DNA of 64,000 bases, taken from contig OW569386.1 in NCBI GenBank assembly GCA_937625935.1, positions 248,001 to 312,000 on the forward strand, written 5' to 3'. Positions within the stretch are counted from its first letter, which is position 1; each line of letters starts with the position of its first letter. The DNA comes from Tetramitus jugosus. Its lineage: Eukaryota; Protista; Heterolobosea. The translations under genes and the position numbers were made by a program. Of this stretch, positions 1 through 64,000 are shown piece after piece. A model generated the notes under the pieces. That model searched no databases and was not told the origin of the DNA. It saw only the letters and a list, made by a program, of their open reading frames with translations.

Positions 1-1330
1 TCTAATGTTCATGAAGCAAGTTGCAGGAACGAGGGATTCAAAACCTCCTTTTCCAGACAGCTTGAGATGGTGGGATGTATGTTGATCTGCAACGATGTAA
101 CTGATAGAGTAATGGCAATAGTACGCCGTGCCAGTGTTCAAGAGTATAAAGTGCTTCTCTCCCATGATAGAATGCAAGTGATCGAGGTTGCTAGTGGTGA
201 ACTTAGTGTGAAGTTGAAACCACTATGGCCCGCAAAAGGAAGCAATCGGAGGGCACCATTATGTGACAACCAATGAAGTTTTAAGAGAGATAGCGTACAG
301 GGGAAAGCTAATCCTTGGAGGCGATCACAACACCGTGACGAAAGTTGGAAAAACTTATCAAGAGTTGATACTCACTGTCAAGGCAATGCCACAGAATGTA
401 TGAGCAAGGATTTACACCCAAAGGGGTATATGCACATAATCCGATGTAATGGGCAATACGCCAGAGGCCGTGATGATCTCAAGGAAATGCTCTTCAGGGA
501 AAGAAAGGCCACAACCGAACAGTACCCAGAGTGGTGGTTACAGTCTGCCGCAATGGAGCACAAGAACCAATTAGAGTTTCTCAAGAACCCCTTTGTTATA
601 GATCGCAAGTTGGAATGGTTCCACGCACAGATCAGAAGCGGTACATTGCACACTAGAATCCTTTCGGGTGTTTTGAGGAGTTCCTTCTTCCTCGAGTTCT
701 CTGAGAGTATTGTTTTTCTTAAAATCCTTTTCCCACTCTTCTTTTCCGCTGATCTTATATTCACAAAAGCTCCCGATATTACCAGTATCATGCGGAGAAA
801 CCAATTTCCTTCGGAAACTAGAGAATTTCGGTAGTATACAAAGAGTCTCTTGCAAGAGATAGACTCGTCACTGCCCCTGAAAGGTACAATGTCTTGTCAT
901 TGAGAGTAATCTGTAAATGTCGTTTATACTCACTACTGGATGGATTTGTCGATTTTTTTTAATCGAGCCATGCTCCTAGTGTTACCACTGTCGGTAGATA
1001 GCCTTAATAAATTGCCCAATCGCCGATCAGAACCTTCTAGATTAAATAGACTTAGAAGAAAAATTGTTGTCGCTCTTGTGGATATTTTCAAGCTCTATCA
1101 ATCTTAAAACATGCAAGAATATCCTATTCAACAGGCTGGATGTATTAATAATGTTCCACTGGAAATACAGCATCTATCAGATCGATTTAGTGTGTCAAAA
1201 CAGATGAAGTGACTTTTATATATATAAGAGCGAGACCCTTGATCACTTATCGAATTTCTCGATTGAGTTCTTACAACTCCCGTGGATGGCAGATATTCTG
1301 GATATAATTGTTCAAATCATTCAATTTTGC
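1..1330 (+). mobile_element. Heavily decayed non-LTR (LINE-like) retrotransposon remnant with APE endonuclease and RT motif fragments; boundaries uncertain, continues off the left edge
   Basis: Fragments occur in the expected order across frameshifts and stops: frame +1 'DRMQVIEV..SVKL'; frame +2 'NHYGPQ' (218-235) and 'LILGGDHN' (308-331), resembling APE NvYaP and IlgGDFN; 'LHPKGY...ARGRD' and 'WWLQ'; RT-like 'IVVALVDIFKLYQS*' (~1063-1107, cf. lD.eKAfDs) and 'RDP*SLIEF' (1231-1257, cf. GdPLSP.LF). Confidence 0.45.
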
Positions 1331-1649
1331 GCCATAGTTGAGATAGAATAACTATGCCCAACTATTCTCGACAAAATCAACTCTATCTGACTCAACCTGA
1401 TATATATCTGTGTATTTGATGAAGGTGAATGCATCAACCAGCTGAGGTACATGCACCAGATGGACCTCAGCTGATTCGATCTGTCCATAGGCACCAGAGA
1501 TTGCGCTGCAGATCGAGACAGATGTTGTTTCAACAACTTGAAGAAGCAATACGCATGCGTTGTTCTTTTTTGAATTTCGCTGCTGCCTTGGTTGTATTCT
1601 TCTTTTTGTTGTAAATTGTGGCGTTAATCTAATTTTTTCTGTGCCTCGT

Positions 1650-2867
1650 TTACTTTGTCGTGTCAAATTGTACACAAACACCAAAATGATCACTGAGGTG
1701 AAGATATTCTTCCTTGGGTGGTTGAGGTTGGTTTCTTTGATTGGACTCGAGGAAAGAGTATCGTTGAGTTTGATTGCTTCTCGTTCGTGCATTCTTGTCT
1801 GGCCACACTGGATCCATTGCAAATATGGTCATGTCGCTCGGATTCAACACCTTTCCTCCAGTCCATCTGTACACTCTATCGAGTCTTCTCTTAAACGGTT
1901 CTTCGTTCTGATCCACCGGTTTGTTCATCATTTGCATGAGCGTGTTCAGTGTGTTATCCATTGTATAGCCAGGATCCTTCACGCCCTTCAATTCCACCCA
2001 CAAATCAGTGAATTGAGTCTTGTTGATGAGTTCACCTTCATCCTGGAGCAAAAAGTTAAAATCACCTAGCATGAGATACTCATCAAATGCGTTCATGTTG
2101 TCGTTGAGATACTGTCCAATTTCAATCAGTTCCTGTCGCCTTTGTTCTGAATTTTCCAGTGAGCTACCAGCTTTCAGGTGAAGACCACATAGACCTAGTC
2201 TCATGACCTTGTCATTGCCCAACGGAACTTCAATCTTGGCAAATAAACATGCCTTGTTCTTCAACAACGGTTTCCTCTCATCACTGTATCCGAACTTGTA
2301 CGTGTATTCAACAAGGGACTCCATGGGAAACTTTGATAGAATAAAGGTACCATATGGTACAAGGGATGAATAAGCAGAATTCAGAGTGTTGCCATCATCA
2401 TCCACACCGTCATCTTCAACCATGAAGCTGGAACGACAAACTTCACTCAAGTAATAAGTTTCCATGATGAACTCATTCATGATTAATCGACCCAAATAAG
2501 TTGGAGTGACCTCGTTCAACACCAAGATGTCAAAGTTCATCTGTTCAAACATTTCAAACTGTTTCTCATATCTCACATGATTGTGCAACAACTCTGGTGT
2601 GTAATTGTCAAACAAGATGTTGAACGTGGCAACACGCAACTTTCCATTGTTCACATCACTTACAATATTTTTTGTAAGTGGCTTTCGTTTTGACGGAGTG
2701 TCAACAACGTAAGTATATTTCTCTTGATCGAAACGGAACACTGGCAGTTTGATACATTGACCTGGTTTGGCCTTCAGCATGCTACTCCCAATTTTATTCA
2801 TCTTCTCTTGATGCTGGTTCTGATTTTTTTTTTTTGTTGGAGAAAGATCGTTGCAGATATTGTTCAT
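1650..2867 (-). CDS. Endonuclease/exonuclease/phosphatase (EEP) family protein, TDP2-like; alternative start 2801
   Basis: Motifs LRVATFNIL, DILVLNEV, GLHLKA, MLGDFN, RRLDRV and LSDHFGV. Confidence 0.85.
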   Translation of the reverse strand: MNNICNDLSPTKKKNQNQHQEKMNKIGSSMLKAKPGQCIKLPVFRFDQEKYTYVVDTPSKRKPLTKNIVSDVNNGKLRVATFNILFDNYTPELLHNHVRYEKQFEMFEQMNFDILVLNEVTPTYLGRLIMNEFIMETYYLSEVCRSSFMVEDDGVDDDGNTLNSAYSSLVPYGTFILSKFPMESLVEYTYKFGYSDERKPLLKNKACLFAKIEVPLGNDKVMRLGLCGLHLKAGSSLENSEQRRQELIEIGQYLNDNMNAFDEYLMLGDFNFLLQDEGELINKTQFTDLWVELKGVKDPGYTMDNTLNTLMQMMNKPVDQNEEPFKRRLDRVYRWTGGKVLNPSDMTIFAMDPVWPDKNARTRSNQTQRYSFLESNQRNQPQPPKEEYLHLSDHFGVCVQFDTTK

Positions 2868-3097
2868 CTGATGGCGAACTTCAATTCGGAGCCTTACTGT
2901 TTTGTCCTGGGCAGTACCTGATCAGACATTACCCTCTCCGCTGACAAGACACTCCACATAACTGAAGCAACTTTTTTGAAGGAATGTTTTGTTCGTTGAA
3001 GGTTCAACGGTGTGGATTCCTCCCAAAAGCAGAAAAACCAACTTCTCAACAAATAAGCCAAGAAAAAAACAAAACAAAACAAAGTAAGCAAGCAGAC

Positions 3098-4366
3098 ATG
3101 TCCTCTTTTCCATCTCTCCAGAATAATGACAATGCAGAGGACGACGAACTCCTTGTTGCATTCAGTCAAAAGATTTCTCTGACAACCAAGAAGGAAGCAT
3201 CAGAAGAAGAAACAGTTACCATTTCAACTAAGGCCAAGACAACGACAACCAAGAAGCCCACTACAGGTGGTTACAACAAGTTTAGAGGCAAGAATCCAAA
3301 CGTCAAGTGGAAGTCCTTTTCCGTTCAAGGTCTCAACAATCATCACCGTTTCTTGTCCATTGAGAAACAACAGGAAGAGCAAGCAGGGATGACGACATCT
3401 GGCGGTGAAGTGAAAGCGATTGCTGTTGAGCAGAGAAGTGAAGAGTGGTTCAAGCAAAGAATGGGAAGATTGACTGGTTCTCAGAGTGCAAAAGCTCTTG
3501 GTTTCTTTGCCACGAGAAACATTATTCGTCGATTGGGTCTCAAACCAGACACGTATCATCGTCAGGGTGAACTCTCGGATTTTTACTTTAATTTGAATAT
3601 TGAAGAAGAGAACGCAACCGAGTTGTACCGTGAGACAGTGTTTGGTCCCGTGCAACAAGTGTTTATGGATTGGGGCACTCATCATGAGTCCAATGCGATT
3701 TTGACCTTTTTGGATACGTTTTCAAAGTTCAAGGTACAGGAAACAGGGTTTTGGGCAATGGACCGTGATCAGTCATTGAACATGATTTCTGATTTGATTC
3801 AGAAACATCCAAATGTGTTGGACGATGCGTCCGAGTTGTGCTTGAGAGAACATTTGCCATTGATTGGAGCTTCACCTGATGGTATTATTCTGGATGAGAA
3901 CAATGTACCTGTAGCTGTGCTGGAGATCAAGTGTCCTACTCCGTTTGTTCCTGCTAGTACTCATGAGTCATCTGGAGAGTTCCAGTACATTAAGCGAAAG
4001 CCTCATGACAAGATTCCTGTTTATTATTTGCCCCAAATGATGCTCCAAATGTTTGTGACAAAGCTACAAACGTGTTTCTATTGCTCTTTCACAGTGACCG
4101 GAGGCTCAAACATTTTTGAATTGACTTTCGATTCTGCCTATTTCCTTGAGATGCTCTACTGGTTTGCTCGATTTAATGAAGAGTATAAGAACAACGAAGG
4201 CGGAATTAGGGACGAAGATGTATTTATGAAGACATTTGAAGCAGATGCCAGATACTTGGCATTTGTTGACAAAGGATTGGAGATTGTACAAAATTGTGCG
4301 ATCCATCAGGTGGTCCAACAATCACAGCTATCCAATGAAGAACCAATTATGTTCTTTGAAGAGTAA
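3098..4366 (+). CDS. YqaJ / lambda-exonuclease-like PD-(D/E)xK nuclease
   Basis: EQRSEEWFKQRMGRLTGS, MDWGTHHE, IGASPDG, LEIKCP and YYLPQMMLQM; ATG at 3098 follows an A/C-rich leader. Confidence 0.88.
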   Translation: MSSFPSLQNNDNAEDDELLVAFSQKISLTTKKEASEEETVTISTKAKTTTTKKPTTGGYNKFRGKNPNVKWKSFSVQGLNNHHRFLSIEKQQEEQAGMTTSGGEVKAIAVEQRSEEWFKQRMGRLTGSQSAKALGFFATRNIIRRLGLKPDTYHRQGELSDFYFNLNIEEENATELYRETVFGPVQQVFMDWGTHHESNAILTFLDTFSKFKVQETGFWAMDRDQSLNMISDLIQKHPNVLDDASELCLREHLPLIGASPDGIILDENNVPVAVLEIKCPTPFVPASTHESSGEFQYIKRKPHDKIPVYYLPQMMLQMFVTKLQTCFYCSFTVTGGSNIFELTFDSAYFLEMLYWFARFNEEYKNNEGGIRDEDVFMKTFEADARYLAFVDKGLEIVQNCAIHQVVQQSQLSNEEPIMFFEE

Positions 4367-4391
4367 ATTATGATGACGATCAATTTTGAGT

Positions 4392-7300
4392 TTATTCTTC
4401 CAGGGACTTGATGTACTGCATTAATGCTTCGTAACAATGTACAGTACTGGCTGACTTTTGAAATGCCCTTGTTTGTGACAATGTTGTGCCTTGGACAAAG
4501 GACGCGTCACTCGATGTTAGATTAAGTCGCCTAGACTTAACCTGTTCGATAGCGAGCAATTTCTTGTCAATCTGGTACTTCTTATCCATGATTTGTGCAA
4601 TGGTTTGAACTTGTTTGAGAAGACGTCGAGTAGCAACACTCATTTGCTTTTGCCGCTTGATTCTGACACTGTGCAAATTGAGAATGCTCAACACACTCAT
4701 AAATATATCTTCCTTATCTCGATACATTTGCAATTGTTCTACCAAAACTGGGATTGCTTCTCGACACTCGAAGACAGTGTGAGCGGTGTATCCATTACTA
4801 GATAAATGCAAGATGATATTGAGAAGATGCTGCAGCAGTATCATGTGCGGTTTGGACCGATTGCAAGTCTTGATCAATGAAAACAAGATCGGAACAGCAC
4901 CCTCACTCGCAGCACTTTCACAACATTTTGTGGATAATCGAGTAGTGACGTCCAGATTCGCACAGGCTTGCATTATTAGAGTCATCTGCTTAGAGTTGAG
5001 CAGAATGTTAAGGGCACTTCGAGTTCGATTCTTTAACAATTGTCTCTCTTCGACAGTTTCGGCTAGATGCAAAATGCGCTTTCTAATTTCATTGATATTA
5101 GCAGCGTTGAGTTGTCGAACTCGATGTCCACGCCAAATCTTTTGAATAGCAAGGGCACTCTTCTCTTGCACATATTGGTCTGACACCTTCTGAGAAGAAA
5201 CTTGCTGGATTTGTTGTCGCGACAACAATTGCCTGAATGATGATTGCAATAGTGTAACTTGTTCTTTGGGAGATGAGTTTTGAATTGATTTCATGCGTAC
5301 AACTCGTTGAAGAACTTTGGTGTATCCATATCGTTTGGTGATATTGGATTGATCAGAGGTTCCTCTCATAGAACATTGCCAAATGGCAACAGCTTTTCTA
5401 AACACTTCGGCACGATATTGAACCAAATTGTTTCTTGCAATTTGCGTTCGAATGACACTCTGACAAGATATCATTTTCCTTAGTTGCTCAATGTACTGTA
5501 ATTGAGCCAGATGTGACTGACACTGAGTACGCCGTATTGCTGATTGCACCATGGTCATACATGTTAAAAAGAGAAGTCGTTTTCTTGCAACAAACGACTC
5601 GACAGCAATCTGTTTTCGGACCAATGATTGACATGCCACAGTCAACTTCAAGAAATTCCATACTCTTCTCCTTGATAGATCATGAATAGCAGGGGCTCTT
5701 CTGATACAGTTTTGGATTACATTAATAGGATCGATGGTTCTGTTAATAGAGGTGGTCCGTAAGACTGGCGATTGGAAACCTGAAAAGAGATAAGCGTAGC
5801 TATCCATGGCTGGTAACTTCTCTGTGCACGTCATTGTATATCGAATAGAATGGCTCTGTGTTTGTTCTCGGACAAATCTTGTTCTCGCCACACTTTGTAT
5901 CGATAAGAGTCTCGAAAGAAGATAGTTTTGCTTGCGTTCGTCCAACAATACTTGTTGGATTTTAGTTCGCACAACAGATTGGCATCTTTTCGTTCGATCA
6001 TAGAGGAAAGAGGAGTTGTACACTGATATCTGTCGAGCAATCATCCCTTGGATAACAGGTAGTTCCTTTGATTGCACATTCTTCTTTCTGTAGGCAGATA
6101 ATCGTTGAAACAGGTATGCCACTTTTAGAATCATTTCTTTCTCATCATATGGAGGCTGTTCGAGTTCTGGCTCTGCCTTTGTGGGTGACAAGGTGACATT
6201 CCATGCACTGCTCGAACTATTTTGTTGAATCAATTTCACAACATCAAACTCGTTCCCTATTTGTACATGTCTGGGTTGCTTAGATGGAAAGAGTTGTTCA
6301 AAAGCTAGTGGAGCTGGAACTCGGTATTGATTGGTAAGTAGCTTCAATATCATCTCAGGGTTGCTTCGAAACGAGGGAGAGCTAAAACTATCGACATTAA
6401 TAGTAGATTGTACAATAGGGTGATTGTATGCACGGATACAAATCTGCACCCACTGAAGGAGATATGATACACGAACATCGTTGTATCCTTGAATACAAAT
6501 ATCGTTCGGTGTGATGCGGGATTGGAATTTTCGAATACAGTACGTTAATTCATCAACCAAATCACTCACATTGCTTGGCAATGCCTTTCTAAAGTCTTCC
6601 ATTTGTGTCTTCATCTTTTGAAGAGCTTGTTGTTGCTCCTCCCTTCTCTTTTGTCTTTGTGCTTCAATATCACCTGTATTGGTGTTCATGAAAGCCAACG
6701 GCGCACGCTTGATTTGTGCTGCGTTCAGTGTAGGTCTGACAAATGTGTCATTCATCTTTGTAGTTTTTGCAATCTTTGTGGATGAAGAGAGCATGGAAGT
6801 ATGGGATGTCGTAGCTGTGCTTGTTCGGCGAACAACAGTTCGGTTCTCCTTCTCAAAATCTTGCTTGCTATCAGCTTTGAAAGCCACATTCCCTCGATGC
6901 GACCTCAGCAAAGTTGATTTCATGCCCAGGGCACTAGCGTTCAGTGATTCGTTGTGTTGCTGTCTCTTGCTCTTTGGAGATGAATACAGAGAGCAGTCCA
7001 TCACAGTAACATTGGCTGATATCTTCTTTTGTGGTTGTAAAACAGAGCTGTTCGTGTCTGTTCTCGATACATGAGTTAAGAACGAGGCATTGAGATTAAT
7101 CAATGAGCTATTCATCATTGAAAAATCATTTGAATTGACAGCATTCCCACATAAAGCGACTTGGATCCTAATCTTATTCTTCCACAGAAAGATTAAGCTT
7201 GTTCGAATAGGACCAGACTGCAGAGGAGCCCAACTCACCGGTATCATGAACTGTGTTGAAGAGGACGGTACAGCAAACATGACATCTCGCACAGAGAATC

Positions 7301-7742
7301 CATGATTACTAGGCAACTTGTCCAACATTAGCTCTTGTGAAAAATCAGTCATGTTTCGCACAATCACATTCAATGTACGTTGTTGTCCAATTACCACTGT
7401 TCCATAGTTTAGTCCAAGCTTTTTCTGAGTTCCAAACGAACCTACGAATCCAGTGGTGTTCAGAAACAAGGTTGTAGACTCATTTTCTTCAAATGTTTGA
7501 ACAGAAGACGCATTCATCATGGTCGTGTTGTTCATTGTCGAGATTTCAAACGGTTGAACAAATGTACTTTCTTCAGCAGCTCTACACACACTTTGTTGAG
7601 ATGGAAGATTGTTTGTCGTCATGTTCATGAGGCTCGAATCTTCTTGTAATCTTGCTCTCTTGGTAGGAGGTCGTTTGCTCATGGGAGAGTCAATGGTTGT
7701 CAAGTTCATCGAAGCCAATTCGATGAAATAGCTGGAATTCAT
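4392..7742 (-). CDS. ASPM: Abnormal spindle / ASPM-like protein (ASH domain, degenerate CH domain, IQ repeats, C-terminal Armadillo-like region)
   Basis: N-terminal ASH-like 'LNYGTVVIGQQRTLNVIVRN...VSWAP'; CH-like 'LLQWVQ...VDSFSSPSF'; many IQ-like repeats (IQKIWRGHRVR); C-terminal 'LDVTTRLSTKCC...LIKTCNRSKPH'. Confidence 0.8.
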   Translation of the reverse strand: MNSSYFIELASMNLTTIDSPMSKRPPTKRARLQEDSSLMNMTTNNLPSQQSVCRAAEESTFVQPFEISTMNNTTMMNASSVQTFEENESTTLFLNTTGFVGSFGTQKKLGLNYGTVVIGQQRTLNVIVRNMTDFSQELMLDKLPSNHGFSVRDVMFAVPSSSTQFMIPVSWAPLQSGPIRTSLIFLWKNKIRIQVALCGNAVNSNDFSMMNSSLINLNASFLTHVSRTDTNSSVLQPQKKISANVTVMDCSLYSSPKSKRQQHNESLNASALGMKSTLLRSHRGNVAFKADSKQDFEKENRTVVRRTSTATTSHTSMLSSSTKIAKTTKMNDTFVRPTLNAAQIKRAPLAFMNTNTGDIEAQRQKRREEQQQALQKMKTQMEDFRKALPSNVSDLVDELTYCIRKFQSRITPNDICIQGYNDVRVSYLLQWVQICIRAYNHPIVQSTINVDSFSSPSFRSNPEMILKLLTNQYRVPAPLAFEQLFPSKQPRHVQIGNEFDVVKLIQQNSSSSAWNVTLSPTKAEPELEQPPYDEKEMILKVAYLFQRLSAYRKKNVQSKELPVIQGMIARQISVYNSSFLYDRTKRCQSVVRTKIQQVLLDERKQNYLLSRLLSIQSVARTRFVREQTQSHSIRYTMTCTEKLPAMDSYAYLFSGFQSPVLRTTSINRTIDPINVIQNCIRRAPAIHDLSRRRVWNFLKLTVACQSLVRKQIAVESFVARKRLLFLTCMTMVQSAIRRTQCQSHLAQLQYIEQLRKMISCQSVIRTQIARNNLVQYRAEVFRKAVAIWQCSMRGTSDQSNITKRYGYTKVLQRVVRMKSIQNSSPKEQVTLLQSSFRQLLSRQQIQQVSSQKVSDQYVQEKSALAIQKIWRGHRVRQLNAANINEIRKRILHLAETVEERQLLKNRTRSALNILLNSKQMTLIMQACANLDVTTRLSTKCCESAASEGAVPILFSLIKTCNRSKPHMILLQHLLNIILHLSSNGYTAHTVFECREAIPVLVEQLQMYRDKEDIFMSVLSILNLHSVRIKRQKQMSVATRRLLKQVQTIAQIMDKKYQIDKKLLAIEQVKSRRLNLTSSDASFVQGTTLSQTRAFQKSASTVHCYEALMQYIKSLEE

Positions 7743-7836
7743 GTTCGGTTGAGGTACGCCTGCTGGTTTCGTTGTTTCTTTGTTTTTTGGTTCGTTGAAT
7801 TTTGCGAAATGAATTAACGTTCACTTGTTTGGAGCA

Positions 7837-7844
7837 TTTGGCGC
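7837..7844 (+). promoter_or_regulatory. Possible E2F-type site (TTTGGCGC) upstream of the ASPM-like gene
   Basis: Exact match to TTTSSCGC about 95 nt upstream of the first ATG of a mitotic gene; an 8-mer, so chance is possible. Confidence 0.25.
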
Positions 7845-8233
7845 CACTTTCTTTTATTCCGATTCGCCGACTTGTTGTCCAACGCTGCTCCAACTGAGGT
7901 TTAACGAAGTCGAAAGGTTGGGGCCATGACCGTGTTGAAATATGGTCATCTAGCGATTGGTTGCCACGAGCAAGGGATTGTAGTGAAAGTGAGTCATTGA
8001 ATTGAGTTTGATATACTATGGAGAAGCTTCTCTTCGTTTCTGACCAGAACCTGCTTCGTTCGCTTATCAGGCCCAGCTAGACGGAGATCTTTTACTTTGG
8101 GAAATGCGTCCCAAGTACAACATAACTAAATCAAGTTCTGAAAGGCCAAACTCGTTCTGGTCCGAGTTGTAGAAATCTTGACGCGAAGTCCATGTCCGGC
8201 AACTGAAACGGTTCATCCTTACAAATGGCTTTT

Positions 8234-9013
8234 TTATTTTGTGCTTCGCTTCTTCTTCACCTCCTCCGTTTCTTCAGCATGAGTCTTACGATACACCCAG
8301 TTTAGAACCAGACCAATGATGATTCCTCCTCCAATCATTGACCAACCAACTGACGAAGCCCGAGCAAAGTTCTCCTGAATTCCCTTGTACTTTTTCGGAT
8401 TGAACCTCAAGTCAGAAGCAACTTCTTTCAATTGACTGAACGGGTCTTTCATTTCAGACGCATCAAAGTCCTCTCGTGCATACACCATTCGCGCCAAAAC
8501 ATCTCCAGGCTTTACGCGATCTCCTTCCTTTACCACAATGGATTGAATGAAAGCTCCGCTCTCGGGTCGAATCTCCAATGGAATATCGCTCAATGAGTGA
8601 TAAATCAACTCGACGACCACATCATCCTCACTTACAAAATCCCCCTTCTTGTTGAACACAATCTTATTGACACTCAACTTGGCATCCGATGCTATTCTTC
8701 CATTAAAATCAGGAACGACCAAATCAAATCCTTTACCAGTCGAATCACCTGTTCGCTGAGAACCTTCTTGTGAGCTCGCTTGAAGGTTCGCTGCTGCTGC
8801 CGATGTACCAGGTTTTTTCAACTCTTCAGGATACATACCAGATAGTGAAGCATAACGACGAACAAGAGGCATCCCAACAACAGCGCCAGAAGTGGAACTT
8901 TGGTCAATAGATTGCGATGCAACATATGACGGTTGTTTGCTTAATAATGACGAAGTGAACCGAACATTTTTGCAGACTGAGCGTAGCAGAGTACGGCTAT
9001 TGTTGATTAACAT
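8234..9013 (-). CDS. Mitochondrial lipoyl/biotinyl-like domain protein with C-terminal membrane anchor
   Basis: Arg/Ser-rich presequence-like N-terminus; 'KKGDFVSEDDVVVEL...IQSIVVKEGDRVKPGDVL' matches the lipoyl-domain pattern; hydrophobic 'WSMIGGGIIIGLVLNWVY' followed by a basic tail. Confidence 0.7.
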   Translation of the reverse strand: MLINNSRTLLRSVCKNVRFTSSLLSKQPSYVASQSIDQSSTSGAVVGMPLVRRYASLSGMYPEELKKPGTSAAAANLQASSQEGSQRTGDSTGKGFDLVVPDFNGRIASDAKLSVNKIVFNKKGDFVSEDDVVVELIYHSLSDIPLEIRPESGAFIQSIVVKEGDRVKPGDVLARMVYAREDFDASEMKDPFSQLKEVASDLRFNPKKYKGIQENFARASSVGWSMIGGGIIIGLVLNWVYRKTHAEETEEVKKKRSTK

Positions 9014-9191
9014 GTTGGTCTGTCTTTGTTATTGTTGTTGTTTGAAGAAAAACTATTCAATCTTCGAAACCAGATCAAAACATGAATTTGCTCCATTTAT
9101 TTTTATCTCGCTTTTTTGTTTCCAAGCGGGTGGGGCATTTACAGAAAAGTTCGAAGCTCCAAGTAATTGAAAGAGAACGTTTTTGGTCGCC

Positions 9192-10457
9192 ATGAGAGAC
9201 ATCAAGCGAGTTCTAGATGTCGTTTGTGGTGTAAGCGAATCAGAAAACAACATTGTGACTCCTGATGATGTTGTAATACCTAAAGCTTTTGCATCGATAT
9301 GCTTCAACGTGTTCAAAGTTTCCAATCTTGGCGTTTCTACAGCTTGGTCATCACCGATGTCTAAGAATTTTGTTGAATTAATGAATTCTCATAGCGAAAA
9401 TATTGCCCAATTGTCCTCTGCTGTTCTACGTTGTCATTCTACGAAAACTGTTGCAAGTGGTACAAGCTTTGCAATTGCTCCTGGCACCATTGTCAGTAGT
9501 TCATGTACTGGTCAGAGCTTGCCTCCACCAATCATTGCCACACATAAACAAGAAACTAGAGAAGTAGTCATCAACGCACTCCATACTCCCTGTGCATCAA
9601 AACTTGGATATGCTATTGAAAAGACACTTGACTTTAGTGGATCAGTGATGAAAGATCGAGATACTAGTGTTGTCATTACAGATACACAGAGAATAGATCC
9701 TATTCTTGGACTAACAGGAAATTTTAACATTTTCGATGTTGCATTGTTTTCCGTAGAATATGCTGATCAGCCAAAGGTTTTATTCATCCCTTCTGCTTCA
9801 TGTGTCCAGCCTGGTTCTGCAATCGCTGCTATTGGGTTTCCTGGCTCAGAACTCATGGATAACAATGATTATACGAATTCTCTAATCCCATTCTCTTACA
9901 GAAATTCTATCCCTAACTTCCATTACTTGAAACAGATATTCTATCAGTTTGGTGGTCTCTGTGCAAGTGTTGGGACCATTCTCAGGCCATATGGGGAAAA
10001 CAATAAGCAGTGGATTGAAATAGATTCCACTGAATACACTCCACATAACCACTATACACTTGTCTCAGATGAAACAGTGTTCGATGGAAGCTCTGGTGGA
10101 CCATTAGTATGTTTGGACAACTTGAAAATCTATAAAATCAAAGATAAGACCGGTATTGAATGGACTCTAGTTGAATTCGTTGGAATTCATACAGGTGGAG
10201 AGTTTGTGAGCTGCATTGACTGTCTTCGCCAACTTCCCAAGACCAGAGCCATCCAGAATCCCTCTACACTGAAAGTATGTGAGGTATGCACATCAGATGA
10301 GTCTCCCAAAATGAAAAGGTCCAAGGCCTTTAACCATAGCATTAGTGTTCACCATGAAATGTTTGCCGAAATGTACAAGACTCGAGTTATCCCGAAAATT
10401 CGAGAGTTGTTTGGTACTTTGCCGGAAGGAATCCTCGCATACATCAATGTGCATTAA
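9192..10457 (+). CDS. Divergent trypsin-like (PA clan) peptidase-fold protein
   Basis: SGTSFAI, FDVALF, IAAIGFPG, DGSSGGPLV and FVGIHTGG appear in canonical order. Confidence 0.7.
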   Translation: MRDIKRVLDVVCGVSESENNIVTPDDVVIPKAFASICFNVFKVSNLGVSTAWSSPMSKNFVELMNSHSENIAQLSSAVLRCHSTKTVASGTSFAIAPGTIVSSSCTGQSLPPPIIATHKQETREVVINALHTPCASKLGYAIEKTLDFSGSVMKDRDTSVVITDTQRIDPILGLTGNFNIFDVALFSVEYADQPKVLFIPSASCVQPGSAIAAIGFPGSELMDNNDYTNSLIPFSYRNSIPNFHYLKQIFYQFGGLCASVGTILRPYGENNKQWIEIDSTEYTPHNHYTLVSDETVFDGSSGGPLVCLDNLKIYKIKDKTGIEWTLVEFVGIHTGGEFVSCIDCLRQLPKTRAIQNPSTLKVCEVCTSDESPKMKRSKAFNHSISVHHEMFAEMYKTRVIPKIRELFGTLPEGILAYINVH

Positions 10458-10591
10458 GCTGTATCCATCTTGCCTTGCCAGCTGCGATTCGTTTTCCTAA
10501 ACAACAGTTGTTTAACAATAATTTGAAATATACAGATCGTTTGATTCCTAGTTAGCGTTTATTACATATTTACAAGTGAAAGGTTCTCAAC

Positions 10592-10819
10592 TCAATGAGA
10601 AGTAGTTCTCTTCTCCAGCGTGTTCTTTGAGTTAGTTCTTCCCTTCTTCTTGCTCATCACACCAGATAGAGCTGCTCTTGACAAAGCAGTTTCATTGTAG
10701 TTAATGTTTCTTCTTGTTCTTGTTCCCTTTGCGATGATATTCTTTGGCGAGAGGGTGCTTGGTTCTTTGAGTGAGCACTTCTTAATAATGTTTCTTCTTG
10801 AGGTACTTGAGCTGGCCAT
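10592..10819 (-). CDS. Small basic protein (75 aa) with CHZ-like motif
   Basis: ATG at 10819 after an AAC-rich leader; 'LSPKNIIAKGTRTRRNINY' resembles the CHZ histone-chaperone motif (I.P.NII..GRRTR...IDY). Confidence 0.55.
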   Translation of the reverse strand: MASSSTSRRNIIKKCSLKEPSTLSPKNIIAKGTRTRRNINYNETALSRAALSGVMSKKKGRTNSKNTLEKRTTSH

Positions 10820-11147
10820 TGTATTATTAGTTGTTGTTAACTTGTTGTTACTTCTAGAGGTTGTTTTTTCTTGTTGCAAACAGACAAAAATGCTCAACCT
10901 AAATATCGCATTTTCATTTCCAGATAATTTTTTCATTTCCATTCTTTTGGCGATCAAGGAACTTTCACTGAGGAACTTTTTTTGCATCACAACTTTCTTC
11001 TGTTTCTTTGGAGAGGAAAATGGATGGTAGTCTGTCGCTTGATTAAATCGCGAAGTTGTAATGACGAAGTTTGTGCATAAAATACATAACACCAGCTGCA
11101 TTTATATATAAACGAACGGCAAAAAACAAGGACAAAGAGTTGACATA

Positions 11148-12218
11148 TTATCCATGTCCATAGATGTTATTCGCCAATATATCCTTCAATCCATGCAACT
11201 CCAATTTCCACTTCTTGGTCAACAGACTCAACACACTCTGATCGTGTCTGTGTTGAGAGAAACCTGGAACATTGGGCAATCCAAACATATTTCCATCATC
11301 TGTACTCGCTCTTGGATCTTGCATGTACGTTAGCCATTCACCAACAAACCTCTGAGCCTTGAACGTATTCTTGACAATCACTGCCACAGCGTTCATTTGC
11401 CATGATGACTTGACGTCTGGATCAGTGTCCATTCCCATCAAAACATAGGCATCACGCTTTGTCCAATCACTCTCTGGTAGGCCCACTGGGAACACGACAA
11501 TATTCTGCGTGTCCAACAACTCCTTAATCTTTTCACTTGAATCAAAGAATGACCTCGTGTTTTCACTGTCAGCATCCGTGTACACAATGTAATCATCTGG
11601 CTTTGCAATGTTGACCATTGTGTGAAGCATAATGTAAGGTTTCCACAACCAGTAACCAGCTCCTCTGCTCCTTGATAGAATATTCTTGTTCTTCTCTCTA
11701 AATCCCTTGTCTAGTGAGCTCATGTCGAACATGAGGCACTTGTCGACACCGCCCTTGGAGTACGCCATGTCGCAGTTACGTTTTTGAGCTGTTTTACAGC
11801 ATCCCTCTGCAAAGTTTACATGGTAAATGTAACCTGGTTTTGTTGTTGTTGCTTCAGCTGTGGTGGATTGCTGTTGCTGTATCACCGTAGAGGGTATGTT
11901 TCCCGCCGAAAGCTTGGCAATTTTCTCTTGCGCTTCGGACAATTGTTTTTGGAGCGACTCTATCAGTTGAGCGGAAGTTTGCTGATTTTGTAGTTGTTGA
12001 TCTTGTGGTGTCTTGTTGCCGCGCAAATGCACCATATTGACAGCTTCATCCTCCTTTTTCAATGTATCAATGGACGTATCAGAGTTCATGATCCAAACAA
12101 AAGTCAACACTACGACAAAAATGAAGAGAGCAAGAGAAATGGCAAGCTTGACTCGCGAAGAGGACAGGGATCTAAAATTGGCACCACCTCCACGATGCTT
12201 GTGAAAGTGAGATGACAT
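11148..12218 (-). CDS. Type II membrane glycosyltransferase-like protein
   Basis: N-terminal TM helix and coiled stem; RGAGYWLWKPYI, DxD motif (YTDAD), WTKRD and HRHDQSVLSLL. Confidence 0.75.
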   Translation of the reverse strand: MSSHFHKHRGGGANFRSLSSSRVKLAISLALFIFVVVLTFVWIMNSDTSIDTLKKEDEAVNMVHLRGNKTPQDQQLQNQQTSAQLIESLQKQLSEAQEKIAKLSAGNIPSTVIQQQQSTTAEATTTKPGYIYHVNFAEGCCKTAQKRNCDMAYSKGGVDKCLMFDMSSLDKGFREKNKNILSRSRGAGYWLWKPYIMLHTMVNIAKPDDYIVYTDADSENTRSFFDSSEKIKELLDTQNIVVFPVGLPESDWTKRDAYVLMGMDTDPDVKSSWQMNAVAVIVKNTFKAQRFVGEWLTYMQDPRASTDDGNMFGLPNVPGFSQHRHDQSVLSLLTKKWKLELHGLKDILANNIYGHG

Positions 12219-12636
12219 GATTTGCTATGTGTGTTTAGTTAGTTGCTGAAAGCTTTTTGTGAATCAAGCGTGGATTTGTTGTTGCCGCTTGAGTGAAAAA
12301 AGCAGAACCTTTTTTATGTGTTCCACAGATTCTCAGCGCAGGAAATCCAGTGAAGAACTCCTGGAAATGGAAGGGAAAAAGACTACTTGGTTCAGAGATA
12401 TAAGCTAACTGGTTTAATCTCACTTTGTCGTCGATCAGGTGTACAAAAGAGTTTTGGTCATCATTAAGAGTATCGATTTAGATTCACTTGCTCGATAACT
12501 TGTTGTAATCGCTCACAAGCGAAACGAAAAAAATCATTTGGGACAATTTTCATCGTTGATTTTTTTTGACAAAGAAATCACGTCACTTCCATTTTCACGA
12601 CTGTTGCGATACGAATACCAAAAACTTCAAACTATC

Positions 12637-13755
12637 ATGGACCCAACCCATTCAATAAATGGTGATTCTGTTGGTTATTCGACACAGGATCGCACTGCCC
12701 CGATTGTTGTTGGAACAATAGTCATTGAACCCCAACTGAACATGGGTATTGCACCACCCATGTTCGATAAAGAAAGAAACTTGTTGTTGTTGTCTGAGAT
12801 CAATTCCAAGTTCCAGTGTCTCTATTCTTGTGACGGCAGTCAGCAACAAACAAATGAAAATTGTTCGTTGCGCCAGATGACAATTCTTTCTGATCTGAGT
12901 GAAAGCACATTGCTCGACATTCAGAGATGTCTCTGCAAGCACACTGATATCATCAGGGAACAGAATCAAACGACTGGTGCAGTTGTTTCTCAGACTCATT
13001 CTCAAGATCGTTTGGATCACCAGGGAACATCTGACACAGCATCTCAACCAGAAAGTAGTGAAGAGCTGCAAGAGAAGAAAACGAAACAGAAACGGTTTTT
13101 GGCCTACATGAAGAAGCATGCCAAGCGTTCACTGAGATCTGTTTTTCCCAGTTACAAAACATTTTCCTACGGACTGGAAACACCAAGGAGCTATATGAAA
13201 AAGTTGTTTGTAGATACGCGGTGGCGCAAAACAAGAGGAGACACTGGTCCAAAGAGTCTCTTTGAAGCATTTTGGTTGTCGTTGGCTGCATTTGTGTCCT
13301 TGTTGTTGATTGGAATCTTGAGTGAGTTTGCTCTGCGGAAATCCTTCAATAACAAAGCGGGTATCCTATATCCAGCGTTTGGAGCCACCGCGTTTCTCTT
13401 GTTTGGGAATCAGACAGCCTATGTGGCTCAAATTAAGAATTTTACCTGGGGTCACATCATAGCCACAACGACTGCTCTGATTATTGTTCAGATTGGAGGA
13501 ACAGCCAACTACTGGTGGGTGCTCGGTCCTCTGTCCGTGGCCATCTCTCTGTTTGTCATGCTGTTGACCGAAACGCTCAATCCTCCGAGTGGTGCATTTG
13601 CAATGCTGTTGATTGTGTCGAGTGATGCTATCAAGGTTGGATGGTGGACGATATTGACATCTTTGTTGGGTACATACATCATGATCATTGTTGCCATTGT
13701 CTTCATGGACATTTTCAAGTTTTACAAATATCCAAAATACTGGCGGATTGTATAA
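12637..13755 (+). CDS. HPP-family membrane protein (transporter-like) with long soluble N-terminus
   Basis: PAFGATAFLLFG, AQIKNFTWGH and TETLNPPSGA (at the HPP position); several C-terminal TM helices. Confidence 0.75.
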   Translation: MDPTHSINGDSVGYSTQDRTAPIVVGTIVIEPQLNMGIAPPMFDKERNLLLLSEINSKFQCLYSCDGSQQQTNENCSLRQMTILSDLSESTLLDIQRCLCKHTDIIREQNQTTGAVVSQTHSQDRLDHQGTSDTASQPESSEELQEKKTKQKRFLAYMKKHAKRSLRSVFPSYKTFSYGLETPRSYMKKLFVDTRWRKTRGDTGPKSLFEAFWLSLAAFVSLLLIGILSEFALRKSFNNKAGILYPAFGATAFLLFGNQTAYVAQIKNFTWGHIIATTTALIIVQIGGTANYWWVLGPLSVAISLFVMLLTETLNPPSGAFAMLLIVSSDAIKVGWWTILTSLLGTYIMIIVAIVFMDIFKFYKYPKYWRIV

Positions 13756-13822
13756 AATAAAAGAGAACTGAAACCGGTATATAAATTAAATTAGTGTGTT
13801 ATTCTGTATTATGGTACTTTCT

Positions 13823-16800
13823 CTATTCTATAATGTCGTCGCTGCCGCTGTGATACTCAGCAACCTTTATCATGGTTTCATCATCATCTTCGTCCTCGTC
13901 TGAAGAATCACTGGAACTCTCATCATCATAATCAATCATGTCATCAAAATCTTGGAATTCCTTATCCATTTGTTCTTGCAAATCATCGTGAAACTTTTCA
14001 CTCTCTGACATGGAACCAATTTGTTTCGATTCGAGCGCATTTCGTTCTGCGAGAGAGTTGTGAACAAACTCGTCCCATTCAGTCAAGCTCAACTCTCTAA
14101 TCAGATCTGCAACAATACTCTGCGATTGAGCTGTTGTCACAATAGAATTAGAAATGATGACCAAGTGGCCCATATAACCCTTGCGCACCTTTGATTTTTC
14201 ATTCTTCTTGTTTGCTTCGACAATGCGCTCAATAATCTTCACATCTCTGAACAGTGTTCTCTTCAAGTCGGTTGACTCACCTGCGAGAATGAAACTCACA
14301 TTCTTCAGCACCATATTGTGCAAAATATTGTTGAATTCGTACTTGAAGAACAAATCAAACATGACAGCGAGAACGTTGTGACGAATGAGCTCACGTTCAA
14401 TGGGTGGGAAGGAAATATGATACAGAGCAGATAGGAATTCGATCACCTTCAATCTAATTTCTCCTAGTGGAGGATCTAGTGTGCCGAATGATAGATGAAT
14501 CTCGGACATGGTGGGAGGATTTCGCAGAATGTCTACAAACTGGTAGATGCGAGACATGATGACCCGCAGTGGCACAGGCAGCTTACTAATCTCGTCGTCT
14601 TCGTTTTCTTCTTCAGCTTCGTTCACTTCTTCATCATCGTCGTCATAGTTGTTGCTGCTGCGACGGTTATTGGTGCCAGTGTTGTCAATAGACATGATAT
14701 CGAACGAAGTATCGATCAATGTGGTGAACAACGGTATTGTTTCCATCAACACATGAGAATTTGGCTATCATAATAATAATCATTGATTCAAAAAAACAAG
14801 AAGAAAATCAATGGCGTGTGAGCCAATCGCTACAATGAAAGAGCAACCAAAGAAACAAATATCACATCCATGTGAAAATACATACATTGTTGAGAATGGA
14901 ATCCATGAGCTTAATCATCACATTTTCATCATACAACAGAGAGGCAGCCAAAGGATTAATTCTCTCCTTTTCCAAGTGAATACTTGTCGATCTCTTTACG
15001 ATTTCAGTCAACACCTTGGCTGCACTCGTGTGAATCTCGGGTTCATTCTCCGGATTGAAACATGCAATCAATTTATCAATCAGATTACCCGTGTTTAACC
15101 ACCAATTGGAAACATCGTTTGATGAAATGTCCTTGCGAGCGAGCAAAATGTCACACATTGTAAATCTCAATAGCATATCGTCCATGCCCGGAATGTTCAA
15201 ATGAGTGACAAAACTTTGTGCAAACGATTCATCCTGAGACACTGTGTACTTCATCAACTGCACACGAGTGAACCAAAAAACAAAAGAGGCAACACAGTAA
15301 ACACACAAGCACAATAAAGAATTGGTGTCAAGAATGTTGTGATTACTACACGTCGTGTAACAGCAACAAAATATATGTATATATATATACATATAGAGAT
15401 ACATACATCAAAAATCTTCTTCTGATAGAGTCCTCTCAACACTTTCAACCAATATCCAGCGAGCAAAGGATTCAACGGATACTCGTTACTCAAGAATCCA
15501 AACAAGGCCGACAACAGCACCTTATCACTCACAATTGCAGTATACAATTGATCAATATCACATGCCAAGATATCAGCGGCCAATTGTGGATATTTTCTTA
15601 TGCGCTTCTCCAATCGTTCCTCATCAAAATAAACTTGTGGAGAAGAAATGGATGATTCCTGTTGTTCAGATTGAGAATTGCTGTCATTGTCGTTGTTGTT
15701 ATTTTTTCCTACTGTTGTTGTTGTTGTTGTCTCTGCTTCTGCTTCTTCCTCTTCTTTTGATTCTTGTGTCGTTTGATTGTCCTCTGATCCGTTTCCTTCT
15801 GTTGCTAATGACGACTCATTCGCTGTTGTTATTGGTTCCGTTTCATCACTTTCATTCGTCTTTTGATCACTCTCCCATTCCTTATCATTCTCCTCATTAC
15901 TATCATCATCACTTTCATTCTTCTTCTGTGATGATTCAGCCATTTCGATTTGTTTTTGCATTTCAAGCATTTTTGCATTCATTTTCTCTGCATAAAATTC
16001 AATAGAGTCCCTCAAACTGATATAATCCTTTTGTGGCGATGACGATGATCGCGTCGAAGAAGAAGGAGGAGGAACAGAACCCAACAATGGAATACTACTG
16101 CCCATTTTCATTCGTTCCGCAAGTGTGAAATCTCTTGAAAAACTGCTAAAATCCAATCGAATGTCCACTGTTAGATACTCGATCAATTTTGTCATGTTTT
16201 CACCCTTGACCAAACTAATGTAAACGACATTTTTTTTGTGTGTGCGTGTAAGCAAAACATTTCAAAAAAAAAAACAACAAAAATAACAACAAAAAAAATA
16301 AAAAGCTTACAATGCAACCAATTTAGAGTTGTGAGCTTTTGCTTCCTGCAACACATCACTCTTATCCAAAACTTCTTCCAATGTACAATTTTCCTTCTCC
16401 AACAGTGTCTCGACTTCTGATTTTGTCTGTAGTCCCAATCGTTGTAACATGTTTGAGTCTTTGACTAAACTCCACAAGTGTTTTAAAAATTTACCTGATT
16501 TATCTACACCACCACTACTACCACTACTATTATTATTATTATTATTATTACTATTATTTGATTTATTACTCTTCTTTGATGATGACGATGAAGATTTGAC
16601 TGATGATGATGATGATGATTTTGATCGTTTTGGTTCTTCTTCAGCTAAAGGGGAAGTTACCGTAGCTTCTGATGATGATGATGTACTGTTATTCTTGTTG
16701 TTGTTGTTGTCACCAGTGATTGTTATTGTTGTTAAGCTATCGTTGTTGATTTCGATCGTGGGAGAAGAGGCTGATGATTGACTCTCAATAGTTGTAGTTA

Positions 16801-16873
16801 TTGTAGTTGTTGTTGTTGATTCTGGTTGTTGTTCAGTAGTTGAAGAAGGTTGGTTTGATGATGACACTTTCAC
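13823..16873 (-). CDS. SIT4-associated / PP6 regulatory subunit (SAPS family), 4 exons; introns 16215-16310, 15258-15406, 14765-14885; true start unresolved
   Basis: TLEEVLDKSDVLQE, KYPQLAADIL, LNPLLAGYW, PLGEIRLKVIE, FKYEFNNILH and GYMGHL; three GT-AG introns join the ORF pieces in frame (KLVAF|LVKG, KIFD|LMKY, ILNN|PNSH). Confidence 0.88.
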
Positions 16874-17238
16874 ACGTTGGGGGAATGGTTGTTGTTCTTG
16901 TTGTTGTTGTTTTTTTTTTCTCTCGAGGTTTGTACAAAAATTGATGATTGTTGTTGTTCGACTTGTGGTTTTTTTTTGTTTGGCCGTCGAAGGAGGACAT
17001 TGGCGGGCAATTGGATGTTGTTCATCCTTCGATCGTGAAGGTGAGATGGAGTTGTGGGAGGGAGAGTCCTTCAGGTCCTGGATGGAAGAATGCTTGGTTT
17101 CTCATTGCATTGAGTTTTTGTGACCACACAATCTCTAGTCAACCTTGCCTTCTATTTTTAAGAGTTTTGACCTAAACCAAAGTAATTCTGAGGTTTCCTA
17201 AGATGAATTCAAGGTTGATCAACTCATAAAACAAAATA

Positions 17239-17991
17239 ATGGTCGAAGCAGTTTCCAATCAACCAGATGTTGCTACCGAATTTTTTCGAGAAATTAATGA
17301 TCCTCCCTTGCTCAAAAGAGTGAATACAAAGAAAATTAATCATGTTCGCAACAAAAAATTGATTCATCAAGAGAATAAGAGTGAGATTTTGGAACTGCAT
17401 GAACAACCAATAGTGAGAAATGTTTATCATACACCCATTATTACAGTGATCAAGGAAGAACCTATTGAAGTGGTTGTAAATGAATCGGAGGAATTCAAAG
17501 CTCCGACAGGTATAGCTCTTCTTAAGAGCATTGACCTCTCTGGTGCCATGGACAGGTCAGTTGAAATTAGAATGGAGGAAGAGAAGATAATAGAAGATAT
17601 TCCCGTATTGAAAGAGGTAAGTCGAGTGACGACCAAGGAGGTGCATCATCGTAAGATTATAACGGAGATACGCAAGACTCCCATCATTGAAATTCATGAG
17701 CAACAAATTCAAAGGATCGTGTACGAGAAGCCAATCACACGAACTGTTAAACATGAAACCATCTTTCTCGAAGAGGAACAAGCAGTCTATGAGACCGAGA
17801 TCTCATCTGGCGAAGATGCAGAAGCAGAATTGACAAGCATTGAGGAAACAAAGGAACAATCTCGCACCACCATCATTGGAAACTCTAAGAATCTAGTGAT
17901 ATCTCTCTATGATCTTCTCGTTCCCAAACTCGTCCAGTACATTGTAATGTACTTGTTTTTTTTCACGTTCAGGTCAGGAATAAAAACATAA
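17239..17991 (+). CDS. Uncharacterised I/V/E/K/H-rich protein with two internal repeats (articulin/epiplasmin-like composition)
   Basis: Two related blocks: 'KKINHVRNKKLIHQE..ILELHEQPIVRNVYHTPI' and 'KEVHHRKIITEI..IIEIHEQQIQRIVYEKPI'; the 3' end may be spliced. Confidence 0.6.
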   Translation: MVEAVSNQPDVATEFFREINDPPLLKRVNTKKINHVRNKKLIHQENKSEILELHEQPIVRNVYHTPIITVIKEEPIEVVVNESEEFKAPTGIALLKSIDLSGAMDRSVEIRMEEEKIIEDIPVLKEVSRVTTKEVHHRKIITEIRKTPIIEIHEQQIQRIVYEKPITRTVKHETIFLEEEQAVYETEISSGEDAEAELTSIEETKEQSRTTIIGNSKNLVISLYDLLVPKLVQYIVMYLFFFTFRSGIKT

Positions 17992-18147
17992 TCAGAGCTC
18001 TTCCTTCATAAAATGTCCGTGTCGAGAACAAGGAGCTGAATCATTTTTGAATATGATGGAGATGTACGCCTGGTCTTGAAATACTCCCTCAGTCAACCAT
18101 GCAAAAAAATGATATCATGCCCACAAGATAAGTTAAGATAAGTTCAT

Positions 18148-19167
18148 TTATTTTCTTTTGACAATCATACTTGCACTCCATGATTGTGAAGGTGCGAGTT
18201 GAATCGCAGTTTGGGCGACAGCTGCTTCCACGCACACAAACTTTAGATAGTCCTCATCTGGCATATCAGCCAAAGACTTTGCTTTCTCAATCCATGGATT
18301 CCAAACAACGCAGTCCACAAATCCTCCCTTGTTCTTCTCATTGGATTGAGGCAATTCAATCACAACACCAGATTGTGCCGAGCTAGACACATTATCCTTG
18401 TCAAACAACACTTGGACCTCACTGGATGATTCATTGTTTAAACTTGGCTTCAGATTCAAATAAACTCGATCAACTTCCTCCTTGAAGGTTATCAACTCAT
18501 CCACTTGCGGCACCATTACTTGATTATTGCTGCTGGTGTCGTTTCTCACCACCTTGTCCAAGTAGTTCAATCCTTGAAGACCATAAACACCAACCTGCTC
18601 CACACGTGGCACACTAAAGTACGTATGGAGCGCACAAGTAAATTCAACATCACCTCCCATCTCATTCTTGTTCACAACATGAAAATCAGTCTTCAATTCG
18701 TTGCGATGAGTCAGCGTAATCGTGTACAGTGCTTCAAATTGATTCTGAGACCACGAATCTCTTGTTTCACTCGTATCGTTCAACTGCAACACAACAGAAG
18801 CATCTCCTTGTTCATTCACCAGAGTTGCCTTGATTTTCCACTCGTCTGACTGCCTAGCAAACCCATGTTGAACAGGCAGAGGTCCATTGGAGCCGAATTG
18901 AGGGAAGCAAATGGGAATTCCACCTCTAATCTTGCTTCCCTTTTGAAGGATGGCATTTGGGCTCATGTACAATAACTCTGATTCTCCGTCATGGAACGAA
19001 GTGACGTGTGCCCCGTGAAGGAGAATTTTGACGGAGGAATGCGGAGTTTTAGGGTTGGTCAACTGAATTTGAAACAAGTCATTCTCGGATGAAACAATGG
19101 ATATGTAGGGTATTTGGCCATATCTCTCATTGAGAACTTGCAAGTTGTGATCCTTGGTGTTTGACAT
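18148..19167 (-). CDS. Glucose-6-phosphate 1-epimerase (aldose 1-epimerase family)
   Basis: [45 protein letters not shown] and FVCVE. Confidence 0.93.
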
Positions 19168-19333
19168 TTTGTGTGCCTTTGCTATTCTTTGTTTTTTGTG
19201 TTTTGAAGTGTTTTTTCGGGACAGATCGCGATCTCTCTTCCACGAGAAGGAAAACAATAATGATCAAACAACGCGTGATGAACAAGTATCTTGCCCGGCC
19301 AAAACCAAGACCAACTGGCAAGCAAAACGACAT

Positions 19334-19406
19334 CGCCCACCGAGGGGCTCGAACCCTCGACCACAAGGTTAAGAGCCTTGCGCTCTACCGACTGAGCTAG
19401 ACGGGC
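19334..19406 (-). tRNA. tRNA-Lys (anticodon CTT)
   Basis: Reverse complement GCCCGTCTAGCTCAGTCGGTAGAGCGCAAGGCTCTTAACCTTGTGGTCGAGGGTTCGAGCCCCTCGGTGGGCG folds as a 73-nt cloverleaf with A and B boxes. Confidence 0.97.
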
Positions 19407-19629
19407 TATATGTTAGTTTTTCCAGTGTGAAAAAATCGAGCGGAGTATTTGACCATAACGGGTGTTGGTTGTGGTTTGTGTTTTCGCTGAAGGAACAAGT
19501 CACTGTTGTTTGCTCGGCTGATGTATGTGTTCTATTGTTCGATCTTCTGATGTTTGTTTCTTTTTGGTTGATGGTGATTCAAAAACAGATCAGATTTTCG
19601 CGTTATCAGATCATAAAAAAAACAAAGTG

Positions 19630-20448
19630 ATGACCACTATCGAAATCTCTTCCCCACACGATCTGGTTCTTGTTGAAGAAGCAGGAGAGGGTGTGTTTGT
19701 TGTAAAATTGAACAGACCCAATGTGATGAATGCCCTCACCAGACCCATGATTACACAACTGGCCAGGACATTTGATGAATTGGCGACGAGAAATGATGTC
19801 CGAGTTGTCATTCTGACAGGTCAAGGTAAAAGTTTCTGTGCGGGAGTTGACCTCTCAGCCGCAATGTCTATTTTTCAAGGAAAGGTAATCTCCGACGAAG
19901 AAAATCCCGTCAAGGCAATCGAAAGATTTCCACATCCTGTCATTGGAGCGATCAATGGTTATGCCATTACAGGAGGTTTCGAGTTGGCTCTGGGGTGCGA
20001 TATTCTGATTGCTTCAGAGAGTGCAGCATTCATTGACACACATGCAAAGTTTGGTATTCATCCTTCATGGGGCCTATCTCAAAAACTATCTCGTCTCATT
20101 GGTGCCAACAGAGCCAGAGAGGTCTCGCTTTCAGCTTGCAAAATTGATGCAACCATGGCAGAGAAGTGGGGTTTAGTGTCACGTGTTGTACCAGAAAAAG
20201 AGCTCCTGGATCATTGTAAACGATTGGCCAAGTCTATTGTATCGAATCATCCGGGAATGGTTATGCAGTATCGAGCAGTGATCAATGATGGATTGAAAAT
20301 GAACCTGCAAGATGCTTTACAAATGGAGGAACAAAGAGCGTGGCAGTATTACAAGACGATGACTCCAGAGCAGTTCGCCATGATGAATCGTTTCATTCAA
20401 AATCGATCCCAGCAAGCAACCACTGCACATCCGAGAGCCAAACTTTAA
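19630..20448 (+). CDS. Enoyl-CoA hydratase/isomerase, peroxisomal
   Basis: LNRPNVMNAL, SFCAGVDL, AINGYAITGGFELAL and DTHAKFGIHPSWG; C-terminal PTS1 tripeptide AKL. Confidence 0.92.
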   Translation: MTTIEISSPHDLVLVEEAGEGVFVVKLNRPNVMNALTRPMITQLARTFDELATRNDVRVVILTGQGKSFCAGVDLSAAMSIFQGKVISDEENPVKAIERFPHPVIGAINGYAITGGFELALGCDILIASESAAFIDTHAKFGIHPSWGLSQKLSRLIGANRAREVSLSACKIDATMAEKWGLVSRVVPEKELLDHCKRLAKSIVSNHPGMVMQYRAVINDGLKMNLQDALQMEEQRAWQYYKTMTPEQFAMMNRFIQNRSQQATTAHPRAKL

Positions 20449-20752
20449 CTCGTTTAAGGCCTTTCAAAGTATCTCCCACTGCATAACTCCTTACAAATGA
20501 TATGATGTGTAAAAAATAAATGCAGTTCTCCATTCATGCACCGTAGAGATACGCCAGTCGAGTTGACGATCAAAGACTGCACGAGAAGCAGGAAAGAAAG
20601 AATCCATTTTCTGGTTTGAAAGCTGCGTAGCCTCCGGGTGCGGCTTTCAGGAATAGATTTGGCAAGTGTTGATAATGGCGAATTTATCTTTTCTCCGAGC
20701 TATCCATGTGTGAAGCTCACAAACTGAAGACATAAAACAAATAGAGAGAAAC

Positions 20753-21814
20753 ATGGAACCAATGGAATCTGGTGCCATTACTGGGATGCAAAGTGTGATT
20801 GAATACTACAACAATGACCAATTGTTCAAAGCCTATGAGGAACTGGCGAAAATTGATCTTGAAGCGGTCAATCCCACTTTAGCGCCATTTGTGACGCGAC
20901 TACAGCGTGAATATGAGTTTGCTCATGGCCTTTACAAGGAAATTACGTGTCAACATGAAGATACTCTGTTGGTGGAGGAAAACAAGGAAAACAAGGAAAA
21001 GCTTGACACTGATGTCAAACTTGATGAAAATGAAGCAGAACAAGATGCATCGGCTGATAACTTTGGATGGAAGCTTGTTCACGAGACTGCTGAAGACCCT
21101 GAGACTCAGTCGACAATCAAGACGTATTACAAGGCAGATGTTAATGAGTCTCCGCTCCATGCACTCAAAGTTCAAGCTATTATCCCTGTTGACATGTTCA
21201 GTGTTCTCAGTATGCTCTATGAGATTGACATGTACAAGAACTGGGTTCCTCGGATGTCAAAGAGCTCTATTATTCAGGAATACCCGCATCTAAAGTACCG
21301 ATTTTTGGCATACTTCAAGTTTGACTTGTTTTGGCCAATCATTAGCGATAGGGACATGGTTTGCTACGGATTTGGAATTGACTTGCTCGAGGAAGAAAGA
21401 GCTATTCTCGTTGCAATTCACTCGATAGACGATAATGAATCGCTGAAACAACACATGAAGGAACATGGAAGAGATGTCAATGATGAGACGACGAAAGACG
21501 GTGAAGAAGCACATGATGATACGGTATTGTCGAGTAAATTGACAAAAATCTCGTGTCCCATGGCTGGATTCTATATCAAGTACCTGTCTGAACATCAAAC
21601 AGAAATACGGATGATTGGACAAGTTGATTTGAACATGAATTTTATGCCATCATGGCTCATGAACAGAGCAACCAGTAATTTTGCATATAAATGTGTGGGA
21701 TATCTATCGAGAATGGCAAAGAATGTAGAGAGTGATAAAGATGGTGAGTGGAACCTGAGGCTACAAAAACAGGTGTATCAAGATGTCAAACAACGATTGA
21801 ACGTGAGTCCATGA
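20753..21814 (+). CDS. START-domain lipid-binding protein
   Basis: 'GWKLVHE...KTYYK', 'LYEIDMYKNWVP', 'WPIISDRDMV' and 'VDLNMNFMPSWLMN'. Confidence 0.8.
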   Translation: MEPMESGAITGMQSVIEYYNNDQLFKAYEELAKIDLEAVNPTLAPFVTRLQREYEFAHGLYKEITCQHEDTLLVEENKENKEKLDTDVKLDENEAEQDASADNFGWKLVHETAEDPETQSTIKTYYKADVNESPLHALKVQAIIPVDMFSVLSMLYEIDMYKNWVPRMSKSSIIQEYPHLKYRFLAYFKFDLFWPIISDRDMVCYGFGIDLLEEERAILVAIHSIDDNESLKQHMKEHGRDVNDETTKDGEEAHDDTVLSSKLTKISCPMAGFYIKYLSEHQTEIRMIGQVDLNMNFMPSWLMNRATSNFAYKCVGYLSRMAKNVESDKDGEWNLRLQKQVYQDVKQRLNVSP

Positions 21815-22255
21815 TAAATTGGACTCTTGTGAGCCACTATTTTCTATTCTTCTGCCTCCTGTTCTTCAACCATGTTGGACCTCCTGTGCCAGGTTGACCT
21901 TCATTCACGATTGTCTTGACATTCCCTATCGGATCACATACCTCGATTTAGCCGCGCGAAAACTCGTCATTCAAATGTTCTCATTCGGATCCTTTTTCCA
22001 TGATGTTTGATATTTGACACCTGACAGCTCATTTTCTCTTGAGGTGTTGTTTCCTTTTGACCACCAACAACAAACAAACAACAAAACCAAGCACCCATCC
22101 TCCCGTCCGTCGTATCACCACCTCTCGGGTGTTCACATCTTCTTCTTTTTGTTTGTGTGAGTGTGTTGGTTCAACAACAACAACAACAACAAAGACTTTT
22201 CAATTGCTAGCACAGCACACGAATTCACAATTTTAATTAACACATTGTCATCGTC

Positions 22256-25200
22256 ATGTCGTCATCTTCAAGTGAAACATCGACAGTCTATGCACCAGAT
22301 GTCGACCAAGCATTGACTCAACTAAAGTCAATCGATTCCGGTTTCCTCTTATTTGGATTCTCAGAGTTGAGTTCTGAGGTAGAAAATCAACAACAACAAC
22401 AACCTCCAAAAACATTGTACATTCAAGCGAGTTCCCTTCTGTCAGAAAAAACGGAAAATGAAAGCGGCGACAACGAAATTTACGAACAGACCAAAACTCA
22501 CCTCACTGAATCAACTGTTCAATACATTGTTTACAAGAGCAAGACCAAGTACTTGTTTGCGTCATGGATTGGACAGAGAGTCAAACCAATGATCAAGGTC
22601 AAGTGCAGTGCTCACAAGGACTCGCTTTTCCAATTGGTTGAAAAAACATGTGAGATGAAATTTGCTGCAGAACTCAGTGGTATCAACACGGACAATCACC
22701 AAGAGCAAATCAACGAAGCTTTCATGAACTCAAAATTATTCACGGACAATAATTCTGGAAGCGGAGCTGCACATACAACAGAACAAGCGCCAAAAAATGC
22801 CTCGGCTACGATTATGAATCGATATCAACCGTCGTCGTCGTCGTCAGCTCAAAGCTCTTCTTCTTCTTCATCGAACAGAGGTGGAAGCACGACCAACTTG
22901 GCTGCTCAGCTAAGACTCGTTCTATCGATCGATGAAGACAACTTGCAACAAGCTCTCAAGCAAATGCAAGCTAGTGAGCTCTCATGGGTCACATTGGCCT
23001 ATGACGACAATGGTGTGTTGAGTGTGACTGGTAGTGGCCCAGAGCAACAACAAGTTGAGCCATCGATTCAGTATCTGTCAGACACTGACATCAACTTTGT
23101 GTTGTACAAGTGGAATATGGGTACGGAGCTCGGTTACGGTAAGGACACTGAAAAAATTTTGCTCGTCGTGTGGGTCGGTTCGCGAATCAACTCTATTCGA
23201 CGTGGTAAGATTAATCAACACAAGTCCAATGTGTACTCGTTTGTCAACAAGGTGTTCCAATTGAGTGGTGAGTATGAAGTGACGAGTCACGAGGATTTGA
23301 CCAATGATATCATCAAGAATAGAATGTTGGGTAACAAGATGAGCACAACGACTGCTGCTACTACGATTACATCCCCTACTCCTTCTCCAAGAGCTGCTAT
23401 CTCATCACCAAGAGCTGCTTCTTCCGTTTCTGCTGCTACGAGTGGAAATCGTCCAACTGGTTCATTGTGGAAGTTGGCTGCTGTGATCCCAAAGACAAAG
23501 TTCATGATGAGAAAGGAGGCTGAGAAGGCCAATACGAGCAAATCAGCAGCAAAGAGCTTGTCTACTGCTACCAACACCATTAAGGTGTTTGCTAGTGAGC
23601 AGTGTGCTGAAGAATTGGAAAAGTTTGTTGGTCCTGAATCAAAGTCTGTTTGGGCTCTGTTTGGTTACAATGCAGGCAGCAAGAGCGAGTTGAAATTGGT
23701 CGAAACTGGCACAAAGGAAGCCGAGGCACTTTTGTCAGGCAATGAAGTGCTTGTGAAAGAGTGCACAGAGGAAAGCTTGTCATTCATTATTGTCAAGGTG
23801 TTTGTTGCCACAAAGAGAGGAGTGAAGAAAATTGTAGCACCAAAGTACATTCTCGTAACATTCAAGGGCACCAAGCTCAAGCCTTATTTCAAGGTCATCT
23901 CTGCTAACCATGCTGGTAAGCTCAAGAATACTGTAGCACCTATTGTGAATGTCTCTGATGACTTTGTTACAATTACTAGCTTGAGTGAACTGGACGATTT
24001 GAAGAAGTTGTTTTCAAGAGATGAAATCATCGACGACCCAGCTCTGATTGAAGAAGCCAACAATGCCGCTGCTTCTTCCGTATCATCATTTGTTAAATCA
24101 GGAGCAGTGCCTACTCTGGCTGGTGATTTGTCATTCGAGAATGAGAAGGATGTTCAAGAAGCTTTGAAGGATTTGCAAGCTGATTCCTCTGACACGAACT
24201 GGGTCATGATCAAGTACGCAAGCAGAAGATCACTCAAGTATGAGACTAAGGGATCTGGAGGAATGGAAGAATTCAAGACTCAATTGAATGATAATGAAGT
24301 CCAATATGTCTTCTATAAGCTATTTATCGAAGAGTTGGGTGGATCTGCAAAGATTGTACTCATTGCTTCCGTTGGAAAGAGTGTAAAGATGGCACTGAAA
24401 GCCACTTCCACACCAGACAGAATTGCTTTGTTCCAATACGCAGAGTCACTGTGTGGTGTGAGCAGCGAATTCCAAGCCAACGAATTCGATGAGATCAATC
24501 AAACTGCAATCCTCGGTAAGTTGACTGGATCCAAGGGCAAGACTAGTGATTCCAAATCAGAGGGTGCACAATCTCCTGCTGCTCCAAGATCTAGACCTCA
24601 ATTCGGTGGTAAGAACCAGGAATTGAAGATTGCAAACGAGGAAGCTGTTAACAATGCATTGAAAGAACTAAAGGATGATAACAATCCTATCAACTTCTTG
24701 TTGTTCGGATACGATGAACAAGGAGCTAACTTGGAACTGAAGCAATCAGGAACTGATGGTATGGATGGATTGCGTCCACTGATGCACAAAAATCAAGTTC
24801 AATATGCACTGTTGAAGCTCTTGGTCGAAGAAACTGGATATGGTGGCTCTCCAAAGATCACACTCATTGCATGGGTCGGTGAAGAAGTAGCAGGTATGGC
24901 TAAAGCCAAATCTAGCACCCATCGTCTCCTCTTGAAGGAACACTGCTCGAAGATTCTTGCCATTGCCGCAGAATATCCAGTGAACTTGGAAGTTGAGTTG
25001 AACGAGACATCGATCCGCGCTAAATTGACTGGTTCCAAGGGAAAGATTGAACAAGATGGAGGTGTTATGGCACCATCAATCGGAACTACTCGATCTACCA
25101 CTGGACACAAGAAGTTTGGTGGTAAGGACGGTAACTTGAGATTCGCAGATGACAAGGCAGTTTTGGAAGACATTGAGAGATTGAAGGATAACAATAGCGG

Positions 25201-26683
25201 AATCAAATGGCTCATGTTTGGTTACAACGATCCAGAAGACTTTTACACAACATCTGTTGTGCACAAGGGATCAGGAGCCGTCTCAAGCTTTAAGCCACAT
25301 TTAAGTGATAATACCGTTAATTACATCGTATTGAGAATGTCATTCATGGAGTACTATGAAGTCATCAAGGTAGTTTTGATCACCTATGTTGGTGAGAACT
25401 CTCCTTCATTCCTCAAATCACTCAGTGCTGGTCACAGAGTCAATCTGATGGAATTCATGAGAAAGCACTTGTCAATTGGTGGTGAGTTCCATCCACAAGA
25501 CTTGAGTGAATTGACTGATCAAGCACTGCTGGCCAAGATTACTGGTGCCAAGGGTGGTGAAAATGTCGATGATATCAAATCTGAGAGTGAAGAGCCATAT
25601 TCAAGCCAAAAATCAAGCAGATGGGAGCCTCAGAGAGAAGTGAGATCCACGATTGAAGTGAAGAACAAGAATCAATTCAGTGGCGAGTACAAGAATCTCG
25701 AATTCACGGGCAAGGAAGAGATTAGTAAGGCATTGAAAGACTTGAGCGCACGCTCTGATCTTGTTTATCAGGATGAAGAAACACGATTGGACTACATTAA
25801 GCTCAAGATTCAAGGCAAGGGATTCCGTGATGTCGTTGTTGAAGAGATGGGCAAGGGTAGCTTGACTGAAGAATGGAGAGAGAAGCACCTGGATGTTAAC
25901 AATATCAACGTTTTCATCTTTGCAGTGAGCAGCACTGAAGGTGGCACAGGTATGATCACAAAGTTTGTCTTTGTTCAATGGAACGGTGCAAACACCAAGT
26001 TCCTTGAGAAGGCGCAGGCAAGTGAACTCCGTCAATCACTTTACAATTACTGCACAGAAATTTTGTTCATGGGAGCAGAAATTCAAGGATGTACACTACC
26101 TGAGCATGTGACCCACAAGATTGTCATGGAAAAACTCACGGGTAGCAACGTGAGAGGAGTGGAGACAAAGGTGGAGCGAAAGCAGGAAAAGTTTATGAAG
26201 CTCGGAAAGCAAAAGTCTGAGCTCAAGTATGAGAATGAACAAGAAGTGTTCGAAGCACTGGACAAGTTGGTTCAATTGGAAGATCCAGAGATTGACTGGA
26301 TGCTTGTGACATACAAGGAGAACACGATCGATGTTCTTTACTTGGCACACAGTGGTAAGGGCAGTGTGGAGGAGTACAAGCAATACATGACTCCAACCAA
26401 CATGTGCTACATTGTGGTCAAGATTATGCACGCATTCGGTTATGCAAAGGACTTTGAAGACACAATGTCCAAACCATACTATGGCTTGGTGCACTGGAAG
26501 GGAGCAGAAGTGTCCGTGTTGGAGAAGGCTCTGTCCAGTCATCACTGGAATCACTTTGCCAAAACGATTACCAAGAGACTGCAAGCCAAGGAACTCGCCA
26601 TTCAAGGCAGTCAGTACCATGCAGAACACTTGGAAGAAGTCACACTGGCCAGAATCAAGAAGACGATGAGATTGCTTGACTAA
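22256..26683 (+). CDS. Large actin-binding protein made of about 8 tandem ADF-H (coactosin/drebrin-like) domains
   Basis: Repeated unit 'V..AL..L......NW....Y...G.GG..E....L....V.Y......K..LI.WVG.......KA....H' occurs about 8 times across 1475 aa with no introns. Confidence 0.88.
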   Translation: MSSSSSETSTVYAPDVDQALTQLKSIDSGFLLFGFSELSSEVENQQQQQPPKTLYIQASSLLSEKTENESGDNEIYEQTKTHLTESTVQYIVYKSKTKYLFASWIGQRVKPMIKVKCSAHKDSLFQLVEKTCEMKFAAELSGINTDNHQEQINEAFMNSKLFTDNNSGSGAAHTTEQAPKNASATIMNRYQPSSSSSAQSSSSSSSNRGGSTTNLAAQLRLVLSIDEDNLQQALKQMQASELSWVTLAYDDNGVLSVTGSGPEQQQVEPSIQYLSDTDINFVLYKWNMGTELGYGKDTEKILLVVWVGSRINSIRRGKINQHKSNVYSFVNKVFQLSGEYEVTSHEDLTNDIIKNRMLGNKMSTTTAATTITSPTPSPRAAISSPRAASSVSAATSGNRPTGSLWKLAAVIPKTKFMMRKEAEKANTSKSAAKSLSTATNTIKVFASEQCAEELEKFVGPESKSVWALFGYNAGSKSELKLVETGTKEAEALLSGNEVLVKECTEESLSFIIVKVFVATKRGVKKIVAPKYILVTFKGTKLKPYFKVISANHAGKLKNTVAPIVNVSDDFVTITSLSELDDLKKLFSRDEIIDDPALIEEANNAAASSVSSFVKSGAVPTLAGDLSFENEKDVQEALKDLQADSSDTNWVMIKYASRRSLKYETKGSGGMEEFKTQLNDNEVQYVFYKLFIEELGGSAKIVLIASVGKSVKMALKATSTPDRIALFQYAESLCGVSSEFQANEFDEINQTAILGKLTGSKGKTSDSKSEGAQSPAAPRSRPQFGGKNQELKIANEEAVNNALKELKDDNNPINFLLFGYDEQGANLELKQSGTDGMDGLRPLMHKNQVQYALLKLLVEETGYGGSPKITLIAWVGEEVAGMAKAKSSTHRLLLKEHCSKILAIAAEYPVNLEVELNETSIRAKLTGSKGKIEQDGGVMAPSIGTTRSTTGHKKFGGKDGNLRFADDKAVLEDIERLKDNNSGIKWLMFGYNDPEDFYTTSVVHKGSGAVSSFKPHLSDNTVNYIVLRMSFMEYYEVIKVVLITYVGENSPSFLKSLSAGHRVNLMEFMRKHLSIGGEFHPQDLSELTDQALLAKITGAKGGENVDDIKSESEEPYSSQKSSRWEPQREVRSTIEVKNKNQFSGEYKNLEFTGKEEISKALKDLSARSDLVYQDEETRLDYIKLKIQGKGFRDVVVEEMGKGSLTEEWREKHLDVNNINVFIFAVSSTEGGTGMITKFVFVQWNGANTKFLEKAQASELRQSLYNYCTEILFMGAEIQGCTLPEHVTHKIVMEKLTGSNVRGVETKVERKQEKFMKLGKQKSELKYENEQEVFEALDKLVQLEDPEIDWMLVTYKENTIDVLYLAHSGKGSVEEYKQYMTPTNMCYIVVKIMHAFGYAKDFEDTMSKPYYGLVHWKGAEVSVLEKALSSHHWNHFAKTITKRLQAKELAIQGSQYHAEHLEEVTLARIKKTMRLLD

Positions 26684-26762
26684 ACCTTCAACGGTGAATA
26701 AAACAGCAACAACAATAACCAATCCTTAATACGAGTATGAAAAAATCTATGGTACTTTATGT

Positions 26763-27485
26763 TTACTTTCCGTAACGTTGGAAATCCCATTCCGTGTTAC
26801 ACAATGGACAGACGTGTCTTGTTCTCAACCAACGGGAAATACAATGGAAGTGGAAAGCGTGATTACAGACACCCCATGCTACTGTACATTCTTCAGAGGT
26901 AGCACTCGATTGGTTCGCTTGACATTCAATACACAAATCCATAATGTGATTTCTGCAAATGGCACATGTATCCACAATGATATCTATTTGTTCAAGTAAT
27001 TGTTGATCAGTCAAACAAACATAGTGTTCATTTTGCAAGCAAGTTCAATTGTTTCGTCAACAGAATCCAAATGTTGTTTGTTTGTGTTGTGTTGTTTCGA
27101 TTGATCACAACAAAAAATAAATCAGAGAGAGAAACAAAAAAAAAATAGCAAGTCAAATAAATAGGTTAGCTTCCACATGTGGTCACTCGAGTGCTTTCAG
27201 ACAAAAGAAGCAAAAAAAAAAGCAAAACTCAAATAAAAACGTACCCCATGCCCACAAAGCAACAGCGTTCCACTTTTTCACTTCAAAACGCTTTTGATCT
27301 CCAAGCTCAAACTCTTTCTTTGTTGACGAAGCTGCTGTAGCCTTCTTGTTTTGTGCTGCTTTGGCCTTTAGCTTTGCTGCTCTGATTTTAGCTTTTTTGA
27401 TTTCTTCTGCTGTTAGCTTCTTTGCCTCAGAGGATGCATCAGCTGTTGTTGCGTCTGCTGTTGTAGTTGGTTGTTCGTCAGCCAT
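26763..27485 (-). CDS. RBX1: RING-box protein 1 (SCF/cullin E3 subunit); intron 26984-27244
   Basis: Spliced product reads [15 protein letters not shown]|[25 protein letters not shown]...[14 protein letters not shown]; GTACGT donor and TAG acceptor. Confidence 0.97.
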
Positions 27486-27872
27486 TGTTTTTGTGTGTTG
27501 TTTGTTGTACAAGGAAATTTGTTGATGGTTTGATTGAGGTTTTTTTTTGATGTAAAATTTTTGTGTTTGGTTGGACAAGACAAGAGCTTTTTTTTTGGGG
27601 CGGCAGACAAGTTCGTTTTCAATGTTCGTTCGTGGGATTACAAGATTCACCCTGAAGATGAACAAGAGGAGAATTAACCTTTTACAAATTTGTTTGTCTC
27701 CGACTGCACCCGTCGGACAATGAAAATCGGAGATATCAGCATGATATTTTGTTGTTTGCCAAAGTAACGTTTTGATAGAAAGAACAAGTTGATTGAAAGC
27801 CCTTGGAACACCAAACGTCTTCGTACAACGAATCAAAACTGAAACTAATCAACTAAGAGTGTTTTGAATATC

Positions 27873-28987
27873 ATGAGTTCTGAATTTGCAACATTTGCTG
27901 GTAACGTTCGTGTCGGCACACTTCTCAAGCTAAGCTTGCTTTGTTTTTTTATTGTTCAGCTAAAGATATTTTGAAAGCTAAAAAACGTGTTTTTTCATAT
28001 CCATGTTGTTTTATATCTCAAAAATCAATAATGATCTTCATTGTTGATTTTCAATGGGGTGTTGGTTTGGATCATATACATACCAATTTGATTGTCATAT
28101 ATGAATGATGATAGGTGTTAATTGGTGCCGCTAGTGGTGGTACAGCTTTCTCTATTGTTTTTCCATTGGATACTGTGAAAACGCGCATGCAAAACGCATC
28201 CAAAGCAGCCCTTTCAGGAAATGGAGGGAGCGTTGCTTACGGCGGAGTAATAGATTGCATGAAACAGCTCTACAAGACAAACGGAATCAAAACCTTTTAT
28301 AGCGGACTTCGACCAACACTCATCGGTGTTTTACCAGAGAAGGCTATTAAATTGGCGGCAAATGATTTTTTCCGAAGCTACTACGGTTCATTGTACATGG
28401 ACATGCCGCTCTCAGAGTATAGAGTGCAGAGAGCAGTGTTGGACACGAAGCTTCCCGTGTGGCTAGAGGCTGCCGCTGGTGGTTCTGCAGGTCTTTTCCA
28501 AGTTGTAGCTACCAATCCAATGGAGCTCATTAAGATTAACCGTCAATTGACTCCAATGTCAACATTGGCCATTATCAAGGAGCTAGGACTCAAGGGAATG
28601 TATTCCAAGGTGCACGCAACACTGTTGCGTGATATACCTTTTAGTATGTTGTACTTTACCCTGTACTCTAGACTGAAGCAACAGTTCAAGGACAAGAGAA
28701 CGGGTGATTTGAGTGTGGATCGCATCTTTGCTGCTTCTGTGATCGCGGGAGGTGTGGCTGCTTTTGCTTCCACTCCACTTGACACGATCAAGACAAGAGT
28801 TCAAGCCAGAAACACAACTTACACTGGTGTGTTGAACTGTGTAGCGAGAACTTACACAGAGGAAGGATGGAGAACATTCTTTAATGGGTCAGTGGCCAGA
28901 GTTTCGACCATTTCATTGCTGTTTGGTTTCACACTCATCTTTTATGAGTTCCAAAAGACAATGATGCAAAAGTATTTTAATTTGTAA
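27873..28987 (+). CDS. Mitochondrial carrier (SLC25; glutamate/aspartate-glutamate carrier-like); intron 27906-28114
   Basis: Three PxD/ExxK signatures (FPLDTVKTR, NPMELIKIN, TPLDTIKTR), PEKAIKLAAND and LLRDIPFS; short exon 1 MSSEFATFAGN splices in phase 0. Confidence 0.9.
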
Positions 28988-29187
28988 ACTCCAACTCCAG
29001 CAGGGACTTTGATTTACTCCACATTTCTTAATCATATGCAGTTTTATGTCAAAGGATCTTTGGACTTCGAAGCAAAACAATGGCATAGAACATGGTGATA
29101 TAAACGAAGTTTAATTACTAAATGTGATCCAATCCAATGGATATGTTATGTACATGATTGAGAAAGGTTGACTTCCCCTGAATGAGA

Positions 29188-29619
29188 TTAATGCTTGAAG
29201 AAAGCCTTGCATTTGCCCAGGATCTCTTCTTCAGAGAGCTGGTTAACATCGCCGGTTTGAATACCCAATCCAGAGAAGCCGATACGATTTCCGAATGGAA
29301 TTCGAGTAGCAGAGTAGACAAATTTGTTTCTAATGTTGGCAGTTGATGGAGCCCACAGTATCATTACACTCTTGCTTCTTTGACTGTCAGGCATTCCTTG
29401 GATTTCAGAAGGGACAGTGTAGTTGGCTCTGTAGACGGCATATCTACATTCATTGCTTGGTAAACCTTGAACCAACTCTTCTAGAGAAGAACCAGTTCGC
29501 TCAACTTGAATAGAACCATCTTTAATAACGAAGGTGACATATTTATGTTCACCCTTGAGGAAGCAGTCTCTGAATGTGGTAATAGCACCGTCATGGGTTG
29601 GAATTCCAGTTTGAGTCAT
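29188..29619 (-). CDS. Cofilin / actin-depolymerizing factor
   Basis: KYVTFVI, LPSNECRYAVY, ILWAPSTANIRNKFVYSAT and IQTGD; TATA-like TATAAAA on the minus strand at 29725-29731. Confidence 0.9.
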   Translation of the reverse strand: MTQTGIPTHDGAITTFRDCFLKGEHKYVTFVIKDGSIQVERTGSSLEELVQGLPSNECRYAVYRANYTVPSEIQGMPDSQRSKSVMILWAPSTANIRNKFVYSATRIPFGNRIGFSGLGIQTGDVNQLSEEEILGKCKAFFKH

Positions 29620-29899
29620 CTTGAATAAAGGTATTAGAGCTAGTTAGTTACTTAGTAGTAATGCTGTCTTGTGTCTTTGTGTGAGTTGTTGGTTTGTACT
29701 TGCTCTGGCACGTAATGTCTCGCCTTTTATACACAGTTGTTCAAGTCATGGCCTGTGCAGTTCGTCGGTCAAGTATCCCGTTCGTCAATCATCTGTGACG
29801 TTCAATATTCCGTTCGTCAAGTCATCAATTTCGCGACAAGAACAATTCTGGAGTTCCATTAATACCGTCCGAACAGTAAACAAATTGAAACCAGAAAGC

Positions 29900-31155
29900 A
29901 TGAACACCTACAAATCATTGGTCATTGAGGAAGTGACCAAACAGTTCAAGAACCATGAGACTCTTACTCCGCGAAGTCCTTCTCTGAGTCTCTCAGAGAA
30001 TTCTCCATCGTTTAGCGGCTCATTCCAATGTGGAAATTCCTGGTTTTTCCTGACTTCAATGTACAAGGATTGGCCAGTGATGTTCGAGCTGGATATGGAG
30101 AACAAGGAATGGAAGGGCTCCAAATTATTGGATGAAGAAGAATCCAATTCTTTTGAAACGTATGTTTGTTTAGGATTGTGGCCATTGTTAATATTTACGG
30201 CATCATGGATCGATGGTGTGTAAGTGGACGACACTCAATTTTCTTACTTGTTTTTTCTCGGTTTGCATGGTTGTGCAACAGAGGAGCATATTCGATCGTG
30301 TCAGACGGGGCAGGACAAGTGTATTGCTATGGTGGATCAGATGTGTACTTTTACTCTCCGACGAATGATTTGAAGGTGTTTAATCCCTTGTTGAAAGAAT
30401 GGACCAGGATTACACCAAAATTACAAATTGATTCTACGGGTGGGGAATTTCCATTTCTCGAGTATTGTGATACGATGGAGCCATTGGACACAGATATTGA
30501 GTATTGTGGAGGACCTTGTTTGTTTACTTTCGGTGCTTACAATCATCATGCATTAAAGTGCGATGACAATCTTTATCGCTATGATATCCTATCTAGCACT
30601 TGGTCCACAATGAGCTCACAGATTAAACCGAGTGAGCGGAGCAGTGGAACCATGGTTCACTTGAGGAATCAGCAAAAGCTGTTGCTGTACGGTGGCAGCG
30701 ATGTTGAACACACCCAGGAATATGATGATTTGTGGACATTTGACTTGAGTAAACGGAGACAAGGTTGGCAACAGGTAACTGCAACAGGCGAATCACCATT
30801 AGATTCGAGCAAGTATTTCACTCTGGTTGTGGTAATTAGAGGTAGGGATCCCAAGATAATGGTATTGCAAGAGAGTGAAGCAACAAAGGAGATCTTGTTT
30901 TATTTACTGGATTGCTCAACTCTGCATTGGACAGTCCTTAATTCCCATATTCGAATACAACCACGGTTTGTCTCCATTTTTCAACCAAAGTACGAAGATT
31001 TAGGAACTCACTTCTACATGTACTTGGCCCCACAGAGTCAAGGAGAACATGTATACTCTGTTACAATCAAAGACAATCGGATGGGCTTTAACTTGCATCA
31101 AGCTTCATTAAGGAGACACCTATCCGATGTCATCATTGACTGCGAAACAAAATAG
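29900..31155 (+). CDS. Kelch-repeat protein; one intron ending at 30281 (donor at 30160 or 30220)
   Basis: VYCYGG...NDLKVFN...EW, LFTFGA...LYRYD...TW, PSERS..LLLYGG...DDLWTFD...W; both candidate donors join the two ORFs in phase 2. Confidence 0.8.
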
Positions 31156-31749
31156 GTTCGCTTCATTCCATCGCACTGGATCAAAAAGCAACTGCGTAAC
31201 ATGTAAAAGTATAACGATTTGATCCAAACCTTCTTCTTAGTGGAACATTTATTTCACCATGCAGAGTATGACATTACTGGTCAAATTCTCTCCAAGATAT
31301 TGATTCTGCCCAGATATCGATAGAACAGACAACGATAATGACTTATTTGCTTTGGTGGGTTCGTTACCTCAGACATATACCATTGCCACTCCTATTTGTT
31401 TGACATAGAGGCAGTAGGATAATACTTCTGTTATTTAGGATAAAAAGAAAATGGGACAGCAGCTCGGAATAGAGCGCGATCCCACAAGCCACTTTGTGAC
31501 TTTGGACTGTGAAGGTTTGTTCAACTTGGTAGTGCTTCGAACAAAAATTCTCGATTTGATTGCACAGCTTAAATCCTCGGCCAATCCAGCGCTCCTTTCC
31601 CGAACGAGTATGGGTTCGCGGAGGATTTTCTGATATTGAAGTACGGGTCAATGGGAACTTGGTCGCCTGGAACAAAAACCAGCCAGATAGATCCATGTGT
31701 CACAAACAAACTCACACCAAACAATCGATACCCAACCATATTGAATCAA

Positions 31750-32604
31750 ATGGACGTTCTCCCTGATGAAATAGTCGTGCACATCATGGCTTTTTGCACC
31801 TTGCCTACCATGGAAAAACTGTGGAGTACCAACAGGAAAATTTACAGCGTTTTTCACGATTCGGACACGGCCCTGCTCAAAACAGAGATTGACCAACAAC
31901 AAGAGTACCACAAGAAACTGTGGACGTGGGATTCGGCCTCTTTTCGTTCATGGTACCAACTATGTGAAACACTGTATCCAACGGCAACAATGAATCGAAT
32001 GACAAAGTACCAGTCAACCATCCATCCGAAGCTCTTTTATCTCTACCAGTGGAAGGCAACATTGGAGAGTGGACTAAGAAGGTATCAAAGTCGGTTAATA
32101 TCGTATGAGAATCAGATTACGCACGGTTCTTCGTTTAGAGAAGTTGTCATTGTAACATCAGAGCTGTTTCAAATGCATGTCTGGCTGTTGAAGTTGAATA
32201 AGTTTTATCTGAGAGAGGGAGTCATGTCAGACAGTGTTTCCAGTTGGATGTCATCACTCATGAAGGGTATCAAGGAGGGAGCTGTAAAGAAATCACTGTT
32301 CAAACGGTTCATCTCTGGTCGTTGTACACTCGTGCTTTTGTATCAAAGGAGGACTAAAGGAAATCTCCAACGAGCAAAGGACTGCCAAACAAAGATCGAA
32401 GCTTTGAGCAAGGATCTGTCGCTGCGGCAATTCTGTTCATATGAGGACTGTTCCGAACCACGAGAAGTGTTGGTGTGGTCCCTCTCGAAACCGCTGTCCT
32501 CCCAAGAAAAAGAGGACAACCAATGGGTTAGACCAAATGGTCACCATGTTAAGCCAAACATTATTGTCAGTCTATGTCGCAAAGAAATTCGCTTGTTAAC
32601 TTAA
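31750..32604 (+). CDS. F-box-like protein
   Basis: N-terminal 'MDVLPDEIVVHIMAFC...LWSTNRKIY...LW' F-box pattern; remainder unrecognised. Confidence 0.65.
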   Translation: MDVLPDEIVVHIMAFCTLPTMEKLWSTNRKIYSVFHDSDTALLKTEIDQQQEYHKKLWTWDSASFRSWYQLCETLYPTATMNRMTKYQSTIHPKLFYLYQWKATLESGLRRYQSRLISYENQITHGSSFREVVIVTSELFQMHVWLLKLNKFYLREGVMSDSVSSWMSSLMKGIKEGAVKKSLFKRFISGRCTLVLLYQRRTKGNLQRAKDCQTKIEALSKDLSLRQFCSYEDCSEPREVLVWSLSKPLSSQEKEDNQWVRPNGHHVKPNIIVSLCRKEIRLLT

Positions 32605-32813
32605 CAAGCATGCTATCGACTATACTTAGCATTTGTGACATTTCTTCAGGACACTTCGAATAAAACCGCTAAGCAATAAAACAGTTCCTTTGTAATTATC
32701 ACAAGCTCAGTGTGCCTTTAGGAGGACCAAAGAACGCGAATCTCACCATTTTGTGGTCAGTTCTCGACGAAATTTTCTGAAATAGTTACTAACAGGCGGA
32801 GAAATTCATGTCA

Positions 32814-32884
32814 GCTGCTTTAGTATAGTGGTAGTACACGGGATTGTGGCTCCCGCAACACCGGTTCGATTCCGGTAGGCGGCA
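32814..32884 (+). tRNA. tRNA-His (anticodon GTG), copy 1
   Basis: GCTGCTTTAGTATAGTGGTAGTACACGGGATTGTGGCTCCCGCAACACCGGTTCGATTCCGGTAGGCGGCA folds as a cloverleaf; a T-run terminator follows directly. Confidence 0.96.
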
Positions 32885-32943
32885 TTTTTGATAATCCCAT
32901 CTTTCTTCTTCGTTTGTTTCTCACCCAAACAACTCGGGAGGTA

Positions 32944-34275
32944 ATGAAACGAAAATCCAAAGAGCAAAGAAAGCACAAATCCAAAAACAAATCCAAAAAG
33001 CAGAAGAGAGAACAACTGGTCGTTCCATCTAATGATTCCCCAAAGAGATCAGAAGATTATGAGATTTTGCCTCCAGAAGAAGCAACAGATGTTCGCAAGA
33101 ATATTCTGTCCTTTTTGAATGCAAACGACTACCAACCAAGGAGCCACTACATGAAGGAGTATTTACTATCGGAAAAATTATTTCCCCGGGTTGACTTATT
33201 CCCATCCATTCTCATAAAAGAACAAAGTCGTCGATTGACAGAACCGGTTCTGACCACTGCACATAAGAATGTGACTGTTACAATGTACCAAAAGTGTTTG
33301 AATGAGTTTCTCACTCACTTGAAGAAGGATCGAAGTGACAAGGAAAGGAGAACTCTAAATTTGACAGTGAAGCTCAGTGACACGGAAACCTTGCCCACAA
33401 GGATTCCTTTGACTGATGACTGGAGGATTTCATTCACTGATGATATTAAAACGGAATCTTTGGCACTTGAGTGGCTCGTGGCAAACATTAGTAAATTGGA
33501 TAATGGGTCGAACAATGTGAAGATTGTCGTTCCCATGGTGATTGATGTCTGTGTTGATGTGACCAATGGGAGTGCAAAAGCAGTGTACCTAGTCGATAAG
33601 GGCGATCTATTGCGTGCTCACACAGACTACTTCTTCAAACATGTTCACTTTGATATCCGTTTTCAACTGGCAGGTACATTGGAGTATGAAGAGAGCGACA
33701 ATGTATCTTTTGTCAGATCTGTACTTCAAAGAGCTGTTCGTTTCACTGTTGCACCTGAAACTGCAGCAATTATGAAGGTTTTTGTCGATCATCACCTGGT
33801 AGGCATACCATGGAATCAATTGTCTCAATTTTCAATTGAGATGCCGTTGCTTGATGCGAAAAAAGACGTAAAACTCGTAGCGCGATCCTTTCACAAGTTG
33901 GACACACTGAGCGAGATTCAATTGACAAGATCTGGTATCATACGAGTGCTGTGTGCAGAGTTTGGATCACAAACTAAAGGTCTAAGCTCAGTGCTCAATA
34001 GCTTTAAGAAGCACCGAGTCGAGTTTTACCACAAGAGTGACCAAATAACTTCTAAGATAGTTGAGCGAATTATGCAATGTGCCTCTGTTATTCGACTCGA
34101 GTTTGGAATATCAATGAACATTGATGAAAATGATGCTTATGAGATTGTGTATGAAGAGATCAATGCACTAGAATCATCAATGGAAGATCACGGATTTTCG
34201 GTAGAGTCTAAGATGGAAGAGTCAGCCTCTCTCTACTTTTTATTCCAGTACATTATTGTTCGTGAGGACAGTTAG
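32944..34275 (+). CDS. Hypothetical protein (~443 aa) with Lys-rich N-terminus
   Basis: Long uninterrupted ORF; no family recognised. Confidence 0.65.
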   Translation: MKRKSKEQRKHKSKNKSKKQKREQLVVPSNDSPKRSEDYEILPPEEATDVRKNILSFLNANDYQPRSHYMKEYLLSEKLFPRVDLFPSILIKEQSRRLTEPVLTTAHKNVTVTMYQKCLNEFLTHLKKDRSDKERRTLNLTVKLSDTETLPTRIPLTDDWRISFTDDIKTESLALEWLVANISKLDNGSNNVKIVVPMVIDVCVDVTNGSAKAVYLVDKGDLLRAHTDYFFKHVHFDIRFQLAGTLEYEESDNVSFVRSVLQRAVRFTVAPETAAIMKVFVDHHLVGIPWNQLSQFSIEMPLLDAKKDVKLVARSFHKLDTLSEIQLTRSGIIRVLCAEFGSQTKGLSSVLNSFKKHRVEFYHKSDQITSKIVERIMQCASVIRLEFGISMNIDENDAYEIVYEEINALESSMEDHGFSVESKMEESASLYFLFQYIIVREDS

Positions 34276-34375
34276 AAATATTTAAACTGCCAAATAAATT
34301 ATTCAGGCCATGGTACAGGACACTTCACAGTGCTTCCCGCTCTGTTATCATATTGTGCATTGAACATTCCACCTA

Positions 34376-35638
34376 CTACGTCACTTCTTTGCTTCCAAAT
34401 TTGGTGACCATCTTCTGTAAGACGTCTGTAATGTACCGACTCAAGTAATGGGAGGATGAATAGTTCTTGCAGTCGTCCAATCTGTGATGCAGGAGAAACG
34501 CCCTAGCTAATTTCTTGTGAACCTCCTCAGGATTGACTATAGGGCCACAAAATGGAAGATCATCTAGCCACTGAGGATCCGTCAAGCAACGATTCACCGG
34601 CGTCAAACTACAATTCAGATACTTGTTACAATAGACGGACAAACCATCATTGAGTAACCAAGAAGGAAATTTTGGTTTCACAGGAGGGTTCGGTTGTATC
34701 ATTGCACAAAGAGCTTCAGTTAGTTTGTGCCCCGTACCTGATCCCTTATAAATGTGCAAGATGTGGTTGTTCATGAGGTCCTCATCCAACAATGAAGAAA
34801 ATTCTTGAGCAACAGCAATGAGAGGCATCAAGTCCCTTATAAACAACACGTCAGCATCGATCCAAACACCTCCCAATCGGTTGAGTAACATGACACGAAC
34901 TGCATCGCTCTCAAACTCTGCAGTCGTCCTGCTCATGAGATTATCATACAATGTATTGTTCTCCATGCATGTTCCTCTCATTAACTCACTCTTGTCGAGC
35001 ACTTGAAATTCAACATTTTTCGGAAACCGACTCCGTAACATTCCCATCTCCGCCAACGGACTTAAAGTTGACTCCTCACTACTGCCGTCATTCAAGTTTT
35101 TCGACTCTTCTTGCAAGGAAGGTTCAATTGAACTTGGCGACCACACAATCATTTTGGATAGAGATAATTGTTGAGTCACAAGATAGGACTTGATCAACAA
35201 TGGAAGCATCCAATGAACATTTCCCTTCCAATACACGTGAAAGAGTAATGGATTCGATGCACTATAAGGATAGTTCACTCGTTGACAGTGTTGGTTCTTG
35301 TTTTCAAAGTCACAGTCGATGATTGTGCATCGAGTCAATTGTTCTTCTTGTCCTTGTTGTTGTGGGAATACCTTGTCAAAAGTAAGTGTTGTTGGTGTTG
35401 TGGTGGGGGTCACTTCGCCTTGAACATCATGAGAGATGGATTCATCAGAGGGAACCAACTCGACCTCTGTAGAAGTTGGAACAGTACGATTGTCGATATA
35501 TGAACGACTCTGTTTTTCAATCCAACCTCGGTCGGTCGCCCGCGAGAGGTTGTGCAGCCACGAGAGATAGAGGGTTCCCAGGTAACACAGTGAGACAAAT
35601 AAACCAATAACCAATAGTTTCAACGTTGCACGACGCAT
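34376..35638 (-). CDS. Glycosyltransferase, GT32-like (DxD), type II membrane
   Basis: N-terminal TM; 'FHVYW', 'LIKSYLVTQ' and 'SDAVRVMLLNRLGGVWIDADVLFIRD'. Confidence 0.85.
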   Translation of the reverse strand: MRRATLKLLVIGLFVSLCYLGTLYLSWLHNLSRATDRGWIEKQSRSYIDNRTVPTSTEVELVPSDESISHDVQGEVTPTTTPTTLTFDKVFPQQQGQEEQLTRCTIIDCDFENKNQHCQRVNYPYSASNPLLFHVYWKGNVHWMLPLLIKSYLVTQQLSLSKMIVWSPSSIEPSLQEESKNLNDGSSEESTLSPLAEMGMLRSRFPKNVEFQVLDKSELMRGTCMENNTLYDNLMSRTTAEFESDAVRVMLLNRLGGVWIDADVLFIRDLMPLIAVAQEFSSLLDEDLMNNHILHIYKGSGTGHKLTEALCAMIQPNPPVKPKFPSWLLNDGLSVYCNKYLNCSLTPVNRCLTDPQWLDDLPFCGPIVNPEEVHKKLARAFLLHHRLDDCKNYSSSHYLSRYITDVLQKMVTKFGSKEVT

Positions 35639-35887
35639 TAGAGCTCTTTCTTTTTATAATTGGTGAACTTTCACACACAAATACACAATTTCATGTTTCA
35701 TAAAAAGGACGTCTCTTTTCTTGGAACGAGTTGAAGGAGCTCCTTTTCAACCTGGTTGACTAGAGAGGGACTGCGCACAACAAACACCAAAAAAAAAGAC
35801 ATTCTCATTTGATTCAATCAATCTAGCATCAACAAATTTATTACAATGAGATATCATTGTTGTTTCTTCTCAGAGACTACTCATCGT

Positions 35888-36481
35888 TCATTGCTTCAAG
35901 TTTTGTTCAGCAAATTGCCAGTTGACAACCTTCCACCAGCTCTCCAAGTAGTCTGGTCTTCTGTTTTGATAGTCCAAGTAGTAAGCGTGCTCCCAGACAT
36001 CACAAGTCAACAATGGAACTTGATTTGGTTCAGTCAATGGACAACCAGCGTCATGAGTGGCAACAACAGACAAATTGTTGTTGTCATCTCTGACTAACCA
36101 TGCCCAACCACTTCCAAAATGGTTAGCAGCAACATCATTGAACTGTTGCTTAAACTTGTCAAATGAACCAAAGGAGTGATCAATGGCCTCTCCAATTTTT
36201 CCGCTTGGAACTCCGCCAGCATTTGGCGCCATGCTCTTCCAGTAAAAGGTGTGATTCCAGATTTGAGCAGCCAAGTTGAATACCTTGCCAGACTTTTCTT
36301 GCTTGATCAATTCTTCAATGGTCTTGGAAGCAACTTCCTTGTCTTGCTTGGCAATGTCATTGAGCTTGTTCAAATAACCCTTGTGATGCTTCTCGTAGTG
36401 GAATTCGAGGGTGTTGGCAGAGACATTAGGCTCAAGAGCGTTCTTTGGGTATGGTAAGTCTTCAATGGTAAAAGTGGCCAT
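35888..36481 (-). CDS. sodB: Iron superoxide dismutase
   Basis: LEFHYEKHHKGY, FNLAAQIWNHTFYW, FGSGWAWL and DVWEHAYYLDY; the AAQ signature indicates the Fe type. Confidence 0.95.
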   Translation of the reverse strand: MATFTIEDLPYPKNALEPNVSANTLEFHYEKHHKGYLNKLNDIAKQDKEVASKTIEELIKQEKSGKVFNLAAQIWNHTFYWKSMAPNAGGVPSGKIGEAIDHSFGSFDKFKQQFNDVAANHFGSGWAWLVRDDNNNLSVVATHDAGCPLTEPNQVPLLTCDVWEHAYYLDYQNRRPDYLESWWKVVNWQFAEQNLKQ

Positions 36482-36702
36482 GTTTGATTCGTTGTTGTAC
36501 AAAGGGTATGTGTGTGGTGTTGTTGTTTGCTTTTTTTTCTGAATGGCGAGGGGATCCAAAGAATTTTTCTTGTGTGGGTGATCGCGCTCGATCGTAGCAA
36601 TGCGATCAAAATGTTAAAAATAGTGAGATCATCTGTCTTCGTTTGCTCCGCAAATCTCCGCAATTAGACGTTCATACTGTAAATATCGGACAACAAATAT
36701 CC

Positions 36703-36773
36703 GCTGCTTTAGTATAGTGGTAGTACACGGGATTGTGGCTCCCGCAACACCGGTTCGATTCCGGTAGGCGGCA
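36703..36773 (+). tRNA. tRNA-His (anticodon GTG), copy 2
   Basis: Identical 71-nt sequence to 32814..32884 with different flanks. Confidence 0.96.
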
Positions 36774-36845
36774 AAGGTTTAGCATTTTTGAACATTGTGG
36801 CCAAAAAATTTCGTCTGTGTTCGGAAGCAATTCGATGGAATATAT

Positions 36846-39800
36846 TTATTTTGATTCAATCCTTAGAATGCCATTTGACCAGTTGTAAAGATTGCCAGCT
36901 AAGAACTCCTCACATTGCTCAATCTTACGTCTCACTAGTGAATCTCTCTCCTCTTCCGGTATCATGGATAAAATTCTTCTAGCTTCTGCAAACTGAGAGT
37001 CAATATAGAGATCAAAAGCGTGTTCGTAAGTGTTTAACAAGTTGGCCTCGTCCAATGACAGCTCGTCAGTTTGTTTCATTAACTCATAGATCAACACAGA
37101 TTGCTCCTTTCCCTTGACCTGCGCATTCTCCACTCTCCTTGTTATGAAGGAGTGAGGGATTTTCCTTACAGTATGCTCAGATATCAGAATCACTGTTCCA
37201 TAGGACTTGTTCAAGGTTTCGAGCCTACTGGCCAAGTTGACATGATCACCGAGAAGAGTGTAATTGAATCTACTCTTGGACCCAAAGTTTCCAATGAGAA
37301 CGTTTCCAGAGTTAACACCAATACGACACTCCATTGCCGGCAACCCTCTCTCGACAAATGACTTGGAAAGATTGTCCATGGTTTCTTTGCAAGCGAGTGC
37401 ACTCCTACATGCCCTTTCTTCATGTCCAGCAGAGTGCCAATAGGCCATGATACAATCACCAATGTATTTATCAATGATTCCTTGATATTCTTGTGATTGT
37501 ATAACAGATGATAAACTTTCAAATATCTCTCCAATCATGTCAACCAAAACCTTTGCATCCATTTCCTCACTAAACTTTGTAAAGTCCTTCAAATCAAGGA
37601 ACATGATGGAACAACTCTTTGGTTTTAATCCGAGAGAGGCTTCTTTTCCCTCATGAACTAATCGATACACAACGTATGATGGAACATACTTCTGGAAAGA
37701 TTTCAGTGTGTACAGCATGGACCGGAAACTGCTCAACAATTCAGCCGGTTCATACCAGACATAGCGACCTTTCAGTGTCTTTGTTATAACCGGAGCATCC
37801 AAGTCCATTCTTCTTACTTGTTTGAAGCAATCCTTGATACGATTGATACTTCGAGTGACAGGTATGCTCAGACACAGAGCAATCAACACGCTACCCAATA
37901 GTACACCTAGAGCAATGCCGACATTGACTTTTGTGATTTGGTTGATACGATCCGTCCATTCATTCTCAGGCCATACTACATAGACAAACCATTTGCGATT
38001 GGGGAAGGAGATGCTGACCTTGGATACCAACAACTCACCGCGACGATGGCTCTTGTATCGAAGAGTGGTCAAATTTTCAATCGCTTTCCATCCGCCATAG
38101 TGATTCATAATTGCATGCTCAAACTCGATCAACTCGGTGTGATTCGTTCGAGAAATAGGCATGTAATCACCACCACGATCCAATGTGTGATGTGGCATTG
38201 AATAGTTTAGAGTACAACCGACAAAAGAACCCTCAGCAGTTGTCACCAGAATGTAACCTGATGAGTTTAATTGGCTTTTCAATATAGTTTCTAACTTTAG
38301 GATGTTGTACACAGATGTTAGTACAGCATACTGTTGACCATTGCTATCAAACAATTTCTTGGAGAAGCAAAAGACGTTGGAGGGACCAACAGATATGGTG
38401 AATACATTGGACAGAATGTAATCATTAGGATCTCCCTTGTACTCCATTGCTTGTTGCCAAAAGTTGTCTTCATTTACCTTGGCATTCCAGTTTGGAATCT
38501 TTCCTGTCAGATAAGGAACAGTGGCCGTATTGTTTTTATACACGAACACATCAGCAGTATAATTGTTCTTACTGGCAGAGGTGTAAAGAACGTAACCAAA
38601 GGGACGAAAATCTGCATAAATAATGGATGAACCATCATCGAAAATGATCAAATTCTGTAGGGCGTCCTGATCCACTTCTAGAGCTGACCGAAACAGGTCA
38701 ATCACAGAGTCCTCCACCTCTTGAACATCAAATATATCCTTCAAATAATTCCATCGCCGACCAAACATTTGTATACTTAGTTCCATGCTCCTCGTTGATA
38801 TGTGAAACATTTCTTGAATATTATGATCAGAATTGAGAGCTAACGTTTCTCTGTGACTCGCACCCATGTCCAACACAATGGCATGCGAAGTGGCTAGACT
38901 CGATGCCAAAACAGACGCCACCGCCACCACCAATGACAATATGATAATGACAGTAATGGCCACATTGATGGAAAATATGCGATGCAAGCAGTGGAGAACA
39001 GTGGAACGACAGGAACGAAACCGAGAGCTAACATAGGTGGCAGTCAGAGAAGTATCACTCAACGTCTCTGCCAAGAAATTATCGATACTGGATGGAAGTG
39101 CAGGAATGATATGATTCTTGTGATAGATGGGTGCAGCACCATCATGTGCAGCTGAAGAAGCACTATACATGTTTGTTTCTTCATTCTTTGGCACCGTGTT
39201 CATATAGATACTGTTACTATCTAACGAGTGTTGTTGTTGTTGTTGTTGATGATGATGATGGTTGGGTATTGAATAAGGGTCGCTTGTTCGATTGGGAGCT
39301 GTTGCTTCTGTTTGCACATCATGATGACTAGTATTGTTGTTGTTATTGTTATTCACAGCTGCAGAGGAAGCAATTGTGTAATAGTGAGGCGATAATATTG
39401 AAGTGTCATTCAATTCGATATCGATATCGTTATCAATGATGTTTCTTTGATTAATATAGTAATCACCAGGGCCAGCACCAATGTTGAGACTAGAGGATTG
39501 GAGTGGACTGTGAGGACTAGAGTTGTTACTAGTATTGTTATTATTATTATTATTGTTGTTATGCATGAGATCAACATCAGGTAGAGCATTGTTCGGAGAG
39601 GACCTTGTCAGTTGAGTCCAAATGTCATTACCACCACAACTTGATGTTCCCTGATTGGATTGAATATCAATGGAATGAGACGATGTAAGGTTATGACTGT
39701 CATTCACCTTGTAATTGTTATTAATATTGTTGCTGTTGTTATTGCTGTTGTTCTTGTTGTTATTGTTGGTGATCGTAGTGGGCATTATTGGTGTTGGTGT

Positions 39801-39860
39801 TGCAGGTGAGGAAGAAACAGAGATATGGCCGTCAAGTGGTTCGCTTCTACTGTTCGTCAT
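36846..39860 (-). CDS. Transmembrane class III adenylate cyclase with extracellular Cache-like sensor
   Basis: Asn/His-rich N-terminus; two TM helices flanking a sensor region; FLDLKDFT, DKYIGDCIMAYW, RIGVNSG and YTLLGDHVNLASRLE; VKGK. Confidence 0.9.
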   Translation of the reverse strand: MTNSRSEPLDGHISVSSSPATPTPIMPTTITNNNNKNNSNNNSNNINNNYKVNDSHNLTSSHSIDIQSNQGTSSCGGNDIWTQLTRSSPNNALPDVDLMHNNNNNNNNNTSNNSSPHSPLQSSSLNIGAGPGDYYINQRNIIDNDIDIELNDTSILSPHYYTIASSAAVNNNNNNNTSHHDVQTEATAPNRTSDPYSIPNHHHHQQQQQQHSLDSNSIYMNTVPKNEETNMYSASSAAHDGAAPIYHKNHIIPALPSSIDNFLAETLSDTSLTATYVSSRFRSCRSTVLHCLHRIFSINVAITVIIILSLVVAVASVLASSLATSHAIVLDMGASHRETLALNSDHNIQEMFHISTRSMELSIQMFGRRWNYLKDIFDVQEVEDSVIDLFRSALEVDQDALQNLIIFDDGSSIIYADFRPFGYVLYTSASKNNYTADVFVYKNNTATVPYLTGKIPNWNAKVNEDNFWQQAMEYKGDPNDYILSNVFTISVGPSNVFCFSKKLFDSNGQQYAVLTSVYNILKLETILKSQLNSSGYILVTTAEGSFVGCTLNYSMPHHTLDRGGDYMPISRTNHTELIEFEHAIMNHYGGWKAIENLTTLRYKSHRRGELLVSKVSISFPNRKWFVYVVWPENEWTDRINQITKVNVGIALGVLLGSVLIALCLSIPVTRSINRIKDCFKQVRRMDLDAPVITKTLKGRYVWYEPAELLSSFRSMLYTLKSFQKYVPSYVVYRLVHEGKEASLGLKPKSCSIMFLDLKDFTKFSEEMDAKVLVDMIGEIFESLSSVIQSQEYQGIIDKYIGDCIMAYWHSAGHEERACRSALACKETMDNLSKSFVERGLPAMECRIGVNSGNVLIGNFGSKSRFNYTLLGDHVNLASRLETLNKSYGTVILISEHTVRKIPHSFITRRVENAQVKGKEQSVLIYELMKQTDELSLDEANLLNTYEHAFDLYIDSQFAEARRILSMIPEEERDSLVRRKIEQCEEFLAGNLYNWSNGILRIESK

Positions 39861-40830
39861 CGATGTTCACTAGTTGTTGTAGTTGTTCAGAGAGACTGCA
39901 GTTTGGTCTTCTGAGGTTGAATTCTGCTTGTTATTGTTGTTGTTATTGTTGTTTGTTGGTGTTGGATGACTGGGTCTGAACACACGATTGAATCAAACGG
40001 TGTGGGGATTGATGGTGATGATGAATAGTGCGCACTGGTTTTGTGATGAGATGAGTGGGTGGGCGGGTGAGTGGTACCTCAAACGAAACTTTGAATGAAA
40101 CTATGGGTTGACCCTGGTTAGGTCTTGAGCACAAGAGCAAATTGCTTCTGCAGGCAAAAGTAGGATCATACATGGTGAATCGAATCATTGCTTCCTTCCT
40201 TCTTCTGTCTCTCATCGGCCAGAAGGCTGCCTGGAATAGTTGTGTGTTTGGCCACGGGGAATCTCTGATATACCCAGTTATGTACAAAATCGTATTTGCT
40301 CCAAAAAAGGAAAACAAATGACCGAAAGACAACGCAAAGAGTCACGAACAGAATCTGGTTGGTGCGCCCGAAATCCAGCGACGCAACCTAATTGCTGATA
40401 ACCCAGGTATCTCTTGCTAATATTAGTTGGCAAGAGCGAATGTTCCACTTGATGAAGCAGTGCCATGGCACTAAAGGTTGTTTCCTTTCAACTAATACGG
40501 TCCAGGAGTACCGCTTACCAGAATAAATACGAGTTTAGTTAGAGATCTTGGACTTGGAATCCTCTAATGGCCTTGTTCGTCCAATCGCATCGTACTTGCA
40601 TCTACCGTTCGCCTCCTCTGCTGTCATTCATGGCTTATCGAAGGGCTTTCAATAGATCAGGGGTGATCGTGAGCAGTTTGATGTGAAAATACAACTCCTT
40701 CAAGGATGAGCGAACAAACAATTGTTGGATTCCTTTTTATGAGGAAAAGCTTTTGATGAGATTTTCTCCGTCATCAAATCTTGCAATGTTCAACCAACTC
40801 AGAACAAAAGACAATTAGCATTTGAAGAAC

Positions 40831-41766
40831 ATGAGCAATCTCTCTTCTTTTTATCGGCAATTGGTCATCAATGCATTTTCCACGGCCGCTTCCACTGTTG
40901 TGATTCACTCGTGGGACACTGCAAAAAACAGAGTCATCTGTGGCGACACTGGATCCAATCTTTTGAGTGGTTTACTGGTTGCAGTTGACGATGAAGCCAT
41001 CTTGTATCATGTGCTCCATAATGTCAGTCGAACTCTTCTCGAAATCACGCTGTATCGAGGCATCGATTACGCGGTAACCAAAATTTTATCCGTCGTTTAC
41101 AATGACGATCAGCGGGATGCACAAAAGGCGCCAAGCACGTTTTTTACAATTGTGAGGAGATGTTTGGTTTCGGTGGCAAGTGGTGCAATTGCCACGTGCA
41201 TCACGCATCCATTGGACTTTTTCAAGCTACAGCACTCTGTGTCACGTGTGAGTGATACAGTGTGGCGTGGTGAAGGACTATCTATCCGCAAAGTCTGGTC
41301 CCATGTGTGCTCTGCGTACTCTCATGGTTTGTCAGTGAGTGTAAAGCACTATTCAATGTGTGTGGCGTTGTCTGTGCTCTCCTATGATTGCCTATCATTG
41401 TTTGTTCGTCACGAGGGAGACAGAGCTGCCTCTAATCACAGAAATACTCTCTACTCTCCATTCATGGAACAGAGGCACAAACATCAACAAAGATTACGAG
41501 AGAGAAATAGGTACGTCTATACAAGTGTTCTATTGGTGATATCCAAGTTGATTCCAGAGTATTTGCTATTCCCTCTGGAAGTCAAAAAGATTCAACAGAT
41601 GAGCAAACAGGACACTACAATCTCATCATGGCTAATCCCGCGCAAAACTGTTACAAAAAGTGAGAACAAGCGAGGTCTCCTTTACTCTGTCATCTCCAAC
41701 CTCATTGCAGTGCCTGTTCACTTTGCCTTTTATTCACTGCTGAACAACAATCTGCCTCTCTTATAG
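40831..41766 (+). CDS. Divergent mitochondrial carrier-family protein
   Basis: Three degenerate signatures HSWDTAKNR, HPLDFFKLQ and FPLEVKKIQ, each after a hydrophobic helix. Confidence 0.65.
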   Translation: MSNLSSFYRQLVINAFSTAASTVVIHSWDTAKNRVICGDTGSNLLSGLLVAVDDEAILYHVLHNVSRTLLEITLYRGIDYAVTKILSVVYNDDQRDAQKAPSTFFTIVRRCLVSVASGAIATCITHPLDFFKLQHSVSRVSDTVWRGEGLSIRKVWSHVCSAYSHGLSVSVKHYSMCVALSVLSYDCLSLFVRHEGDRAASNHRNTLYSPFMEQRHKHQQRLRERNRYVYTSVLLVISKLIPEYLLFPLEVKKIQQMSKQDTTISSWLIPRKTVTKSENKRGLLYSVISNLIAVPVHFAFYSLLNNNLPLL

Positions 41767-42067
41767 AACATGCCTTCATTTGTTGCTACTTATTCTGTAT
41801 CTTCTTCCTTATTGTCCTTCTATGTATCTTCCTATCTTTTCACACAAGGGTCCATTTCCAAAAAGGGCAGTCCGTAATTTGCCGTTAACCGACAAAGTTG
41901 CTCGGAATGGATAACCTTTCGCCCGTGTGAGAAGTATCTACGGGTCAATTGGTGGACCATGACCTTTCACTCACCTCTGATGATTTCTACAGTCAAACAA
42001 AACCATCCAAACAAGTAACAAGTAGTACACTACCGTTCTGAACAGCTATATCAAGAAGAAGAAGAAG

Positions 42068-42580
42068 ATGACCAGTTTGCTCATGCCTCGTACTAACGAC
42101 AGCTCTCCTAGTGAGCCTATTTCACTTTCTCAAGAACAAATTCAACTCCTCGAGAGTCATGGCGTCTTAACCAACAACTTCTGTGAACGTTCCACTCTCA
42201 CTACTTCCAAGAACAGAAGAACAAATCAGGTACAATCGACTTTGGGTGGTGTGAAACCGTGCTACGACGTGATCCATCGTAAGTGCAATCATATCCACAA
42301 AGATTTTTCACACGAGGATACTGAAGAGAGCGAGGATGAAGAAGCCTCTGATGACAAACTAATGGGCTCACTCTACCGGACATGTCCTTTGACGTCTTGT
42401 TTTCCATTAAGTGCTCAACCAAAGCCATGTCAGCACCGTCGTCCAAAATCCAGGATGGAGAAGACATCGTACGCTGATCATACCATTGCACTTGATCGGT
42501 TAAACAAGAGATTGATAGCCAGTGGATCGAAGAGTTCTCTGGGAATACTTCAGACCCCAAAACTTAGCACAAGACGATAA
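42068..42580 (+). CDS. Hypothetical protein (170 aa), Cys/His clusters and an acidic patch
   Basis: ATG after a typical leader; no family recognised. Confidence 0.5.
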   Translation: MTSLLMPRTNDSSPSEPISLSQEQIQLLESHGVLTNNFCERSTLTTSKNRRTNQVQSTLGGVKPCYDVIHRKCNHIHKDFSHEDTEESEDEEASDDKLMGSLYRTCPLTSCFPLSAQPKPCQHRRPKSRMEKTSYADHTIALDRLNKRLIASGSKSSLGILQTPKLSTRR

Positions 42581-42758
42581 CACTTGATTCATTAGAGATA
42601 TACCGGTGGGAACTAACGTTTCCTTATTTCGTCCAAGACAGGACACATTTAAACAACTTATTTGATCATTTCTAAGCAATGTCGTCAATCTGACAACCAA
42701 TTGCCCCGCACAATAAAAGACAACACAGTTAGATGTACAACAAGGCTTAGTTATTTAT

Positions 42759-44024
42759 TTAGAAGCGAATATTGTATGAAGCACCAACACCCCAGTTTCC
42801 TTTGGTGTCAACATTGCCACCAGCTTGGAAGCCACCGTTTCTGTAACCACCATTGGCGCTAAATCCATTGTTGGAAGCATTTCCTCCAACAAACCAGTCT
42901 TCTGGGTCGACATCTTCTTCGTCATCCTTGGAAGTATATTCGAAACCAGCGTTCCACTTGCCACCGTTGGAGGCATTGCCATGGACCTTCCAGTCTTCAA
43001 CATCCTCTTCGTCGTCCTTGGAGTTGTACTCGAAGCCTGCTTGCCATTGACCACCGTTTGCGGCATTACCGTAAACCTTCCAGTCCTCAGGATCAATCTC
43101 TTCTTCGTCATCCTTTGAGGTCCATTCGAAACCAGCGTTCCATTTTCCGCCATTGGCAACGTTTCCATTCACCTTCCAGTCTTCAACATCTTCTTCGTCG
43201 TCCTTGGAAGTATATTCAAAGCCAGCTTGCCATTGACCACCGTTGGCAGCGTTTCCATAGACCTTCCAGTCTTCTGGATCGACTTCCTCGTCGTCCTTGG
43301 AGTTGTATTCGAATCCAGCGTTCCATTGACCACCGTTTTGAGCATTTCCGTAAACCTTCCAGTCCTCAGGGTCAACTTCTTCGTCATCCTTGGAGTTGTA
43401 CTCGAAACCTGCTTGCCATTGGCCGCCGTTTGCAGCATTGCCATAGACCTTCCAGTCTTCTGGGTCAACTTCTTCTTCGTCGTCCTTGGAAGTATATTCG
43501 AAACCAGCTTGCCATTGACCACCGTTTGCGGCATTACCGTAAACCTTCCAGTCCTCAGGATCAATCTCTTCTTCGTCGTCCTTTGATGTCCATTCGAAAC
43601 CGGCATTCCATTTTCCACCATTGGCAACGTTTCCATTCACCTTCCAGTCTTCAACATCTTCTTCGTCGTCCTTGGAGTTGTACTCGAAGCCAGCATTCCA
43701 CCTTCTTCCGTTGGCAATGTTTCCGTGAACCTTCCATCGCTCCTCATCAATCTCTTCTTGATCATTCTTGGATCTCCATTCGAAGCCAGCGTTCCACTTT
43801 CCGCCGTTTGCGACGTTACCGTGGACCTTCCAGTCTTCTGGGTCAGCTTCCTCAACAGCAATAGCCTTGGAAACAAGTTGGCAGACTCTAGAGCAGATAG
43901 CTTGAGAGTTTCCACGACCTAGGCAGTGCTTCATGCACAAGCTGTCGACAGTGGCGGCAGTCTTGGCTGAGCAGATGGCGACAAGTGCCAATACGCAGAA
44001 CAGGAACAAAGAAATTGTCTTCAT
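42759..44024 (-). CDS. Secreted tandem-repeat polyprotein (421 aa), putative multi-core peptide precursor
   Basis: Signal peptide MKTISLFLFCVLALVAICSA; CX3C-X9-CX3C motif; ten repeats of WKVxGNxxNGxxWxAGFEx(T/N/R)SK with acidic spacers; terminal Gly-rich unit. Confidence 0.9.
   Translation of the reverse strand: MKTISLFLFCVLALVAICSAKTAATVDSLCMKHCLGRGNSQAICSRVCQLVSKAIAVEEADPEDWKVHGNVANGGKWNAGFEWRSKNDQEEIDEERWKVHGNIANGRRWNAGFEYNSKDDEEDVEDWKVNGNVANGGKWNAGFEWTSKDDEEEIDPEDWKVYGNAANGGQWQAGFEYTSKDDEEEVDPEDWKVYGNAANGGQWQAGFEYNSKDDEEVDPEDWKVYGNAQNGGQWNAGFEYNSKDDEEVDPEDWKVYGNAANGGQWQAGFEYTSKDDEEDVEDWKVNGNVANGGKWNAGFEWTSKDDEEEIDPEDWKVYGNAANGGQWQAGFEYNSKDDEEDVEDWKVHGNASNGGKWNAGFEYTSKDDEEDVDPEDWFVGGNASNNGFSANGGYRNGGFQAGGNVDTKGNWGVGASYNIRF
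42897..43832 (-). repeat. Ten coding tandem repeats of 90-96 nt (30-32 aa)
   Basis: Unit lengths 32,30,32,32,31,31,30,32,30,32 aa sum to 312 aa = 936 nt; units 3-4 and 8-9 form a higher-order duplication. Confidence 0.95.
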
Positions 44025-44454
44025 CTTGTTATTTGAATTCAAAAGTATGTGTTTGGATGTTTTTTCGTTTTTGGATGTTTCAGCAGAAAACTGCTGCTGG
44101 GTGTTGGGCAGCTTTATGGTTGAGGCGAGGGGCGTGGCAGCCATTGTAAAAAATTGTAAGTTCGCTCGGAAAAAAGTAATTGATTGATGTCCGAGCAGGA
44201 GAAATGGTGGAGGTCACCTTTCGGCGTTATCTCAAGTTGGAATACTCCATTCCACAAGATATTTCCCCTCTACAAGTCCCTCTAGCTCTCGCGTTTCTTT
44301 CGCTTCCTTGTGTGTGAACCAAAGATCTTTGGTCCATATAGAGGGGAATTTTGCAATATAATTATTGTGAGTTGGTTGCATGGCAGGAGTTGACTCAGAG
44401 GCGAAAACCATTCAAAGTTACTCATAGGTACATCCAACGACTTCGTAGTTCCCT

Positions 44455-45122
44455 TTAGACGAGATACTTCTTGTTAAGCATGCCCTTGAATTCTTCAAAG
44501 TCAACCATACCATTTTTGTCCAAGTCCATCCTCTCCATGAGTTGGTCACAATCTACAGTCAGGTCAAACTTTCGGCACAACTGTCGTATCCTAGAATATT
44601 ACCAAAGACAAATGATACAACAACAGTTGGATTACTTTCAATTGCTTACAAATCTAAACAATTCCCAACATACTTGTCAAAATGAATCTTTCCCTTTTTG
44701 TCTTCTGTACCTCCCATTGCAACAAACGCACCAATCTATAGCATGTAGTGAATAGATTTGGTTGATTAGTAGAGTTGTTCAATTGGTCGAATCAGAAACG
44801 AATCATTAGTTAACCGTACCATGTCCTGCTCATTTTCTCCATCTTCGTCATTCTGCTTCAAATACAACTCCAATAATTGAAGAAACACTGAGAAGGACAC
44901 AGTGTTTAGCTCTTCTCCATTAATGGGTGTCTTTTCTTCTCCCGTATCTTCACTCTCGACCTCGTTCAGCATACCGAACAATTCATGCTCTGATATTGGA
45001 TAACCCATGCTCATAAATATGGCGGCCACATCAAACAAGGAAATAGAGCCTTTGGAATCAGGATCATACATTTGAAAGGCTACTCTAATCTTTTCGATCG
45101 TGTCATTATCGAAAGAACTCAT
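44455..45122 (-). CDS. Calmodulin-like EF-hand protein, outer-arm dynein light chain LC4-like; introns 44736-44819 and 44591-44673
   Basis: Spliced product AFQMYDPDSKGSI...EQDM|IGAFVAMGGTEDKKGKIHFDK|IRQLCRKFDLTVD...MDLDKNGMVDFEEFKGML; AFVAxGG..DKxG and FxLT are LC4-type motifs. Confidence 0.8.
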
Positions 45123-45268
45123 CGTTATTCTTGGATCTAGTTAATAAGAGGTGTGTTAGTCGACTGGATGAAAAAACGATACTCTATGATTTCTTCGTTC
45201 CAACAAAGGTTTTTACTGTAGGTGTCGGAATTTTGTTGACAGCTTCTGTCAAAAGAAGTCCAATTGCA

Positions 45269-46135
45269 CTAACTGGCTCTGAAAATTGTTAACCTTGAGA
45301 ACCGAGATAATCTGGAAGCTCTCTTTGACATGGACGCACCCATGCTGCTTTCATCTTCATCATTCATTTCAATTTCAGCAGCTGCAGCAGTTCCAGGTCT
45401 CCTCTCAAACTCCTTCCACTTGAAAACAGTCATGTGCAGCACAAACAAACTGGACACAACACCCCACACACAAATTATCCAATCAAATATAGGTGTTACA
45501 ATATATTTTCCATGGTGACAGGTGTGAGACATCAATGGATCCGATGAATCAAACTCGATTGTGGTGTTCGCATGGACAGAAATGGGATTTTTTGCACCAC
45601 TCATTCCACCTTGACACCAACTCACTGCTCGCCCCAGGTAAACAGCATCCGTTATACCCATGACTGCAAACCCTATACTCAACACAAAGATCATGGGTAT
45701 CACAATCCACATCATAATTCTCCATTTGATCAAGAGACCAACAATGACAAATACGCTAATGACTGCAATCAACAGAGTTCCACCAATTCGCGGAACAGAC
45801 AGCTCATAGTTCCACGCGCACTGTAAACTTTTTGTATCGTTGCCGAATCGGATCGCAAAAGGCCGATGAGCGGAGTAACCCTCCGAACTTGTGCAAGGAT
45901 CCGATTTGGAAAGCGGAGTCTTTGGTGGAAGAGAGTACTGCTTTGTTGATGTCACTGACTTGATTTGGGACAGTGAATACGAGAATAAGAAGAGCGAGAG
46001 AATGGTCAGCGAGACAAAGAGAGCAATAATGATACCAGGCCGAATGCACGTGTTGCAATTGAACTGACCACCAGCACTACTACCAGTGTTTGGTGTATAT
46101 GGTGGTGTTGTCTGCTGTGATGGTGCGTTGTTCAT
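45269..46135 (-). CDS. Four-TM membrane protein with Cys-containing loops
   Basis: Four hydrophobic segments and paired Cys in two loops; family unassigned. Confidence 0.7.
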   Translation of the reverse strand: MNNAPSQQTTPPYTPNTGSSAGGQFNCNTCIRPGIIIALFVSLTILSLFLFSYSLSQIKSVTSTKQYSLPPKTPLSKSDPCTSSEGYSAHRPFAIRFGNDTKSLQCAWNYELSVPRIGGTLLIAVISVFVIVGLLIKWRIMMWIVIPMIFVLSIGFAVMGITDAVYLGRAVSWCQGGMSGAKNPISVHANTTIEFDSSDPLMSHTCHHGKYIVTPIFDWIICVWGVVSSLFVLHMTVFKWKEFERRPGTAAAAEIEMNDEDESSMGASMSKRASRLSRFSRLTIFRAS

Positions 46136-46286
46136 CCGATGTGTGTGTCGTCGTCCTTAATGTTGTTGATGTATGTCGAGGTTGTCGTTGCGGTGAACAA
46201 GTTCCAAATTCTTCTTCTGTGCGAAACTTTGTTTCACAATCCTTGGCGACATTTTTTTCCGTTGACACTTGGCGCCAAAATACGGT

Positions 46287-48281
46287 TTACACAAATTGGT
46301 GACGCAGGAGAATGATGGTTCCCAGGAATAGAACTGTCATGGCCGTCAAAATACCAAAGAATGGATACAAATTATCCACATGGTCGCCTTGTCCGATGAC
46401 CCGAACATTCATACCGAATACTCCGGCAATGATTGTCGGTGGAATAAACAGTAGAGCCAGAATACTTAGTCGATTCATGAAGGCATCTGTTCTACCGCTT
46501 GACTCCACAATTTCCATCTGAACTTTTGTGAGGTAGTTGTGATGAGCATGGACGAGATTTTGACGCGCTACATCCAGTTTCTCTAAACAAATCTCCAAAT
46601 GATCAATAATGTCTCTCAAGTAGAACTGTACGTTTGTTGTGATGAAGCGACACTGTTGTTCGATGAGATCATTGGTAATCTTTCTCTTGGGAACGAGTAC
46701 GCGACCAAGAGACACTGAATTCTTCTTTGCTAATCCAATTCTTTTCAACAGATCCTCTCTTTCTTCCTTTTCTAATTCGTACACCATATTGTCAATATGT
46801 TCCACTTCGAATATCAATGAGTTCACATTTGGAATGTACATGTCGACCATTGCGTCCAAAAAGGCATACAGAACCCAGTCACTGCTGGGAATTGTTGTAC
46901 ATTTGGGATATATAGCTCTCGAGTCATCATCACTCGGATTCGTTGGAGTAGTCGCAGTATTAAGAATGTTTGTTTTGGTGATGATTTGTGGATTGGATAT
47001 AGTACCATCCTCCATGCTGTGATCTATGGAAATATCAGGCAGCAATATCAAGTTTTCAGAAGAGGGCGATGCTAGACTGCTTTGAGACCGATTCGGTCTG
47101 ATCACATCAACCTTGCTCGATTTTGCTGTTGCCACCGCATGTCTCTTTGCTGTCCTCTGTTCGTCATACTGCTGCATCAATTTTTCAATCTCTGTCTTCG
47201 ATCTGCCCAGATCCAACTCGTACTCTACTTCGATTCTCCTCATGAGAGTGTCGAGACCCTTGATTGGAAACTCGTGAATCGTCAACACGTAATTGCGAAA
47301 CACGAGCAAACTCAACTGTATTTCATTCATGTTGGGATTCCGGTTCAGCACTTCTGGAGGAACAGGATTCTCATCGTCCAACTGCCCCTGGAACACAACA
47401 AACATGTACTCTGCAAATGTCTCCCATTTTTCTGAAGCCGATTGACTCATAATGTCCTCTGTCGTCAACGGATGAATACCAAAGTTTTTCTCCATCACAG
47501 CTATATCCTTCTCACTCGGATTCTGAATATCAATCCAAACCGTGCTCTCCGTCTCATTCAAAAACTGTTTAATTGTTTGATGATTCCCAGCTTCAGTCTG
47601 AACGTGCTCCAACAAGTCACTCAACGACAGAAACGCATGACACTCGTGATTGAGACCAATGAGCATATACCTCGTTCCATACTCGTGAAAATCAACCTTT
47701 TTTCTAATGTCGTCAATATTGGTTCCCAAGTTGGGCACACGAGCAGGTATGACATGTGCATGAGAAGATGGATCACTGCTATTGTTTCGATGATGATGAT
47801 GATGGTGACCTCCATTGCCACTACCACTACCACTTCCACCACTTCCTCCATTTCCTCCACTCAATGACTGCACAAAATTTCTAATGTCCTCCTCATAGGC
47901 CGAAGCTTTGCTAATTCGACTTGCAAGTGCCGAATTGACCAAAGTGGTTAATCGTAGAGGATCTTTTATTGGCGCCAAATTTCGGCGCTGATTTTTATTT
48001 TCGTTCGATGACGACGACGAGACATTGCGATGATGATGATGATTGTGGCGGTGGTGATCATCGGAGGAGTGGATCACGGGTCGCACAGGATTGAAATCAG
48101 AGTTGTTTTGAGGAGAAAAGTTTTCGAGTGCATGAGATAGTTGAAGGAGAGTCGTGGTGGCTGAAACGGCAGAGTTGTTATTATTGTTGTTCGTTGCATG
48201 AGCTTTTTTCTTCTTCTTATTGTTCTTGTTGGTGTTGTTGACATTATCACCATGGTCGGCTGAATGGTTGTGGCGTCTCAT
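46287..48281 (-). CDS. CorA/Alr1/Mnr2-type Mg2+ transporter
   Basis: WIDIQNP, FGIHPLTTEDI, YLRDIIDH and C-terminal 2 TM with GVFGMNV. Confidence 0.93.
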   Translation of the reverse strand: MRRHNHSADHGDNVNNTNKNNKKKKKAHATNNNNNNSAVSATTTLLQLSHALENFSPQNNSDFNPVRPVIHSSDDHHRHNHHHHRNVSSSSSNENKNQRRNLAPIKDPLRLTTLVNSALASRISKASAYEEDIRNFVQSLSGGNGGSGGSGSGSGNGGHHHHHHRNNSSDPSSHAHVIPARVPNLGTNIDDIRKKVDFHEYGTRYMLIGLNHECHAFLSLSDLLEHVQTEAGNHQTIKQFLNETESTVWIDIQNPSEKDIAVMEKNFGIHPLTTEDIMSQSASEKWETFAEYMFVVFQGQLDDENPVPPEVLNRNPNMNEIQLSLLVFRNYVLTIHEFPIKGLDTLMRRIEVEYELDLGRSKTEIEKLMQQYDEQRTAKRHAVATAKSSKVDVIRPNRSQSSLASPSSENLILLPDISIDHSMEDGTISNPQIITKTNILNTATTPTNPSDDDSRAIYPKCTTIPSSDWVLYAFLDAMVDMYIPNVNSLIFEVEHIDNMVYELEKEEREDLLKRIGLAKKNSVSLGRVLVPKRKITNDLIEQQCRFITTNVQFYLRDIIDHLEICLEKLDVARQNLVHAHHNYLTKVQMEIVESSGRTDAFMNRLSILALLFIPPTIIAGVFGMNVRVIGQGDHVDNLYPFFGILTAMTVLFLGTIILLRHQFV

Positions 48282-48377
48282 TGTGTTTTTTGCTTTATTT
48301 GGGTTGTGTTTGGGGATGGGGGAGCGAAATTCAAAGGAAGAATCCTGTGAAGGATTCGCTCGTTGTTTTGTTTTGTG

Positions 48378-49500
48378 CTATTTGAATTCCGCATTTACTT
48401 CTTCCTCAAGTCTGCCAAGTATCTTTCGACTGCTGTGGTACTCCAGCCACTGGGCCACGTCTTGACAACAGAAGGTCTTCTCTCCATCATATCATAGTAC
48501 TGCTTGAGCAACGGATACTACGCATCAAATGTAAAAGTTAACTCTTGTCACGTACATGACAATAAAACAAACAATAGAGCTCCCAAGGAAAAACCCAAAC
48601 CAAATAAATAAATAAATAAATACACATACACCTGACAAATCCAATCCAAAACGCACCAATTGTGCCAAATAGGGAAAGAATGCCACATCGACAAGCATAA
48701 TGTTCGTACCACCTAAAAATTCAGCTCCATGCGACATGAGTAACTTTTCCCATCTGGTCAACTCGATATCAAGACTTGTTTTCCATTCCTATGTATTCCA
48801 TTCAAATTATTTAAAATGAATAACACATGAAAAAAAGAAAAAATCAAAGTTAAACGAGTTCGAACAATCATCATCTTTAAAAAAACTTTCATCATAATCA
48901 TTACTACTACTACTACTTACTCTCAACTTTTCTTTCAACACCTTCTTGTCAATCTTCTCATGAACCAAGTGTGCAAGGATGGAACGAGCAGTGTTGGCCC
49001 ACACTCCAATACTCTCACTAAACAAAACCAAGTTATGAGTGTATTCACCTCTATTTTCAAGTGTAGGTTGTCCTAAGAGTGGCGCATCTGGATAATATGT
49101 CTCAATATATAGTAACATGGCACTCTCTTCATGTAAGATGGCATCGACATCTGTCATGATCGGTAATTCTCCTCTAGGGTTCAATTTCAAGATGTCTTCT
49201 TGTTCATGTTCCTTCTGTACATTACGAATTCGAATTCGTTGCACACAGTCATAAAAGCTTTCGTGTGAGCATTTCCATTTTTTTGAGCGCGCTCAAATAC
49301 CTTTCGTTTACAGTGCCGCGGCATTCTCTCAATCAAAAAAATATATATAACACACATGTGACGAATCATTGAATTCATACCTGACTGAGAACAATCAATC
49401 TAGTTTCATATTTCAACTTTTTCTCTTCCAGCATGAGACGGATTCTCCATCCGATACTGGTATACTTTTTTTCCATCGGTCGGTACAGTGTGATGACCAT
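48378..49500 (-). CDS. Glutathione S-transferase, 4 exons; introns 49215-49380, 48789-48920, 48518-48629
   Basis: Spliced product MVITLY...WRIRLMLEEKKLKYE..SQ|KEHEQEDILKLNPRGELP...HEESAMLLYIE...FLGGTNIMLVDVAFFP...|YPLLKQYYDMMERRPSVVKTWP. Confidence 0.85.
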
Positions 49501-49946
49501 TTTTTTTCACTTTTTTGTTTGGGTCGGGATAAAGAGAGGGAATTGGGGTTTTCCACACAGACAAGCAAGTGATATCCTAAGTAAAGGCTTTTTGTCACAC
49601 CACAGAAAATTTTTGTTTTTGTTGTGAGATAAGTTTTGATGTGTGACAGATCGCAATTGAATGTTCCCGCTTTTTTTCGGACTAATAGTAAGTCAGCAAC
49701 ACATTGAGGAGGCTCCAGAATGGAAGCTTCAGAAGACCATTGGTCACAAAGTTTGTTCTTCGATCCATTCCACAGTGTGGCTTTACTCATCATTCCCTCC
49801 GAAATCGGACAATCCCAATCACCAAGCACCTCCGACAATCAGATTTACAAAACGACATTCCGCCACGATCAAATTCAAAAAAACAAGCACACCACAACCA
49901 ACAAACAAAACACCCAACATCAACAACATCAACAAGTAAAAAAAAA

Positions 49947-50927
49947 ATGAAGTTTGCCACCTTAAACAACGGAACCAGAGACGGAACACTGATCATTGTC
50001 AGCAGAGATCTCACCAGATACTCTCTGCCATCCACTCAAACCACTCTTCAAAAATCATTGGACGACAATTCATTGTCTCAATTCCAACCACTGTACGATC
50101 AATTGAACAATGATCAAAACTTTGGTCAAGAGTTGGATATGACTCAATTGACTAGTCCTTTGCCAAGAGCTTATGAATGGATTGATGGAAGTGCCTATAT
50201 TAATCATGTTGTTCTTGTGAGAAGGGCAAGAAACGCTGAACCTCCAGCGACACTCAAGACTGATCCATTGATTTATCAGGGAGGAAGTGGTGTTTTTTTG
50301 GCACCTACTCAGGACATTGAACATTTCTCTACGGATTATGGCATTGATTTTGAGAGTGAGATTGCTGTTGTGACGGACGATGTTCCAATGGGTACTTTGG
50401 CCAGTGAAGCTGAAAAACACATCAAGTTGATCATGTTGGTCAATGATGTCTCACTTCGAAATTTGATTCCTGAAGAGTTGGCCAAGGGATTCGGCTTTTT
50501 TGTCTCCAAGCCAAGCACTGCTTTCTCACCCATTGCCATTACACCTGATGAGTTGACTGCTGGTGTAGAGTGGAAGGAAGGACGTGTTCATTTGCCTCTC
50601 AATACCATTTACAATGGTCAATTGTTTGGTAATCCTGACTCTGGTCCAGAAATGCACTTTTCATTCTTGGATCTGATTCAACATGTGACCAGAACGAGAG
50701 CACTCACTGCTGGTACCATTATTGGTAGCGGAACTGTGAGCAATGAAGACAGAAGCAAGGGCAGTTCCTGCTTGGCCGAAAAGAGAATGATTGAAAAGAT
50801 TGACACTGGTGTCTTCTCTACTCCATTCATGCAATTCGGTGACACGATTGAGATTTACATGAACAATAGTGAGAACAAGGACTTGTTCGGACACATTAAG
50901 CAAAAGGTTGTTCAAAAGCAAAAGTAA
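49947..50927 (+). CDS. Fumarylacetoacetate hydrolase family protein, bacterial type
   Basis: MKFATLNNGTRDGTLIIVSRDL, SPLPRAYEWIDGSAY, DPLIYQGG, IDFESE, NDVSLR, ELAKGFGF and GTIIGSGTVSN. Confidence 0.9.
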   Translation: MKFATLNNGTRDGTLIIVSRDLTRYSLPSTQTTLQKSLDDNSLSQFQPLYDQLNNDQNFGQELDMTQLTSPLPRAYEWIDGSAYINHVVLVRRARNAEPPATLKTDPLIYQGGSGVFLAPTQDIEHFSTDYGIDFESEIAVVTDDVPMGTLASEAEKHIKLIMLVNDVSLRNLIPEELAKGFGFFVSKPSTAFSPIAITPDELTAGVEWKEGRVHLPLNTIYNGQLFGNPDSGPEMHFSFLDLIQHVTRTRALTAGTIIGSGTVSNEDRSKGSSCLAEKRMIEKIDTGVFSTPFMQFGDTIEIYMNNSENKDLFGHIKQKVVQKQK

Positions 50928-51030
50928 GAAGTGGGGATTGAATAAACAATTGAAAATGACAAGAATTCTTTGGCCAAAGTTTCACTATTTTGATGGTACA
51001 TTTATTTTCACAGTTGTCATCGGATCATCC

Positions 51031-52023
51031 TTACTTTGCAGTGGCTGCTTGACTGAGAATGGATTGCATTTGCTGCTCAAAGTTTCTTTGACCTTCCACC
51101 GGTCCATACGCATTCAAATTCAATTGAAGCAACTGTTGAACAGCACGATCATAATTCAATTGCAATTCTTGCAATCCTTCAATGGAGAAATTTGCCTTCT
51201 TGTACTCGGATGCCTTTCTTCTGTCCAACCATGCCTTCATCGCATGCTCATAACTGTAGTCTCTCTTGCGGAAAGTAAAGTACACATAACCGAGAATCGC
51301 AGTCGTAAATGTTACAAAATAGGTCATTGGTTCCACAACGTCCCAACCATAATCAACCCAAGTCAACTTTGCAAAGAATGCAGTCTGAGCACTCAAATAA
51401 CCCAATCCCAACCAAACTCTCATGTTCAATGCACTGCTTGCCTTCTCATCCAATGCCACCTTGGTCTTGATGAGTGGAGTAATGCGTTGATGGAGTTGAT
51501 CAATGGATTGTAACAATTCAGTCATTTGAGCTTGGATGGCACTTGGTTGAATCGATGAGTAAATTTGTTGGAGAATGGTTTCTGGCTTGAGAATGACTTC
51601 ATTGCCCAGAGCAGGATTGTTTTCAAAGTGGCAAAAGGTGGCAGACTCATGAAAGTGCTTCAATAGGTCAATAGCTTCACTTGGAGAGAGTTGAGCTTGT
51701 TCTTTGGCAATGTCCAGGTATTCTTGCTTGGAGATGACTGCTTTTCCAAGTTGTTCAAGGTGTTGCTTCAGCTGGAGCACACGAGCGGATTGAGCAAGGG
51801 AGGCCATGTGCGATGCAGCTTCATTTTGAAATGTGGCCGCAGAGTGGTGGAAGGTGCGCAGAGCAGCTGTCGTAAGAGATTTTGGCGCTTTTTTTGTAAA
51901 GTGAAAAGTGAGTGAGGTTAGAAAAAACATTGTGGATTTTGAGGGACAAATGAGTGAATGCCTACCTTGGTTTGTGATTTTGGAGCTTTGGGCGATTGCA
52001 CGGAACAAGTTTCTTCGCATCAT
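51031..52023 (-). CDS. MCU: Mitochondrial calcium uniporter
   Basis: Presequence, coiled coil and two TM helices with selectivity motif LTW..YGWDVVEPMTYF. Confidence 0.93.
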   Translation of the reverse strand: MMRRNLFRAIAQSSKITNQGRHSLICPSKSTMFFLTSLTFHFTKKAPKSLTTAALRTFHHSAATFQNEAASHMASLAQSARVLQLKQHLEQLGKAVISKQEYLDIAKEQAQLSPSEAIDLLKHFHESATFCHFENNPALGNEVILKPETILQQIYSSIQPSAIQAQMTELLQSIDQLHQRITPLIKTKVALDEKASSALNMRVWLGLGYLSAQTAFFAKLTWVDYGWDVVEPMTYFVTFTTAILGYVYFTFRKRDYSYEHAMKAWLDRRKASEYKKANFSIEGLQELQLNYDRAVQQLLQLNLNAYGPVEGQRNFEQQMQSILSQAATAK

Positions 52024-52655
52024 GGTTCTTTGCAGTGTTGTTTGTTGTTTTTGTTGGTTTTGAGATCACAAAAACGTTTTTTGTTGTTGTTTGGGCGGGG
52101 AGAGAGAATGGCGAACTTGTTGTTCATTTGACGAGTTGGTTGGTGTCTGTTCCATGTGCGAAGCAGAATGATATTTGTCCGCGGAGAGTAAAGGCTGCAA
52201 GTTAAAAGTGAATGAGAGAAAGGAAATGTTACAGCAAGTTTACAATCGAAGCACTAACAATCCTGTGACATCCAATTACATCGCTTGTGTAGAATCGTAT
52301 CACTGCAGAAAGAAACGTGCTACTCTCGTCATGCCCCAACGAGTGAAACATGGATGATGCAGCAAATGGTTACGAGCAGTGTTAAATATATGCATGTGAG
52401 GAGCAGAAACTTGCGATAGCGAAGATATCGTTTCGCGAAAAGGAATCCAGTTTGATGTGGTTTTTATTTTCTTCACATCCATCGAGGAATTGATGGGAAT
52501 AGCTCAGTGTCTTTGTTCCCTCGCGGGTCAAACATATCGCACAAACGTTAGTTCCAAATGTCCACTCTGAATGACATGCATGAGGTGCTCTATGGACACG
52601 TCTTTGAGTTCACCTGATAAAGCTTTACAGAACTGTCGTTATTTTTGCTCTGCAT

Positions 52656-54239
52656 TTATATTTTGAGAGGAATCCAAAAGGGAGTGGCTGGCAAGGTTGT
52701 AAGACGGTTGTATAGAATACACTGAGGATATGCCTCCCATGCATAAACTATGCCTGTCGGGATGACATCATGAGGTATCGATGCACTTGTAATGACAACG
52801 ATACCTTCGTGGGACATACCTAAATCAACATCCACCATCGAATACAACCTGCTGTCATTGCCGATTAGCGAGAATGCATTTGCCCCATTTTGCTGACAAC
52901 ACTGTGTACAAGACATTGTCCCTTTAGCCACGATACCTCCATTGGAATTATTCATGACAAATGCAATTCGCCATGTTCCATCATTGTCCGCGTGTACTGA
53001 TTCGATTTGATAAAATTCAGGACCGTCGAATGGCACTTGCAAGTTGTATGTGTTGTAGAGTACCACTGGAGTCATTCTAGCTGCTATCAGGTCCTTTAGT
53101 CGCGGATGAATCGGATGGAAGGGACTCGTAGGATCACCCAAATCAATAGCAGTAGCCATTCCAGTCTTAGCAACAGAATTTCTAACTAATTGCTGACTCC
53201 ATCGCAGCATGATGAATCCTGGGTCGTCATATGCTGCCAGTTGCACAAAATTAAACGGTGCAACCATATCATTCGACAATGCCTTTGAAAACCTTACTCT
53301 CCAGTCCAGGATCATTTCTGAGAATAAACATTTGTACTTGTCAGGTTCGAAGCTATTGGATTCTCCTTGATACCACATTATTGACTTAAAATTTGTATGG
53401 AACAGTGGATTAATCATTGCATTGAAGAGTACGAGATCATCGTATGGCTTTGGTGGATCGTGCTTGTTCACGACTCGAGGAGGACACTTGTCCAGTGCGT
53501 CAGGGCTAGACCAAGACTCGACAGGTGTACCACCATAGGTCGATTGAATTAATCCGATTGTTATCAACTCATTTGTAGATTGAAGTCTTTGTAGACTTGA
53601 ATACACTCTGCGTGCAGTAAAGTAACACAGAGCAGAAAAGTCCTTCACATTCTTTTCAGTCGATTGAGTCCATGTGGCACTTGAATCACCCTCAAATGTC
53701 AACAGTGGTACTATAGATACATTGGGTACAATATGCAGCAATCGAATAGAGTCAGCAAACACAACTGCTGTTTCCAAGTATTGTTCTGCATTAAAATTTT
53801 GCCAAACAGGCATATCCATATTGGACTGACCACTGCACAGGAACACATCACCAAACATGACATTGGAAACATTGACATATTGGGCACTATTGGCAGTAGA
53901 AAACTGAAGCAAAAAGGGACCGCTCGCAGGCATGGATTCCAATCCAAACTTCCATTCACCAGTGTTGACATCAGATTGTGTCACATATGTAGGTCCAACC
54001 TGAATCATTGTACGTTCATTGAAAATGGTTAGCTTGAGTGTCATGCCTGGCTTGCCTTGACTCACGCCATACAGAGTTGCATTGACATCTCTCTGAACAA
54101 CCATGGAATCCGTAATAGGAGATCGGATAAAGGCCCATTGATCACCAGTGGAAGAATAGAGAATCTTTTCACTGTGAGCGGCACAAATGAGTGCCAAGAC
54201 AAGAGACAAAAACAGCAGCAACGGTCTTGTGAGAGTCAT
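52656..54239 (-). CDS. Sialate O-acetylesterase (SASA/SGNH), secreted or lysosomal
   Basis: Signal peptide; SMVVQR, GDVFLCSGQSNM, GGTPVESW, WYQGESN and DLGD..IHP. Confidence 0.92.
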   Translation of the reverse strand: MTLTRPLLLFLSLVLALICAAHSEKILYSSTGDQWAFIRSPITDSMVVQRDVNATLYGVSQGKPGMTLKLTIFNERTMIQVGPTYVTQSDVNTGEWKFGLESMPASGPFLLQFSTANSAQYVNVSNVMFGDVFLCSGQSNMDMPVWQNFNAEQYLETAVVFADSIRLLHIVPNVSIVPLLTFEGDSSATWTQSTEKNVKDFSALCYFTARRVYSSLQRLQSTNELITIGLIQSTYGGTPVESWSSPDALDKCPPRVVNKHDPPKPYDDLVLFNAMINPLFHTNFKSIMWYQGESNSFEPDKYKCLFSEMILDWRVRFSKALSNDMVAPFNFVQLAAYDDPGFIMLRWSQQLVRNSVAKTGMATAIDLGDPTSPFHPIHPRLKDLIAARMTPVVLYNTYNLQVPFDGPEFYQIESVHADNDGTWRIAFVMNNSNGGIVAKGTMSCTQCCQQNGANAFSLIGNDSRLYSMVDVDLGMSHEGIVVITSASIPHDVIPTGIVYAWEAYPQCILYNRLTTLPATPFWIPLKI

Positions 54240-54673
54240 CTGGAAGAATAGTTTGTTTTTTTGTTGTGCAAATTTTTGTGGCTGCCCAAAGCGGATAACA
54301 AACACTTCTTGAGCTCACACATTCCATCGAAACAGTTTAACAACCGATTGTAGTTCGTGCTGGGAATGAGAAATGCGTCAGTACTGGTTTCTTTTGTAGA
54401 AAGGAACTGCAAGGCCCTTTACTCGCCATGGTGTGACACCATTTGATAACACGCATTCCACACACGTTATACCCAATTACTCCTTCAGTGGTCCTCGGAC
54501 GAAAATTTTTTATTTTTAATCACTCCGGAGAAGTCAGAACAAGTTTTCCCCCAACAGCAAACGAACCCCCCAAAAGTCAATCAATATCGTTCCACCACAC
54601 CTCATCTTTTGTTAACACCAAATCAAACAACACGTAACAACACTACAACAACTGTACCAACAATAACAACAAC

Positions 54674-56221
54674 ATGTCTCCCACTACACTACAACCACAA
54701 CGGTCAATCAAAATGTTGTTGTCGTTGACATCTGTCCTTTTATGTACATTATTATTCTTCTCATTGGGTGAAGCTTCATTGACCACTTCCCTCAGAAGAC
54801 AACCACAACAACAACAACAACAAGCTTCAAAAATTTCCATTGTTGACACGAATAAAAAAACAGCAAAATCTTTGTCGTCGTCGTCGTCACTGTACGTGCC
54901 CATCTATGTCATGATGCCATTGGATCTCGTTAGCTTAAACGGAGCACTCAACAATTTGGATCACGTGACTTCACAGTTGCGTCAATTAAAGTCTGTTGGT
55001 GTCGATGGCATCATGATTGATGTTTGGTGGGGTATCGTTCAAAAAGATGGATATCAAAAGTTTAACTGGAGTCCCTATGATCAATTGTTTGCACTGTGCA
55101 AGACCATTGGATTGAAAATTCAAGCCAATTTAGCTTTTCATCAATGTGGAACCAATGTCGGAGATTCTTGTTATATTCCGCTTCCCGCCTGGGTGATGGC
55201 AGAAAAATCTACGGTGCCTGATGGACTGTTTTACAAGGACAGAGAAGGTCATCAAGATGAAGAGTATCTATCGTTGGGAACGGACACTGTTCCACTGTTT
55301 CAAGGAGGTCGATTGACCAGTGTTGACTTGTATGCTGAGTTCATGTCAAGCTTCCAGAAGCGTTATGCCTCTTGGATTGGCGTCGATAATTTGATTTCGA
55401 GCATTGAGATTGGTTTGGGTCCTGCTGGTGAACTCAGATATCCTAGTTATCAACTGCAGAACAATATTTGGAGCTTCCCTGGCATTGGTGAGTTCCAGTG
55501 CTATGACAAGTACATGCTTCAATCATTGAACCGTAGTGCTTATGCTGCAGGTCATCCAGAGTGGTCTCACGGAGGTCCTATGGATGCTGGTCAGTACAAC
55601 TCACAACCACCAAGCAGTGTTCCATTCTTTGCAGATGGTGGTTGGAACAATTGGGAGTCAGACTATGGCAAGTTCTTTGTTTCATGGTACTCGAAGCAGT
55701 TGATTGCCCATGGTGATCGCATCCTCTCACGTGCCTTCTCCATTTTTGTCCAGAGTGCCAATAACACGATGAGCAAACCAACGATTGCTGCCAAGATTGC
55801 AGGTATTCATTGGTGGTATAACACAAGGTCCCATGCAGCAGAACTAACAGCAGGTTATTACAATACAGACAAGTACGATGGTTATACTGACATTGCACAG
55901 ATGCTTAAAAAGTATGATGCAGAGTTTGCCTTCACTTGTTTGGAAATGTTGGATCAGAACCAACAAAACTGTAACTGTGCACCTCAGGAACTCGTTCAAG
56001 AAACGAGAAATGCTGCCTGGAGCACTGGTGTTCGTTTTTCTGGTGAAAATGCACTACCTATTTATAATTATCAAGCAGGTTATGATCAGATTGTGTCTCA
56101 GTCTGTGTATAATGGAAGAGCGATTGATTCATTCACATACTTGCGATTGGATGATCAACTGTTCCAGGGCAATGCCTGGAACATGTTTAGCAATTTTGTC
56201 TCTCGCATGCACAACCTTTAG
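54674..56221 (+). CDS. Beta-amylase (GH14) with signal peptide
   Basis: YVMMPLD, DVWWG, FHQCGTNVGD, GLGPAGELRYPSY, GIHWWY, HAAELTAGYYN, GENAL and FTYLR. Confidence 0.96.
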   Translation: MSPTTLQPQRSIKMLLSLTSVLLCTLLFFSLGEASLTTSLRRQPQQQQQQASKISIVDTNKKTAKSLSSSSSLYVPIYVMMPLDLVSLNGALNNLDHVTSQLRQLKSVGVDGIMIDVWWGIVQKDGYQKFNWSPYDQLFALCKTIGLKIQANLAFHQCGTNVGDSCYIPLPAWVMAEKSTVPDGLFYKDREGHQDEEYLSLGTDTVPLFQGGRLTSVDLYAEFMSSFQKRYASWIGVDNLISSIEIGLGPAGELRYPSYQLQNNIWSFPGIGEFQCYDKYMLQSLNRSAYAAGHPEWSHGGPMDAGQYNSQPPSSVPFFADGGWNNWESDYGKFFVSWYSKQLIAHGDRILSRAFSIFVQSANNTMSKPTIAAKIAGIHWWYNTRSHAAELTAGYYNTDKYDGYTDIAQMLKKYDAEFAFTCLEMLDQNQQNCNCAPQELVQETRNAAWSTGVRFSGENALPIYNYQAGYDQIVSQSVYNGRAIDSFTYLRLDDQLFQGNAWNMFSNFVSRMHNL

Positions 56222-56333
56222 AACATGATGGTTGTCTGCAAACGGAACAACTTCTTTTTTGTAAACTATTATTTAATTTTCGACATGAATTATTAAACTA
56301 CTCTCTTGGAGTGTGATCCAACATGCCACATCA

Positions 56334-57371
56334 TTAGAAGCGAATGGATACCAAACTTGAGAACCAAGGATCCTCAGACAACACTTGAATCGTGGCCTTT
56401 TCCTGTTCAGTGCAGCAAGGACCAGGAGGAAATCCTCTCGTATCTTGTGAGATCCATCTGTTCGAAGCCAGCATTCCAGGAACAGTTGCATTGAACAGTA
56501 ACCAGTCGAATGATCTCGATCGAAGCAACTGAGTGCCACTCTTCAATGTTTCCTTGTTTTGAGCAATGCTGTCGAAGCGATAGAAACCAATTGCTCTTCC
56601 ATCTGAATTGAGATTCAATTTTGGTTCGAGCATTGACCCAGGAATGACCTGTGTGGCAATCATTGATCCAGAGTTGAAATCCGCAACAGACATTCCCAAG
56701 GTGTTGTTGTCCATTGTGTACACTGAGACATCAATACATGGATGAACCTTGGGATCGACAGTGATCTCTCCATTGACCCATCCCTTTCCAGATGCAGCAT
56801 AGTTGGCCCAGATGTTCTTTGAAGGTACATACAACAGTCCAATATCTGCTCCTTCACCACTCTCAGAATTGTACACTCCGAGACTCACATACACACCATC
56901 TTGGCTTCCCTCTTGTGTCACAATGACATCAGGCAAACAATACACAATTGAAGTCTGATGCCAATGGCTGCTCCTACAGTCTGTATCAACTCTGTACCAC
57001 GCACCCGTTCCACCACCGTTCCAAGCTTGTTTACACGTATCGTCAGATGCCTTGACGGAGTTCTTGCTTTGGAATCCAGGTTTCTGAGGTATCCTTGTTG
57101 CACGGCTACCTTGGTCAGCAGCAATAGTAGCTCTCTCTGGAGTATAATAGACAGGGGAGCGAGAGAGCGAGGAGATCCTATTGTGAGCTTGTTTCAATGT
57201 CAATTGCTCATGTTGGAGTCTGGCTTTTGTCCATGCAGTGATTCGCTCTTGAATGAGCAAGTGCTCATCTGCTTGTTCTTGATGGATTTGATTGGATAAA
57301 TCAATCAAAGATGCTAGTACGACAATGAGAAAGAGCAGTTGGAGTAAACAAACAAGGGCAGATCTGGTCAT
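56334..57371 (-). CDS. Secreted beta-rich protein, possibly YrpD-like
   Basis: Signal peptide and propeptide-like region; 'GTGAWYRV...CLP...VYVSLG...EGADIGLLY....IW' recalls the Bacillus YrpD-type pattern as I remember it. Confidence 0.6.
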   Translation of the reverse strand: MTRSALVCLLQLLFLIVVLASLIDLSNQIHQEQADEHLLIQERITAWTKARLQHEQLTLKQAHNRISSLSRSPVYYTPERATIAADQGSRATRIPQKPGFQSKNSVKASDDTCKQAWNGGGTGAWYRVDTDCRSSHWHQTSIVYCLPDVIVTQEGSQDGVYVSLGVYNSESGEGADIGLLYVPSKNIWANYAASGKGWVNGEITVDPKVHPCIDVSVYTMDNNTLGMSVADFNSGSMIATQVIPGSMLEPKLNLNSDGRAIGFYRFDSIAQNKETLKSGTQLLRSRSFDWLLFNATVPGMLASNRWISQDTRGFPPGPCCTEQEKATIQVLSEDPWFSSLVSIRF

Positions 57372-57702
57372 GTGGCAATTCGATTGTGTTTGTGTTTTGG
57401 AGTGAAAATTTTGGCGGTCTGAGCAAAGAAACCGGCTCCTCAGTGAGTAGGAGAAGTTCAGTTTTTGTTTACAAAATGGTTACATTTTCATGTGTGTACT
57501 GCATTGTACTTCTGAACTTCTCCTACTCCCTCAATCCTTCTACCTATTTGTCATTTTGACACTTTCCAAGCATACATGATTATTGGATTTCGTATCGGAG
57601 CAAAAGATTGATTGTATTGAGAATAACAACCAATAGTGTGATATCGTAATACCATTAAAGATGCAGAGGTTATTGTGTTGAACAACTGTTTTTAATTAGG
57701 GC

Positions 57703-58823
57703 TTAAAAGTATCCCCAGAATCCATACTTGTATTGTGGTGCAGTCTCAACCTTGTGTCCCAATGCTTTGGCTGCTTGAATTGGCCAAAATGGCTCTCTCA
57801 GCACAGCACGACCAATCAAAACGATATCTCCTCTTCGTTCTTCCACAATCTGATTTGCCTTGATTGGATCAGTGATCATACCCACTGCTCCAGCCAACAA
57901 TCCAGCCTCATTGATCACTCTCTCAGCATATGGAACTTGATAGTTTGTGAATGGTGAGAGTTTAGCTGGTACGTTGCCACCAGAGGAACAATCAATCAGA
58001 TCCACACCGACATTCTTCAACAATTTGGACAACTCGACATGATCATCCACAGTCCAACCATCCTCTACATAATCAGTGGCCGACAAGCGAGTAAACAGTG
58101 GCATCTCTTGAGGGATCACAGCTCTCACTCTCTCACAAACTTCAACAATCAATCTTGTTCTATTCTCAAAGCTTCCACCATACTTGTCTGTTCTGAAATT
58201 GGACTTTGGAGAGTAAAAACTGTGTAGCAAGTAACCGTGAGCACCATGAATCTCAATCACATCAAATCCAGCTGCTACAGCTCTCTTTGCTGCACTCACA
58301 AATGACTCAATCACTCCTTCCACTTCTTCCAGAGACAATTCGTGAGGAATCTTGTGGAATTCATCATATGGTACATTACTGGGTCCAACAACATCGAAAC
58401 CACCATCTTCATTCGACACTGCATCTCTTCCATTCGCTTCCCACAATCTCACTGTACTTCCCTTTCTTCCAGAGTGAGCCAATTGAATTCCGATATGAGC
58501 ATTTTGTGAATGAGCAAAATCCACAATGTTCTTGAATCCTTCAATGTGCTCGTCCTTCCAAATACCGAGATCATTGATTGAAATTCTGCCTTCTGGTACG
58601 ACGGCTGTGGCCTCTACGATGAACAAGGAAGCTCCACCGACAATTCGACTTCCAATGTGTTGAACGTGCCAAGTGTTTACGAATCCGTCTTGAGCAGAGT
58701 ATTGACACATGGGTGCAATGACAATTCTGTTCTTGAGAGTGACACCACGGATGGTCAATGGAGTGAACAGAGCTGGGACTTGTTGTTGTTGGTCTCCTGC
58801 TTCATTTGCGTATTGGCCGTCAT
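57703..58823 (-). CDS. NADH:flavin oxidoreductase / old yellow enzyme (YqjM-like); the apparent ATG at 58823 is out of frame
   Basis: ALFTPLTIRGVTLKNRIVIAPMCQYS, IQLAHSGRK, EIHGAHGYLLHSF, RTDKYGGSFENR and IGRAVLREP. Confidence 0.9.
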
Positions 58824-59203
58824 TTTTATATATGTTACTTAGTTTTCTTTTTACTTCCTAGAAAGTGTTTTGTTTGTGTTTTTTGTGTTGTTGTGTTTTT
58901 GTGTGGATTTCTGTCGAAAGCTTTCCGTAGACTGCAGTCTTTTATATTCGATCTGGTGGTGCGCGAAATTGCGCATAAATACGGAATTCTTACACGGAAA
59001 TATTAGGTATTAAATAGGCAATATCTTCTCGGACATTTGAATCCGCAGGCGCGATTCCCTGAAATTGTAAGTGCGGTGTGCACGGCGGGCGGTGGCAAGT
59101 ATTGTATACCGGAAGTGTTGAGGAGGATTGGGTGAAGATACTGTATACATAAACGTTGCGCACGATGAAGGTATGAATATACAAACGGTGAAGTGTTTGG
59201 CTT

Positions 59204-60457
59204 TTATGGTTCGAAGAAACGACTTGTGTGAGTTGTTACTCCCTTGGCTGCATAGGTAGAAATGACCCTGTTGTGCTGGAAGAGGTGAGGTACAGCAATG
59301 TAAGATTTTCTTCCTGCGGTGCTCATCCTATACAAGTATGCATTGATGAGTCCGTCAATTGGATTCTCATCGTAGTTCTGGGTCACATATTGAGCCAAGT
59401 TTGCCATATCCTTGCACTTGAAAAGAATGGCTTGACTACAACAAGGCAGGTAGTACTCTTGACCATTGTCTTCGTTTCCTTGCGAGTACAACGAAATAGC
59501 TACCCAATCGTTCTTTTCATAGTCCTTCAACCACCGGAAGAGTTTCCTGTAAATGTGACTCGTAGGAATTACATCATCCTCCAGAAACAGAATGTGCTCA
59601 GGTGGTTCCGTCACACATTGTTCATTAGGATTATGAGGACACTTGATGGTCAACGTGTCATCCCGGTCAATACCGCAAGCAGCTCGAACAGAATTTGCAA
59701 AATCGAGAGCTTCTTTGCTCCTCCATAAGATTCGATCAATGGGATCACCATGGTTTCTCTTTAATTTATCTTCTCTCAACTTTTCCCTGTAGTACGACTG
59801 CTTGCCTTGGATATCCAGTATCTGAAGGATACCATTGTCAATTTCACTTGGATACATTTGTGCGACATCTTTAATCTTGGTGTGATTGGCTGGATTCAAC
59901 TCGCCATTGAACAGTACCAGTTTGATCTTGTTTTCATCTGCCTGAGCAATACTAAGCAGAGATTTAACTGCTGCTGGCACTGTAGGCTCCATACGATTCA
60001 CTGTAGGCATAATAATTGTCAAATCAAATGGATTCTTCACTACTTTTCTCACAACCTTCTCCTCCTCATTCTTCTTCTTCTTCTCATCACTCTTCTTTGT
60101 TTCTCGATTCTCAGTCGAAGGCTTTGAATTTTCAGTTGTCTGTTCACTTGTGGGAACTTGTGTTGGTTTATTATTATTGTCTGCTGTCTTTGGTTTGTTT
60201 AATGTTTGTGAAATGATCATCATCTCCCGTTGTTGTTGGTTGAGAATGGTGTCCTTTTGGTTCAAGAGATCATTCTTCTTCTTGACTAACAACCTTAAAT
60301 CATCTAATTGGGAGGTTAATTCTCTGTTCTGTCGTCTTGTTGACTCTGCTTCTCTCAAGACTCTCATGTAGAGAGTGTGAAATATAGCTACAACAAAGAG
60401 AAACGCAAAGAGAGCTTTGAGGAAGCTAGAACGAATGTTGGGGGCGGTTGAGCGCAT
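59204..60457 (-). CDS. Type II membrane GT-A glycosyltransferase (MGAT4/PGAP4-like)
   Basis: TM and coiled stem; IIMPTVNR, WRSKEALDF, FLEDDV, CCSQAILF and PHLFQH. Confidence 0.75.
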   Translation of the reverse strand: MRSTAPNIRSSFLKALFAFLFVVAIFHTLYMRVLREAESTRRQNRELTSQLDDLRLLVKKKNDLLNQKDTILNQQQREMMIISQTLNKPKTADNNNKPTQVPTSEQTTENSKPSTENRETKKSDEKKKKNEEEKVVRKVVKNPFDLTIIMPTVNRMEPTVPAAVKSLLSIAQADENKIKLVLFNGELNPANHTKIKDVAQMYPSEIDNGILQILDIQGKQSYYREKLREDKLKRNHGDPIDRILWRSKEALDFANSVRAACGIDRDDTLTIKCPHNPNEQCVTEPPEHILFLEDDVIPTSHIYRKLFRWLKDYEKNDWVAISLYSQGNEDNGQEYYLPCCSQAILFKCKDMANLAQYVTQNYDENPIDGLINAYLYRMSTAGRKSYIAVPHLFQHNRVISTYAAKGVTTHTSRFFEP

Positions 60458-60518
60458 TTTGTTGCTTCGGTTTCCGAGTCTTCAGTCGCGTCCAATAATG
60501 ATAGGGTTGTTTTGGAAG

Positions 60519-62969
60519 TTATGTTACGCCCGTACTTGCAGGGTTAATTTCGCGCATCAAATTAAGAACAAAAAACGGTCCGGTCAACAGGGTACGACCA
60601 CCAGGTTTCGATTGAGTCGTTTGGTACTTTTGACCTTGGGAACCCACCTTGGATATTTGAACGTTGACCTTGAAGAGGAGCTTTTTGGTTGGTGTGCCTG
60701 TTCCATGAAACTCTCCAGAATCCGAATATTGACCCTTTGGTCGACATAATCCAAGTCCTTGAACAATGTCGAATTGTAATAACCGCGGCAGTGTATCCAA
60801 ATCTACGCCAATGCTAATGTCAGACAGGGAAAGTCCCAGTAGATTCTGCTCCGTGCAATCAAGCATATCACAGAATTTGTCGTTGACTCTCCATATCCGA
60901 TAGGACTTTGTTAGTATACACATGGCATTAGGAGCATTCATGAAGACATTCATGTACAATTCTCTCGCTGATGTAGCTTTAGATCTGGATACCGGTGCAG
61001 AATTTGATGTGTGCAAGTTTTTAGAATGGAGATGGTGAGCAGATAGTGTACTTTGGTCCACGCTATCATTTGTGTTAGGAACTGTGTTTGTGGGTTCTCT
61101 GAGATCTGGATTGGATCTGTGGATATCATTACCTTGAAAACCTGTTTGAGGAGAATCTCCAACACTTAAAATAATCTTCTTCTTTTGGGATTTGAGATCA
61201 ATGTAAGGTAGCTCAACAGTTTTCTGAATGGAGCCAGAGGGAACCATGACATTTTTGATTATTTCTTCATTGCCTAACTTTGCATGTTCTACCAACAGTT
61301 TTTGATTCGTTTTCTGGGTCATCTCCAATTCTGTTTTCAATTCTGCTTCCTTCTTCGACCATTTCTCTCTTTGGACAGAGAACTCGTGAGTCAATTTCAG
61401 CAATTCCTTCTCGAGAGAAACAACTCTACTATTCAAATCTACTGTGCTCTTGTCAGAGTTGAACTTGAGAGATTGTTTTGAGTACAATTCCTTCTCTAGC
61501 TTAATAATTCTGTTCTGGAATTGAGCGCTCTCTCCTACTGCCTTTCTCCAACACATCTCCAGTTTCTTTATATAATTATCAATGTCTTTAGGAACCAAAG
61601 ATTGAGGTTTTCCTTGAATGGCAGTAATACTTTCGTTCATTATAAAATCAGATTGATTGCCGTTCGAATCTAGAGTCATCCTTGGATTCTTCAACTTTGT
61701 TCGCTTTACTTCCAAAAAACTGATCATTCGCTTCAGAGAGACTCTTCCAGAGTCATTGTCATGATTTTCATCTGGCAGGCCAGTCGCAAGTCCAAGCAAT
61801 GTATGATCAAATCCTATATCTTTCAACCCTGGAGTTTCCATCATCCGGCTCATTGTCATTGTAAACTCGGCTAATCTTGCCTCGTCCTGCACACTAAATA
61901 CAGGTTCATTATTTCGCTTATTGATAACTTCTACAACACCCACAACACTATTATTTCTCATAGAGAGTATAGGAAAACATAACATAATCTTGGTATTGAA
62001 CCCAGTTCGCTCATCGATACCCTTGAAAAACCTCTCGTCCTTCTGAACATCAAACACGTTCAAAAAGTCCCCTGTACTGAAACATGATCCAACAATGCTT
62101 TTGGAGTCTCTTGCCGATATCCGAATCACATCGGGTATCTTCTTAATGATATCTTCATCTACATACTCGTCGTCAATAGAAGGTGGACAAACTATGGCTA
62201 AACTCTCGAGCTCTTTGTCTTTTGGATTATGAATAAATAAAGTTGCGGTGACTGCACTCAGAGAAAGCACTAAGGCTTCTAACATGCTTTTCATGAGCGA
62301 TAGAAATAGTTCCCTTCGATCATTAATTGAACTCGTAGTAGATGCTGTTGGTGTGTTTGATCTCATTGTAACCTTCTTATTTAGTAGCAAGTGATCTCTC
62401 TGTTTTCTCAATGTTTCTTTTTCCTCTTGTAATCTGTCCAAGTTCATCATACACTCACTCCATCGATCCTGTAATTTATCATATCTAGCTCTCCAGTCTT
62501 TAATTTTCATGTCTCTCTCCCTGTTTGATATCGCTAAATCTGTTCGCAACATTTCAATCTCATTGTTCTTCTTTTGTTCATTCTGAACGACGATGGTGTC
62601 CACTTCACTCAACAAGGTCTCGAATCCTATTCGATCACCCTCTCCTGTCATGATCGTATTAGAGTACATTCTTCGGATCTTGTTCAGAGCTCTCGCTAGC
62701 TTGGTCTCCTCCTGTAGCAAAAAGTCATCAAACATGTCATCTTCATCATCTTCGTCCTTGTTCATGTGTACGTTGCCTTGTTGATCTGACTGAACTTGCT
62801 TCCCATCATTTCTACCATTCATACCATGCACAGTGTGTTGATGATTCTCCATGCTACCGTTCTCATTCCTTCCTTGCTTGCTGTCTTCGTTGTCTCGACT
62901 TAGTCCTTGAGTACTTTGGCGCCCTGAGTGAGAAGACGAAGGTTTATCGTTGGTCATCACAGAGTCCAT
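60519..62969 (-). CDS. Coiled-coil + GAF + PAS signalling protein
   Basis: GAF: SIVGSCFSTGDFLNVFDVQKDERFFKGIDERTGFNTKIMLCFPI...VGVVEVINK...FSVQDE; PAS-like: VFMNAPNAMCIL...RVNDKFCDML...LLG. Confidence 0.82.
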   Translation of the reverse strand: MDSVMTNDKPSSSHSGRQSTQGLSRDNEDSKQGRNENGSMENHQHTVHGMNGRNDGKQVQSDQQGNVHMNKDEDDEDDMFDDFLLQEETKLARALNKIRRMYSNTIMTGEGDRIGFETLLSEVDTIVVQNEQKKNNEIEMLRTDLAISNRERDMKIKDWRARYDKLQDRWSECMMNLDRLQEEKETLRKQRDHLLLNKKVTMRSNTPTASTTSSINDRRELFLSLMKSMLEALVLSLSAVTATLFIHNPKDKELESLAIVCPPSIDDEYVDEDIIKKIPDVIRISARDSKSIVGSCFSTGDFLNVFDVQKDERFFKGIDERTGFNTKIMLCFPILSMRNNSVVGVVEVINKRNNEPVFSVQDEARLAEFTMTMSRMMETPGLKDIGFDHTLLGLATGLPDENHDNDSGRVSLKRMISFLEVKRTKLKNPRMTLDSNGNQSDFIMNESITAIQGKPQSLVPKDIDNYIKKLEMCWRKAVGESAQFQNRIIKLEKELYSKQSLKFNSDKSTVDLNSRVVSLEKELLKLTHEFSVQREKWSKKEAELKTELEMTQKTNQKLLVEHAKLGNEEIIKNVMVPSGSIQKTVELPYIDLKSQKKKIILSVGDSPQTGFQGNDIHRSNPDLREPTNTVPNTNDSVDQSTLSAHHLHSKNLHTSNSAPVSRSKATSARELYMNVFMNAPNAMCILTKSYRIWRVNDKFCDMLDCTEQNLLGLSLSDISIGVDLDTLPRLLQFDIVQGLGLCRPKGQYSDSGEFHGTGTPTKKLLFKVNVQISKVGSQGQKYQTTQSKPGGRTLLTGPFFVLNLMREINPASTGVT

Positions 62970-63114
62970 CTTGGAGATTGTACGTCAATGATTTGGTTGG
63001 AATAGAATTGACCTTCTCAACTTCACGAACGTGCAACCTGTGAAGAAAGATTCGACCACTTTCTGTAGCCCGAAACCGAAAAAGGGCCGCTGAGCGGAGA
63101 AACGTCTCATTTAT

Positions 63115-63921
63115 TTACAAGTTTCTCTGCAAGTCTGCCATCATTGCTTCGAGCTGCTGCTTAAGCAATTGAGCTTGCAGGAGCTGATCCTTTGGATTCG
63201 CAATGTTCTGGATGGCTGATTGAAGATTAAACATGGATGCAGCAATCTGTGGTTCCTCAGTTGATCTTGTCGGCTTCTTGGTTGCAGAGCCAAAGACTGT
63301 TCTCTTTCCACCAGTGCCTGGCAATCGATTACTGTTCGTTGTCTTCCTAGGCGTTTTACTCGTGTTGTTATTTGAGTGCAACGTCTGTAGAATTCTGCTT
63401 GTAATCTCCTGACCTGCAGCCTCACCATCCATCCGACACAAATTATCAATATCACTACCATAAACATTCTTAAACTCTTTCATTGTCATTTGTTTGAGCT
63501 TTGTTGGTAATTTAAACAATTGTACAGCGAGTTCTCTCTGAACACGAGCACAGCACTGTTCTCCCATTGTTTTCAGAGTCACACAACGAGTCTCTACTTC
63601 GTCATCGTACTGACGAATAATCAATTCCAATTTTTGCTTGTCAATATGGTTCAACGAACTAGAAACCGTGTTGGAGAACTTGGTGGAGCGAGAATGATTT
63701 CGCGGGGTAAAAAGTTGAGTACTCTGATCAGATTCACAGTCAGAGCTATCAGTAGTGGTGGTAGATGCGGTGCTGGATCTCTGACTTGTTCTCCTGCGCC
63801 TCCGTCTTGTTGTTGTCGATGACATGCTTTCTTTTCGGCTTACAACAGGAGTGGACACTTCCTCTTCTTCTTCCTCTTGTTGTTGAGTCGTTCTTCTTCT
63901 GGATGTTCGTACACGGGGCAT
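63115..63921 (-). CDS. Borealin/Nbl1-like chromosomal passenger subunit
   Basis: 'KLELIIRQYDDEVETRC...LFKLPTKLKQMTMKEF...YG' matches the Borealin N-terminal helix pattern; flanked by Ser/Thr/Arg-rich regions. Confidence 0.7.
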   Translation of the reverse strand: MPRVRTSRRRTTQQQEEEEEEVSTPVVSRKESMSSTTTRRRRRRTSQRSSTASTTTTDSSDCESDQSTQLFTPRNHSRSTKFSNTVSSSLNHIDKQKLELIIRQYDDEVETRCVTLKTMGEQCCARVQRELAVQLFKLPTKLKQMTMKEFKNVYGSDIDNLCRMDGEAAGQEITSRILQTLHSNNNTSKTPRKTTNSNRLPGTGGKRTVFGSATKKPTRSTEEPQIAASMFNLQSAIQNIANPKDQLLQAQLLKQQLEAMMADLQRNL

Positions 63922-64000
63922 TATGGTTTATTCGTCTTCTATTATGTATCTCGTGTGTTGTTGTTCGTCAATTCTTTACCGAGCTCAAAAATGAATAATT

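Follow-up and report, generated by a model that had tools for sequence, protein, structure and literature searches.

A transcribed gene for a probable multi-core beta-hairpin precursor with acidic junctions in Tetramitus jugosus, a candidate antibacterial polyprotein

The window, that is, the whole stretch of DNA analysed here, comprises 64,000 nucleotides of the Tetramitus jugosus genome (contig OW569386.1 of assembly GCA_937625935.1, positions 248,001 to 312,000). Its genes are dense and mostly long ORFs, and the neighbours of the gene studied here are ordinary eukaryotic genes (Fe-SOD, dCache adenylate cyclase, mitochondrial carriers, calcium uniporter, CorA, cofilins and beta-amylase). Few introns, dense genes and sensor adenylate cyclases are traits suggestive of a heterolobosean. 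An ORF of 1480 aa at 22241-26680 on the plus strand contains eight cofilin/ADF domains (308 bits), which is an unusual number in tandem, and a single-domain cofilin gene lies nearby at 29191-29643 on the minus strand. Amid these eukaryotic genes, a YqaJ-like viral recombinase domain (52.7 bits) is encoded at 2966-4363 on the plus strand. A GST-like gene contains a GT-AG intron of 132 bases (48787-48920), which is spliced in the RNA sequencing run X5. The profile of the protein family described below matches only one gene within the window, that of the protein P0001, and no second family copy was found there.

The general layout proposed for this gene by an earlier sequence-only reading (a signal peptide, ten cores, acidic spacers and a terminal unit) is present in one ORF, and the coordinates of its parts are now fixed (Table 1). 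The signal peptide, which that reading had also named, is predicted by a hydrophobicity scan. An in-frame ATG lies upstream at 44144 (minus strand) and would add 40 residues (44025-44144) ahead of the signal peptide; this start is disfavoured, on the weak hint that in four runs the main RNA contigs reach no further than 43966-44055. The “short pro-region” does exist behind the signal peptide, but it holds a four-cysteine module that had been overlooked. At the other end of the gene, the AATAAA is a possible polyadenylation signal, judged by its sequence and position.

Table 1. Features of the P0001 gene, with positions in the window
Feature	Position	Strand	Basis or remark
P0001 CDS, intronless, 421 aa	42759..44024	-	One uninterrupted ORF; RNA contigs over 42741-44055
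Predicted signal peptide, aa 1-20	43965..44024	-	Hydrophobic window from aa 7, mean KD 3.27
CX3C-X9-CX3C module, aa 30-48, predicted helix-loop-helix	43881..43937	-	Motif and AlphaFold
Core 1, aa 65, net +3	43767..43832	-	
Core 2, aa 97, net +3, preceded by ...EER	43671..43736	-	
Core 3, aa 127, net +2, protein sequence identical to core 8	43581..43646	-	
Core 4, aa 159, net +1, protein sequence identical to core 7	43485..43550	-	
Core 5, aa 191, net +1, protein sequence identical to core 9	43389..43454	-	
Core 6, aa 222, net +1	43296..43361	-	
Core 7, aa 253, net +1	43203..43268	-	
Core 8, aa 283, net +2	43113..43178	-	
Core 9, aa 315, net +1	43017..43082	-	
Core 10, aa 345, net +2	42927..42992	-	
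Region with ten acidic spacers, 8-10 aa each, one after each core	42897..43766	-	
Gly-rich end unit, 45 aa from aa 377, net +2, terminal Phe	42762..42896	-	
AATAAA, sharing the last base of the stop codon	42754..42759	-	RNA contigs end at 42741-42765

In the translated ORF each core is 22 aa long and free of cysteine. The figure of ten cores depends on the assembly of the window, because none of the contigs listed spans the repeat array. The amphipathic two-strand pattern described from the sequence was found in the cores: one face reads W-V-G-(V/I/A) and W-A-F-(W/Y), and the other, polar face reads K-(H/Y/N)-N and (N/Q)-G-E-(T/N/R). The end unit reads as a pair of predicted hairpins linked by a tight turn. 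The junctions are as had been stated, with ...ED before cores 1 and 3-10 and before the end unit, and ...ER before core 2. The spacers have a net charge of -5 to -8. The sole KR/RR pair of the protein is an RR at aa 107, which lies within core 2 and not at a spacer junction, in agreement with the non-Kex2 route that had been implied. Trimming by dipeptidyl aminopeptidases, as in prepromelittin, had been suggested too, but the spacers of P0001 do not parse into X-Ala/X-Pro dipeptides when their sequence is read, so that this trimming alone would not release the cores.

The core pairs with identical protein sequences (4/7, 5/9 and 3/8) differ at 8, 7 and 4 synonymous codons, respectively, with zero replacements, which indicates that the repeats are neither chance nor an echo of the assembly. 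Over 45 core pairs, which are not independent of each other, pS is 0.69 and pN is 0.11 (pN/pS 0.16), and the P0001 cores are under purifying selection. The spacers are conserved as well, with pN 0.037 and pS 0.85 for their first four residues, and pN 0.171 and pS 0.80 for their last four.

The stretch is partly present in 20 of the 24 sequencing runs listed, which come from 13 studies. Contigs from four of the four soil metatranscriptomes examined cover 42741-44055, with almost nothing on either flank; identical variants recur in all four studies, which may stem from a single campaign. The P0001 gene is transcribed, since RNA contigs cover it and run X5, with depth in 25 of 30 bins, holds the spliced intron of a neighbouring gene. 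The contig depth in X5 is 471 and 615 on the two unique ends of the P0001 gene, 305 on the SOD gene and 2-20 on most neighbours, which gives no ranking of expression because the run was chosen by the P0001 gene. Three other runs, one of them a groundwater metagenome, have even depth across all 30 bins. In three DNA-like runs the depth over 42876-44143 is about 1.5-2 times that of the flanks, for which double-counted repeats, alleles or a paralogue could each be a cause.

The family of P0001 was collected by several searches. A word search gave 2 matches among 7990 candidates, and full phmmer against 1.84 billion representatives yielded 12 matches, of which 2 (P0009 and P0011) were then dropped as unrelated repeats after their sequences were read. 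Profile searches added 4 relatives and a metagenome scan added 2, out of 120 pattern matches. In total 16 relatives of P0001 were found, and “hypothetical protein” is the only name given to any of them. No true relative was found in prokaryote genomes, where tblastn retained just 1 of 61 pattern matches: a short motif, present by chance, within a long ORF of a bacterium that resembles an outer-membrane receptor. None of 81 pattern matches in viral contigs was confirmed, PHROGs gave nothing under E 0.03 for 7 proteins, and the PDB searched by sequence gave 20 weak matches (best E 0.07), none of them meaningful. A signal-like N-terminus is present in 14 of 18 sequences scanned, and the remaining 4 look like fragments. 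One relative is encoded in a single ORF of a 2070-base contig (L001).

Judged by eye, the hairpins of the family occur in two settings, either alone after an acidic junction or turn-linked in an end unit of 2, 4, 6 or 8 strands. The end unit closes in Phe or Trp in 12 of 17 proteins (P0006 is excluded, as its final Trp follows a spacer). A regular expression for spacer-separated hairpins returned 51 rows from 17 proteins, from which 5 mis-starts inside end units were dropped. Before the separated hairpins, Glu is found at P2 in 46 of 46 rows and Asp or Glu at P1 in 44 of 46, with the reservation that repeats within a gene are not independent, while P4-P3 are variable (DP, DV, DE, AL or LL). 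As an exception, P0020 contains an end unit that has no acidic junction before it. From one hairpin to the next, the linker measures between 11 and 48 aa; the longest, found in P0006, encloses a complete cationic CX3C-CX3C module, and 4 of the 17 family proteins carry this motif.

In four relatives (P0012, P0017, P0018 and P0019), the separated hairpins are replaced by Pro-rich modules and by Lys-rich modules of the amphipathic-helix type, net positive, which alternate with spacers of the S-D/E-A type ahead of the common end unit. The best Pfam match of the Pro-rich module is Metchnikowin, at E 0.01 and under the cut-off. P0012 was linked to the family by phmmer (E 3.9e-4), and P0017 and P0019 match the profile at 4e-23 and 3e-17, although neither protein was part of it. 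P0018 is linked to P0024 by BLASTP (4e-10); compared directly with the end unit in the window it matches weakly (E 0.01), and the P0001 end unit shares 53% identity with the final part of P0017 across 47 aa. The presence of unrelated cationic modules between acidic spacers favours, as we infer, a processed multi-peptide precursor. P0012 and P0018 contain Lys-rich amphipathic modules of 29 aa and Pro-rich modules between S-D/E-A spacers, and each of these is by itself a candidate antimicrobial peptide. The multi-copy precursor layout proposed from the sequence thus gains variable linkers with foreign modules, mixed cargo and a conserved Glu from the relatives.

Structure prediction gave two different pictures. 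The whole-chain AlphaFold model, made from the single sequence, has two strands per core as had been expected, yet it stacks the chain as a solenoid (pLDDT 64, pTM 0.66); the mid-chain strand blocks reach pLDDT 84-90, and the end unit is of low confidence in this model. The same model gives the N-terminal module helices at 23-36 and 41-54 (pLDDT about 75-81). When the full-chain model was ranked by VIA, proteins of the SufB/D type and curli CsgA came out on top (Z 17.6-19.5, identity 3-8%), such as 9h78_B (Z 19.5, rmsd 3.3, 244 aligned), SufB/D (18.5) and, for this single-sequence model, CsgA 8c50_A (Z 18.3, rmsd 9.7, 274 aligned, 3% identity). In contrast, the eight-strand end unit of P0025, modelled from an alignment of 11 sequences, forms an antiparallel meander (pLDDT 68, pTM 0.52), and it matches parts of membrane barrels with Z-scores only slightly above background: PapC (Z 9.7, rmsd 5.0 over 92), Tom40 (Z 9.4, rmsd 2.5 over 90), a Mdm10/SAM entry (Z 9.2) and TamA (9.0), with Foldseek E above 0.4. 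Foldseek at E 0.001 gave no match for either the full-chain or the P0025 end-unit model. The antiparallel model was given more weight than the solenoid because it is alignment-based, and the predicted solenoid could also be a storage form of the chain.

Profile matches were examined as well. P0001 passes the Pfam Porin_4 cut-off of 27 bits with a score of 33.9, the sum of 3 repeat stretches, and this match to a Gram-negative porin profile is read as likeness of the strand pattern; the full-chain model of P0001 matches solenoids, and its gene lies in a eukaryotic genome. Protamine_P2, DUF6505 and DUF3693 were rejected, as their cut-offs were passed only on summed short repeat stretches. By language-model similarity in the Atlas, P0001 comes closest to hymenoptaecin-like (0.76) and Attacin_C (0.75) clusters, and the P0025 end unit to Attacin_C (0.86) and Gloverin (0.85); all of these are below the 0.9 threshold, and the recognition value of the whole-protein query (1591) is under the tool's mark of 2300. 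The top three Atlas clusters for the P0025 end unit (L002:741-1016) are phage hypothetical proteins of about 100 aa (0.88-0.89), possibly Gly-rich strand proteins of similar make-up.

Attacin, hymenoptaecin and gloverin are thus the closest named Atlas clusters, and they share with the predicted P0025 end unit a Gly-rich, Cys-free, amphipathic antiparallel build that resembles outer-membrane barrels. In ants, hymenoptaecin is made as a multipeptide precursor, and PMC3415428 describes the same order within a single exon: a signal and a pro-part, then Gly-rich beta units that recur with spacers between them. Excerpts of PMC10690985 describe one attacin that was modelled as a 12-strand trimeric barrel and damages outer membranes. 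However, the unit released from P0001 would be one hairpin of 22 aa and not a domain of 97 aa, its acidic spacers are free of RR/KR, and its host is a microbial eukaryote. Attacin_N, Attacin_C and Gloverin of Pfam gave no match to P0001 or the relatives scanned (E up to 1-10; 0.01 in the scan of neighbouring ORFs). With no such profile match and no dibasic junctions, P0001 is placed by its sequence outside the attacin family.

Multi-peptide precursors of pore formers are already known in protists, namely naegleriapore B and the Dictyostelium AplE and AplK (PMC11542183 and PMC5850478, each as far as drawn on here). As proposed for P0001, these are precursors with a signal peptide, and they yield several membrane-active peptides. 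But their peptides are six-cysteine, helical and saposin-like, as are amoebapores, whereas the P0001 cores are Cys-free and predicted to be beta; no saposin family of Pfam matches P0001, which on its sequence does not belong to the naegleriapores. The N-terminal module agrees with the C1-X3-C2-Xn-C3-X3-C4 motif of alpha-hairpinins, whose disulfides join C1-C4 and C2-C3, and with their helix-loop-helix, as predicted (PMC7191063, in part). Plant alpha-hairpinin precursors differ, in that P0001 has one copy of the module, is not from a plant and consists mostly of beta units; neither Pfam nor sequence comparison gave a link to alpha-hairpinins, and the motif, a short one, has evolved in several lineages. 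The module is not an arthropod defensin by Pfam either, having four cysteines instead of six in the CS-alpha-beta pattern and 18.7 bits for Defensin_2 against a cut-off of 20.4. Generally, many related peptides per gene with acidic spacers are also found in apidaecin, magainin and yeast alpha-factor (sections of PMC5850478 and PMC3415428), but those rely on dibasic cuts and X-Ala/X-Pro trimming; P0001 has no dibasic junction and its spacers do not parse in this way, although those of some relatives do.

Several other explanations were weighed. It is unlikely, though it accounts for the full-chain model, that the chain stays whole, or that its cores restack after cutting, to form a curli-like cross-beta solenoid or functional amyloid for a cyst coat, slime or storage lattice. 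The repeat length and the stacked model resemble CsgA and SufB/D, the mid-chain blocks are confidently modelled, alternating faces suit a beta-arch as well as a hairpin, and the spacers are conserved too. Tandem repeats modelled from a single sequence are prone to stack, however, and the identity to the matched folds is very low. An in-register stack would also align strongly acidic spacers, the long variable acidic linkers contain foreign modules, the contiguous version of the hairpin is predicted to be antiparallel, and with no more than 1-2 separated cores each, P0003, P0007 and P0008 have too few to be likely solenoids. The reading of an uncut antibacterial chain, whose hairpins insert tip first with up to 24 strands and whose acidic spacers are outside loops serving as a low-pH switch, is rather improbable. 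In relatives, the spacer occupies the position of the tight turn that links contiguous hairpins, so it could be a loop rather than a cut site, and both the Porin_4 match and the lack of dibasic sites at the junctions fit a chain that is never cut; but the strand number would vary widely between relatives, foreign modules sit in the linkers, and no barrel is among the fold-search rows of the full-chain model.

There is a small chance that the peptides are cut out but serve as signals (a pheromone, an aggregation or encystment cue), or are aimed at fungi or rival protists and not at bacterial membranes. Amphipathic beta units of 22-96 aa are unusual for signals, and the family also carries modules of antimicrobial type (Pro-rich, cationic-helix and Gly-rich meander), which count against this; in its favour are the low charge of the cores, the repeat polyproteins that encode pheromones and neuropeptides (PMC5850478, in part), the neuropeptides with acidic cleavage (PMC9525235, in part) and the often antifungal activity of plant CX3C hairpins (PMC7191063, in part). 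The 8 + 28 ORFs scanned around the gene within the window include no peptide-tailoring enzyme, which, together with the length, two-faced pattern and homology of the cores to a folded meander, makes it very improbable that the cores are substrates of cross-linking enzymes in a eukaryotic RiPP with Trp/Tyr ring closures. The precursors of fungal and plant RiPPs do share the layout of signal, repeated aromatic cores and acidic spacers.

From the above, we consider that P0001 is somewhat more likely than not an antibacterial polyprotein which is cut at acidic sites and whose hairpins act on bacterial membranes. In this process, the precursor would enter the secretory path through its predicted signal and would likely be secreted or bound for the phagosome. 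By comparison with relatives, the spacers may be pro-segments that can be removed and that until then neutralise the cores, hold them in solution and keep them inactive. The cut there would be made by an acid-directed protease that reads Glu at P2 together with a large hydrophobic P1' residue. Eukaryotes do have a route of this kind, because the precursors of cnidarians and ctenophores have acidic residues as major sites of cleavage (PMC9525235, in part). Cutting would release the four-cysteine helical hairpin, the ten 22-residue beta-hairpins and the four-strand end unit, which may act together on bacteria. By analogy with attacin and hymenoptaecin, the W/V/A/F/Y face of the freed hairpins might sink into the lipid of the Gram-negative outer membrane, where the hairpins would pair along their edges to build barrel-like pores. 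The most likely site of action would be the acidic food vacuole of a bacterivore. A reading as classical cationic peptides is weakened, because 5 of 10 cores have a net charge of only +1.

A more far-reaching version is possible but doubtful. P0001 and its relatives would then be a protist arsenal, in which acid-cut polyproteins mix four classes of antimicrobial peptides known mainly from insects and plants; the 22-residue hairpin would assemble by itself into barrel pores of the outer membrane, the Phe-ended strand may jam BAM as a mimic of the beta-signal, and the family would be the protist counterpart, convergent or ancient, of attacins.

The multi-copy precursor layout is already known; what appears to be undescribed is the hairpin unit, along with acid-only junctions and mixed cargo in a microbial eukaryote. 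The sequence-only reading knew of no such family from protists. This holds for the hairpin family, of which no description was found in the non-subscription literature searched, but not for multi-peptide pore-former precursors as such, which protists do have with a saposin fold. The main text of a heterolobosean genome paper (PMC11589745) contains 0 mentions of antimicrobial, pore-forming or attacin.

The killing of bacteria by soil amoebae and flagellates is partly understood, with saposin-like pore formers and lysozymes as its known means. If the P0001 family is antibacterial, it would be a second class of protist antibacterial peptides, based on a new beta-hairpin unit, and it would point to acid-directed precursor processing outside animals. 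Moreover, the P0001 cores are short, Cys-free peptides that can be synthesised directly. One idea holds that membrane barrels arose through amplification of one hairpin; if single hairpins form pores, they would offer a natural model for this origin and a way into the mechanism of attacins, which is poorly understood. Should the arsenal reading be true, the 22-residue hairpin would be the smallest natural barrel-building unit.
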